Assembly (NCBI GenBank): GCA_965153455.1
Contig: OZ234493.1
Coordinates: forward strand, 9,724,213 to 9,788,212
Reading direction: 5' to 3'
Origin: Sphagnum compactum
Lineage: Eukaryota
Length of the DNA stretch: 64,000 bases
The position numbers and the translations under genes were made by a program. The stretch's first letter is position 1; each line of letters starts with the position of its first letter. Below are positions 1 through 64,000 of the stretch, piece by piece. A model generated the notes under the pieces. That model made no database searches. It had not been told where the DNA came from and worked only from the letters and a program-made list of their open reading frames with translations.

Positions 1-169
1 AAACTAACAAATAATTTATTAAATATGTTTGTTAACTATTTTGATAATTATTATGATTTGATAATAATTTAAAAAAAATGAAATTTAACTAACAAAACAC
101 AATTAAAAAAAATAAAAATTAATAGCCAACATTAGAATTAACATCAAAATTTAAAAAATAAATAAAAAT

Positions 170-930
170 AATGTATCATTATTTGAAATGTTGTAAACAA
201 AAATTGAATCTACATATAAATAATAAATTACACATATATTGAAGATACACTTTATTAAGTTGACTTACGTGTCAAAATTTCATTAAATTTTCTTTTCAAA
301 TTAAAGTGTAATATTTACATGCACAAAAAAAAATCATCATACATAACATTCATTTATACAAAAAGTATTTACATGTAGCTTAATAATTAATGAAAATATA
401 TCATAATTATAAAAATATATTTTATACATCATATGTATAGAAATGAATAAACATAAAATTTCACAAAAATATTAATTATTTATCATGATTTGATTTGTTG
501 TAAACTAAAAGTTTATTTACGTAAAAATAATAAATTACATATATTGAACATAAATTATTACAAACTCATATTTCAAAATTTCCTAAAATTTTATTTTGAA
601 AGTAAACTTTTAATATTTATATGCAGAAGAAAATATTTGCATCAATCATAACTATTCATTTACACAAATAAAATTTACATGTAGTTTAATGTTTAATGAT
701 ATTTTATTGCAATAAAAAAAGATATAATGTGAATAAAAATGAATAAACATTAAAAGTTTCACAAAAATCATTAATTATGTATCATTATTTGGTATGTTGT
801 AAAATTAAAATTCGATCTACTTAAAAATAATGAAATTTATGTATTAATTAAACATACACATTATTACAAACCTACATTTTGAAAATTTCTTAAATAAGAT
901 TTTAAAATTTTAAAATTATTATTTATATGC
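170..930. repeat. AT-rich ~300-bp tandem repeat, about 2.5-3 diverged copies
   Basis: TATCAT.ATTTG...TGTTGTAAA recurs at ~175, ~481 and ~780 with colinear downstream sequence. Confidence 0.75.
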
Positions 931-1286
931 ACAACAAAAGATTTGCTACCTACCCAAATGAAAGCCAGGTGCCATTACCAAAGAACACCCACCCAACCAA
1001 AGAACAGGATGAAAATCTGTCAACAGTTCAGATGAGATTGGATGTAGGGTTAGCCCTACCTTAGCGTAGCAGTGACTCTGCCTGACACCTGCCGCTCCTG
1101 TGAGTACCTTAGTCTTTCACGTTTCGATCAGATTTCCGAATGCCCGTTTCTGTTTTTTGCAGAGAGGATCGGTGGCGGTGAAGTAGTTAGTATACGACCT
1201 TTTTTCTGCGGTTGTACTGGAGACAAAAATTTCTGAGTCCCGGACGAATTTTTTTATTTTCTTGGTGGTTTTCGGAATCGTACCAT

Positions 1287-4200
1287 ATGAGATCATTCAG
1301 GTTGCTGTCTTTCGGGAATTGTAGTTCCGCTTGGACGCAGCAGATTAATGTGCCTTCCCTATGCCTGCGCCTCGCTCTCACGCAGCAGCAGCAGCAGCAG
1401 CAGCCTTCGGTCTGTGCGACTGGAGGGAGTAGGAAAGGACTTGGCGTGTTGTTGCTGGAGTTGAAAGCATTTGGCCAGCCAGACGCTAGCGTCAGAGCTT
1501 TCGTTCATCCTGTTTTCAGAGACTCCTTCTCCAACGAGTCTTCAGATTTTTTAAGCGCTGGCTGTCTCTGTACTGACGGTTGTACACTGTCGCTCGGGCT
1601 TGGCGGCAGAAGAAGATATCATACGAGTGTAATTGTTGGCGGTAAGTACAGACGAATGCTTGGACGGACAAGTGATTGCAGGACTTGAACGACACTCGTG
1701 AGATTTTTCTATGCCTTCTTGAGCAGCATCGCTGCTCAAAACATCCCTCTGTTTGGAGCTATGACAGTGATAATTTCTCAGTGTCAAGGCTTAGGGTTTG
1801 GATTTCTCTGGCCTCGAGTGTTCTCACACCAACTTGGACGGACAAGTGATTGAACGACTTGAACGAACTCGTGAGACTTTTGCATGCCTTCTTGAGCAGC
1901 ATCGCAAATATCCTCTCTCTGAAGCTATGGCAATGATACTTTCTCAGTGTCAAGGTTTAGGGTTTAGGGTTTCAATAGAAATCCAAACCCTATTAGGATT
2001 TCAGTAGTAAAGGAAGAACTTCGCCATTTGGTTACCGTTCTCACCCCGACTAACCAGATGGCGAAGTTCTTCCTTAACTACTGTATCATGAAATTCTGTA
2101 ACTTTTCTACACAGGTCTCAGGGGTCACCTTGCAACTGCCTCGAGGTTGCAGTCTACGAGATGCCTGTAAGGCGTGATCCATATTCGCCAACATAGCATC
2201 AATGTGGTAGATTATTGTGGTTATCAGAAGTATTGGAACTTAGGGTTTAGATTCCTGGGGGAAGTTTTTTGCAACCAATGGCTCTTTTTGTCAGCATCAG
2301 AAGGTTTCTAGTTTCTACCACTGCAAGGAGTCATACATTTCAAATGGGTATGAGACTCTGAATGTATGTCAAGCCTTCCAGGAGATGTGGCATTCCTCTT
2401 CTTTTTGTGCAATACTTGCAACATGCACTTTGTGGTTTTTCTAACATCCTGTTCAGAGTGGTAATTGGAAGAAGTATTACTTCACTTTGAGATCTCTGCA
2501 GTGACATGTGAATCTGTGATGCTTGTGATATCGATTGCAACGCAGGAAAGAAAGGGAAGAAAGCTGAAAAGGATATCCTCGTAAATGAAAGGGAGGATGG
2601 TGTGGACCAAGGCAAAGAATGCAGTGAAGACGAGGAACACACAAATTGGAAGAAGAAGCTCAGGGGAAAAAAGGATCATGATCAACTGGAATATGGAGAT
2701 GTCACAGTTGCAAATGGCAGCACAGAAGTGCAACTAAAATCCAAAAAGAAGAAGCTCGAGGAATTGTCTCAGAATGGTGATGTGTCCCTCAGAAAGGTTA
2801 ATGAAGATGAAGATAACCTGCTGATTCAGAACCAGAAGCCAGAAGGAACTGAGGATGTTGTCAATGGTGCACTAAGGGTGGATGATCCCAGGGTCGAGGA
2901 TAAGCAAAAGGTCAAGAAGAAGCTGAAGAGCAAGGTTAAGGGCAAGGAGGATTTGAGTCATGAAGGTACTGCTGTTGAAGATGATGATATTGGGACAAAG
3001 CATAAGGATAAGAGGAAGTTGATGAGCAAGCAGAAACGTCAGGATGTTGAGGAGGCCAATGCTGATAAAGTGGACAATGTGGTGGTGGAAGCAAATGTGG
3101 ATGATTTGGCAGATGGAGAGACATTTCAGGAATTTGAGGACACAGAGCAGTTCACAAATGGTATGTTGTAGCAGATTTTCAGGACTAGGCCATGACATGT
3201 TCTCCAGAACTGGGCAGTTTCTGCTATTCTTCATGTTCTAGTGCTTTGAAAAAACTCTGCTCACCAATGAATGTATCATTGACTTTTATTGACCTGCATG
3301 ATGTGATTGGAGCAGTGATAGAGAATGAACTTGTGGAGGAGCTGGGCGAGCACCTTGAGGATGATGATATCTGGGAGGATGATTTTGACCTTGAGCCTGA
3401 GGTGTGTTATAATTCAGCACTTTATTAGATGCTATACATTTGTTCTGTTTGTCATCTTACTCTATGGTCGTTTGTCCTTTGTTTTCAGTTGTTTCTCTGG
3501 CATTTCTCACAAGGATTCGGTTCATTTAATATGTAGTTCCTTTGGGGGGCTTTAAAAACAATTCCAATCTTTTTCTGTGGAGTATTTGTAACTCTTGATC
3601 AGGTGCAAACTTTTATAGGTGGGAGATGGAGGAGAGGGTGGGGGTGTTGTACTTGGTGACTCTTCATGGGGCCAAACTGTGCTGGATCTAGCTAATGATG
3701 CATTGGCTCAGTTCAATGGTGATCTTGCCATCTTTGCATTCAAGGTTTCCAAAGAGAGTGAGCTTATTCATGTGCGGCTGGACAAGTTATCTGACAAGTA
3801 AGTCAGTGATGACTCCTAAGTCCTTTAGCTTTTATGATCTACATGTGGTGAGGAGTCCTCTGCATGTTACATCTTCTATGGTGTTGTTTGGTGTCCCTCT
3901 CTTCTGTCAAGCTTTTGTATATATGGTTGCTAATTTCCATAGGCTCTGTAGATTACTGTCTGGGGCTACACTGCCTGAAGGTAGATTCTTATTTCCAGGG
4001 CCAAGATAAAATGGCTCAAATGTACCCAAATATGGGTTTAGATCCCACTCATCATAGCCACACCAATGGGCAACTGATGCCCACATTTGTTAGGTAGCTG
4101 TATTTTTGATATATGTCATATATAGGAATGGTCAAATCTGAGATATCTTGGTTAAATTGCTGAACCTTAATATTTTTGGAAAATATGTGCTTGCCAAACT

Positions 4201-5047
4201 GCTGATTATTGTTGGCCTCAACGATTTTTCTTCTGAGGAAATCTTGGGAAGTAGAGTTTCAGAACCACATATCTTCCCTCCTCAGCGATGCATGTTTGAT
4301 ATGCAGTCCAATGCATCCATAAATAAACTTGCTCCAAACCTTCTTTCTGGTGCTGCAGATATGGATCTCCAACAATCGATGAGATTCAGCAATTTTCTTC
4401 TTCATACTCGAAGAGCTTGGAGCAGAGTGGAGAAGCTGGAATCATCCCCAAAAACCTGGCATTGGAGGTAGGGTCACTGTACTGAACCTCTCATCTTTAC
4501 TGGGGTATAACTCTCATATTCAGGATAGTTAAATGCATTTTCTTGTTCATAGTCAGCTCATAACTTTGAATGAAGCCAAATGAGCTTGGCACTCAGGTGC
4601 CCTTTTTGTGTAAGTTGTGATTGAGATGCTACCTTCACTTTGTACAATATATTCCTCTCAGTGTATACCTTGCAAAATTGTTTGCGGTAGGCTAGGTGTC
4701 TGCATGTCTGTAAAACATTCATGTGTGCACTTTCCTTGCAGGTTTCTTCACCAGGAGCAGAGCGCGTGGTACAAATCCCACAGGACCTAGAGAGATTCAA
4801 GGAACTTCCCATGTATGTGAGGTACTTGGGAACTGGCACTGGTGAGGAAGCTGAAGAAAAAGATGGTGTTCTTGAACTTGAATCTGTTGATACAGAAGGG
4901 GGGTCTAGTGTATGGAAGATTGCAAATGTGCGTATCAACCGTGAGTTGGTTGGTAAGGGCAGGGGTCTGAACAAAAAGCAGCGGGAGTGGAGGGTTCATA
5001 TGCCATTTGAGTCACTGCAACTTGTGCGACTGTACATTGATCTGTAG
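1287..5047 (+). CDS. rimP: Organelle-targeted ribosome maturation factor RimP-like protein (UPF0090/DUF150 family), 6 exons, ~549 aa
   Basis: Phase-consistent GT-AG exon chain: 1287-1641, 2546-3160, 3316-3401 (or 3313), 3619-3797, 4359-4467, 4742-5047 (1650 nt). The spliced C-terminus reads VGDGGEGGGVVLG..WG..., RLDKLSDK|YGSPTIDEIQQFS..., LALE|VSSPGAERVVQIPQDLERFKELPMYVRY...VRLYIDL*. This includes the RimP hallmark LEVSSPG and matches plant RimP-like proteins. The N-terminus is Ser/Arg-rich and transit-peptide-like. The start codon is less certain than the 3' exons. Confidence 0.88.
1660..1972. repeat. ~175-bp tandem duplication in intron 1, each copy ending in TTAGGGTTT
   Basis: TTGGACGGACAAGTGATTG...CTCAGTGTCAAGG at ~1660-1790 and ~1834-1955. 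Confidence 0.85.
2002..2083. repeat. 33-bp inverted repeat (2 mismatches, 16-nt loop) in intron 1
   Basis: CAGTAGTAAAGGAAGAACTTCGCCATTTGGTTA / TAACCAGATGGCGAAGTTCTTCCTTAACTACTG. Confidence 0.9.
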
Positions 5048-5737
5048 ACTATTGCTTTTTACTGAGGGAAATCCAACATGTAGTAATGTACATGAGGCAT
5101 AGAGAAGAGGAGGGAAGCCATGAGACAAAGGAGGAAGAGATGGTCCCATGTTTTAGGTTACCATATGTGTGAGAATCTGAATTTTGTTGTGCAAACTGGT
5201 GAATGGGAGTGAGTGGAATGTTGGTATTCTCCTTCCAAGTTTTGCATAGAGTGAGCATTTTGTGATCAGGTTGGTGAAAGATTCCTCTGGTTGCAAGCCC
5301 TGTCAATGGAAGGGAACCAAGAGAGAAGGTTCATGGCATTCTGAAGGCTCGACTTGCAAATTTTGGTGTTGTCTGGAAGTCTGCATTCAAATGCATGTCA
5401 AGTATGGGCTTCCCTGCATCATGAGTACATGAAATGCTTTGTGTCTTGTCAGGCAACAAAAACCTTGGATTGCCCTTTGTCCTGAAGCTTGAGCTGAAAT
5501 TTTGATGGTAGCTTCTCACCCAATCTACTTCAGCTATATCTTGGGCACTACAGAAATATATTAGAAGGTAAGAGTAGGCAATGGTTGGTCAATTGCAAGA
5601 AATTTTGACTTGGGAAATGTCCTTAAGCTTCAAGCTGACATGGCAGCTGCTAGCATTGCCCCAGCTGTGTGCTGTAGCAGATTCTTCAAATCACAAACTT
5701 TTGACCCAGAATTGGGTCTGAGAAATATCTTATGTAA

Positions 5738-6103
5738 TAGAGTTATACGAGAGTAACCCTGTCTTCACCGTCTTTGGGCCTCCTTCACCCCCTATCCCCT
5801 CTTTCAGTGGTATCCGAAAAGTGAAGACATTTTATTAAATCTGGGTATGAAATGCTGAAACTCAGCTTTTAATGCACAAGGCTTGAGACTAATTATAGTA
5901 GTTGTACAGGTAGGAGCAGTGGAGGCGCTCAGGAAAAAGGAAAGACAGGATGAAATTCAGTTTACCACCAAAATTGACGGTTTTCTGAGTTTCGTCCCCC
6001 TTGAATGCTAATGTACTTTATTGCAGGTTTTCTTGAATCTCACTATGTATGACCAAACTCAGGGTTCCGGTGCTGTGTTTTTCTTACTTTATGGATAATT
6101 CTA
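5738..6103. mobile_element. MITE-like element downstream of the RimP-like gene
   Basis: Imperfect TIRs TAGAGTTATACGAGAGTAA / TTACTTTATGGATAATTCTA. Partial copies at ~13423-13510 (inverted) and ~23062-23217. No clear TSD. Confidence 0.6.
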
Positions 6104-9100
6104 GTGTGTTCAGGCTATGGTTTTGTGTTGCTTTATGTCCTTGGTTGAGGTTTAAGAAAGTTTCTTGACACGGCATTCATTTACTGGCTCTGAGCAGGGC
6201 TTCTCAGCACCATAGGCTGGTTGTTTGAGTGATCTGTGAGGGAGTGCACCAAGCAGTAATTTTGGGTGAAGTCTCTGTTTTCAATTAATTGTCACTCATG
6301 CTCAGTAGCTGTGGTCAAATGGAAGAGTGGTGGAGAAGGGATAACAGATTCGTGGCTGTATGAGGCTGCAAGTGAGATGAAGGAGAAGAGATGGTGAGGA
6401 GAAGAAGAGCTGATGATGGTGTGTGAGTGAGTCACAGGAAAAGTCTGGGAAAGCTTGTGTTTAGATGAATTTACAACTAACCATAATGATTTTTAATCTT
6501 CTTGATGTCAAGATCCACTCTGCATTCTGAGCAAGATTTATCAAATGTTTTTTTTGCTCCACCAATTTATGAGTGAAATGTGAACCAAGGGCAAGAAAGC
6601 AGAACAGTAATGGATTTGCCATCAGGATTGGGTTGTTGAGTTCTGATTGTATGAGTTTATGCTGGATGAGTGGAGCCAGTAGGTTGCCATATGTAGTATG
6701 GCATTTGTTTTGATTATGGTTTGTTAGAGTTTAATGCAGCAGATGTGTGAGAAATGTCATACTCTTCAAATGGAAGTCTCAAGTGCTTTCAGTAAAATAA
6801 TATGAAATTGATGCAGAAGGCAACATATAAACTTGTAATATTGAAATTATTAGTTAAAGGGTCATGATATTGTTGAAAAAATAAACATGAAAATGTAGAA
6901 TCTTTTTTTTTCAAAACCATATATATATATATTTGAACTGAAACGCTAAGGATCAATTAGATCAGAAGATGCAGTAAAATTTCACTAGAGAATAATAATG
7001 GAGAGTACGGAAAGTCATATATGTGAATGACCAAGGCCAAGTAAGAGGTGTGAAGCTTTAGGGAGCTAATCCTAGGTTTTCACTTCAAACCCGGTTGAAC
7101 GACATCTTACTAGTGGAAGAAAGGCTAATCTCTCTTGATTTGAGCCTTTCACCATTAGGAAGGGTGCGGATAATGTGATCGCATGTCAAAATAGCAAACC
7201 AACCACAAACACTACAAAAGTTATGTGTTTCAGTATGCATTTAAGTAATAAATTAATAATTTGCATGGACTGCCCTTGAAGCCAGTGCCTACTCATTCAA
7301 TTGTAAGAACTTGAAAAGAATGAATGAAGAGAGATGGAACTTGGAGAGCTTGAATGAAGATTTAGTGTTTTTTGTTCTCATTGCATTACAGGTTGGGTTC
7401 TGGAGTTAGAGCTAATCATTATGCTAGTGTCAGCCATGTATTCTTAGAGTAGACAATGGACAGTGATGTAAATCAGGCACTATGTGGGTTCGGTGTGGAC
7501 ATGTGAACAATAGCCATCTTTGAGAAGTCCTTAGGGTACATGACTATGAAACTCTAGTTAGTAGTTGGCAAAATGAGCTTGTACTATTAATTGTAGACTA
7601 TGAAATGGACTAATGGTTACATGGTGTGTGTTGGCCTCTGACATTGGAAGGCATGCAATCATGAAGAAATGACCAAATGGAATTTCTTACGACTAATGAC
7701 AACTTGGATTCCATTGAAGGATTGTTTGTAATCCATTTAGTTTTATAGTTACATCCATTTGGGAAGTTGTAACATTACTGAGTTTTGTAGTTCAATTAAT
7801 TAAAATTGAAATAAAATGAAAACAAAAGCAACCATTCAATCACAATTCTAAAATCAAAGACCAAAAGATTAGCTGAGACCAAAAGACGATTTGAATCAAT
7901 CAAGGGGAAAAAATACAGTGAATGCATTTCATTTGGGAATGGAATGAATGAAATGAGTTAAAATGAGCTTGTAGCTGGATTTGAATATGATGTGGGGGTG
8001 CAGGCTAAAGTCTAGCAAAACATTATTGCATGGTTAGGATAACATGCCTTCTAATTGTTATGCTGATTCGCACAATGAATTTAAAGCATGTTGAATACTT
8101 TGGGTAGTTATGAAATCTGCGTATTTTTTATTGCATTGAAGGGTGCACAATACCATGATACTTTTCACCAAGAAGCTGCTGTTCTGTCTCATTGTCTTCT
8201 ATTTGATTTCACACATATGAGATCCACTGAATCAATCTCAATCTTATTTTCTCCATAGTGCAATAGTACACTTTCTTTTGTAAACCACTTGTTAGGTGGA
8301 TGATTTTCTTGGAATTTAAAAACAAGTTGGTTAATTGGTGTTGTTGTTTTGCCTATTGTCTTTGACTGCATGATTTTTAGCCTTTAATTATTTCCAAAAA
8401 GAAAAAGCAGAGCCGAAAGCTTGATAATTGAATGGCTTCTTCCTTTATGTAATCAAGGCAATTTTTGAACACATAGATTACATTATATGGTGAATCCCTT
8501 CATGAATACATGCTAGAAGAATGTTGTGTAGGATAAAGTTAATTAAAACAACTCTCTACTGAAGCCCACACATGGATATGTGGGATCAAACCTTGGGGAA
8601 TGGTTGAGTCACAACTGCATTGAAAGTGAGCACTTGGAAAGGAAAAATGAACCCAATCTGATGTATTATAGAGTGAAAAGCCAATTAGTCACGCTTGGTG
8701 GACAAACTAAGTGTCTCTCCTTTTCATGAGTTCCAATCAAGTTGGTATTTAAGTATACTATTTTGGCCTACACAAGAATTGCAATACCTCATCTTGTAAA
8801 GATTTTTAGATTAAACAAATGCCCATTGAGCTCAATAATTACATCTCAATGCAAACAAAAATACATATCAAATGGGAAGAGACACAGAGTGCACCAATGT
8901 TATGGGATCAAAGGTACCACACATAAGAAAAAGTTAATGGAACTATGCATTCTAAAATTTGCTGCACTTTCATATTTCAAACAGAAATATCACATGGCAC
9001 ATTGTGTGAAAAAAGGAATCGCCTTACATTGTTGTAGATGGCAATTTTAAGTGTAATTAGCATTACTTGTGCATGGAGTGAACAACATATACAAAGGGTC

Positions 9101-9177
9101 ACCATGGGGAGTTTTTCTTGTGATTTTTGTTGAAACTATAAATGCTTGTCAACATGGAAGGTCATCAATTAATGGTA

Positions 9178-9249
9178 GGGACATGAGGGTACTAGCCTCA
9201 AAGGGACTTGAGGGTACTAGCCTCATAGGGACTTGAGGGTACCAGCCTT
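9178..9249. repeat. 25-bp tandem repeat x3
   Basis: GGGAC(A/T)TGAGGGTACTAGCCTCA at 9178, 9203 and 9228. Confidence 0.85.
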
Positions 9250-11114
9250 GTATCAGTTTAAATAATTTTCAATATCAAGAATATATCAGTTGTGGGTTTG
9301 TATATTGGTTTAGACATGTTTTTCATGTAAGTTTAAACTTCTCATCAACATTCGTGTAAATTGTTAATATTTAGTCATTGTGTAAACAAGTGCAATCCAT
9401 GTAAAGGTTTTTGAAAAATAAAAATTCATGCGAAAAATGTCAACATGGGTGTTAGTGAACAAAACATTCCTAAAGTTTCAAGCCTTTTTTTTAGTGATGG
9501 GCCAATCAAAGTGGCCCATTGTAAATAAAAGGAAAAAAGGCTGTGGGATGCACCACAACTCATTAATATGAATCACACCAGGTCCCCAAGCGCTTGTAAA
9601 AGCCTAGGCCAAAACTGTTGGCAAACAAAGTTAAAAATGGAAATTTATCTCAAGCAATAAGGCGAGACAACATGCACTCAAGATATTCCCCAATAGCACC
9701 ATAGTTTGCCCCATATCATTTGCCCAAAAAAGTGTGGGCTTGTATTGTATATGTGTGAGCTAAAGGGTTATGCATTAAAGGGTTAAAGTTTCTAAGGTTA
9801 TTCACTCCCTTATTTCTACTAAAAGCTTTTATTTGAGAAGCAACAAAAGTAATAGAATTTTTTTGTGAAGGGCCAACCAAAGTGGCCGTTAAATTTTGTT
9901 TTTTCCAGGATGCATCCACATTGGGATGCACCCACAACTAATTAATGTGGATTGCACATAGGTTTAGCCTTAAAGGTATATGATATATGTAGTTATACTT
10001 ACCTTGTCAAAAATATTTACACCAGGCCATGTAAGTGAAATTGAATTTTTTTTACACCTCCCCCGTAAGTGTAAGTCTAAAAACAATATTTACACTCAAC
10101 GCAAGATAAGTCTAAATGCCAAAAATTTGACAAAGTAAATGTGAACCCTGTGTTTAGGGGAAAGTATATGTGTATCTACACTTACCCTCCCACCACTGGA
10201 ATATACCTGCTTTATACCAACCAAAAATCAGACTTGGCCCCAATATTGTGACCAATGGTATGAAAGTTTTAAAAAAGTAACAAGTACCACTGTGACAAAA
10301 AACTAGGTCACACAATCATCCAAACACAAAACATATATATTAAACGGTAGATACACTCTCAGAATTACCCACTGGCATAAGCCTTTGGCCACCTAACTCC
10401 AATCCCGTAACCACTTAAGTTATTGCCCTCTTCAACAAAGAGAGGCTTGAGGTCTCTAAAGGGTCAGATCATTTTGATCTCTCTCTCTTGAGCCCATTGG
10501 CCTTCCTTCTCCTTCTCAATATCTTCAAACCATATGAACCCAAAAGCACATCAAGCTTCCACAGGAACTCAAGTCTTAGATTACACTTTCAAAATATATC
10601 CCTTAACCCAAATAGATTGCATAATCCAGTGTTGCGGACACCATCCCTCAAATTGACAACACATATCAACTCCCAGTGACTACTTCACAAGTTTTACAAA
10701 GAACCACAGCCCCCCTTCCTCTTTGCATGATCCACATTGTAAAATCCACAGACTATAGTTGTTCTTTGAAGTTCGTAGTAATCAAGGTGTTTTCTCATGA
10801 TATGCAGGCCAACAACACTCACATACAGATCAACCCAACACACACATATTGAGAAGGATTTCTGGTCGCTTTTGAGACCTCTAAGATTTTCATCATCCCC
10901 TTATCAACCATCAAAACCTAACTCCTAGACTAGATTTCTGCCTTTTCAAGTACATTGTGCAGGGGATTTCTCTGTACTTCCGTTGGAGATAGAAATCCAG
11001 CTTCTTTTCATTCAAAACCCCTACCTACTGAAAAAAAAAAAAAAACTCCACTTATTTGCTTTGCTATTCTTCCACTCCACAGTGAGATTTTCGTCGGTCG
11101 CTCTTCGCTTGACA

Positions 11115-12002
11115 TGTCGCAACCTTAGCTTGGGCTCGCGATCAAAACAAGGGCTTGCAAGGGTGCGGGCCAAGAGGGAAGCCCGAGAGTCACATTTCGT
11201 GTTTTCGGGAATGTAGGAGAGTGTGAGGGAATGACCCTTTGCACTCCCAAGGGAACTCCCACTTTGGGAGTTGGAATCCCGGTGGACTCCCAAATCTTTA
11301 GAGAGCAATTGCAAGAGTCAAAACCCAATGGATTGAAAAGTTCCTTATATAATTGGAAAGGTCTTGGAACTTAGATTTCTAAAAGGGGTTTGCATGACCC
11401 ATTTGGACACTTTAAACACAAGTTATGGCCAAAAGAAGGGTCGAGAGTCAAATTGGCAATTTGACTCCCGACCGCTAAAAGTCAGGAATCACCCCAATTT
11501 CCTTGCTTGCAGTTGGCGTGTGACATAGCGTTGGAAAGCTCTCGATGAGGGCTACAACTTTTCTTCAGACCTCATCTCAATCGGAGGTCTGCACGCAAAG
11601 TTATGGGCCTCAAAGTCGTAGGAATCCCAGTTGTGGGAATTTTGGGGAGTGCCATTTGGGTGCTGGTCCCGTGGCCAGACATAGAGTATACTATAAGGGG
11701 GAAGGTGGTGGCTTCCCCCAAGTCCGGGCTGTGGTGAATCTTGTGAGTCCGAATTTGCCCGTGGCTCATCCTAGCACCAAAAGTGCTCCAGCTATGCATT
11801 AACCAACTTGTTGTTTAGTTTATGTAGGTCCGTGTGAGTAATTGATTGCTTGTCATTCTTCCTAGTCTCATCCCAGAGCTCCAACACACCTCTCTACCCC
11901 TAAAGTGCCGCGAATTAAGGAACGTGCCCCAACTCTTTACTCTTTCCTTGTTTTCACCTCAGATTCACATTTGAGTCTATCAAGGAGCTTGGGAGCGCGT
12001 CA
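11115..12002. mobile_element. Solo LTR (888 bp)
   Basis: Begins TGTCGCAACC and ends GCGCGTCA. 5-bp flanks TGACA/TGGCA (4/5). Shares blocks (ACTCCCACTTTGGGAGTT, CATAGAGTATACTATA) with 43499-44428. Confidence 0.8.
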
Positions 12003-13699
12003 TGGCAGCTCCCTTGTCACACATTCAGCCAACATCCAATTATATCCATAGCAGCATACCCATCCCAAATTTAAAAAAACGACATAAAAACTTCAACACC
12101 ATAAACACCACCGCATCTCCATAAATGTTCTTCCTTGTCTCCATTGCCGCCGTGTGCAAACACTCCCAGCCGAAAACAGAAAAAACCATTCATCCTTGAA
12201 AGCCCTAAAATTCCTTCTTGTACACATCCAAACCCTAAAAGTAAAAAACTTGTTACTCCACGACCAAGCTCGGGTGCTCAAAACTCAATATCAGCCAAAA
12301 AACACTCCAAATTATTGTTGGAATGGTATGCTTTCCACCACCTAATAGAGGTATGTTAATATACCCTTACCTTGCAAAATAAACATACCCTTTCCCTACC
12401 ATATTTGAAGGTAAATATTGAAGGTTATACCACGGGTTTGAGTTTGGACCAGTGTTGGCCGAGTATCTAGGTCCTGGCCGGGCATCTTCCAGGACATATG
12501 CACCTGGGTATGGGGTGCCTTGACCAATGGCCAACGGCTGACAAAAAAAACAGGCGATAGATATCCTACATTGGCAGGCCTCTCTTTGCCCACACCCAGG
12601 TGATGCCCTCACTTGGGTGGCCTTGTGTTTGGCAAAGCCCATGAGATGTTATGTGGGGGTAGGCATCTCACATTGCAAACCCATAAAGGGAAATAGGGTT
12701 TAGGAATAGAATTTTTAAGGTTAGATTAAAATGTCAATAACTTTAATCCTTCCCCACTTTGTTAATAAGCTGCCCCTACTTTTTGTTGGGGGCATTTTTG
12801 GTAAGTTGTGTGTGATAGTTTCATGCTCACATTTGTCTTCGACTCATCCTTTTTTTTTCAAATTTGAAAATGGATTTGAATTATGACCATGCTCTGAGTT
12901 GCAGATGCCTTGGTTTATGTCTGGTGGGCAATTTAAGAAAATGCTCTGCCCCTTGCTCGTGTTTTCTTTCAATGGTTGTGTTACCATCACTGTTCAGTCA
13001 TTCATTTGCTGCTATTCTTACCATCTCCATTGTATTCTCTTAAAGTGATTTTGGAGGTTTTCAACAGTTGGAAGTGACCCCAAAAAACAGTAAAAATTGT
13101 CAGACTTTTATATTTGATTTTCAGTTTTAGCCAAAATGATTGAAGGATGATTAAAGTTTTTAAATTTCTTACATGTGTTTATAGTCAGTCACATTTGGCT
13201 AAATCTTCCAAAGGACAGTTGCCATTTTTTCTACATCTTCCTATAGATCATTGTCACTTTGGCTAAAATAAAGGAATTCCTAAAAGAAACACTGCAGGTC
13301 CATTCTCAAAAGGATTGTGGCTGAGCTAAAAATTGTTTGATGTTGTTGAGCAGTCTTGAATGTACATTTTAAATCCCTTCGCATAGATGCAGTGCACTTT
13401 GAGGGTTCAAATGTTTTGTATAATAGAGTTATCCGTAAAGTAAGATAAAACACAGTACCAGAACCCTGAGTTTGGTCATACACAGGGTGAGATTTAAAAA
13501 AACCCTGCAAAAAATGTAGTTGTTTGGTTTTTTTAGTTTTGATTTGTTAACACACCCTAAATAAAAATGGAATCAAGTTTTTTAGATCAAGGATGTAATG
13601 TGTTCATGAATGAGAGTAAAATAAAAAATTGAGGATAAATTGAATGTGAAAGGTTTAAAGAAATTTCACGGTTTCAATTAGAAAATGATGATGCGATGC

Positions 13700-15990
13700 A
13701 ATTAATTATGAAAAAATTAGATGAACAAAGGATAAATTGAAAACCCCATGGTAGAAGTTTGACAACTTGGGCACTTTTTTGTGTTAATGATGAATCACCA
13801 GTTAATGTTAATGTGTTACAGGTTGTGTTGTATTTTATGTTATAATAGACTAGTAGGTCAACCTGTAATATTGGAAAAAAGAACAAAATTAGGAAAAGAT
13901 TTGTTTCATATTTCAAGGAATAATGGGATAATTTCATTAAAAAATGTATGGATGCAAACCACAGACAAATTGCCAAAAAAATTCAGGAAGTGAATATTAG
14001 TTTGAAAAGTCCATTGGAAAGACAATTTGCAAAAAAAAGGCCTAAAATGAGTGCAAGTGCATTTTTTATTTATTTTGGGGCAATAGATCCTTACTAAAAG
14101 GATAATGCACACTATAATTTTTTTGTTTATTAGTTGTCAAAAACCATTTGCCCATTCAGTTTGTGGAAAATATCGAATTGAAGTGTTTGGTAATGTAGTT
14201 ATACTTTTCATGCTTTTTCCTTTCGAAAAAAACCTTTAATTAGGAAGTGTTACTATATTTGGCTAAAAAGAAAAAAAAAATGTTTGACTAGTTTTGGCAA
14301 TGTGTTTTGTTATACAAGTTTTGATTTGTGAATGTCCGAAGGGGCACATGATGTAAATTTGCATTGGTTGTAAATTTCTTGGGAAGATATTCGATGCAAA
14401 GACACATTACTATTGTTTTATTCGAAGCATTTGAAACATCAAGGAAAACATTGGCAAGAAGTTTGCAAGACCTTTTAAAGAAGTATGGTTTGACTAGAAA
14501 GATCCTTGCTTATGTTAAAGATGAAAGAGCAAATTTGAATATAATGACAATTGTCTTGAAGTCAATAGTAAGTTGTGAAGCTTTAGATGTGATGGAAAGT
14601 TTTTATGGGACTTGCTTTTGGCATACCTTCTCTAAGGCTTGTCAATATGCAATTGTTGAATTTTTTTTTTTGAGGGGTTTGAAATATTTTCCATTAAATT
14701 TGCCTAGGCAAATTTGTAAAACTTTATCACATGGCCTAAAGTTAGGGAAACAAAAACAAGAATGATGCAAGCATGCACTATTGTAGGCTTCAAGCTTAAA
14801 AACTTGAACACACCAATTAAAATAAAGTAAAATGCGAGTTATTTTGTTCTAGTTTTCTTTCCCCTTTTATTGTTTTGAATTTTTGTATTCCAAAATGTTG
14901 CCTTTTAATTGGGAATGTGAATTGTGTAGGGTTGTAAGCAAAATGATCATGTGCTTTTCGGAAGCCTTTCAATTTGGAGAAACCATTACCTTTTGTTATA
15001 TCAAGTACATTGGTCTTAGGGTCACTAACTGTGTTCCCCCTCCACCCAAATCGCATATATCATAGATTATTGTAAACATTTTATTTCTTGTTGTCATTAC
15101 TTGCATTTTAAACCAATCCAAAGCTTATTGGTGTTTGAATGATTCTAATTGGAATGTAGACATATCCATGAGTTTAAAATTAAAAGAAAAAATGAACCAT
15201 GTCTCCCTACATTGATTGCTTTAATTAATGATGATGATTTGGCTTGAATATTGAGTTGGGAGCTTTTGCAAAAAACATTAAGAAGGAAGTCATTGGGGTC
15301 ATTGACTTTTTCTTTACCTTCTTGACAAAATACAATGAGAGAAGAATGCATAATATGTTAGCATTGTTGTTACATCCTAGTATCAAAAGTTTGAAATTGA
15401 TTTATTCTTTTATTGGTTGTGAACATAGGGTGGCCATAGCAAAAGAATATGATAGGAAATCCTACTTTTTTATGCTCTTAAAATCTTATCATGATTTGCA
15501 TCCATTGCTTCATGCTAAATGTTCCTTTGTTCCCAAAATTGATGAAGGTAACCATTTTTGAAATGGTGGTTAACACTAGTGAACTTGCAAAGGAGTTTGT
15601 TAGTGTAGAATTGTTGATATTTCAAAAAAATCAAGTGGATGCAAAAATGATATCAAATGCCCTTTGGAATGGTAGAGGAAACATGAAACCATTTTCTCAA
15701 TTGTTGGCTTTTTAGCTATTTAGCTAGACAAATATTAGGGATTGTAGTTCTTCAAATTGAAATTAAAAGAATATTTTCCCTTGTTAGAATTCTTATCAAT
15801 TTGAAGAGATGTCATTTATAACGAGATAACTTTGAAAAATTGATCTTTTTGAGAAATAATTGGCCAAATGATGCAAGGGTGGCTTGTAAGGTTCTTAATA
15901 ATTTCGTAAAATTGATAGATTTCGACTTAGACTTAAAGTAGGAATTAGATGAGTTTGAAGGTTCATTTGAATGAGATGAATTAAAAGTGA
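13700..15990 (+). mobile_element. Degenerate hAT-superfamily transposase
   Basis: BED-finger-like W..F...C..CY...NG...LK.H region; SFDL*MS; HITIVLFE; KILAYVKDE(G)ANL; GTCF(G)HTFSKACQY; C-terminal dimerisation-type LARQILGI...IE.KRIFS...NWPND. Many stops and frameshifts. Confidence 0.8.
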
Positions 15991-17749
15991 CCTTTAATGT
16001 CATTTGTTTGTTTTGTATATCTTTGAAATGTGATCACATATTTTTGTTTAAATATTGAAGGTTTGTATGAACCTTGCTGATTTACTTTTGGCCCTACGAA
16101 AATTTAATTTTTTTTAAAGATCTGAATCCAAAAATCTTAAAGTGAAATTAAAGAACCCACTTAGTATAACAAACTAATTGAAATGAATTAAGAACTGGTT
16201 GTGAAAGAATTAATTGGGCATGAGGAAAAATAAAAATAAAGAACAAGATAAGGTATGAATATTTGGAAATTAGACTAGGTAGTTATGAAAACAAATTAAT
16301 AATTGCCCAACATTAGTTTGGACTGTCAATTGTATATTTCATATCAAGGAGCTTTCAATTTTCTTTCTAGTTTCCCAAGTTCCACCCATAAACTTGAAAA
16401 TTGAAATTGGAAAAGGTGAAAGGTTGATAATGTGAAACTACCTAGATCAATCATTATGATTGACCAATTATAAAGATGAAGTAACAATCAAAATTATTAA
16501 ACTTTTCCAAGGCTTGAGGATGTGCATTTTCTCCAAGTTAAAGTAGTCTTTGGATGGGCCCATTGGATATGACATTTGTTACACCTCATCCAAGATTTCT
16601 AATGTATAACAATTTATGGCATGCATGTGGAAACGTTTGGATTTGTAACTAATTGAAAAAGAGAAGTGAAACCCATATTAACACAAAAGTCAACAATCAA
16701 GTAGGAAGGTCAAAAGAAGATAAAGTATTCAAGAAACACGATAGACCTAAATGGATGAAAAATAACCTTAATGGAATAAGATTACATGAAGAAAAGCCTA
16801 AATGAATGAAGGGAACCATCCACAAAGACACTAATTGTGAAGGGATGGATGATTTTTAGATTTTTTAACAATTTATTTTGGGGTATCTATGATAGAAAAT
16901 TTTCAAACCTTATTTTAGAATTACTTTAATGTTATAATCCAATGTTGATTGGTTCTTGATTTTAAAAGAACTGTCATATTTGGATATAAAGCTTTTTGAA
17001 AAATGGGAAACCTTCTAGTCTTGGGTTTAATGAATATTTTCAAAAAATAAAAATTGTAAGTTTCAAGGCTACTTGTCAAATTCCTTTGACCATCATTTTT
17101 GGGTTTGATTTTTTCCTTGAAACTCACAAATTTTAATTTTTGAAATTATGAATGTTAAACAAGAGTATGCTATATCAACACATTTATAAAATAGAAAGCC
17201 TTATTGAGGCTAGGCCAATTGAAAGTGTAGGATAATACCCCAAGATGAGGGGTTTCATAAAATAAAGGTCCTCCCTAGATGGTAGCTAAGGTCCAAGGAT
17301 TGAACCCGCATGGGAATATCAATGTATGAAGGCATTAAATCCCATATAATGATTTGCAATGGGTGGTTCTCACTTTTTTGTACAAACTTTTAGTTCTAGT
17401 TTTCTAAAACCAATATTTTCCATAAAAGACAATTAGTTATGGTATCAAACTTTTGGAAAAAAATTCAACTACTTCTTTAAATGCTAATTTTCACAAATTG
17501 AAGAACAAGAAATTCTCAAAAATAATTTTCGCAAATCAATTATTAATATTTCAATTCTTTCTAGCAAAATGATTTCATTATTTTTAATTAATTTTTTCCC
17601 AAAAAGTAGTAAAATAACAAAGAGTGAATATATATATTTATTTATTTATTTATTTTCTTCCATAATTTCATATGTTCACAATTTCATCCCGTTCAAATGA
17701 ACCTTGAAATAATTTTGATTGTTCTTTTAACTTTAGAAACTTTTCAATT

Positions 17750-19600
17750 AACACCAAATTAAAAGGTGATTTGCAAAAATACCAAAACTGCAATCTTCTT
17801 CAATTGCTAAATCCGCCCAACCAACTTCAAATTTTAACATAGTATGTAAATGATTATGACATTTGATAAGCATGGGATATAAAGATCCCTTGTCATATTC
17901 TTCAACAATAGCTACACCTTCATAGCCAATATAAAATGATACTAGATGAAAGTTTTTAAAATTAGGGTCTAACATCAAAGACAACATGCTCTAGGTTTTT
18001 TTGACATCATATTTCCTTAGAAAGGGAAGAAAAAATCCAACACCCCCAATACCTCATTTTTCACATTAGAAGTTAACAAAAAAAACTAAAAAGCAACCCC
18101 AATATCATCATCTACAAAATTGATTAAGGTTGGTTAGATTCAACTTCTTCCTTCAATAAAAACACATCTTTATTATAGAATGCAATGCATCATTCAATAG
18201 TTAATGGCTTCAATATCAATTTAAAACACAAGCATTCACAATTGGGGAGAGACATTTAACAATTAATTTGAAAAATGTGCCATGTAAGATGAGGAAACAT
18301 TTTCCCATTGATTTTGATAGAAAATTGTTTGTTGTAACAAAAGGTAATAACATTTAAAAAAGGCAAAGCCTTTTGGAACATGATCACTTTGGAAGCAAAC
18401 TTAACATTCAATGTTGATATTTTCAAACTATAGCTCAAATAAAAAACCTAAAATCTAAATGAACTATGTTCAAATAATTTTTTACAATCATTAAAAAAAA
18501 TTATCTTGTGTTAATTAGAGTGTTTAATTATTTTTTACATATATTAAACTCTTCATAAACCTTTTCGTCCATTCTTGTCTACTTATTTTAGACTTCTTAG
18601 GCCAAGTTATACATTTTGGTAAATCTAATTCATTGGACTTAATAGAAACATACTTGAGATTTTGACACATTTAAATTTATTTTTTTCACATATTGGCAAG
18701 CTTTAGGGAAAACATGGCCAAAATACGAATCTTAAAACATTCCTCCAAACCAAAACATTTACAAACCATAATAGATTTTAAATCAGTTGTCACAACATAA
18801 GAATTTTTTTCTTCAACCCATATTCATCCAATAATTGTATCAAATTTCTTGCTAAGATTTATTAATAATTGTTGTTGTTTCAAACAAACTAATGGTGGCA
18901 TGATTTGGTTTCTAATTAGCTTTTAAAAACATTTTCACAAGAGCAAAAATGTGATGTGCACTTTGAAAAATCCATAAATTAAACCTTCCTATTGGAATAT
19001 TGCAAACTTTGACTAATTTTGATAAACCATAGTCTTGTTTTTTTTCTCCACCAAGTTAAGCAACACCTATTAATTTATTTTTTCTTAACAGAAAGACCAT
19101 TTGAGGACATAAATGCAAGGCTAGACACTTCATCTAAATACTTTCCAAAAATTGCATTGGCAAATGATTTTTGACAATAAAAAAACCCAAGTTTTGAAAA
19201 ACATATTTTTGTTGCCTGTTATCTTCTTTCAAGGGATTTTTTCAAAAAAAAAAATTGAAATTTGTCCATTAGACAAATTGGAGCTTTATTTAGTTGATTA
19301 ATTACCTTTGAACATTTTTTCTTAATGGACTATTGACCTCTTTTTCAGTTTTAATAAAAATAATGACATGGTTTGCATTCACATGTTTGTTGAAAGTTAT
19401 TATACCATTTGTTTCAAAATATGAAATTAACCCTTTTCTTGCTTAAATTATGATTAAATACATTGATAAGATTGTTGTAACAAAAAATACATCACATCAT
19501 TTGAAGATTGTTATGATCAATGTCTTTGTTATTATTAACATAAAAAACCCAACAAAATGCATTTCTACCATGTGGTCTACATTTAATTCTTTGAGCATGC
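17750..19600 (-). mobile_element. Second degenerate hAT transposase of the same family, opposite strand
   Basis: Minus-strand fragments YFGHVFPKACQY (~18690-18725), FASKVIMFQKAL and MLSLMLDPNFKN...VAIVEEYDKGSLYPML, all parallel to the copy at 13700-15990. BED-like CW.FY...CIFCY near 19480-19560. Confidence 0.75.
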
Positions 19601-22600
19601 AACTTTTAAAGGTTCATTTTCATTATTTTTTTCCATTTTTAGGAACTCTATTGCTTTTTATTTCCAAATTGGGATAATATGTAGACATTTTTTTCCCATA
19701 GGAACATCATTGAATTTTTTTTCACATGCTCCATTTTTAGTTGAAATTATATTTTCATTTCATTTGACTATTCCATTTTTCAATAAGTTTTCAAGAGTGT
19801 TATTCAACAAGAGTGAAAAAATCGAAACAAGAGATTGTTTTGCAAAGATGTTTTTTAATTTCTTATTTGAAAATTGATTTAACTATTTCGAGCCTAAAGG
19901 TTAAAATAACTTAACCTTTCTCTCTTTATGTAAAAAATGAGTATGCAAAATGAAGTGTAAGGGTTAAAACAATGCAAAAAAAAGTATGAATCCTATAACC
20001 AACAAACATATTTGTTGATGTTTGAATGCTACCAAGTTTAATAAAAAATATAAATTGAAATTGGAACATAAAAAAGTAAGTTCACCTAAATAAATGAAAT
20101 ATAAAAACATTAACATCTAGACAAAATAATAAAAAATTACAAGCATAGTTTGAAAATCATACATAAAAAAACAATTCAATGGTGGATCCAATCTCATTGC
20201 TCCTTGTAATAGCAAGTGGGGGGGAAGTACCAAACCACCAAAAGAAGTAACAACAAGGGAAACCAAACAACAACATGAAAGGATTTGAGTAGCACACATG
20301 GGAGCTTGGTAAAAAAGGTACCTAAGCTGGGAGGAATCAAATAACAACATGAGGAGTGAACAATAATGCAAGAGGACCCAAGTGGCAAGTGGCAACCAAG
20401 AAAACCAAACCAACAACTGAGAAGAGTTACTCTTTGTTCAATAACAACACAAGAAGACCCAATAACAATGTAAGAAGACCCCAATAGTAATGTAAAAGGG
20501 CTTGAACAACAACAATGCAAAATGATTTGAACAACAATAACACAAGAGGACACAAATAGTAGCAATGCAAAAGGACTTGAATAGCAATGCAAGAGGGGCT
20601 ATTCATTGTTAAACAATGAAGAAAGAAGACTTGAGGAGCAACATCACAAGAAAATTCAAGCAACAACACAAGAGGAGCTATTTGTTGCCAAGTAACAACA
20701 TAAGATGGTGAATGCATGGTATGGTGGTTCACTTTGTGCATCACGCACATGATTTTTATAGGCTACCTTTAGTTTGAACACCTATGGCAAAAAAATTGCT
20801 TACATTTGTTTATTGGCCATTATATCTACATTAACAACTTGATTATTAATATACATGTACAATTTTTTTCAAAAAATGTACATTCATTTTTAATAATGGA
20901 CTTTCGAAATTAAAATTATGGATTGACCAACTGATTGGATTGAAATAAGATTGAAATCTTGACATTGAATTTCATTTCAAACCATTTATAGGGATTCAAT
21001 ATATGATATAATTTCAAACTCATATGTGGAATCCTTGCTTCAAAAGCTTCAGCCAAAATTGAGTTATGAACTTTTGAATGATAAAATTTGGGGCTTTTTT
21101 TCATAAGTCCTTATAAGTTGCAATTTTTTTAGGTTTTAGTTTTTTTTTTCGTTGTAGCAAATGGCATTGAAATATTTAAGTGGCTACTTTTTCGTTGAGT
21201 TTATTAGTTTAAATCACTATGTAATCTTTTATTTAATTATTGATATAATAATAAACAACCATTTTAACACTATTGAATATACTTTTATGGAGTATTTTAT
21301 CTGCCAAAATTGAGCCACCCATGCATTCATCCAAGAGGACCCAAACAATAACATAAGAAGAGTTGACTAGTAATGCAAGAGGATCCAAACAACAACATAA
21401 AAGGAGCCAACCATCAACACAAGAGGACCAACACAAAAGGAGCTGAACGAATTTTTAAAAAAGTCAATTTACTAATTCACAAAACTCTAACCTTTAATGT
21501 AGAAAACAAATTGATTAACAAAAATGAGACCAAGATTTTTTATCTTGTTTTTGAAGACTAAAGAAAAAACTTTAACTTTCAATGGCTATGGAAGTGTTGC
21601 CTGAAACCTAAGACCTTACAATATTTTTGTTTTAAAAACCTAAGATACCTAGGTGAAAACTATATGCTAGCTTTTTTAAATATCATGTTAGGGTATCCAT
21701 TTTTTGAAAGTTAGATAAAAGGGCAAGGTTCAAGGTCACTTTTCACCTTAATGACACCATGTGAGTTGGATATTAATTACGAAATCATTCCTAGTGAGAA
21801 CTAACTTGAACTCTTGATGAGTTTTCATTTCATTTTTGATATTTGTCAAACATTAGTAATGATTTGATGAAGCATTATTTTTCAAATTTCTTCTGATATC
21901 TTGTGAATATTGTGGGGAAGAAAGGGAATTAAAAAATAAAATGATAACATGCATTTGAGAAAATGAAATGCCCTTCATTTGGCAAAGGCAATATTGTTGT
22001 AAATGACATGCCTTGCATTTATGTAAAAAGATTTTAGTTAGGTCATTCCTAATATTGTGAAAATTTTCATTTTAAGAGAACGTCATATCTTGGTTTTGGT
22101 TTTTTTTATTAAAATGGAGGTTCTTTAGGTGTGGGTTTGAGTTTGATTATTCTCATTTTTTAAACATTGTGATTTTGGTTCTAGCACATGTTTTTTAATT
22201 CAAAAAGATCCTTTGAAATTAGTTCAAAACTAAATCTAGTTCCATGTACACATTACACACTCCCTTATGGGCAATATTGTTTAAATAAAAAGTTTTATAA
22301 CAAATTAAAACCAGGATCTATATAGGTATGAAAATTAAAAATTAATACAAGATAAATATTTAACTTTGAAGTTGAACCTACTTCTCAACTTTTAAAAAAA
22401 AAATCAGCTTCGCCTACTTAAAGAACTTACCCCTCCTTCCTTCCTTTGACGATGGACTTTTCATGATTCTGGTTTTGAGTTTAGATCTAGCAAAAGAAGA
22501 CTAGTTCCAGAGTTGAATTCTTGTGTTGGTTCCAACAAGAAGGGTTTATGCTCGGGTCCAAATCACAAGAATCTAATTTTGAACCCTCGATTTTAACACT

Positions 22601-22633
22601 GAAAACCAAATGCCCTCAAACTTTGGTCATTAA

Positions 22634-22967
22634 CAATGTTGGGTGGTTCTCAGAATGAGGGACGGATACCCATCAATTATCAACCCAATTTTATATACTC
22701 ATTTATTCACTGGGTTCTCAAAAAATCAAATAACCGATGGTTCTTAAAAACTGAAAAAAAATGGTCAAAGAATTGGCCAGAGAACCATTCATTCTTTGCC
22801 CAGGTCTTCCATGAAAATCACTTGTTCCTTAAGGTTTTCAAAGTAACCAAAAATGACAAAGCCTGAATTTTTGTCAAAGATCCAAAACGAGCAATTCTTT
22901 GATCCGGGAATATTAAAAGAACCTGAAGTGGTGATTCTGTGAAAATTCAACGAACCGCTCAACACTG
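22634..22967. mobile_element. hAT-type MITE (334 bp)
   Basis: TIRs CAATGTTGGGTGGTTC / GAACCGCTCAACACTG; 8-bp TSD GTCATTAA/GTCATTAT. A related end is at 35491-35503. Confidence 0.78.
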
Positions 22968-25900
22968 GTCATTATGGTCCAAGGGAGGATTCCGCATACA
23001 CGCTTTTGACTTTTGAAGTTCAAATACAACAAATTAGGATACAAATAAATCATTTGGATCAATAGAGAGTTATTGGTAAAGTCACACTATCTTCTTCACC
23101 CAGTCTTTGGGCCTGCTTTCACCTCCTATCCCCTCTTTCAGTGGGTATCCGCAAAGTGGAAATTTTATTATATCTCAGTGTGAAATGAAATGATGAAACT
23201 CAGTTTACCACCAAAACTAGTTTGGGTCCCAGTTATTTCGTTTTGTAAAATTTTCATTCCCAGTTATGTGTTCAATACCCTATTCTTTTGAAACTCGTCA
23301 TTCTCGCCCCCTAACCATGTGACTTTACAAATAACTCTCATATGTAATATATATATTGGTCCTTGATTTTCCTGGCATTTCCAAGCTTAAAAAAGGGTAT
23401 GCATATCCAAAGTCTATTGAACTTGCAAAGCAGTGTCTTTTTGGTACGTGGTAATCTAGCTGAAGTGGTGATCATCCACAAGAAGAAGTAACCAGATCTG
23501 GCTATAACCAGATTGTTTTAAGCATCCTTCTATATTGTTGGCTACCTACTTGAACCTATTATGAAAATCAAGCAATGTTTATTTTACTTTTTTGAGATGT
23601 TGAAAATATAGTGCACCTCTGAAAGGGGGCAAATATGTGGGCCTGCACCAAGAGAAAAGGTTCTTCAGTCACACTTGTTTTGGAGAGTTTTAGCATCAAA
23701 CAAAGGAGTTGCATGGAGCTGTATTTTCTGGGCTCCCTGATTCTCTGGAGGAAAAAAGGAGCAAATGTTTTGTTTTCTCTGGAAAAAAATGTAAAGGAAG
23801 TGGAAAAACATGCTGAAGTGTACAAACTCATGATACCCAGTCTTTCAAGCTGGAAGATGAAGAAGCATTGGGCAGTGGGGCACGCCAGGGAAGGCTCAAA
23901 GGAGTTCCATGATGTGTAGGGTCAAGACTGAGGCCACATTCTTTACTTGAAAAAGGGCCCACACAAAGCAGAGTCAGAGTGTAAAGCCCACTCAATATGA
24001 GATCTGAGTGAGGACTTTTATGAGCAGAAAGACCTGCCAACATCCCCCAAACAGCTGAGGAAAAAGTATGCTAGGTAACATGCCCTCCAGTTACACCAAA
24101 AAAATCTGAGTAGGTCTTTATGCAAAAGTGAAAAACAGGGTCCCTTCCTAAAGTAACAGGGCATCTAAAATGTTTAGAACAATAATAACAAGACAAGAAA
24201 TACGCAGTGTATTTGCTGGGGAATTGAAATGGGTGCTTGGCTTGTTGATACTGGAATCCTGGTATGAACTATTTTGCAAAACATAAAGTAAGTAGACTCA
24301 CTTTCACAACAAAATGCAAACTAAATGCCATTACAAGTTTGGTGCATGGTGCACCTATGGTGCAAAGCAGATCTCTCAAACGAATTAATGCAGGCAGATG
24401 CTCTGACATGTGTATGGTTTTGCAATCATGCATGCACACACAAACCTTTTGAATCAATTGGTGAAGAAAGAATCAGGAAGTTTCACATCAATGTTTTTCT
24501 CATTTTTTTCATTTTTGTGATGTCGCTGAAATGGCTATCATCCACAAGACAAAAGGACATGAAAGTAAAAAAGTTTAAGCATCCTTCACATTTTTGGTTA
24601 CACGCTAGAACCTAGTAGAGAAGTTTGACAATATTTAAAGAGTTTTTTTAAAAAAGCTTGGCAACTAGAAAACTGAAAGATCACAGATATTAGCCATTTT
24701 GGACCAAAATCACCAACTACCTAAAATTTAGCCAGATAAAAAAAACTTTACACAGACACATTGACCCTAGCAAAGACAGTCAAAAGTCCAGAAACTGATT
24801 GGCCCTAAGCTTTGAAGAGAGTCTAAACGTCTAAAGGATCATGTTTTGTACGTAATTTATGTGATTGAGAACCTCTTCCTTGGATAGTGTGTTTTTGGAA
24901 AGTTAGTTTTCAGTATTTGTCCCTACTGGCTTGTTTGGTTGGTTACCCATCTCTGTTTTTCTTTGGGTTTGCTGGCTTGTTGTGCTTTCTGCAAGAGAAT
25001 TATTCAGTTTGTAGTTTGTACATCTGCTATCTGCACCCACTTTTCAGTTTTAAGGTGTACCCAATTCAAATTGCATGGTGCAAGAATAACATACTGATCA
25101 TGGTAAAGGCTACCACACTCCCAGTGCCCATGGAGAGCTCTGAGTGTACGTGGCTCCCGTTCCTATTGTTTTTATTTAATTTAAAAAGTTAACACATCTG
25201 GGGTTGATGCCATAGGGAAGCAAAATCATGGAAATCTTAACTCTATCAAATTATTGACTGCAATGGGCCAAACTAAACTCAGACATATTTGTTGAACAAC
25301 ACAGCTGGTAGGAAAGGTGAAAAATTAGGCTCTCTACTTTGCTAGCCCTGCATTGCTAGGTTCATCATTTTGAGTGAGGCCCCTTATTGAAGTTTAAAAT
25401 CCCTTACTCTCTTAATGAGTAGGCATTAGGATTAATGCACCTTAAACCCACCAATGTCCCACCTATAAACGTTGTAGGATCCCTCCCACCCTTACGAGTA
25501 AACATGATTTGCCACCTCTTTCCTAGCCAGTACATTCACTGATATAAGGTGACCTCCACAAAACTTTTTAAATTTCTCATGGTGCTTTACCAACTTGTTG
25601 GATTCTAAGAACTTGTTTTCTCTTCAGAGGCACCTATCTATCTATTCACATACTAATTATAGATAATATAGACACACACACAAACACCACCCAAGGAAGA
25701 CTTATGTGAAACACACACAAATGCCGTGGTAATGAAGACTTTTGTGTACGGCCCCCAATTTCCCTCCTGTGAACAGTCTCTGATTGTCAAAGGTATGTTT
25801 GTCAAAGCCTGAAAAAAGTCAAGTAAGTTCTCAAGCATGTTTAGGGGTTTTGGAAATGATCTTCTGGAACTAGTCAACAACTTACACTTATTGGTGATCA

Positions 25901-26823
25901 ATTATCAGTAGCAAGATGTTCATGTTTTTGCTTGGGACCAGGATATGATAGCCAACCAATACTTGGAGTCCAAGTACAGGCTAGGAAACCAGGGAGAGGG
26001 TGCTGGTCCCTGGCTGCTGGGAATAGTCAAAGAGGCTTTGATGATGCATCCAGACTATTTGAGGCAACCAGACACAACCATGCCTAATGACAATGAAGAT
26101 GTTTGCTTTCCATCCACACAGAAAGCAATTATGACATCTTCATCCAGGCAGAGAAGGGTTATGGAATCACTGGGCCAATGAGAGCCAAGGGTGGATGAAA
26201 AGTCATGTAACCCCTCCTCTTCTAAAAAAAAACGTGTCATAAGATTATGAGACTTGGAAGGTGTTCAGAGCGTTTGTTTTTCAAGGGAGGAGACTTTTGA
26301 AGCCAGGCAAGTGTGATCATAGATCTATGTAAGCTCATGCAGTAATGTCCAACACTAGGATTCATATGTTAGGAGAGTACTTCCACTACCAAATCTCATG
26401 AATGGTGATGAGGGTGTGCAGAGATCATTTGGAGAAAAAAAAAACAACACTGCATGTTGGAGGTGCTTCACATAGCACTAGAACTGCAGCTTCTGTGACT
26501 TACTAGTCATGATCTAATACCAATTGGGTGGTGATGCAATTTGATGTTTCTGCCTTCCACTCAAGTCTTCAAGCTGCGCCAAAGAAGTCATGAAGGAGTC
26601 TAGAGAGATGAGAGGAGGAACCAGGAGCTGAGGTTGAATGATCAGTCAGTCTTTGCAGAGCTACTACTTTCTTCGGATGAGTACTAACTATGAAAAACAA
26701 GAGATGATGGAACTCCATCGGAGGAAACAAGAAGTTGTAGTATTTGAACAAGCGGACAGTTGGTGATGCAAAGGCGAGAATTTACTGAAAGTTGTGAAGT
26801 ATTCTTCGGTTGGTGTAGTGATC

Positions 26824-28782
26824 ATGACGATCCACGAGATGCGTGTAGCTTTGCAAAGATTGGTGCTCTTAGTACTCGTATCTGATTTTCTTCAGTTGTG
26901 CACTTCGACTCCAGTTCTCGCATTCAACAACAGGAGCTCTCTGAATCTGGCATTCATGCGTATCCGCACCTCTAGATCGCGTTTGATGGAAGCAGCACGT
27001 GCAGCAGGTGTGACAAACCTAGTGCAGCTCTCGGACATGATCTGTAAATCTGAGCTCGAGTCTGTGGACCTCGGTCTCAGCGCTTCACACAATTTTCTTT
27101 CGAGTGGGAAGAGCGAGGAAGCTGTGAGAGAGCTTCTTGCCGTCGACAACTCTCTTGACACTTGCATGAAGAATTTCATGGGCGACGAAGAGGAGGAGAT
27201 CAGTGCGCGGATTCATCAACTTCGGGCGATTTTCGAGAAGATTCGGCACAGCGTTTCTTCTGCTGTAGATCTGATCGATCGCAGTTCGCGTCGAGGTGGG
27301 GTGGAGCCACAAGAATCAAAAAATCTCGAGATCAATCCGCGTCTGTTCCAAGGTGTTGGGTCTGCTGATCGGACCGTCGTCGACGAAGGAGCTGACGAAA
27401 CTCTTTCGGCTATGGCGGATGATGATGGCTCGCCTTCATGGGGACCCCAAGAGGAATCGAGATCAGCATCAACCAACTCGTTCAGTATGAAGCACCTACC
27501 TCTTCCGCCGGAAATTCCTTCCATAATGGACGAGATGATGAACGTCGATTACTGCTCACCGCATGTCGAGCTCTACGGTGCGACTGCAACCATCCGCCTG
27601 GATAGCTCATGCGGAGGCAAGTTTCATTCACGAAGCAAGTACTCATCGGGAGTTTTCTCAGTCCGAATGAAACCTCCTCGAGGAGCTTCCGGAGTGAGCA
27701 GCAGTTTCTACATTTCATCCAACGACGAAGATCCCGACTTGATCAGCTTCGACTTCGTAGGCAACCACCCCAACAGAATCCTCACCTCTTACGCAGTGCA
27801 TGGAAAATACTCGGGCACACTGCAAACTTTCTCCATGGAGTTTGATACCACTGCAAAGCTCCATGACTACACCATCAAGTGGGACGCCGAGAGTGTGATC
27901 TGGATGGTCGACAATCGTGTGCTCCGGACCTTGAGAAGCTCCTCTCCAGTGCAGGAACTGGACTCCGACTACCCAAGAAAACCTGGACACGTTTATGGCT
28001 ACCTCTGGGATGCATCGGATATGAACTGGGCCGGGAAGATCAACTGGGCTGATGGACCTTTCGAGATGGTTTACGCGGATCTAAGAACCACTTCGCCACT
28101 GGCAGTGGGTCAATGGCATCCTCCACCAGCTGATCCTAGTGCAGCTGCTTCAGGGTTTCACCACGTTCCAGTTCCGTTACAACCCATTGTGATCGACTAC
28201 TGTGGATCCAACATCGACGTCCAGGACTCGGAGAATCATCATGAATTCTCCATCTTGTTCGATAGCTTGGGTTGCGGTGGGAGGATCAAATCACTGGCTA
28301 AATACTCGACAGGAATGTTCAGTGGGAAGGTGAAATGTGCAGATGGTGACACTAGCGGTCTTCTCACCAGTCTCTACATCTCCTCTGGCGAGGGAAACCC
28401 ATTACAGGATGAGATTGATTTCGAGTTTCTAGGGGACAACAAGGCTATCGTGCAGACCAATTTCTACGTGAATGGCGTGGGAGGTCATGAGCAATGGATT
28501 GATCTAGGCTTCGATTGCTCACAAGGCTTTCACACTTACGCCATCCATTACAACACGCACAGCATTCAGTGGTTTGTGGACTCCAAGCTGGTCCGGACCG
28601 TGAGTCGATCTGAGCAGGTGAAGCTACAAGATTCGTTTCCTGTCAAGCGTATGCGCATGTATGCTTCAGTGTGGAATGCTTCAGGCGTTGAGAATGGTGC
28701 TTGGACCGGTCCATGGCGTGGTGATGACTTACCATTTGTTGCCAAATTCAGTGATCTGACTATCCAGTCTCCTCCTCCTTGA
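26824..28782 (+). CDS. Secreted multidomain GH16 protein: signal peptide, PMEI-like helical pro-domain, two tandem EG16/XTH-family endo-glucanase domains (first degenerate, second with intact DEIDFEF)
   Basis: Single uninterrupted ORF; first ATG 26824, alternative ATG 26839. Hydrophobic N-terminus LVLLVLVSDFLQLC. Domain 2 (~28177-28770) has IDYC, C..G.TSG, SSGEG...QDEIDFEFLG..K.IVQTNFY, DLGFDCS..FH.Y.I and MYASVWNAS, typical of EG16, and ends without the XTH C-terminal extension. Domain 1 (~27538-28095) is colinear but has DLISFDF at the catalytic site. Confidence 0.9.
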   Translation: MTIHEMRVALQRLVLLVLVSDFLQLCTSTPVLAFNNRSSLNLAFMRIRTSRSRLMEAARAAGVTNLVQLSDMICKSELESVDLGLSASHNFLSSGKSEEAVRELLAVDNSLDTCMKNFMGDEEEEISARIHQLRAIFEKIRHSVSSAVDLIDRSSRRGGVEPQESKNLEINPRLFQGVGSADRTVVDEGADETLSAMADDDGSPSWGPQEESRSASTNSFSMKHLPLPPEIPSIMDEMMNVDYCSPHVELYGATATIRLDSSCGGKFHSRSKYSSGVFSVRMKPPRGASGVSSSFYISSNDEDPDLISFDFVGNHPNRILTSYAVHGKYSGTLQTFSMEFDTTAKLHDYTIKWDAESVIWMVDNRVLRTLRSSSPVQELDSDYPRKPGHVYGYLWDASDMNWAGKINWADGPFEMVYADLRTTSPLAVGQWHPPPADPSAAASGFHHVPVPLQPIVIDYCGSNIDVQDSENHHEFSILFDSLGCGGRIKSLAKYSTGMFSGKVKCADGDTSGLLTSLYISSGEGNPLQDEIDFEFLGDNKAIVQTNFYVNGVGGHEQWIDLGFDCSQGFHTYAIHYNTHSIQWFVDSKLVRTVSRSEQVKLQDSFPVKRMRMYASVWNASGVENGAWTGPWRGDDLPFVAKFSDLTIQSPPP

Positions 28783-28799
28783 GTGCAAAGCAAATATAT

Positions 28800-29230
28800 T
28801 CAAAAAATGGCCCACTTGGGAGTCCTCCAACTGGTTCTCCTGCCACTAGGCTCAAATCCTCCTCCCAATTCTATCTAGACCCATAATTTTATTGTTGGAT
28901 CTGCTTGTGATTAGGAAGAGACTATGATGTGGTTCAAATCTCATTCGATCCCAGTTTTTGAGGAATTCATGAGAATTGAATTCACCAGACCTTGTTACTT
29001 TGAACTAACTGTGAGTTTCATTTTCAGGGGAAATTCATGGAACATTTCAGCCTATTTTGTAAATTAGACTTCCAAATTTTCTTTTGTACACTGGCATTGA
29101 GATATAACAAGCATGAATTACTAAAATCTCCCAGTGCCCATGTTGATCAATTTGGTTGCATGTGCTGCCTGGAGCCAATTTCAGCTGGGTACAGATTTCT
29201 CATCATTGATCTCAGATTTTTCCCTGATGT
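28800..29230 (+). pseudogene. Decayed third GH16 repeat downstream of the stop codon
   Basis: Frameshifted fragments colinear with the two GH16 domains: SPPTGSP linker; YC-GS...ISFDPS (~28890-28955); TVSFIFRGNSWNISAYFVN (29008-29064; cf. LISFDFVGNH.. and EIDFEFLG...NFYVN); FCTLALRYNKHE (cf. FHTYAIHYNTHS); DLR (cf. ADLR at end of domain 1). Confidence 0.6.
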
Positions 29231-29329
29231 TCTCTTTGGGGCTCTCCACATATATAATTCAATACCCATGTAAATAAGAGAATTCATTCAAAGAAATCTT
29301 TCACTTGGTTTTCATATCATGGTCTTCAC

Positions 29330-30480
29330 TGTTATGAGGGAAGCAAATTGGAATTCAATCTATGTTCATCTGTCATCATGGAAGCAATAATCATTGCTGT
29401 TTTTTCTAGCATAACATCCTCAATGATTAAGCCAGGTGGATTTGCAGGGGATTTTCTTTACTGGAATTCAACTGTTTCTTTTTGCAAATTTTGACTGTAG
29501 CTGACCAACACCTCAACTTTCTCAACTAGTGGACTTCCCTATTTTGAATTTTTTTTTTTTGGTTTAATTTCCAGCTTCCACAATATGGTGGAGGAGTGGC
29601 ATACAAGATGCATGTCTAAAGCAACTTCCAGTACACACAATAGCCTTTGCTTTTTGAAGTTCAGTGCTGTCCTCAGAATGTCAATAATAACCAGTGGAGT
29701 TTCCATAGCCCAATAGCTGGCTGGTGGTGGGGTTTGCTATGGTGCAAACTGTTGCAATGTTTCAATTGCCACCAAGGAAAGATGTGACAGACCAACTGCC
29801 AACAACAACAGTTTTTACACTTCACCCGAGGACCTAACTTTGGCTTGCAGAAGTGATACACTTTGAATTTTTTAAACAATCCACAGATTGCAAATTGCCC
29901 TAGATCTTTTATCTAAAATGTCTACACACAACACAAATCAGTGACATGTATCTTCAAAGCTTGTGATTGCTCATCTCCGCCAATACTTGCTCCATGAAAG
30001 CTCACCTCAAATTTTTACAACAAAGTCATGTCTCTCTTCTAGAATGGTTCTGTTTAGGGTACATCAGATCATTGATTTGCTGCTTGTAGCAAGATGATTG
30101 ATATCCAAACCCAAACAGTCCTATAGTTACTTTTAATGCCAATTCAATTTGTTCAGCTGATGCACATATGTCATGTTGCTGCTTCCAATAGTACCCATTG
30201 TCTTGAGGACCATGGAACTAAAGAACCTATGCAGATGATTCAGAGTCAGATCCCACAGCACCCACCAAGATGGCGTGACTAGGGTATGATAGCCCACCCA
30301 AAAATATGATCAGTCTGTCCCAGGTAGATTCACAGGATTGCAATTTTGTGAACACTTTAGCCTTCTGTATATGAAATTTTCCTTGGTGTCATAAGACATT
30401 GAGTGATCTAATGATTCGGGTGGACCTGGAGTACATTATTGAGTCAAGCAACTTTGAAAGGAGAGACTGAACTGAACCCA
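29330..30480 (+). pseudogene. Heavily decayed pectin methylesterase (CE8) catalytic-domain remnant
   Basis: Short PME-like motifs in the correct order but in mixed frames: EAI (29381), IKPG (29426), STFSTSG (29513), SFHN (~29573), DTL (29855), DC..I..DFI (29886-29913), CIFKAC (29947), L-G/R-PW..RT...MIQSQI..HPPRW (30202-30272), GPGVHY*VK (30422-30448). Each motif is short. Confidence 0.45.
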
Positions 30481-30993
30481 TCAATTGTGTTCTATCAATG
30501 CAATGTGCAAAACCTTGCTGATGTGGATAGAACACTCCCCAAGCTTTAGAATCGCTACTTGGACCAATCATGATGGTCAGCCAATAAAAAAAAGTCATGT
30601 TTTTTAACTGTGTCTTGTGGAGACCACTATAATATCTTGTGCACATATGTTCACATGAATTCTTCACACAACACTTACAATCTTCATTGTAATTTTTTAT
30701 GGTCAATGGATTCACTGCAGTACAATCTTCTAATCATGTAGAGTGGAGCCTAGTTTAATATGGGGAACTGTTGACCGACACCAATTCACTCTACTTTTAG
30801 TTGGACATAAGTCCTAAAAAATGGAAGTCCAAGTTTGTCACAATGGTAATCCTTAAACACAAACTGACCTAATCATCAACTTGGTCAAGAACAAGTCTAG
30901 CCAGATTGTAGTGCTCCGATTTCAGGTGCTCAACATTAATTTATTCCTTTGTGTTCCAATTTTCTCACAATGGAAGAAGTCAATGACTCATAT

Positions 30994-33225
30994 GTTATGG
31001 GCCCATAGTACGGAGTCATACAAAATTTTGAAGGAAAGAATTTCATGTTGTGAAAATTCAAAGTTGAGATGTTGCTCAAAGCAAGAGAACTTTGGGGACT
31101 CGTTGTTGGAGAAGAGGTTAAACAATTTCCATCACATGCTCTCAACTCTTCACTTACAAGAGAAATGAAAGGACTAGATGCCACCAAAGCAACTATCCAT
31201 AAAGAAGTCAAAGTAATGGCGTTAATCATGAGTCTACTAAATAGTTATCAAACCTTGACCACATATTTGGTATTGTCTACAATTGAAGATTGTAGTTGGC
31301 ACAATGTGAATACTAGATTACTAAATGAAGAGCTCATGAGAAAGAAAAGGGTAGAAACTTCACAAGTTGGTGGAGAGCTAGCATTAACATCCATATTTGA
31401 AACCGGTCATAAGGAATGAAAGAAATTCAACAACTATTTCATAATCAAGGTTATTGAGCCAAAGAATGCAAAAAAGAAATATTGGCTTGGAAAATAACAT
31501 GGAAAAAGATAACATTATTAAAAATGTGCTTGAAAAACCCTAAGCAATTACATCATTTTTATCAATTGTTTTGTACAAATTATGATGATTGCTACATTGA
31601 TTCAAGAATTTCAATTCACTTGTCTTATAGGAAGGATTGGTTCAAGGGATGCACTACAATTGCACCCATATGAATCTACATGGGAGATGACACAACATTG
31701 GAAATTGTTTGCATGGGAGATATAAAATTCACCATGATGGTGGGGTGAAAACACATTGAAGGACACTATTTGAATTATCACAGTTGCAATTTTTTTGGTT
31801 TGTACATGAACTTAACGTTAAAAGTCATGTTCAAAATTATCATTATTAATTTTTGAATTATCCATGTTGAAATATACTTTAGGGGGAATCATATTGAAAA
31901 ATATGGATAATTTATAAAAAATAGTGAACTCATAATGAATTTTCAAAATGATGACATTGCACTATGCCAAAAATGTCAATCTATGACTAGTCCTTATCAA
32001 CTATACTAGTCGCTTATATCATTTGTAATTGATTCAGACTCACATTTATACCATTTTTAGTCCCTAATTCATTTGTAATCGTATAGGTTTAGTTATTTTT
32101 GGTGTAATGTTTTGTTTGTCATGCATGTAGACTAAAACAATTTAACTCAAAACATATGTCATTGGAATGTCGAAATAGAAATTAGAAAATAAGCTACCAT
32201 CAAATGAAAAAATTAACAAAAATATGCATTGAAACTTTTTCAACATAAGAAATTTTTATATTCATCATTTTGTTTTTCCATTTTAGATTGAAATTTCAAA
32301 GCTTTCAAATGAAATTTTGACCAATCACATACCTAATGATAGGGTGACTTATCAATATTTTTGACCAAAATCATACAAGATAATTATAAGGTTTATAGTT
32401 TGATAATTGTTATAATTACAAAAATATTAGTTAATGTAAGATGTGAACTTTTCAAATTGTCAAAAACGAGCTACGCAACCATGCTATTATTTTGTGGAAG
32501 ACAAGAATGTTGACAATGTTTTCAAAACATTTTGTACATTCCTAAAATCATCAAGATTTTTTTTTATGAATAAAAAGAACTTCACTTGGCAATGTCCTCT
32601 AATTTGATAAGAACTCTTATAGCATCAAGAATGATTAGAAGAAAGTGATAAGGGTAGAACCTTATGTGATAATCATCTTTACAAATTGAATTGCACCATG
32701 AAGTTGTTAGCTAATTTGTGGTAGACAATGGTTTTTTTGGAATCAATAATATTAGTATTTAAGCTCATCAAATTATAATTATTTTGAAAAAAAGAACTTA
32801 CACAAAAGTTATTCAAGCTATAACTTCCAATGTGCATGCTTACATGTGTGGAGAGGAAAATGCTTAAATTACAAAATCTCACCAAGGGATTGGCATCAAC
32901 ATTTGTCATCTGGATGCTAAAGATGTGAAGGTTTTTACATAAAAAAATCTTGTGGATGGACTATTGAAGTCATCTAGAAAGTTGACTTTCTATGAAGGTT
33001 GTGAGTGCAATAAACAACATAGAAAATTGTTTCCAACCAAAGGAGCTTCAAAGGCCAACAAATTGTTAGCTTTGGTGCATTTTGATATATGGGGACCAAG
33101 ATATTATCTTTTGGAAGAGCCAAGTACTTTGTAACATTCATACATGACTATTCTTGAAAAGCATTTTGCTATTTCTTGAAAAACAAATTAGAATATTTCA
33201 CAAAGTTCTAGGAATTCAAGTTACT
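30994..33225 (+). mobile_element. Truncated Ty1/copia retrotransposon internal region (PBS, gag, protease, start of integrase), interrupted by an insertion
   Basis: PBS-like GTTATGGGCCCA at 30994; gag KFKVEMLLKARELWGLV; protease YIDS...HLS..KDWF and IYMGDD; pre-integrase WHQ; integrase GC..NKQHR..FP....A.KLLALVHFDIWGP and KYFVTFIHDYS. No RT found. Confidence 0.8.
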
Positions 33226-36200
33226 TGGAAAAAGTCCAAGTCTTTGTGGGGGTAAAAGCATTTGGACTATTTGGATTGTGATCATTATAGTTTGTTTTAG
33301 ATTACAAATGTTCATTTGAAATGTATTTAACCATATCGAACATTAACATTGTCAAAAAAATTATTATCCATGTTGCAATAGACTTTAGTGAGAATCATAT
33401 TAAAAATTATGGATGAATTTTAAGAAAAAAATGGACTCATAATGAACTTTTGAAATAATGACACAACTTTGTCAAAGGAAAAATGAAAAATATAAATTCA
33501 AATAGTATGTCATATTAGTGTCAAAATAAAAAAATAAACCACCATCAATTGAGGAATTTAAAAGTAAGATGCATTAAAACTTTCCCAATACAAAAAAATT
33601 TCATTTAAAAAAAATTAACATGTTGTGATTTTGTCATTTTTATCAATTTTTTCCATTTTTTCCATTTCACATTGACATTTCAAAGATTTCACATGGATAT
33701 TTTGACCAATCACATGTCTAAGGATATCTATAGAATAACCTATCAATATTTGTGACCAAAAGCATAGAGGATAATTATAGGATTTATAGTTTGATAATTA
33801 TTATAATTGTAGGAATTGTAATTAATGTTAAAATGTGAAATTTCAAAATGTCATAAGCCACCTAATCACGTTTTTATATGCAATTTATAATGCAAATTTC
33901 AAGGCTTATGGACTCATTGATGTTAGTATAGGATAATTTATTTTGGATCATGATGTCATCCTCAATGAGACAATCACCTCTAACATCTATGTACTTGAAA
34001 AGACAATGCACAAGCAGTGGGTAATAGTTACTAACAATTTGACATTTCAAATCATGGTTTTGATGAGCTAGGTGGATGCACAATGGATTGAATAGTTCAT
34101 TAATGTTTTTAAAAAAATTCATAAAAAGTCTATCCTAATGTTAAATTTATAATTTGATTTGGTATCATTAGTTGAATGGTAATAAAATCTATCTATCAAA
34201 ACAATAAATCCTAAGGATTTATGAAAATTTGGTTTGATTGTAACCATTAAAAAATCCCTAACTTAACCCACTATGGGACCTTGGCATCACAAAAGGTCTT
34301 GGGTTCAAACCCAATGGTGTGCAAGTGAAACTCCTATCAAGTGTTTGCCAATGAGCTTGATTTGAAGGTGCCAATGGCTTGTTAGATCAAGTCTATTGTT
34401 TTGCTTCAAGAAAAATAAAAGAAAACCCCTAACTAAAATTTGGCAATAATTTTTGAAAAAAACATTTCATATAAACATTTATTATTTCATGTTACACCAA
34501 ATACTAAATCATAATATGAAATTTTATTTTATTTTTTAATGATTTGTGCACAATAATAGGAAGAAAGGGATTTTTTTAAAAGGTGTGTATTGTTTCATGG
34601 GATTGTTAGCATGAACTTTGTTCTTGGTTACAATTGTAATCCAACAACAATGCAAACTATGTGCAACTTTCCTATTGCATCATTCCTACGAAGGGAGATG
34701 AAGATTTGAAAGATGTGAGAGAGAGGTTAACAATATCAATCACACCCTTTTATCAATGGCACAAAAAAATATTAGCCTTTGCCCATGGGTGGGTTAAAGA
34801 AATACACACACACCTTTTCATTTTGTTTGTTTCAAGCAAGCAATAGGGAAGCGATGTGGGCCAAGTTGAACCTACACTAGTGTCTTTACATTCTTCAGCG
34901 AGGCATCTCGGTGGCCATATTAAACCCAACAAATGCTAGATTTGAGCTCAAAGGCCCTGATTAAGTCTAAGCATGGGATATCTAGAGTTTTTAGAGGCAA
35001 TCTAAATGAATTTTGAGTTTTTTACAATGTCACGTGTATCCTCTCTCGTTATCACAAAGTAAAATCCACCCTTCACTGGTTATGTGCTGGTTCCATGTGT
35101 GATCCCAAACAAATGTGTGGAAACACTGGTTACAATCTGGAACAGGCCCTGCTAGAACCTGATGGAACAGCCTCCTGCCTAATAAGAATGCTGTTGCCCA
35201 CCAGGCTTGACCCGTTCCTACGCTGAACGCTAGATTCTGTCGTACAAGAACAAGTAATGAATTGTTAAAGCATCCTATGGTCTACTACGAACAACCAGAG
35301 GGATTACCTTGAAAGCTGGAATGGCCTCAAGACTGACCCCTTCTCCTATACAAAAATTGCTAATTTTCGGCAGTGTAGTGAGAACCATCATTAGATACAC
35401 AGAACTGGGTCTTTATCTTTTTTTAACCTGTGGTTATGAATCTTAAGAATCTCCCTGATAACCGCCAGGGTCTGTGCCTGTTTCTAATATCCGCCCAACA
35501 CTGGTGTTGAGGAACGTCGGCAAATTCCAGGTTTACATCAAAGTCTTGACAGGACAAAGTTCAGTTCAAAAGTAGGAGATGCAACAGCAGAAGCAGCAAC
35601 ACAGGTTTGTAGTACATTTCTGGAAGAGAATTGGGTCCCTTGAAGCTTGTATTTAATTATATATATTAAACCGCATAAAATAATACCAAGGGTTTTTTTT
35701 CCCAATTACTTCTAATGAAGCAATCTCTACATCTCTACAGAGACAGGCAATTTCCAGCACACATTGTTATATACACATGTCCTGTATATACATATTGCTG
35801 ATTACTATCTTGAACAATGTTTTTTTCTCAAATTAGTGAAGTAGGCAGGTTGCCGGATCATGCACAAGAGTTCATCATCAAGACCCACAGGGTTTACAGT
35901 TTGAGGTTGTGGTTAGGATGAGGTTATTAAGGTCAAGATATATAAGCACATTGAAACCCCTAGTGGAAATTCTAAGTGCTCTCCTTGTTTTCAAAACATT
36001 GCAAGGAAGTAATCTTCAAGTTTGAAGGGGTGGTATCACCTTCATCCATGTTTTACAAGTTTAGATCTGTAATTTGGAATTGGGAAGGGGAAATCAGAAT
36101 CATGGAGTGGATGTCAATAGCAGCACTCTGTCAACAGGAGCACTAGGAAAAAGACTGAAAAAAAACACCGTAAACCCTAAATCAAAACTGAGGAGTGGTT

Positions 36201-36707
36201 TGATAAACAAGTCACAGTCATACACATGTTCAGGGACCTTCAACAGCTACATGTATTGACTGCCAACCATAAAATTCCCATTGCTCAAAGCAGGAGGGTG
36301 GAGAACAATGAGAGAAACTTCATAGAGGTAGCTTGCAAATTCACACAAGAGTTTTCTCAAATGGCCCAATAGTCAAGTGCAGCAGCAAACTGACAACTCT
36401 GAATCAGTAGTTGATTGCACACAGGAGTGGAACAATTTCTAACGGAGCAGAAAGCCTGGGACATGTTGTTACAGTCTCAAATTCCACTCCAGTTTCCAAA
36501 ATGACTCTGTACACAAGAGGAAAGAGGCACCAGACCTGTGTGGTACAAATGCTAGAGGCAAGAAATCAAAACTACACGAGGCTCCATGGCCCCTTTTTGC
36601 AGCGGTGCCCACATCTGATAACAGTGTCCAACTATGGTGGTATAATTATACCATTAGATATGCTATGAACGAAATGTACTTGATGTAGCAATTGAAAAAA
36701 CAGACTA

Positions 36708-38328
36708 CTAGCATGACCAATAGTCCATGCAAGAAACAGACACCATCCTCAAATTGATGAAAGTGATTGGCATCCCTCACCATGATTGCTCTCCTAGCTA
36801 TTTTTGAAATGAACTTTGCGAAAGTATTGCATTCTTCACAAACCCACAGATCTTCATTATTCAGAGTGGAGTACCAGGAGCTGCATTGATGAGCCACAAT
36901 GCAATATCCAGTTTCTCACTATGGTCACACAAATGGAACACCTTTTCTTTTTTTTCCACATCATGCAGAACAAATTTAGTGTAAGGCACATACCTGGCAT
37001 CATGCACAGGCCCTGACAATCTCTGCAGTTCTGCACAGATTTCAATCATCTGAGGGTGGGCTTGATCATCTACTACAAACATATACACCTCATCTTTCAA
37101 TTCAATTCAGGTGCAATCAGGCTGTTTCTTCGCACCTTTTTCCTTTCTTGGCCATTCAACACTCTCAGAGAGATGCCTGTTGCCAGCAGCAGCATAGATG
37201 TTTGATAGCAGCATGTAACCAGCAGCATTTCCAGGCTTCAATCCAAGAATTTGCTTAGCAACATGTTCTCCCATCTCCACATTACCATGAATTCTGCAAT
37301 TGCCAAGCAAAGCCATGGATGGTGCCACATGTGGTTTACAGGGCATTGCCTTCATCATATTCTCTGCCACCTGTAGATGGCCAGTACAGCAAAGAAGGCC
37401 AACCATGCAGGTGTTACATTCCAATGTTGCAGAAATCATGTACACTGTGATCATTGAAGCATAACACCACATGCCTTCATCCACTAAACATGAATGGCTA
37501 CAAGCGGACAGGAGACAAACAAAAAAAATCATGTCATCTGGCTGTACAACCTTCTTCACAAATCCATTCAAAATGTTTGAGAGCTTCCTTACCATGCCTG
37601 CACATGGCACATCCTCCAAGTATGGTGGTCCAAGTGACCACATCTTGAGATATCATCTTGATGAACACTTTCCAAGTATCCTCCATGCTCCCACATTTTG
37701 CATACATGTCAACCAAGTTATTCCCCACAAAGACATCAGACAAGAAACTGCTTTGAACGATCTGCTCATGAACACACCTGCCCTCTTCAAGCACAACCAC
37801 ACTGGCACATGCATTCAGCACCCCAACAAAAGTAGCAGAGCTTGGTCACACAGGCTCCTGTTGCTGTTGTCAACATAGTTGCAGTGTCTTCTGACCTTGC
37901 CGACATTTTCCATATCCCAATATCATGTTGTTCCAAGTAATCACATCTTGAGATGGCATCTTGTTGAACACTCTCTAAGCATCCTCAACGCTCCCACATT
38001 TTGCATACATGTCAATCAAGTTAGTACCCACAAAGACATCAGACTTGCAACCACTAATTTGAATGAGCTGTTCATGAATAAGCCTGCTGTCTTCAAATGC
38101 TCCTAAACCAGCATATGCACAAATCAAGGAACAAAAGTGAATTCATTAGGAGGAGCATTCCTTCTTGTTGCGTATGCTGGAAAAGCTGCATCACCTTCTC
38201 AGGTTGCCCATTCTTCACATATTTCGTAAGCTTCTGATTCCATGCAAAAAATATTCAATTGCACTGTGCTTGGTGCCATTGCAGCCATCTCTGGTGTCAC
38301 CCACAGCAGGTTTCATCAGTTCTTGCAT
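36708..38328 (-). pseudogene. PLS-class DYW-type pentatricopeptide repeat (organellar C-to-U editing factor) pseudogene
   Basis: PPR motifs (VFVGNNLVDMYAKCGSMEDTWKVF, LLSACSHSCLVDEG), E domain (ALLGNCRIHGNVEMGE, YMLLSNIYAAAG), PG-box remnant, and DYW domain (HSEKL, VCEEC, IMVRDANHFHQFEDGVC; SCMDYW with DYW at 36725-36717). Spread over several frames with internal stops and no introns that would repair them. Confidence 0.88.
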
Positions 38329-38631
38329 TTACTTAATTACCATCTGCAACACACTAGTACTATCCCACCACTAGTACAAAGGATGTAATTCTGCCAAAGT
38401 CTAGACAGTGGCAGGATAGCAACCGAGAGAGAGAGAGAGAGAGAGCAACAAGATTGACATCAACAACAAGACCTACAGCTCCAATTGACATGCAAACACT
38501 GACAGGATTGATGTTCCCTTACCTTTCTGATCTATTATCCCACCATTGTGAAGGATCCAAAAAGAACTCCAGCCACAGTTTCTCTCTATCTAACCACCAC
38601 CAGGAACTGCAGAGAAAATTCTTCCTATCAA

Positions 38632-38645
38632 AGGGTTTAGGGTTT
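38632..38645 (-). promoter_or_regulatory. Telo-box-like AAACCCTAAACCCT upstream of the PPR pseudogene
   Basis: Plus strand reads AGGGTTTAGGGTTT, ~300 bp upstream of the presumed ATG. A (CT)n tract lies between (38426-38445). Confidence 0.35.
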
Positions 38646-40039
38646 GGAGCCCAATCGCAATCTCCCTCAAAAATCAGAAGTTGACCCAAATCCAATCCCT
38701 TGCAAGCATCCCAAGTTGACCCAAACTCTTGAACATTGGTTCTTCAAGTAGGCAAGTTGAATTTTATTTATTTATTTTAAAGTTGGCAAGTAGGTTAAAT
38801 TTTATAAGTTATTACTTTTAATTAGTTGTAGAACTTCATACTTATGCAACTTTTAGTTCTAATATGTTTTAAAACTTTGTACCTAGACAATCTTCAATCT
38901 TGAAGACTATGTAATCAAACTAGATTTTTGAATCAGGCCTGAAAGTTCTTGAATTAGAAAAAATTCTTGAAGTTTGGGTTTATGTTCATAGGTTTGGGGT
39001 CACATGGGTTTAAAGTCACAAGTTTGTGTTCACACATCAACTACTTTATTTTTCATATTCATCTTGAGGTCGCATATTTTGTATTTATGTTTATTGTCAA
39101 AGGTCCTCAAGCCACCTTCTTTGTCACATTTCTAAATCACTTTTGTTTTCACTTCTATGCTCATGTGTGTCGTCCTAAAACCTTAAGATTACATTTGTGT
39201 TGTTTTAATATTATTCATAGCAAAGTATCTCCATTTCACCATGGCAAAGGAGGACCCTTCCTTTTCAACGAGATGAACATGGTCATATTGTTATCCCACA
39301 TAGCTCACAATTCCCCATGAAAAAGTGTTATATACCACTTCAAAAATTCATCCAAAGGACACATAATAGAGTCCCACATTGTTGTCAAGCCTAAAAAGGT
39401 TGATTGCAAGCCAACACAAACACATTAATGTTGGCTATAACCATCATTAGCTTGACAAACCTTTTCAAAAAAACAAGAACATTCACTTGTTGAATGCAAA
39501 CCCAAGTTTTTATGCATATAGTTGAAGCCCATTCTCAATTCCTCTAATTTTGCATGGTAAATACAACAATAAACATTACGTTCCTTCAAACCTTTTATCC
39601 AAAAAGGATGCAAAGAATTAAATGACTATTTACCAATAATTATATCAAGGTGGGATTTCTAGAAACACAAGAAAAATTCCATTTGAAGACATAATAACAA
39701 CAAAAGAATAAAAATTTGTTTGGGAAACAATTGAACATGGCATTCAGTTCTAAGTAATAAATCCATGCAATTGCAATGTACATAAATCAACACAATAAAA
39801 TGCCTAATAGTTAGTCACTAAATATATCTAAATACTTAATAAAAGGTACCAACATTCCTTACTCATGCATTTAGCAAATAGTAAAATTGGAATATCATTC
39901 AAGAGTCATTGGACATTTTTATAGTTCATGTCCATGGACTATGAAACAACAAATTTCACTCTAAATACAATAAATGTCCAATGATCTCCATCTTATATCC
40001 CTACATTTCAAAATTACATGTTATGAGCATGTAACAAAA

Positions 40040-40600
40040 ACTCATTACAATTTAATACAAGTCCTTAAAGTTCATGGATTTATTCACAAACCACCAAAAT
40101 AATTCCATTGAACCTTGCTATAAATCCTTGTAATTCAAGATCACTCATAATGAGAACATTACAACTCCACTATAACTTTAAACAAGCCCCCAAAGTCCAT
40201 GAATATTCACAATGATCACAAAAATAGTCCATTGAAATTTACAAGTTCTTGTAGTTCAAGAATATTCATAATGAACACAACAAAAATCCATTGAATCTTA
40301 ATACAAGTGCCCACAATCCATGAATACTCACAATCCCCACAAAAAAGTCATTGAAACACTACAAATGCCCAAAATCCATGAATAAAAAGTCCATTGAAGC
40401 ATCACAAGTCCCTACAATTCATCAGGATTATTCACAATGAGCACATCACAAGTCGATTGTAACCTAATTCAAATCCCCAAAGTTCATGAATATTCACAAT
40501 GATCACAAGAAAGTTCATTGAAGCTTCTACTACAAATCCTTGCAGTTACATATTACTCACAATGACCACATCACACATCCATTGCAATGTATTATGTGTC
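40040..40600. repeat. Degenerate tandem repeat array
   Basis: Recurring TCCATGAATATTCACAATGA...CCATTGAA motifs. Confidence 0.6.
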
Positions 40601-42574
40601 CTTAAATTAATACATGAATACATATGAGCACAATAAGAGTTCATTGGGGTGAAAACACACTAAATGTGAATCATTTTTGTTCAAAAAAGGTGATGTATAA
40701 CAAGTATCATAATATGCAACAAATTAAAATCTTGATGGCATTCTTTGGCAAATTTTCTAAACGTAAGCAAAAAAAATTAGATTTGTATGACAACATTATA
40801 TTATGGAACTCATTAGTGCATTATGAATCAAATTTAATTTTGATCCAATGGTTAGATGAAGAGGATTGGATAAAATCAATGTACATACAATATATAATTT
40901 ATACTTTTTCAACGGCCATAGGGCCTCATGTTGTGATTCATAACACATTATTAAACAAAAGAAGAATGAAAAAATTATTGTAATGTTTAGCTACAAAATC
41001 TCTTCATCTTTCATTGGTAATGGTTTTCTTTTCAAATAAGAAGATTATTATGCATTCATTGTTCAAAAAGTGAAAAAATTAAATTAAATGGATTTTCAAC
41101 TATAAACTTTTAACTTCAAAATGGTATTAAATTCCTTTATGTATATCGATATCATTTGTTAGAAAAGAATTTAACCAAAAATTCCACCAACAACCCTAGT
41201 TTTGAAATATATGTAAATTATCAAATTTTTTGACGAATATTATAAATGTGATGTTGATACATTACAAAAAAATAAATTGTAAAAAGATTATACATGTGAC
41301 TATAGTTTAGAGGGGGGCATAATGTGCTTTCACCCATTGCAGCTTTCCATATGTCTTTTCATTTCATGGTCTTACAGCTCATTGATCACAACACGTGTCC
41401 ATTGAATTCTAGTTGCATATGTCAATAAGGTTTAATGGAAAAGAATATTGGGAAATCTCAAACATTAGATGCAAGTGCATAGAAACCACTACTAATGTCA
41501 ATGCATTCAAAGTTCATACAAATGTTTCACAATAACATTATCAAGAACCTAAAAACTCACAAATGAAGTACTTTATACTCAACATCATTGGCCATTACAA
41601 AAAAGAAGATGAGGACCTTACATATGATTATACATAAAAAAAGACCAATTCGTCCTACTCATTGATCACAAACAAATGTCCATTATAATCTTACATGTGT
41701 CAATTTTTGGCTAGTTGGATTTGGACTATGACCACACCCAATTAAATAATTACAAAAGAATCATACATTTGAGTTCTTTTCCATAAAATTCAAAAAACAT
41801 TTAACTTGAAACACATTATAATTCACAAAGGTGTAAAAAATTTAAAGTGTTATGAAGATGTTGACTAGTCCACTCTAGTTTGCACATTGTGAGATCTTAG
41901 AATCCTCCATTTAAAAGGGACTAAAGATGGGAAGAGACAAAAAAAAAAGTAGATTTGCAAAAGGAAAGATTAGAAGCTATGAATTCAGATCAATGTTAAA
42001 AGGCAAGGTAACATGAGCAAGTGTAATAAGGATTGATGGGCCTACACTAACAATCACAACATAAGATTTTACCTCCAATAGAATTTGAAGTGCATAATGC
42101 ACACATATAGACCCAAAATGCAAGGCATTAAGTAGTAGCACATGTTTTTGCCAACAAGTGTCTAACATCGTTTTGCCATCAAGATATGTTATCAAAATAA
42201 ACCACAATAGTCTATCTGAAATATAAACATCCACTAATATTCTAGCATTGCAAATGAATGAAACTTGATCATTTGTTGTTTACACACCCACCTAACAACC
42301 ATGGACAAATTCCAAGGGTGGACATTCAACAAATGTTTTCTATTTGTTTGAAAAATCTCTTTTTGAACTCATTAAAGCCTCAATATGATGTGTTTTCTTG
42401 CCAAATTTGTTTGATTATTAAACCTCTTCCCCTCAGTCAAGGACTAAATTAAACTTGAGAGGATTCCTTATTCAATAATAACTTGTTTTGAAAACTTTAA
42501 ACATCTAGGAACACTATAAACAATAAATGGATTTGAAAGCATTCTTTTCATGACTACTTTTTTAGCAAGGGGTC

Positions 42575-43371
42575 TAGGGTGAACACACTACGGGGGGGAC
42601 CACTTTGGGCACTTTCATGACATGTATATAAAGTATATTTCTGCAAAACATATTGCATTTAATTTTGGGTTTCACTTTTAGTGTTTGGGTTTAATATTTT
42701 GATTTTTAGAAAGTTAATGATATTTAATATTATTTGAAATTATTTTTAAAAAAATTAAGCTTTAATTCAAGGAATAATGAGTATATTTATGGTATATACA
42801 CTATAATAAAGTTTGTTTCTACTTTTGGACTAGATTAAGTTTGGGTTGATTTAGTCAGCCAAAAAATGTTTGAAATGAAAATTTAAAAAATGACCCACCT
42901 CACATATCTTGTCATCTTCCATTTGAAAATGATAGTTTGTCAAAATGTTAATTTATCACATACTTATGGTCATTGACCCCAAAAACACCCATTTGTGATA
43001 TGATAATTATCAAACTTTTCAAACGGCTCACAAACTTATTCCAATCATATGGAATCATAATGTTTAATAGATACTACAAATTTCATAAAAACTAAAAATC
43101 ATTTCAATCATTTTTTTAATACATTTTCATTTTTTAATACACAATGACATACATTTTTTTGCCACAAATATACTTCAAATTTGTATAATATAAGTTGGAA
43201 AAATACTTTTCTTTGTGATTGAATTCTTTGTGTTATAATCTACCATATTATGCAAAAATTTTGGAAAAATATGTTTTAATATTACCATGGTTGAAGTTCA
43301 AACATGGACACCCCAGAAAACAATATAATGTGACAACATCTTTGGCCCCCCCGTAGTGTGTTTTCACCTTC
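42575..43371. mobile_element. MITE-like element with ~25-bp terminal inverted repeats
   Basis: GGTGAACACACTACGGGGGGGACCA vs TGGCCCCCCCGTAGTGTGTTTTCACC around an AT-rich non-coding core. TSD unresolved. Confidence 0.65.
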
Positions 43372-43498
43372 CAAGGAACATTAGTAGGCACAAATCCTAC
43401 CTTAGAAATATTCACTGCCTACTTAAAACAATACAAAATTCCATTCAATGCTCCATTTCAACACTTAAAATTTATGGTTTCATTACGCAAACAATTTT

Positions 43499-44428
43499 TG
43501 TTACAACCCTAACATTGGGTTTGCGACAAAGTGTGAAGTGCAAAGGCCCATGAAGCCAAAAATGTGTTTAGGTGTGAAACACACTTTCACAAATGGGGGA
43601 GAATGCAAGGGATGAAGCCTGATGACTCCCAAGTGCACTCCCACTTTGGGAGTTACACTCGTGTGGGAGTTGCGAATGTTCAGAGCCTTGGTTGAAAAGG
43701 CAAAAAACACCAAATTGGGCCCTTAAGATACCATTAGAAAGGTCTTGAAGCGTAAATGTTTAAAGTGCCCTCGCATTGTTCATTTAGACATGATTTACAT
43801 GAGTTATGATCAAAAGAAGGGGCGGGAATCAAATTGAATATTTCACTCCTGATCACAAATCCCTTGAAAGTAGGGGTCAAATGAGGTCCGATTAGAGCTT
43901 GTTATACACCGTTGGAAAGATGTTTTGAAGGGCTATAAAATATTGTCCTTGCACTCTCAAAATAAATTTTATTTGACAAATATATAAGCATCCAAAATTT
44001 TGAGACAACAAGAGTCCCAATTTTGGGACTCCCACTTGGGAGTCCCGGGGAAAATGACATTTGGATGTAGTCCCCGTGGAGAGGCATAGAGTATACTATA
44101 GGGAGTGGAGTGGTGCCTCCTCCCAAAGGTTGCGGGTCGTGTAAAGCTTGTGAGCCATGTAAAGTTTGTGCTTAAGGTTGTTCCTACTAAATCCGATGCA
44201 CCATTTCCATTCGACTTGCACTAACTACCCTATTTTCTTGGTTGTGCAGGTTGATATCATCTTGAACTCTCACTTGTGAGTTCGTCTTAGTCCCATCTCG
44301 GAACTCCAGCACGCCCTCCTACCGCCGAAGTGTTGCGAGTTAAAGAGCATGCCCCAACTTTCTTATTCTTCCGTTATTCCACTTTGGGACCCACCTTTGG
44401 GTCTCTTGAGGAATTTGGGGGCGTATCA
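43499..44428. mobile_element. Solo LTR (930 bp), related to 11115-12002
   Basis: Begins TGTTACAACC and ends GCGTATCA. 5-bp flanks ATTTT/ATTAT (4/5). Internal homology to the first copy. Confidence 0.78.
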
Positions 44429-44990
44429 ATTATGATGGATTGTTTTTACAAAAAAAATTCCTTACAACTAATGTTCCTTTTACTCATTTCTATTTCCTTA
44501 TTTAAACAATATCTATGGTTTAAATATATTTAGATTTATTAGAAACTCAAAACATAACAAATACAAAATAACAATCCATGTTTCTTCATCAAATCTACAC
44601 TTTTTTCTTTACTCATAATTGAACATATCAACAATATGTAGTTTTAGAATATAGAAATCAAAACTGAAAACATGAAAAATATATGGTTTTTCAATACCAA
44701 CATAATTTTGAACTCAAAATGTGTGTCTTTGTTTAACTCTGGCAACTCTTTCTACTTAACTTTATGTGTAAAACAACAAGTCTTAAACTCCAAATAATTT
44801 CCAAAACCTCATCCATGATCACTTCCCGCCAAAAGTAATTCAAAATTAAAATGTTCAACAGTTTTAATCCTATCTAGCTCCTTCACTACCTTGGTTAATC
44901 CCTACCATTCTCCTAATTTATTTTGTCTTGGTTAATCCCTACCAATCTCTTGATTTATTTTGTCTTGGTTAATCATTACCATACACTAGG

Positions 44991-47100
44991 TAACATTATT
45001 GTCCCTCCATTTTGGATTCCATCCTCAAAATCCTTGCTTTAGTTTTTTTTTAAATCATATTCTTTAAATCACTACGTCAGTCATGTCTGACTTGCTCTAT
45101 TTCTCCTAAGTGGTTAATATTACTACCTACACTTCAATTTATGATTTTGTATGGCCCTTAACTTTTGCACTCATTTGAAAAACTAAATTATCAAGTAGTG
45201 GTGTTGTTATACCTTCTTGAGCTTGCTATTCTGTATGTTCCATGCCTTCCTTCCCAACTTCAACTAGCTCCCTCTATATGCCAATATCATTAGGTATGAT
45301 CGTTATCTCCAACTATGAAGTTGTTTATGCTTGCTCCTCAGATACCTTAGTTAGAATCTCATGTCTTCTTCCCTTTAACTTCTGTGGTTTTTCTTGATGT
45401 GTGTCATTAACTGCTCCATTGTAGTTAGTTTCCTCCACCTCCTATATTGGATTGGATGGTTTTATATTATTTGGATTGCGAGAAATGAAATTTGGAAAGG
45501 CTTTCTTAAAGTTAGATAAATGTCTTCTATAGGTGGCCACATCCCTTTTATGTGTAGCCAAATTTTTTAACATCTCTTCTTGGAACTAAGCTTCTACCAT
45601 CTCCCATGGGCCACCACTCATTAAACTCAACATTAGCATCATCCATCTATTGTTTGGTACGCAGTATTGAATAATACTGTAACAAGTCATCATATTCCTT
45701 CGGGATCTGTTTTTAACATATGGTGGGTCCAAATCCTTGTTCGTCTCCATCAAATCACCTAGTTTTGACTTGGTTTTGTACATCCCTTACTTTAATTCAT
45801 TTACCTCCATAACTACTTGCTCCTTGGTTTTCTTTGCATTCTACCTACTAAACTTTTCTATTGCAACCATGTTGTTCATTTTGTAGAATCTATACCATCA
45901 TCTTGTCAATTGTTTGTTTTCTAGTTTCTTGTTCTTGCAACCATAGTTGCTTCTCTCTTTCCAACCCTTCAACCTTATGCTTATATTTTATCAATGCTTT
46001 CTTATATGCATGGTTTGCTTCAGTCCATGTTTCTTCCTTTTGCCTCAACTCCATGCATTCCTTCTTTAACTCTGCAAATTCCATCAACTTTTGTTTCATG
46101 TCTTTATTCTCAATGGTTAGCTGCAACATCTTCACATTGACTTTCTCCTCCATCTCCTTTTTTTGTTTGTTCCAAATTTTCATATGTTGTCTATACTCTT
46201 CATATCCTTGAGGCTCCTTTTTAATTTGTTTCAATAATCCTTGCTTCTCCTCTTCCATTGTAGTTAATCTGGTTTTGAATGACTAGACTTCCAAATCCAA
46301 ATTACCCATCTTCAGACTCATAATTGCCATTGCTTAAAACATTTCAACAATTTTTTTATTGCCCAATACTTCTTTTGCCAATTCCTTTACAAATTTGGTG
46401 TCAAATTATGTGGTGTTTTTTCCTTAGATACATCTTTTGATGACATTCCCCTATCCCTCATTTGTAACCCTAAATCCATATCCAACCCTTGCCCTTCTAC
46501 TATTCCTAGTCTACTTTGTGGTAGCACTATGGTAGGTGGTCTAAAATCATGCATTGTTGGTCCTAATACCTCCATTTGTTGTTCTTGAAATGAATGTGAC
46601 TACTGTTATTCCATTTGTGGTTGTGGGAGTTGTTTATCCATTGGAGTCTCCTCATGGACTGCCATCTAAGCATGAAAATCGTACAAATCATCCACTGCAT
46701 TATATATTTCATTTTTTTGTTTTGCTCTTATAGTGTTGTTGTTACTTGATATGTTCTAATTTATTTTTTGTTAAATCTACTATGACTGTTGCCTCCTTTC
46801 TTGCTTTTGTTCGAAGCCTTGATGTCTCTCTGGTTTGGTAGGAACACGTCTGATAATTATTCCTAAAATTACAACCTCTAATGGTTTGGTAATTCCACAC
46901 ATTACTTTTTGAGGCCTAGCATCCTCTCTTGATTTTTTTCGTTGTTCTGATCCTTCTTTTGCTTCAAATGTGTTCTTCCTTTCTTGTAGAGATTTTGGAG
47001 ATCCCTTTGTTACTCCCCTTCAATTGTCCAAAACCTGTTACAACTCCTCATTAGACCTCTTGGATTTCTTCTGAACGTTTTTCGTTGTAACTTCATAATC
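44991..47100 (-). mobile_element. Degenerate gag-like LTR-element internal region with polypurine tract
   Basis: Minus-strand coiled-coil ORF 45890-46258 and adjacent broken ORFs. Minus strand at 45026-44991 reads GAGGATGGAATCCAAAATGGAGGGACAATAA-TGTTA, resembling a Ty3/gypsy PPT followed by an LTR start. Confidence 0.45.
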
Positions 47101-50100
47101 CTCCTAAAATTATACACCTGCACAATCTTTCCAAAACCAACACCAATGACAGATTTCCTTTTTTTTCTCCTATTTTTTTGTGTCTACATTTTTTCATACA
47201 TCTTGGTCCACCTATCTAGCTCATTGCATAGATTATTGAATATGATATGTGCCAATCTACCTCAATCCCAAAATGAAATACCTTGCATGGGGCCAATTTT
47301 ATCACATTTTTATGAGTTCTAAAACTTTGAGCCTACTTTTAAAATTGTGTCCACTTCCATGTATACCTACATTCCCCAAGGTTGGAGATTGTATAAATAA
47401 CAAGTTTTACAACAAATTAAAACTTGGGATTGTAAATGTGTGGAATTTTACAACTAATTAAAATTAATTACTTACTAATAAAATTCAAACTACTTGCCAA
47501 CTTTTCAAAAAAGTTCAATTTGCCTACCCAATGAACCTAAACACATTTTTTTAGAGTTTGGATTTTAATTTTGGATCTAACAAAAAATTAATTCTATGTT
47601 TTGATTCTTGTGTTGGTTCCAACAAATAGGTGTCACTCGAGTTCACATCACAAGAACCTTTTGCCTGGAACCTTTGGGTTCAACCCTGCAAATTAAGGAC
47701 CCACCAACATTTGAAATAACCCATTTTATTGATATTCAAAAATGAAATACAACAATGGGAAGAAGTGCCAAACACATGGCATTCTTCCATACCTCAAACA
47801 TTTCATTACAACATCATTTTTTTTGTGAAATAAATTCAATCTTAAAATATTTGCTAAATCTTTTACTAAAATTACCTTTTCCAATCACTCTTTCAGTACC
47901 CATGTTGACCTTCACAAGTTGTAGTCCAATCTTTCTTGAATATTTGCATTTTTGAATAGTAACCCTCATATTTTAATCTACAATATTTCATTTAAAGTAA
48001 AAAACAAAATGAAGCTTTTGAAAATGTTTTAAGGTTGTTTGTTGAAAGTGAACCCACCAAAGTTATTTCCATAAACCTTTGTATTAACCAATTTTTTAAG
48101 GGATATTTTCAAAGATAATGTGTAGCTGTGAGATATTGATGATAGTTCATTTTCAATGGCCCCCATTTTATGGCAATCATTTTGTAGGCTTCCCAAGTAT
48201 GATTGAGATTTGAGGATTCAAAGATGCAATGTTGGGCAAATTTTATAACATTGGACATTATGAGGACCAAAATGGTCTTCAAAATCCATTTTACTAAGCA
48301 AAGTCTTGACTAGGGATGATTGTTCACCATAAGCCAAATGAACATCATCACCTTCCAAAGCCAAAAGTTGTGCCATAGCCAACTAAAGCATGTGCATGTT
48401 ATGGTCAAAGGTAAAACCTTCCCTTCCCATTGTAATTTGGCAAATCTCCATGAATTTTTTTGGTGTTGATCCACATTTAAACAATATTTTTTCTTGGCCA
48501 AGTAATAAAAAAAAGGATTGGGCCAATCCCTTTTTTGAACCCTAGGGTAATATTGTTTACCCTAGGGTTAAACCTATGCATTTCTTTCCACATCCATTAT
48601 TTGGAATCCCATTGAGTTGTTTAACGAATCCTTAATTCAAAGATTACATAATACATTTTTTACTTGCAAGTCCTATCCTAAGGGAGATATTGTAACTTTT
48701 CTGGGGGTTATTGAAGCATCTCAATATGGTTTTAATTAGATTATGTAATTAATAGGGCCAATAAAAATTAGTTCATCGAACTAAGTGTTGCATTCAAATT
48801 CCTATGTGAAGATTGAAGGCCTCAAACAAGCTTGTTATCCTAGTATTCAAGTGAACTTATTGAGTCCCATTGTCTTTAAAAAAATTGTGTTGGTCTTTAA
48901 GTCCCATGGGATGATGTCCATGAAGATCATATCATATGATGTGATTGACCTTCTTGATTGCATTTTCAAGCCCATTTTTTTTATTGACCACCATATTTGT
49001 TGTTTCATGTTTCAAAGGTTTACAATTTATAAGCATTTTCACTTATCAAAAGGCCTTATGTTAAATGTGGAAATTGCACTTGGCAATAATTGTCATTTGC
49101 ATCTTTAATTGACAAATTATCAAAAAGGGGTTGTATGATTAAAAAAATTAACATTTCAAACCTTAATGAAAGTGACATTCTTTAAATCTTATTCCAACCT
49201 AACATAATGTAAATTTCTTAATTTTTTGTGGTGAGCAATGAATAGACTATGTTAAGTGGCATTGTTGCACTTACGTTACTTTTTTTGGGTACATGATGTT
49301 CACCTTGTAATATTTTTTTCCAAGGCTCCCATGCCATACAAGAGTCCTTCAACTAAGAAATTTGTTAACAAGGAGTGATCTTGGGAAATTATGGATTGCC
49401 CATTTCTCCCATTCCCCTAAGCTAGATTAAAACAATTCCTTTTACTTTAGCTTTTTGCTTTCCACTTTTCCCTCATGCCTTCCTCAAAACATACAAAATT
49501 CAAGAATCAATTTTTGATTTGGTCACACATTATTGGAGTGTAAGTTTTAGCATGTTACCTTACATCACATTGAAGCCAAAATGACTTGAGTTGTAACTAA
49601 GGTTCTACTTATAAGGATAATTTGCTTGCACAATCCAAGTGACAAACTTGGATTTAAACATGACAGTGAATCTATCAAGGTTAATCTTAAAGGGGTAATA
49701 GTTGGATGTAAAAATGATGTAGTAATTAATGAGGATATGCATTAGTTAGTTGTTGGTTACTCATTTTGACTTTTGTTACAAAAGGAAAATTTGGATACTT
49801 CTTGGATTCGTGAGAGTTTGGAGATGGTAAATTTGTTTACAATTGTTGTTTTAAAGATTGTATGTTTTTTAAAGCTAATTGGAAGAGATTTTGGCTATAG
49901 AATTTGAAACAATGATGTTATAAATTTTGTAAATTTTCTGTGAAACTATATTACAACAAGCAATACTTGGAAGAACAATACATGTCAATATTGGTTGTAA
50001 TGTTTGTAATTGTTTGTCATAAAATGTGCAAGTGTTTTGTAGGTTTAGAACATGTGTAAATGTTCATAAAAACTTAATTGATAATCCATAAATACTAATT

Positions 50101-53100
50101 ACTAGTTAAATTCTTAAGTAAGTGGAAGCCCCCAATTTTATGCCTAAAGTACCAAACTCCATGACCTTCCAAGAACCAACATAAAGCCACTTTACTTCCC
50201 CATTTGTAGTCTTTTGACCTTTGAATGCCCATGTATTTATCAGTTTTTGTCAATTAGTTTTAAATTTTAATGTCATCTAAAGAGCAAAACCTTGTAAGAA
50301 TATTTTTGGCATTTTCCAATTTCCCATTAGATAATCTTGAACCATATAAATAATTGTATATCATTTTGTATTGGACAATGGATCCAGTTGGTAGATGTAG
50401 ACCTTGAACATTATAGTTTGGATTATCTAGCATGGGAAAAAAAAAAAAAAAAAACATGGAAGGAAAGATCAACCTTGTATCATTGATCTAATTTATGTGA
50501 AGGTTGCCCCTATCCTTCAATGTTAACTTTTACCACTAAATAGCTTTGTTTCATTGGTAAATTCTTCCCAATTTTTTTTTAAATCCCTTTTGTTTTGTTG
50601 AAGGAAATCTTATGAAAAAATTAAATTGCTTAAGCTTGAACTTGTAATTTGATGGACGAGCCCAAAACTATTTGCATGAGCTCTTTTAGTCACCTCATTA
50701 TTCCCCTTATCACTCCTCCATGTGCCTTAATTACTTCCCTTGTTGATTTATTATTTATGGATAGCTACGCCTAGTTACCATTAATTAACTTAAGGATTAT
50801 TTTCATTTTTAGTAAGTTTTGACATGTGTCACCGTTTTATTTTTAGTTGAATAAAGAAAGAATTTTTATTTCTTTTTAGATATTTCATTATTGGGAGCCA
50901 TCCTAGTTATTTTTTAGTCTAAAAACAATTGCTACCAAGGTGCCTCTTTTGTATAGGTGAAACCCAATTTCACCCATGTCTTCTCAAAAACCTAAAGCTT
51001 TTTAAAGGGATGAAAATAAGAAACCCAAGTACATTTTGTCAATTTGTTTTTCAAAGGCTAAAAGGAGGAGGATTAAGTCTTGATCATTCTCCACTACCAA
51101 GTGCATTGCTTCTTGACCTAAAATATAATATCATCAACAATATTTATTCTTATTGTCATGAAAATAATTTGATTTGGTTTGATGATGATTAACAAAAATT
51201 CTTGGAATCTTTTAATGAAGAATTTGGTTAAAGTTTTTTCATACAAAACCTAAATTCATTTTTCTAAACATGGAGGAAAACATTGTGAATATATGAATAT
51301 ATGAAGTTGCACTCACATAACTAAATTGTGAGATATTGTGACTTTAGCCTTGGGCTTGCAACCAACTTTGGGAGGGAATTTGCAAAAGTCTTGTTATTTT
51401 GAGACAAAGTTTGAACTTTGGACAAGAAAACCTTTTCCAAATTAAGCAACCATTGGTTCATTGAAATATTTTTCAAAAATACAACAATGTAATGGGTTCA
51501 TTTTCTCAAATTAGAATTGGTTTGATGTATCATCATTTCAATTTGAAAAATTTGTACAAGAATTTTAAAAAAATTTATTGAAACATTGATTTGTAAAGCA
51601 AAATATAGTTTAATTGAAAAACTTCTAATGGGGTTTTGGAATGTTTTCAATGAAAACCTACATGATAATGTATTTTCATGTTTGATTTGGTTAAATTTCT
51701 TGGGAGTTATAAGTCAGTAAAGTCACCAAACACCAAAGAGAATCAAATTTGGAATAAAACTAGATGGGAATTTCAATAATGTTTTCATTGAAATGTAATT
51801 CCCATTGACACACACACAACATTCTATAAGGAAAATGGTGATACATTTTATAAATAGTGATGCATTTCATAAGGACTTGGGCATGGAGAGTTTGTAATAA
51901 ATCCATGACCCATTTTTGTTTAAAATTGCACCATCCACCTTCTCACTAGTAGAATTCATGGTTTAATATTTGACCAAAAATTACCCAAAATGGACATTGT
52001 GACTACCCATGGGTAATTTTGGACATTTTGAGTAAAAAACTACCCATGTCAAAAATGTTATTTCATCATTATCGACAAGTCAATTTCAACATTGTTAGGG
52101 TGGTATTTTGATTGGCAAAATAATCACTACTAGGAAATGCGTTCTAGTTCACTATGGGTTTCACTAGATTTTTGAGTGAATTTGGACAATTTTACCTAAT
52201 GAAATTGTTTAACCCCCTAGTGAACAGGGACCAGTTGCTACGGACAATGACTTGTTTCACTAATACTTAGTGAAACAAGGTTATTCTCAAATGAAATACA
52301 AATTTACCAAACCATTCACTTCCTAGTTAATTAACTAACCAGTATGGAAATTAATTAAAATTTAATTATTTAATATATAATACTATTGATAATTTCATGA
52401 TTTTAAAGCCTATTATTTATTGACACGTGTCACTACTTACGCTGGGTTAAAAACCTAGCCTAGGTAGGTAGGTAGGCCACGTAATCAACCTAGGCACCTA
52501 ACCTAGGAATTCGATAGGAGAATATTCGGTCAACATACCATGTTGACCACACACAACACCACCCATGAGGTTTGATCCCTTGACCTTTGGAATGGGGGCA
52601 AACACCTTTACCATCAAACCACCCCACTTGTTGTGATAATATGTTACATTACATTCTATTTATCAAATAATTCATTTTGAACATTACAAAAATATAAACT
52701 TTAAAAATTAACATCTTATTGAGATTTTGTTCAAATGAAATGATTCGAGTTTACTTTTTTTAAATATTCAATAATGTACATAATTACATTTATTTCCTTT
52801 TGAAAGTTTAAAATCATTTGAACAAAAAAAAAGTTGAATATCATTATTCAATAACATTTCAATGACCATTCTTTTGAAAAAAAAATTTAGTAAATGGATT
52901 TCTTTTTGTTAATATAATAATACTACCTATGTTAAACTACTTTCAATTATTATATGACTATTTTTCATTAATTTAAATTATTTCACCGTACATTATTTAC
53001 GGCTATTTATGGCTATTTTAAATTACTTTTGGTTATTTTTGGCTATTTCACCCTAGGCTACTTTTGGTTATTTTAAGTTATTTTTGGCTATTTTAAACTT

Positions 53101-53449
53101 ATTTCACCTTAGGCTATTTTCAGCTATTGTAAGTTTTTTTGTTATTTTATGTTATTTTTGGTTATCGTAAATTATTTCAATTTAAATTACTTGCAGTTAT
53201 TATAAATTACTTTTAGTTATTTTAACTTATTTCACCTTAGACTATTTTCAGCTATTGTAAGTTTTTTTGTCTATTCTATGTTATTTTTGGCTATTGTAAA
53301 TTATTTCAATTTAGACTACTTGTAGCTATTATAAGTTACTTTTAGCTATTGAAAATTATTTCACTTTAAGTTATTTTCATTTATTATAAAGTATTTCACC
53401 TTAGATTATTTTTAGCAATCCTAAGCAATTATAATATATGGCTATTAGT

Positions 53450-54056
53450 TATTCTTTTGTTAATGTTATTGGTGGTTATTAATGGCTATTGATACCTATT
53501 CTATTTGTGGCTATTAATGTTTTTTAGTGGTTGTTCTATTAATAGTTATTGGTGGTTATTCTATTAATGGCCATTAATAGTTATTCTATTGGTGATTATT
53601 CATGGTTATTCTATTGGTGGCTATTGGTGGCTATTATATGAATGGTTACCAGTGGCTATTCTATTAATGGCTACTGGTGGCTATTCTATTAATGGTTACT
53701 GGTGGCTATTCTATTAATGGCTACTGGTGACTATTCTATTAATGGCTACTGTGGCTATTTTATTAATGGTTATTCGTGATTAATGTATTAATGGTTATTG
53801 CTGGTTATTCTATTAATGGCTATTGGTGGTTATTCTATTAATGGCTATTGGTGGTTATTCTATTAATGGCTATTCGTGATTAATCTATTAATGGTTATTG
53901 GTGGTTATTCTATTAATGGCTATTCGTGATTAATGAATTAATGGCTATTGGTGGTTATTCTACTAATGACTATTCGTGATTAATCTATTAATGGCTATTG
54001 GTGGTTATTCTATTAATGGATATTGTGACTATTCTATTAATGGCTGTTGGTGGCTA
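53450..54056. repeat. 25-bp minisatellite (GGTGGTTATTCTATTAATGGCTATT)n, continuing after the Helitron at ~55368-55600
   Basis: Directly visible tandem units, e.g. at 53825 and 53850. Confidence 0.9.
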
Positions 54057-55367
54057 TCCTATATATAAAAACTACAGTGGTGTGTGTCCGTCTGTGTGTC
54101 ACAAGACGTTATGCGTTTTAACATTACGCCGGAACCGGCGGCAGTTAGGGCAGTTGGGAAACATCTTTGAAAAGCAAATTCTTAGAAATTTAAAGCAAAC
54201 GTGGTGTCTGTCTGTCTGTTTGTGGTGGCAAACAGGGCAGGGCAGGGGCAAGGCAGGGCAGGGCAGGGCGGCCAGGGCAGACACCCGCCCACTGGACCTG
54301 CTGGTGGCCCGCAACAACAACCCGTTGATTTGTGACCCCATTTGGAACATTTATTGGTTCATTAGCAATTCTTTTTGGAACATTGGACGTGCCCACATAG
54401 AACACCTCTCTGGAACCAGAAACAAATCTGTTACCCTAGACTTTACTTTTCAGTTTATATACAAAGGATGTGAATTTGGGCAAAGCCATATGGGATAAAA
54501 CCAAGGTGCAATTGGGAACATCTTGGTGAACGTATTTGGGAACTTGGTGGGAACCCCATGGGAACATGACGGGTGGACATTAGGAACAAAGGAAAAAAGA
54601 AATGCCCCTTGCCCCCTCTTTAAAAAGAAAAAAAATGGACATTCATGGGTGCAAGCTGAGCCTTCCTCTTGGTTTCATGAAATTTCTCTTTTCAAAATTG
54701 TTCATCACCATTTTCACCTTGGCAAATATACCCCTTCTTAAGTACTGGGGTACCTATTAACTTCTCACAAGTCCAACATTCTTTTTTGGCAATGAGACAA
54801 CTCGATTGGCCCATAGCAAAAAAAAGGTTGAAACTATGGAGGCTCCCAAAATAGAAGATTTTATGGAAAGATGGAGTGCCTCCCCCTTTGACCCACCTAT
54901 ATAGGTGAGAAGGGGAGGACTTTGGGCAAAACATATGAGATTACAGCAAGGTGCTATTGGGAACACCCTTGGGGAACACGTTGGGAACCTAGGGAGCATA
55001 TTGAGGCACTCCGCCAACATAGAAACCTAAATAAGCTTCCCTCCCCCAAAAAAGAAGCATGATTTGGGAATTTTAATTGAGGTGCCATTGGAAACATATA
55101 AAGGACACAGTGAGAATAGATCAAAAATTAAAAATCCCCCTCCCCACCCCCCCCCCCCGTGCATTAGGCATGGGGTTCAAATAGTCATTAAGGGCTTCAT
55201 TGGCCTTGCCACCCAAAGCCCCATGCTTTGGGGGGGGGATCAACGGGAGTGGAAAATGCGAAGGACGGGGGGGGGGGGGTCGACGGGGTAAAGAACTGGA
55301 GTGGGCAATGGGAAGGACCGGGCGGGGGGGAGCTCGACGGGTGCATTATGCACCGGGTTCACACTAG
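54057..55367 (+). mobile_element. Non-autonomous Helitron nested in the CACTA element
   Basis: 5' TC, 3' CTAG, subterminal hairpin GGTGCA-TTA-TGCACC (55340-55354), inserted between A and T with no TSD. Removing it restores the host 25-bp repeat unit (GGTGGCTA|TTTTATTAATG). Confidence 0.85.
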
Positions 55368-58300
55368 TTTTATTAATGACTATTAGTGATTATTCCATTG
55401 TAAGCCATTGGTGGTTATTTTATTAGTGGTTATTGATGGTTATTTTATTAATGGTTATTAATGGTTTTTGTATTATAAGTTATTGTTGGTTATTATATGT
55501 TATATTATAACTATTGGTGATTATTGTATTATAAATTATTGTTTGATATTCTATGTTATAATATCATAGGCTATTGGTAGTTATTATATTGTAGGGTATT
55601 TAAAATTATTTTTCATAGGTTATTATTTTCTATTCTAAATTATTTTTAGATTAGGTCATTATATTTTGTTTTAGATTATTTTAAAGTTATTATGCTTAGG
55701 ATAAAATAATTTATAATAACATTAAGTATAATGACCTTGAATAATTTAAAGTATAACTTGAAATAACATATATTAATTTTAAATAAATAACCTAAGGTAT
55801 AGCCTAAAATTAGTTGAATAATTTAATTTGAAATAATTAAAAATCTTATAATAAACTAGTTAAGATACTTTAAGGTAAAATAATATATAATAATTTAAGG
55901 TACATTAATTTATAATAGCCTATAATAACATAAAATATAAGTTAGAATAACTAAAGTAACTTAAAATAATATAGGGTATATCATAAAGTAACATAGATAG
56001 AATATTTTGAAAAACATATATAGAAATAAACCTATTTGCTATAATAAATTGTAATAGTGAATTATGTTAACTAGAAATGAAACATGATGTTTACATAGTG
56101 ATATTATAATGAAATAACTTTCACTAGGTGAAATCAGTAAAATGCAATGAAGTTATTTCACTTTTAAGGTCCCATAGTGATTTAAGCTAGTAAATTACAC
56201 CCCACTTTGGTAGTAGTGAATGGACCATTTGATTGGTGGACAATGGACCATTTGACTAATCAATTTTTTTCCCAAGTTTAAGTAATGTATTTTTAATTAT
56301 CAAAAATATTATTTGGCATAAGTAGGTAGGTAGGTATGTAGGTGGTAACCTAGCCTAACCTATGTATCCTAACCTATTCTATTTAACCAACCCTATGTCA
56401 TATGTTAGTCTCCTAGGCATGTACATAAACAAGTATTAGGAATTGAACCCTTGATGCTCACAAAATGAATCAAGTTTTTAAGCAATGGACCACACCTTCA
56501 AAATGTGACAATTTTTGTCATGTTTTATATATGTCACGTCTAAATTTCACATCAAGTGTTATACACTATTTATGTAGGTAAGTAGAAATGTTAGATAATT
56601 AGTAAGTAGCTAGGTTATAAGGTTATACAATGGTTGGTAGGTAAATAGGTTGTAAGAAACAATAGGTAGGTGGGTAGGAAATAGGTAGGTAGGTTGTAGG
56701 AGATAGTGAGTAGAAAGGTAATAGGTAGGTTACAAGAAATAATGAATAAAAGGTGGGTAGGTAGGTAAATATGTAGGTAGTACCTATAGGTGGGTGGGTG
56801 AGTCAATAGGTAGGCTAGCCTATTGGTTAACATAAGATGTCTCATTTAATTAAAAAACCAATGATGCCAATTTTTTAATGTTTAATTTGACTACATGTCC
56901 CATTTGACAAGAAAACATTGGCCATTTTAATTAAGGTGTTCATTTATTTGTCCAATTTTATTAGAAGTATTTATCAAGATGTTCATTTTAATCAAGTTAA
57001 TTGGTCAAAAAATACACAAACCTTGGGCCTTTATTCAAAATGTGCATGTCCATTAGTGAAAAAAAACCAATATTTTAACCCGAATAACTTTTAAAACTAT
57101 GATTTATAGTAATTTTTTTGTTTTGTTTGTAAGTTGAAGTGATTGAAAACTACATGTGATGTTTTGCTTCATTTTAGTATTAGTCATAAAGAAATAGGGT
57201 ATGTGAATATTTAATGTGACTATATTTGCAAGTTTTAAAATTTTCAAATAAGACTTCCTTAGATTTTTAAAATTGTTGATTTATTGTTAATGTTGTACAT
57301 GATAAAATTTCACATTTCTTTTGATACACCATTAGGTTCATTCAATGGTATTCATGGAGCCCTAGCAAATTCAACACATGAATGTGGAAGTAGCAAATGA
57401 ATCATGCATACAATGTGCCCATATGCCAAAATGGCATTCAAATCATCCAAATTTTTAGATTCATATTTTGAAGTTTTTGGATGTTCACCAATCCTGAAAG
57501 GGGAATTATGAACCCGAATATGGCCCATGGTTATTAAAAATTTTGCTTACACAAAACAATTTTACTCAAGGGGGACAAAAATGTCAAGCTGACTATTGAA
57601 ATCAAGTTTAAAAATCACCTTTGATGTGGGATGGATTGAAAAGGAGGCAAAAAAATGGACCCAACCTCAAAAAGTGTCAACAACCTTGGATAACAACACC
57701 TTCGCAAGCACCCCAAACTTAAGAAAATGAGACCATATCAACTAAATATGGGCCTAAAACATCTACGACAATATTGGGGGATTCGAATGCACCATTCTTT
57801 CATTTATGATGATTAACAGCACTACTTCAAGCTTCAAAAAGGCTCTAAACTCAAATGGACCAGAATTCATAGACTCTAGATCCTTAACAATTTGATATAA
57901 ATGAAATGGATCCCTTTCATGCAATGTTATTTCAACATTTCGAACAACAATTTCTAACAAGCTATTAACTATTAAATATTATATTATGGAAGACCCATTG
58001 ATAATTGCAAACAAGACCCATGGATGGGTACATTGAAGGGATAATAATCCAATTGAAATAACAAAATTTGTCATGAGTGGTCTATATTTATTTGTACATG
58101 TGGTAGAATATACTGTTACAATTGCAAAAAAATTCATTGTAGTTGCAAAAAACTACGTTATCATCCATTGATGGATGCAATCAAATTGGATGACATTGTT
58201 CATTTTTCATTTACATTTTCAATGAAAATCATATTAGTTGTAAGTTGTAGTTGCATCTACAACTAGAATTTGGTTCAACCCTTCTTGTAGTTCCATATGC

Positions 58301-59221
58301 AATTACAACAAGTTGTAACTACATGGACACATAGGACTAACACATTGCTAGTCGTAAAATAAGTTGGTTTGGACATTAGTCGCATAGTAGTCGCAAAAAT
58401 ATGGTTAGAATGGACAACATTTCTTCTAGTGAAACCTACACAAAAGAAACCAAAAACACATCAAGGGAACCAAATGTGCATAAAAAAGAATTGGGAATAT
58501 ACCAAGGAAAAATTAAAACACATAAGGGAAAACTAAATGTGTACAAAGAGGAGCTGGGAACACACCAAGGAAGAACCAAAAATTGACAAGGGAGGAATCA
58601 AATATATTAAAAAATAAACGAATACATAATGAAAGAACCAAACACAAGTAAAATACACATTATTTTTGTAATTTCAATGAATATGAAAACTATTAATGAT
58701 GTTCTAAAACTTGAACACAAAGAGAGCCAATTCACAATGAAACCTAACAAAAAAAACCAAACACAAAAAGAGGGCATTGATGGTGGAGTTGGCATCACTC
58801 ATTCAACTATATGATTTTGGCAATTTGAAACAAGTCATTTAAATTTTTTTGAAGGAATCATCATGAACCATGGACGATAACTTCTAGAAGTTCCTCACAC
58901 CATTTATCTGGTTAAATGTGTTTGGAGATTTAAGCCTATCCTACACCTTTCCACCTATGGTGTCTTGTGGAATTAGTGCATTTCCTTATTGTAAACAAGA
59001 ACAAATGATTCATAAGCATCATCTTTCAGGTCTATGAAATTTTTGGGCCATTTTTATAGAACATAATCAATCCCATATTTTTGTTCACAAAAACCCTTAA
59101 TAAATAATCAATTTAACGTTTGAATTTAAATTTTGTAGTTTTAATTTGTGTGATGAGGCAATGGATTGACCCTTAAAGCTTGAGGCAAGCTACTAATGAA
59201 GTTTTAAATTAACATGCAAAT

Positions 59222-59864
59222 GGGCAAACCCATCCTTGGGTGGTACCATTAGGAATGGCACACCTTGATTTTCCTAAACCCATTGAATTTTGGAAAATCA
59301 TGAGAAACACTTAAAACATATTTTTGTAATTTTTTTAATACGTCATTTATTAGGTTCCATAGATTTTGAAATTTCATTAATATCAAGAATATTTTGTATT
59401 TTCATGTTCTTAATCATTGCATTTAGAAAATTTTTTAGAAATGTAACAATAATTCCTTTCCTTGATTGTTTTGGTCAAGAACACAAATTTGAAATAAAAA
59501 AATATTATTATTATATTTTGACAATTTCTTGGGAAATTTTTTTTAAGGTAATTTTGAAATCTGTCTATTTTTAGGTTTTTATTACGCAATTAATTGAATA
59601 GGTGTAATTTAGTTATGAATTTCCAAAGTTAAAGCTATTAATTTTTAAAGGGGTCATTTAATTAGGAATACAAAATTTTAAAAATTTCCATTTTTTAATT
59701 CCAAAATAAAATTCAAGCCATAATAATCTTAAAACATGAAAAAAAAATTTAGAATGTGAAAATTTTTAAAGGAAAGGGCCTAAGAAAATGATTTGGTCAC
59801 TTTTGGTTCCTTAACCATTCCTTGAGGTGGTTCTTAGTGATACCACCCAAAGATGGGTTTGCCC
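59222..59864. mobile_element. MITE with ~30-bp TIRs and 4-bp TSD (Sola1-like)
   Basis: GGGCAAACCCATCCTTGGGTGGTACCATTAGGAA / TTCTTAGTGATACCACCCAAAGATGGGTTTGCCC, flanked by AAAT on both sides. Confidence 0.75.
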
Positions 59865-61499
59865 AAATGATTCTTTCATAAGACTTGTAATCCAACATGA
59901 ATTATTTGTAACCCACATTGAATTTTTATTTTGAACTTAAGATTGATTATTTTTAATTCCTTATAATCCATAGGTGGTGTTAAAGGTTATCTAACGAACT
60001 TTAGGTTTATTTTTGGACTAAAAATATTTCTTTATTGAAAATATTTTTATATAAAAAATCCTTTAATTACTGAAAATATAATGCTAAAGTCAAGATTGTA
60101 TATTTTTTTAACCAATAAATTAGTTACATGACTTAGTTTATATTGTTTATAGATTAAGTTTCTAAAACCAAGATAAATGTTTTTGCTAATTCTAGAGATT
60201 TTAAAGGTTTTTTTTTTTTTAAATTTTTTTTATGGGATTGCTATTTGTGACCTTTATCCCTACCTTTGATCTACCCTAACCTTGGGGTGGATGCTCAAGG
60301 TCAATGTGGAGAAGATTCATTGTATGATAATTTTTTGATGTGGAGTAATTTGTAGAAGGCATATTCTTGAAATCATCTTTTCCATTGTGCAATTTTCCTT
60401 TCAAAGTTATATCTATTTCTTGTTGGATGTTGACTTTTCTTTAAAATTATTTCACATACTTTCATTTGAAAAGACGATAGTTTATTAAAACTTTCATTTG
60501 CAAAAATCTCTATCCTTAAACATTTGTCATTTATAAAGTTGCAAAACGTTTATTTCACTTTTTCTCTTATTTCCTTGATACACAAAACCCTTGGATATTA
60601 TTGGGCGGCCTTAACATGTGGGTAAAAGTCAAAGTCTATTGATGTTTGACAACTGTGTGGAGGATCCACCCCATACACCATGGAAACAATGTGTTCAATA
60701 TGAACAATTGATTTCCTTTTAGGGACCCAAAGGAATAAAAGCTAACAAAAATTGCTTCTTTTAGATTTATAAATATTTTTTAATGTGGAGTTGAAAATTA
60801 GACATTGACAAAAAACACAACAATGTATCTCAATAATGAGGAATGAAATAAGATGGGATTACCTATGTGCACCTTTTTCATAATCTTAGGAAGTGATGAC
60901 ATTGATAATGATTTTTTGACATTAACAATTGAACTTTTGTAAAAACAATGCCCTACAATGTTTTTACAATGTTTTTACTAGATATGTTGGTATTAGAACT
61001 ACAAAAAGACTTTAATTCATTTGCAAATAGTGCATAACTTTTTATGATTTTGGAATGTAATCAATCCAAAAATCTAGCCTATTTATAAAGAAGTTTTGCT
61101 ATTTTCATTTGAAAAGCATGCCCAATTTTTGATTTCCCCTTCGTCACAAATGTAAAAATCTAATATGTTTATAATTTTTTGGACCTTCATTTCATGCCCA
61201 TAATTTGACAAGAAATCCCAATTTTAGGATAAAAAATCATGCAATATAGTTATTTGTGGGGTGTGTTTTTTGGCATTCACCCCCAAGAATGCTTGACTTT
61301 GAACTTGTGTCATCACAAGACCAAAAACTATCGAATATAAGTAATTTTGGGGTGAGTTCTTTTGGCTTTCAGACCCAAATCTTGAACATTACATTTTTTA
61401 ACTTTCATTGTCACAAGACCAAAAATCGTGCAATATTATAATTTCAAAGGTGCAAATTTTTGGCCTTCACCTTCAAAGAATGCCCAATTTTGCACTTGC

Positions 61500-62000
61500 C
61501 ACTAGTAGAAAAAATGGTTTTTTTGACCAAAATTTTTAATTAAAAAACCACATTTAGACAACTATAAAGAAAACCTCTTGTCATTTTCAACAAGTCAATT
61601 TTAACATGTTCATTGTGATTGGGTGGTCATTTTAAGTAAGCATTTTGGCTAGTCATTTTGATTGGTGAAATAACAATTCATTTGACTAGTCAAATTAAAA
61701 TAATTTATTTTCAAAAATAAAATTACAATGGTAGGTTGGTAGCTAAGTGGTAACCTAGCCTAGCTACCCAACCTAGACTGTTTAAGCTAACTATTCAACC
61801 TAACCTACCTAGCCTAGCCTTTTAAACATGAACATAGGTTGCAAGTATTAAAAATTGAATCCCTCATCTCACTACAACAAAACATGTGTCCTAGGTACTA
61901 TAGTAGGTGGTTAGGTAGGTACCTAGTTACTATGATAGCTAGGTACATAAATAATAAGTAGGTAGTAAGTAGGTACCTACGTACTATAGTAGGTAGGTAG
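61500..62000. mobile_element. Left end of another CACTA-type element
   Basis: CACTAGTAGAAAA at 61500, followed by sequence similar to 51944-52120 joined to 56222-56460, including AGGT/ACCT low-complexity tracts. Right end not identified. Confidence 0.5.
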
Positions 62001-62479
62001 GTACCATAGTAAGAGATTTGTTTTTTTGTGTTCATCGTGTTCATTTTGAGGTTGTGGCTTGTGTATCTATGTTTAATATTATTGAACTGGTGCATCATTG
62101 CGTTTATTTTCATTTTTGTATTCCTACAAATTTGTTACCAAAGGTTCCTAGACTTTTTTTTTGGTCACTTTCATCTTCTATACTTCCACTTGTTTGTTGC
62201 CAAAGGTCAAGATTGAAGGTGCATTTTTGTTTACTATGACCCCTCTAAAACCTCCTTCCAATTTCCACTTTTGCCTTTTTTTTTATAGCTTTTTCATATA
62301 TAGTTCTACCATTGTTGATTTAACCCTTGAAACAAACATCTAGGCATCCTCCTAAATGTTCCTCTACTTATTTTTACACATATGTTTGAAGTTAAGCTAA
62401 TAGTGAAGTTGCACCAAATGTTGTTACTACAAAGCTTACTATAGACCTATTGAACATATGTTTGTTAAATCAATGAGGA

Positions 62480-63020
62480 AGAAACCCAAAAGATTAGAGT
62501 GGGAGTTCAAAAATATTTACCAAGATCATTGGGCAACAAGATCTTCTTAGTTTGAGCTTGTTTATGGGGAGGATGGTAAAATGAAAATGGTGAAATGCAA
62601 GAGTTTTTTGTCATTGAAAAGAGGGATAAGTTGTTGCTCCCCAAACTTGACTCTTTGATTGAACATTTTGGTCTTAGGAAGTGCACAAAGGCTTGAGTAG
62701 GAGTTATTAATGTTGGGGATTATTTTTCAAATCCTACTAACTAGGATGTGAAAAATGAATTTTTTTTGCATTCATAGATTGCAATTTAATTTTTGTTCTA
62801 AAGGCAAAGAAGAAGAAAAAATATGCAAAATTTGTTGCAATTTGGCATTTATTGAAACAAGGGTGCCCCATGACAAATTTCAAATCCTTCAAGCTTTTTT
62901 TTCCATTTTTTAAAGTTGCCAAAATGCCCTAATTAAGAAGCACTAGTCTAATTCTACTAGCTCGTCCATGACAAAGGGTATGCATGCGGTTGTTTTGAAG
63001 GTAATATCAATGCAAGTTAG
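62480..63020 (+). mobile_element. N-terminal fragment of a hAT/ZNF862-like transposase
   Basis: Frameshifted GEDGKMKMVKCK...IEKRDKLLLPKLDSLIEH.GLRKC and KFVAIWHLLKQGCPMTNF...FLKV..MP..KH*S..., recognised as a bryophyte-type transposase zinc-finger region. Confidence 0.5.
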
Positions 63021-63792
63021 CGTGGCTTGCTTTTTATATCACGTTATAGTTCCTTGTAGGGTGTGATCTATAATGATGTAATGAACATTTAGTAAAATCA
63101 TCAATACGTCATTTCAAATGGGTTTGGATTGTCAACTTGAAGCTAAACACATACATAATAAATTTATGCCACAAATGTACACCAAACATAAAGATATGGA
63201 GTTTTGAAATAATTACATGTGGATAGTTTAAACATCCTACATTTTCATGTAAAAGAATTTTTGTACATCATTTTCATTCCAAACATGTTGTATAGGGACT
63301 TAGCATATGATACACTAAGAAATTCCATCATATGACTAAAAGTGGCATAAGGATTAAAAATGGCATAAACAATGGGTTTAATTCAACTACAAATGGCATA
63401 AGTGATTAGTTTAATAAAAAATGTCTAGTCATAGAATGACATTTTTGCTAGAAAAGTCTTACCCAAAAATTAATTTTGAACTTTGAATGACCAAGCTTGA
63501 ACCTTTTTTTCCAAAAGTCCTTAGTGGAATCATTTTTTATTAGTTTTTGTTTTAAAAAAGTCTAGCATGATAAATGACGATGTGGACAAAACTGCGACAG
63601 ATGCTAGACGACAACGAATGCGAGATGGCGACAAATGACGATGGATTACGAGGAACAGTGATGGCGAAGGATGGTGACGGATGGCGACGAACTACGACAA
63701 CGATAGTGATGAACGACAATTGCGATGGACAACGACGACAACGGACAGCGGCTACGACGGCTACGAACGGTAATAGTGACAGATGACAACTC

Positions 63793-63932
63793 CAACGGAC
63801 GGCAACTCCAACGGATGGCGACTCTAACGGACGGCGACTACAACGGACGGCGACTACAACGGACGGTGACTGCAACGGACGGCAACTACAATAGACGGCG
63901 ACTACAATGGACGGTGATTGCAATGGACGGTG
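63793..63932. repeat. 16-bp minisatellite (CAACGGACGGCGACTA) x ~9 in a GAC/ACG-rich tract
   Basis: Directly visible tandem units. Confidence 0.85.
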
Positions 63933-64000
63933 ATGGCGACGAACGGTGATGGAAATAGATGACGACTACGACAGACCACGACGACGACAATGACGAATGG

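What the first reader, a model, noticed from the sequence alone, without database searches (positions are those of the whole stretch)
26824..28782. Secreted fusion of a PMEI-like pro-domain with tandem EG16-type GH16 domains
Seen: one intronless 652-aa ORF with a hydrophobic leader, a ~110-aa helical region, an acidic linker and two GH16 domains lacking the XTH C-terminal extension. Known: canonical XTHs have one GH16 domain plus XET_C, and canonical EG16 enzymes are ~210-aa single domains without a signal peptide. Inferred: the helical region (ICKSELESVDLGLSAS...AVRELLAVDNSLDTCMKNF...SVSSAVDLI) follows the PMEI pattern (DC.E....A...L..S...SAALTN.DTC.DGF...SNALA), though it lacks the N-terminal Cys pair. 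The linker NPRLF...DDDGSPSW resembles the RRLL...DGFPSW linker of type-I PME pro-regions. I do not know this architecture as a described family; it would join a pectin-enzyme pro-domain to hemicellulose endo-glucanases.
Basis: partly seen in the sequence, partly recalled or inferred. Interest (0 to 1): 0.85.

Follow-up and report, generated by a model that had tools for sequence, protein, structure and literature searches.

The report
Moss PMEI-like, dead-plus-live GH16 protein
This is a real peat-moss gene for a probably secreted cell-wall protein that joins a helical domain shaped like pectin-esterase inhibitors to one inactive and one intact EG16-like glucanase domain, an uncharacterised design shared by mosses, lycophytes and a fern.

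Summary
The ORF (26824..28782 +, 652 aa) is real and the longest open frame in the window. It has five parts:
- a hydrophobic leader;
- a confidently modelled helical bundle (res 28-156);
- a disordered acidic linker (157-232);
- two GH16 domains without XET_C.

The helical bundle gets no Pfam PMEI hit. Its model's 8 best PDB fold matches are nevertheless all PMEI or invertase inhibitors. Language-model neighbours are PMEI clusters for two divergent members. A Cys pair 39-40 residues apart is kept in 10 of 10 members.

It is still as conserved as domain 2. Domain 2 keeps EIDFE and matches VvEG16 best, but it sits beside the canonical EG16 clade, with Closterium proteins.

The claimed PME-type linker motifs are not conserved. 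The family occurs in Sphagnum, Physcomitrium, Ceratodon, Selaginella, Diphasiastrum and Adiantum. It may be the little-described "EG16-2" lineage, which I could not check.

The parts
26824..28782 (+). Whole intronless coding sequence, 652 codons plus stop
   Evidence: ORF listing and translation. It is the longest open frame in the window. It matches a 654-aa Sphagnum magellanicum protein at 95% identity over its full length. Colinear contigs of four runs cover it.
26824..26904 (+). Residues 1-27: hydrophobic leader, probable signal peptide. The cleavage site was not determined.
   Evidence: A hydrophobic 9-mer (Kyte-Doolittle mean >= 2.0) lies in the first 30 residues of 11 of 11 family N-termini. 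The three canonical EG16 proteins checked reach at most 1.1. No signal-peptide predictor was available.
26905..27291 (+). Residues 28-156: helical bundle with a PMEI / invertase-inhibitor-like fold
   Evidence: AF2 gives pLDDT 85.6 and pTM 0.80. The Foldseek top 8 PDB hits are all PMEI or cell-wall invertase inhibitor, E 4.5e-3 to 9.5e-2, TMq 0.47-0.72. ESM Atlas nearest clusters are PF04043. There is no Pfam hit for this protein.
27043..27165 (+). Cys74 to Cys114: the conserved cysteine pair of the helical domain, at the start of one helix and near the end of the next
   Evidence: Both Cys are invariant in 8 of 8 aligned sequences. Spacing is 39-40 residues in 10 of 10 full-length members. 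Coordinates were checked by translation. The disulfide itself is inferred.
27292..27519 (+). Residues 157-232: disordered, acidic, poorly conserved linker
   Evidence: pLDDT is below 50 over residues 157-232. Mean pairwise identity among mosses is 22.6%. It holds 14 Asp+Glu against 7 Lys+Arg, and no conserved dibasic processing motif.
27520..28113 (+). Residues 233-430: GH16 domain 1, an EG16-like jelly roll predicted to be non-catalytic
   Evidence: The hmmsearch envelope is 228-430, against EG16 profile positions 20-206. The best PDB sequence match is VvEG16, 3.9e-22. It keeps 41 of 99 canonical-EG16 conserved columns. Mean pairwise identity among mosses is 66.2%.
27733..27762 (+). PDLISFDFVG: the degenerate counterpart of the catalytic motif in domain 1 (Glu to Leu, Asp to Ser, Glu to Asp)
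   Evidence: Translation. The nucleophile Glu is replaced in 16 of 16 sequences that hold domain 1.
28114..28185 (+). Residues 431-454: short Pro-rich connector between the two GH16 domains
   Evidence: Alignment. pLDDT is below 50 at residues 437-445. Mean pairwise identity among mosses is 51.9%.
28186..28779 (+). Residues 455-652: GH16 domain 2, an EG16-like domain with an intact active-site motif and no XET_C extension
   Evidence: It matches VvEG16 at 6.6e-50 over chain residues 5-201 of 208. Foldseek gives TMt 0.90-0.94 and rmsd 1.4-2.0 A to VvEG16. It keeps 67 of 99 canonical-EG16 conserved columns.
28405..28434 (+). QDEIDFEFLG: the intact ExDxE catalytic motif of domain 2
   Evidence: Translation. 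The same 10-mer occurs in VvEG16 (P0040), PtEG16 (P0044) and the Closterium protein.

Best explanation
This is an expressed-type, intact Sphagnum gene for a probably secreted, four-module cell-wall protein of a family kept in mosses, lycophytes and at least one fern. After a signal peptide come four modules:
1. A divergent helical bundle of the PMEI / invertase-inhibitor fold. It keeps only the second of that family's two disulfides.
2. A long disordered acidic linker.
3. A GH16 jelly roll that has lost the catalytic Glu-Asp-Glu triad and much of the conserved cleft, yet is under as much constraint as the active domain.
4. An EG16-like GH16 domain with an intact ExDxE motif.

Shown: the architecture, its conservation, the loss of the motif in domain 1 and its retention in domain 2, the fold similarities, and the tree position beside (not inside) canonical EG16.

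Inferred: domain 2 is the working endo-beta-glucanase, acting in the wall on beta-1,4-linked glucans of the kind EG16 enzymes cut (mixed-linkage glucan, xyloglucan). Domain 1 serves as a non-catalytic partner, for polysaccharide binding or targeting, or as a structural support for domain 2. The tethered PMEI-like bundle is a regulatory or inhibitor module, acting either on the protein's own glucanase or on another wall enzyme.
For: Real gene:
- It is the longest ORF in the window.
- A full-length Sphagnum magellanicum protein matches at 95% identity.
- The indels shown inside the CDS in related runs are 3 and 6 bases, while several flanking ones are 1, 2 or 4 bases.

Family:
- Full-length relatives of 574-663 aa share the same order of parts. 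They are five moss-type sequences, Physcomitrium patens XP_024392224.1, Ceratodon purpureus, Selaginella moellendorffii EFJ27978.1 and Adiantum nelumboides MCO5566974.1.
- A partial Diphasiastrum model holds both GH16 domains.

Leader: a hydrophobic stretch occurs in 11 of 11 family N-termini and 0 of 3 canonical EG16.

PMEI-like fold:
- The AF2 model has pLDDT 85.6.
- The 8 best PDB fold hits are all PMEI or invertase inhibitor; the next hit, talin, has E 0.11.
- Atlas top hits are PF04043 clusters for both the window domain (0.84) and the Selaginella domain (0.78).
- The Adiantum N-terminus hits PF04043 at E 0.0041.
- The Cys pair is 39-40 residues apart in 10 of 10 members.

Domain 1 dead but constrained: motif table; 41 of 99 conserved EG16 columns kept; 66.2% mean moss identity against 66.5% for domain 2.

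Domain 2 EG16-like.

Tree: the domain 2 clade has support 99/94. It is sister to two charophyte-type proteins (98/88), and together they are sister to 33 canonical EG16 rows (97/83).
Against: - No sequence method places the window's helical domain in PMEI. Pfam gives nothing at E <= 10. The family profile found no PMEI among PDB sequences (best hits BBK32 and DesK). It found only 7 family members among 1.84 billion representatives.
- No Foldseek hit reaches E <= 0.001, and generic four-helix bundles follow closely.
- Atlas scores below 0.9 are leads only by that tool's own calibration.
- Only 1 of 7 N-termini scanned touches PF04043, and below the cutoff (17.7 against 29 bits).
- The first PMEI disulfide is absent.
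- No activity, secretion or binding was measured, and no signal-peptide predictor was run.
- Whether the runs that hold the gene are RNA is only the tool's guess.
- Selaginella's domain 2 reads EIIFE, with the middle Asp lost, so activity may not be universal in the family.
- Domain 1's position in the tree is unresolved: it is a long branch, and the AU test does not reject a domain 1 + domain 2 clade (p 0.351).
Confidence: 0.6

Rival explanations
1. The helical domain is a generic up-down helical bundle unrelated to PMEI. It would be convergent, serving as a spacer, an oligomerisation module or a wall anchor. The rest of the architecture stands as described.
For: - All sequence searches fail to link it to PMEI.
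- Foldseek E-values are weak (best 4.5e-3), and designed and natural four-helix bundles follow at E 0.1-0.5.
- Atlas scores of 0.78-0.84 lie in a range that shuffled proteins reach about a third of the time.
- The profile's best PDB sequence hits are unrelated helical proteins.
Against: - Three different kinds of evidence single out the same small plant family: fold ranking (8 of the top 8), language-model neighbours for two members only 29% identical to each other in this domain, and a sub-threshold PF04043 hit in the fern member.
- The conserved Cys pair sits on adjacent antiparallel helices at a spacing of 39-40 residues. From recall, this matches the second PMEI disulfide.
- Both families are apoplastic plant proteins.
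Confidence: 0.25
2. The N-terminal domain is a true pro-region, as in type-I pectin methylesterases. It would hold the glucanase inactive during secretion and be cut off in the linker by a subtilase before the enzyme acts.
For: - The PMEI-like fold sits N-terminal to the enzyme part, as in type-I PMEs (the PME architecture is from general knowledge).
- A long disordered, protease-accessible linker follows it.
Against: - No R[RK]-hydrophobic-hydrophobic motif lies in the linker of any of 10 full-length members. PRLF is confined to the two Sphagnum sequences and SPSW to the window alone.
- The linker is the least conserved part, at 22.6% identity.
- In Selaginella the linker is a 148-residue Ser/Thr/Pro-rich stretch (64 of 148), typical of a permanent flexible tether between CAZyme modules.
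Confidence: 0.12
3. The ORF is an annotation or assembly artefact, or a decaying gene: a read-through of neighbouring PMEI-like and GH16 genes with no function as one protein.
For: - No run on record as RNA was listed.
- Domain 1 has lost its catalytic residues.
Against: - The single frame has no stop over 671 codons.
- The same order of parts occurs in 10 full-length proteins from mosses, a lycophyte and a fern.
- Domain 1 is as conserved as domain 2.
- Contigs from four runs are colinear across all junctions, and the CDS indels are multiples of three.
Confidence: 0.02

Closest known systems
Canonical plant EG16 endo-glucanases (VvEG16, PDB 5DZE/5DZF/5DZG; PtEG16; PpEG16)
   Same: Domain 2 aligns over the whole enzyme (chain residues 5-201 of 208) at 6.6e-50. 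It superposes at TMt 0.90-0.94 and has the identical QDEIDFEFLG motif. It lacks XET_C. Domain 1 also matches VvEG16 best, at 3.9e-22.
   Different: Canonical EG16s are single-domain proteins of about 210 aa without a signal peptide, single-copy, and about 70% identical across plants (PMC9887094, introduction read). Here there is a leader, an extra helical domain, a linker and a second, dead GH16 domain. Domain 2 is only 41-48% identical to them. It branches outside their clade with support 97/83.
EG16-2 group (Behar et al. 2018, as cited in PMC8711696 and bioRxiv 10.1101/835561)
   Same: EG16-2 proteins are described as close to EG16, biochemically uncharacterised, and mostly bearing signal peptides in Klebsormidium (PMC8711696, section 7 read). 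Zygnematophyceae hold many (12 in Penium; bioRxiv 10.1101/835561, passages read). Domain 2 groups with two charophyte-type proteins, one from Closterium. From recall only, the 2018 abstract speaks of an N-terminal extension in EG16-2.
   Different: The passages I could read speak of charophycean EG16-2s. They say nothing of a second GH16 domain, a PMEI-like domain or land-plant members. I could not read Behar et al. 2018 or any supplement, and I had no labelled EG16-2 sequence. Identity with EG16-2 is therefore untested.
PMEI / cell-wall invertase inhibitor family (PF04043; PDB 1X8Z, 1XG2 chain B, 1RJ1, 2CJ8)
   Same: The predicted helical bundle ranks these as its 8 best PDB matches. The language-model neighbours are PF04043 clusters. 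One conserved Cys pair joins neighbouring helices. Both are plant apoplast proteins.
   Different: It is below Pfam's threshold or undetected. The N-terminal Cys pair is missing. It is fused to GH16 domains rather than free-standing or fused to a pectin methylesterase.
Pro-region of type-I (group 2) pectin methylesterases
   Same: A PMEI-like domain sits N-terminal to a wall enzyme in one polypeptide. This is an architectural analogy, from general knowledge.
   Different: No conserved RRLL/RKLL-type processing motif is present (0 of 10 linkers). The enzyme partner is a GH16 glucanase, not a CE8 esterase.
Non-catalytic GH16-derived recognition proteins (insect beta-GRP/GNBP; cited in the reference list of PMC6827312; function from general knowledge)
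   Same: A GH16 jelly roll has lost its catalytic residues but is kept under selection, as domain 1 is here.
   Different: The lineage and context are different. Those are animal immune receptors with no known link to plants. Domain 1 is fused directly upstream of an intact paralogous domain.

Membership tests
GH16 (Pfam PF00722) | Significant match to the family profile | tested here: met
   E 2.1e-71, 239 bits against a cutoff of 22, in 2 stretches. Both domains span about positions 17-207 of an EG16 profile.
GH16 (active enzyme) | ExDxE catalytic motif (nucleophile Glu, helper Asp, acid/base Glu) | tested here: met
   Met for domain 2 only: EIDFE at residues 530-534. Domain 1 reads LISFD, and the nucleophile is lost in 16 of 16 sequences, so domain 1 fails this feature.
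Canonical EG16 | GH16 domain without the XET_C extension (PF06955) | tested here: met
   No PF06955 hit at E <= 10. Domain 2 ends where VvEG16 ends.
Canonical EG16 | Single-domain protein of about 210 aa without a signal peptide (PMC9887094; PMC8711696) | tested here: not met
   The protein is 652 aa with four modules and a hydrophobic leader.
Canonical EG16 | Placement inside the EG16 clade; about 70% identity among orthologs (PMC9887094) | tested here: not met
   Domain 2 is 41-48% identical to EG16 proteins. It branches outside the 33-row canonical clade, which has support 100/99; the split is supported 97/83.
XTH (GH16_20) | C-terminal XET_C extension; closest similarity to XTHs | tested here: not met
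   No PF06955. XTH-type chains score 2.8e-26 or worse, against 6.6e-50 for VvEG16.
EG16-2 | Placement with labelled EG16-2 sequences and their signature residues | not testable with these tools
   No labelled EG16-2 sequence or signature list was available. Behar 2018 is not held and supplements are closed. The only indirect hint is that domain 2 is sister to Closterium-type proteins.
EG16-2 | Signal peptide present (5 of 6 Klebsormidium members; PMC8711696, section 7) | tested here: inconclusive
   A hydrophobic leader occurs in 11 of 11 family N-termini, but no signal-peptide predictor was run.
PMEI / invertase inhibitor (PF04043) | Match to the Pfam profile above the gathering score (29 bits) | tested here: not met
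   No hit at E <= 10 for the window protein. Of 6 other N-termini, only Adiantum hits, at 17.7 bits and E 0.0041.
PMEI / invertase inhibitor (PF04043) | Four-helix-bundle fold superposable on solved members | tested here: met
   The top 8 Foldseek PDB hits are all family members, TMq 0.47-0.72, E 4.5e-3 to 9.5e-2. The query is a predicted model with pLDDT 85.6.
PMEI / invertase inhibitor (PF04043) | Four conserved Cys forming two disulfides (recalled from the literature on kiwi and Arabidopsis PMEI) | tested here: not met
   Only one conserved pair is present (Cys74 and Cys114, spacing 39-40 in 10 of 10). No conserved N-terminal pair exists. Equating the retained pair with the second PMEI disulfide rests on recall and on helix positions.
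Type-I PME pro-region | Conserved basic processing motif (RRLL/RKLL type) between the pro-domain and the enzyme | tested here: not met
   No linker of 10 holds R[RK] followed by two hydrophobic residues. PRLF occurs in 2 of 10 and SPSW in 1 of 10.

The most novel reading that the evidence does not exclude
The PMEI-fold domain is a built-in, tethered protein inhibitor or regulator of the family's own GH16 glucanase, and the dead GH16 domain is its docking or substrate-holding partner. PMEI-type control would then have been recruited to a hemicellulose or beta-glucan hydrolase in early land plants, independently of pectin methylesterases and invertases, and later lost in seed plants. This would be a third enzyme class governed by this inhibitor fold, and a natural inhibitor, pseudoenzyme and enzyme in one chain.
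Probability: 0.15. Interest if true: 0.8.

Novelty: new variant of a known kind. Interest (0 to 1): 0.55.

Why it matters
EG16 enzymes are presented in the literature I could read as single-domain, leaderless, single-copy proteins whose role in the plant is still unclear (PMC9887094).

This family shows a parallel EG16-like lineage in mosses, lycophytes and a fern. Among the deposited proteins searched it was not found in seed plants. It is probably secreted by the classical route. It also carries two extra modules: a constrained pseudo-GH16 domain and an inhibitor-like helical bundle.

If the helical bundle is a true PMEI relative, the inhibitor fold has been joined to a glucanase as well as to pectin esterases. 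That bears on how early land plants regulated wall loosening.

Physcomitrium patens has an ortholog (XP_024392224.1), so knock-out, localisation and enzyme assays are directly feasible. Sphagnum cell walls are of ecological interest in peat formation.

Tried and rejected
- Complex prediction of the helical domain (residues 28-160) with the two GH16 domains (233-652) gave no verdict: score 0.00, controls not run, alignments not used. It says nothing either way.
- RNA evidence: no listed holder is on record as RNA. Two small runs that the tool guesses may be RNA have contigs covering only about 26355/26374 to 29063 plus about 250 unlike bases, while a larger run covers 29 of the 30 bins laid. 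This is at most a weak hint of a transcript of about 2.9 kb.
- The window's own genome is not held, so paralogs and synteny could not be examined.
- A word-index search for free-standing relatives of domain 1 found only one family fragment. That method's sensitivity is limited, so this is no proof of absence.
- Behar et al. 2018 could not be read by DOI or PubMed id.
- Searches for two, tandem or duplicated GH16 domains together with EG16, for six gene identifiers of family members, and for PMEI + GH16 + N-terminal extension + bryophyte found nothing relevant in the held full texts. Supplements are closed and may list these genes.
- Earlier findings of this scan: nothing.
- The idea that 'EG16-2' means 'two-domain EG16' was rejected. 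In the passages read it names a clade.
- The fold search of the full-length model found no solved tandem-GH16 protein, only single GH16 domains.
Full report
**1. The observation**

The window holds an ATG-to-stop ORF of 652 codons at 26824..28782 on the + strand. Read from stop to stop it is 671 codons. It is by far the longest of the 11 open frames of 130 aa or more in the 64 kb; the next is 219 aa. It sits in the most G+C-rich 2-kb bin of an otherwise A+T-rich, evidently eukaryotic window (0.478).

A 654-aa protein of Sphagnum magellanicum (CY35_07G060700, 'hypothetical protein') is 95% identical over the full length. The window therefore comes from a Sphagnum-like moss, and an independent gene model agrees with the intronless reading.

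Contigs of four public runs lie colinear over the whole CDS. The two indels shown inside the CDS are 3 and 6 bases long, while several of those shown in the flanks are 1, 2 or 4 bases. That is the pattern expected of a coding sequence under selection.

**2. Anatomy**

| Part | Residues | Evidence |
|---|---|---|
| Hydrophobic leader | about 1-27 | |
| Helical bundle | 29-156 | alone: pLDDT 85.6, pTM 0.80 |
| Disordered linker | 157-232 | pLDDT below 50 |
| GH16 domain 1 | about 233-430 | |
| Pro-rich connector | 431-454 | |
| GH16 domain 2 | about 455-652 | |

The full-length AF2 model, built on an 18-row family alignment, has pLDDT 75.7. Pfam finds GH16 twice (E 2.1e-71). It finds no XET_C and no PMEI, even at E <= 10. 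The helical part is about 130 residues rather than 110.

**3. The two GH16 domains are not equivalent**

Domain 2:
- It carries QDEIDFEFLG, the same ten residues as VvEG16 and PtEG16.
- It aligns with VvEG16 over the whole enzyme at 6.6e-50. Nasturtium NXG1 scores 2.8e-26, poplar XET 3.9e-21 and Bacillus licheninases about 1e-23.
- It superposes on VvEG16 with TMt 0.90-0.94.
- It keeps 67 of the 99 columns that are at least 90% conserved in 33 canonical EG16 rows.

Domain 1:
- It reads PDLISFDFVG. The nucleophile Glu is Leu, the helper Asp is Ser, and the acid/base Glu is Asp.
- The nucleophile is replaced (L/M/T/I/A/V/S) in 16 of 16 sequences that contain domain 1. The Asp is Ser or Gly in all 16.
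- It keeps only 41 of the 99 conserved columns. Several invariant polar residues around the motif are gone, so the cleft has been remodelled, not merely disarmed.
- It is still as conserved as domain 2 among seven moss orthologs: 66.2% against 66.5% mean pairwise identity.

Domain 1 is therefore a maintained pseudo-enzyme domain. 'Tandem endo-glucanases' is not the right description.

**4. The helical domain**

By sequence it belongs to nothing known:
- No Pfam hit above noise.
- A family profile against all PDB sequences finds only unrelated helical proteins.
- The same profile against 1.84 billion representative proteins finds 7 proteins at E <= 0.001, all members of this same family.

By fold the picture is different:
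- Of 350,542 PDB chains, the 8 best Foldseek matches to the model are all Arabidopsis or kiwi PMEI, or the tobacco cell-wall invertase inhibitor (E 4.5e-3 to 9.5e-2, TMq 0.47-0.72). The first unrelated bundle follows at E 0.11.
- The ESM Atlas feature search returns PF04043 clusters as nearest neighbours for the window's domain (0.84) and for the Selaginella domain (0.78). The latter is only 29% identical to the window's domain. These scores are leads only, by the tool's own calibration.
- The fern member's N-terminus gives a sub-threshold PF04043 hit (E 0.0041, 17.7 bits against a cutoff of 29). It is the only one of 7 N-termini scanned to do so.
- Two Cys are invariant and lie 39-40 residues apart in 10 of 10 full-length members. 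They sit at the start of one helix and near the end of the next. From recall, this is the arrangement of the second PMEI disulfide. The first, N-terminal pair is absent.

I read this as a divergent PMEI-superfamily domain, with probability about 0.65. A convergent bundle is the main rival.

**5. The linker**

PRLF is found only in the two Sphagnum sequences and SPSW only in the window. No R[RK]-hydrophobic-hydrophobic motif lies in any of 10 linkers.

The linker is the least conserved part, at 22.6% identity. In Selaginella it is a 148-residue Ser/Thr/Pro-rich stretch. It looks like a flexible tether rather than a conserved cleavage site.

**6. Family and phylogeny**

Full-length relatives with the same order of parts are:
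- five unnamed moss-type sequences of 592-628 aa;
- Physcomitrium patens XP_024392224.1;
- Ceratodon purpureus M758_10G162300;
- Selaginella moellendorffii EFJ27978.1 and EFJ04967.1;
- Adiantum nelumboides MCO5566974.1.

A partial Diphasiastrum complanatum model also holds both GH16 domains. No seed-plant member appeared in either the full-length search or the N-terminal profile search.

I built a maximum-likelihood tree of 58 rows: 10 domain-1 rows, 11 domain-2 rows, 35 single-domain EG16-like proteins, one further charophyte-type row and one XTH. Fragments P0009, P0010, P0013, P0064, P0059 and P0008 and the near-duplicate P0002 were left out.
- Domain 1 forms one clade (100/99) and domain 2 another (99/94).
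- Domain 2 is sister to two charophyte-type proteins, one from Closterium (98/88).
- Together these are sister to the 33-row canonical EG16 clade, which runs from a liverwort to angiosperms (97/83).
- Domain 1 is a long branch near the single XTH outgroup, so its place is unsure. An AU test does not reject a domain 1 + domain 2 clade (p 0.351), so an internal duplication remains possible.

The family is thus a paralogous lineage beside EG16, older than land plants. It is not a member of the EG16 ortholog group.

**7. Literature**

In the papers I could read:
- EG16s are single-domain, leaderless and single-copy (PMC9887094, introduction).
- 'EG16-2' is a related, uncharacterised group, described for charophytes and mostly with signal peptides (PMC8711696, sections 6 and 7 and passages; bioRxiv 10.1101/835561, passages; PMC9569819 and PMC12737017, one passage each; PMC6827312, passages).
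- None mentions a second GH16 domain or a PMEI-like domain.

The defining paper (Behar et al. 2018) is not held. From recall, its abstract speaks of an N-terminal extension in EG16-2. The present family may therefore already be catalogued there under that name; I put this at about even odds. Supplements that might list the genes are closed. No held full text contains the six gene identifiers tried.

**8. Mechanism**

Shown: the architecture, its conservation, motif loss in domain 1 and retention in domain 2, the fold likenesses, and the tree position.

Inferred:
- The protein enters the secretory pathway.
- Domain 2 is an endo-beta-glucanase of EG16-like specificity.
- Domain 1 is a non-catalytic binding or support module.
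- The PMEI-like bundle is a tethered regulatory or inhibitor module.

Whether the bundle acts on its own enzyme is open. The complex prediction gave no verdict.

**9. Verdict**

- The thing is a new variant of a known kind: an EG16-related, multi-module family, uncharacterised and perhaps partly catalogued.
- Interest is moderate to fairly high for plant cell-wall biology.

Noticed in passing
window 37110-37652 (- strand): A 181-aa open frame ends in a PPR E motif (PF20431, E 1.3e-11). It is probably part of a pentatricopeptide-repeat gene about 8 kb downstream of the finding.
   Followed up: partly
window 29063-29065: Related Sphagnum-type runs carry about 250-273 extra bases here, just 3' of the gene. 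One contig has 273 letters between 29063 and 29065, and two others run on with the same unlike sequence. This is an indel polymorphism or a small mobile insert relative to the window.
   Followed up: no
window 26877 and 28129: In-frame differences from related runs: 3 extra bases in the leader and 6 extra bases in the inter-domain connector. They match the extra Leu and the extra Ala-Pro of the S. magellanicum protein.
   Followed up: partly
P0062 / P0065 (Selaginella moellendorffii), residues 537-546: In both Selaginella copies domain 2 reads ADEIIFEWLG. The middle Asp of ExDxE is Ile, so even the 'live' domain may be impaired or altered in this lycophyte.
   Followed up: no
P0061 (75 aa): This is a short, degraded-looking copy of the Sphagnum-type helical domain (E 4.5e-7 to the family profile). 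The second Cys region is missing, which suggests a pseudogene fragment or a mis-called ORF somewhere in a Sphagnum-like genome.
   Followed up: no
window 2512-3171 (+) and 45890-46282 (-): Both are Lys/Glu-rich open frames of 219 and 130 aa with no Pfam match. They may be exons of low-complexity or coiled-coil proteins.
   Followed up: partly
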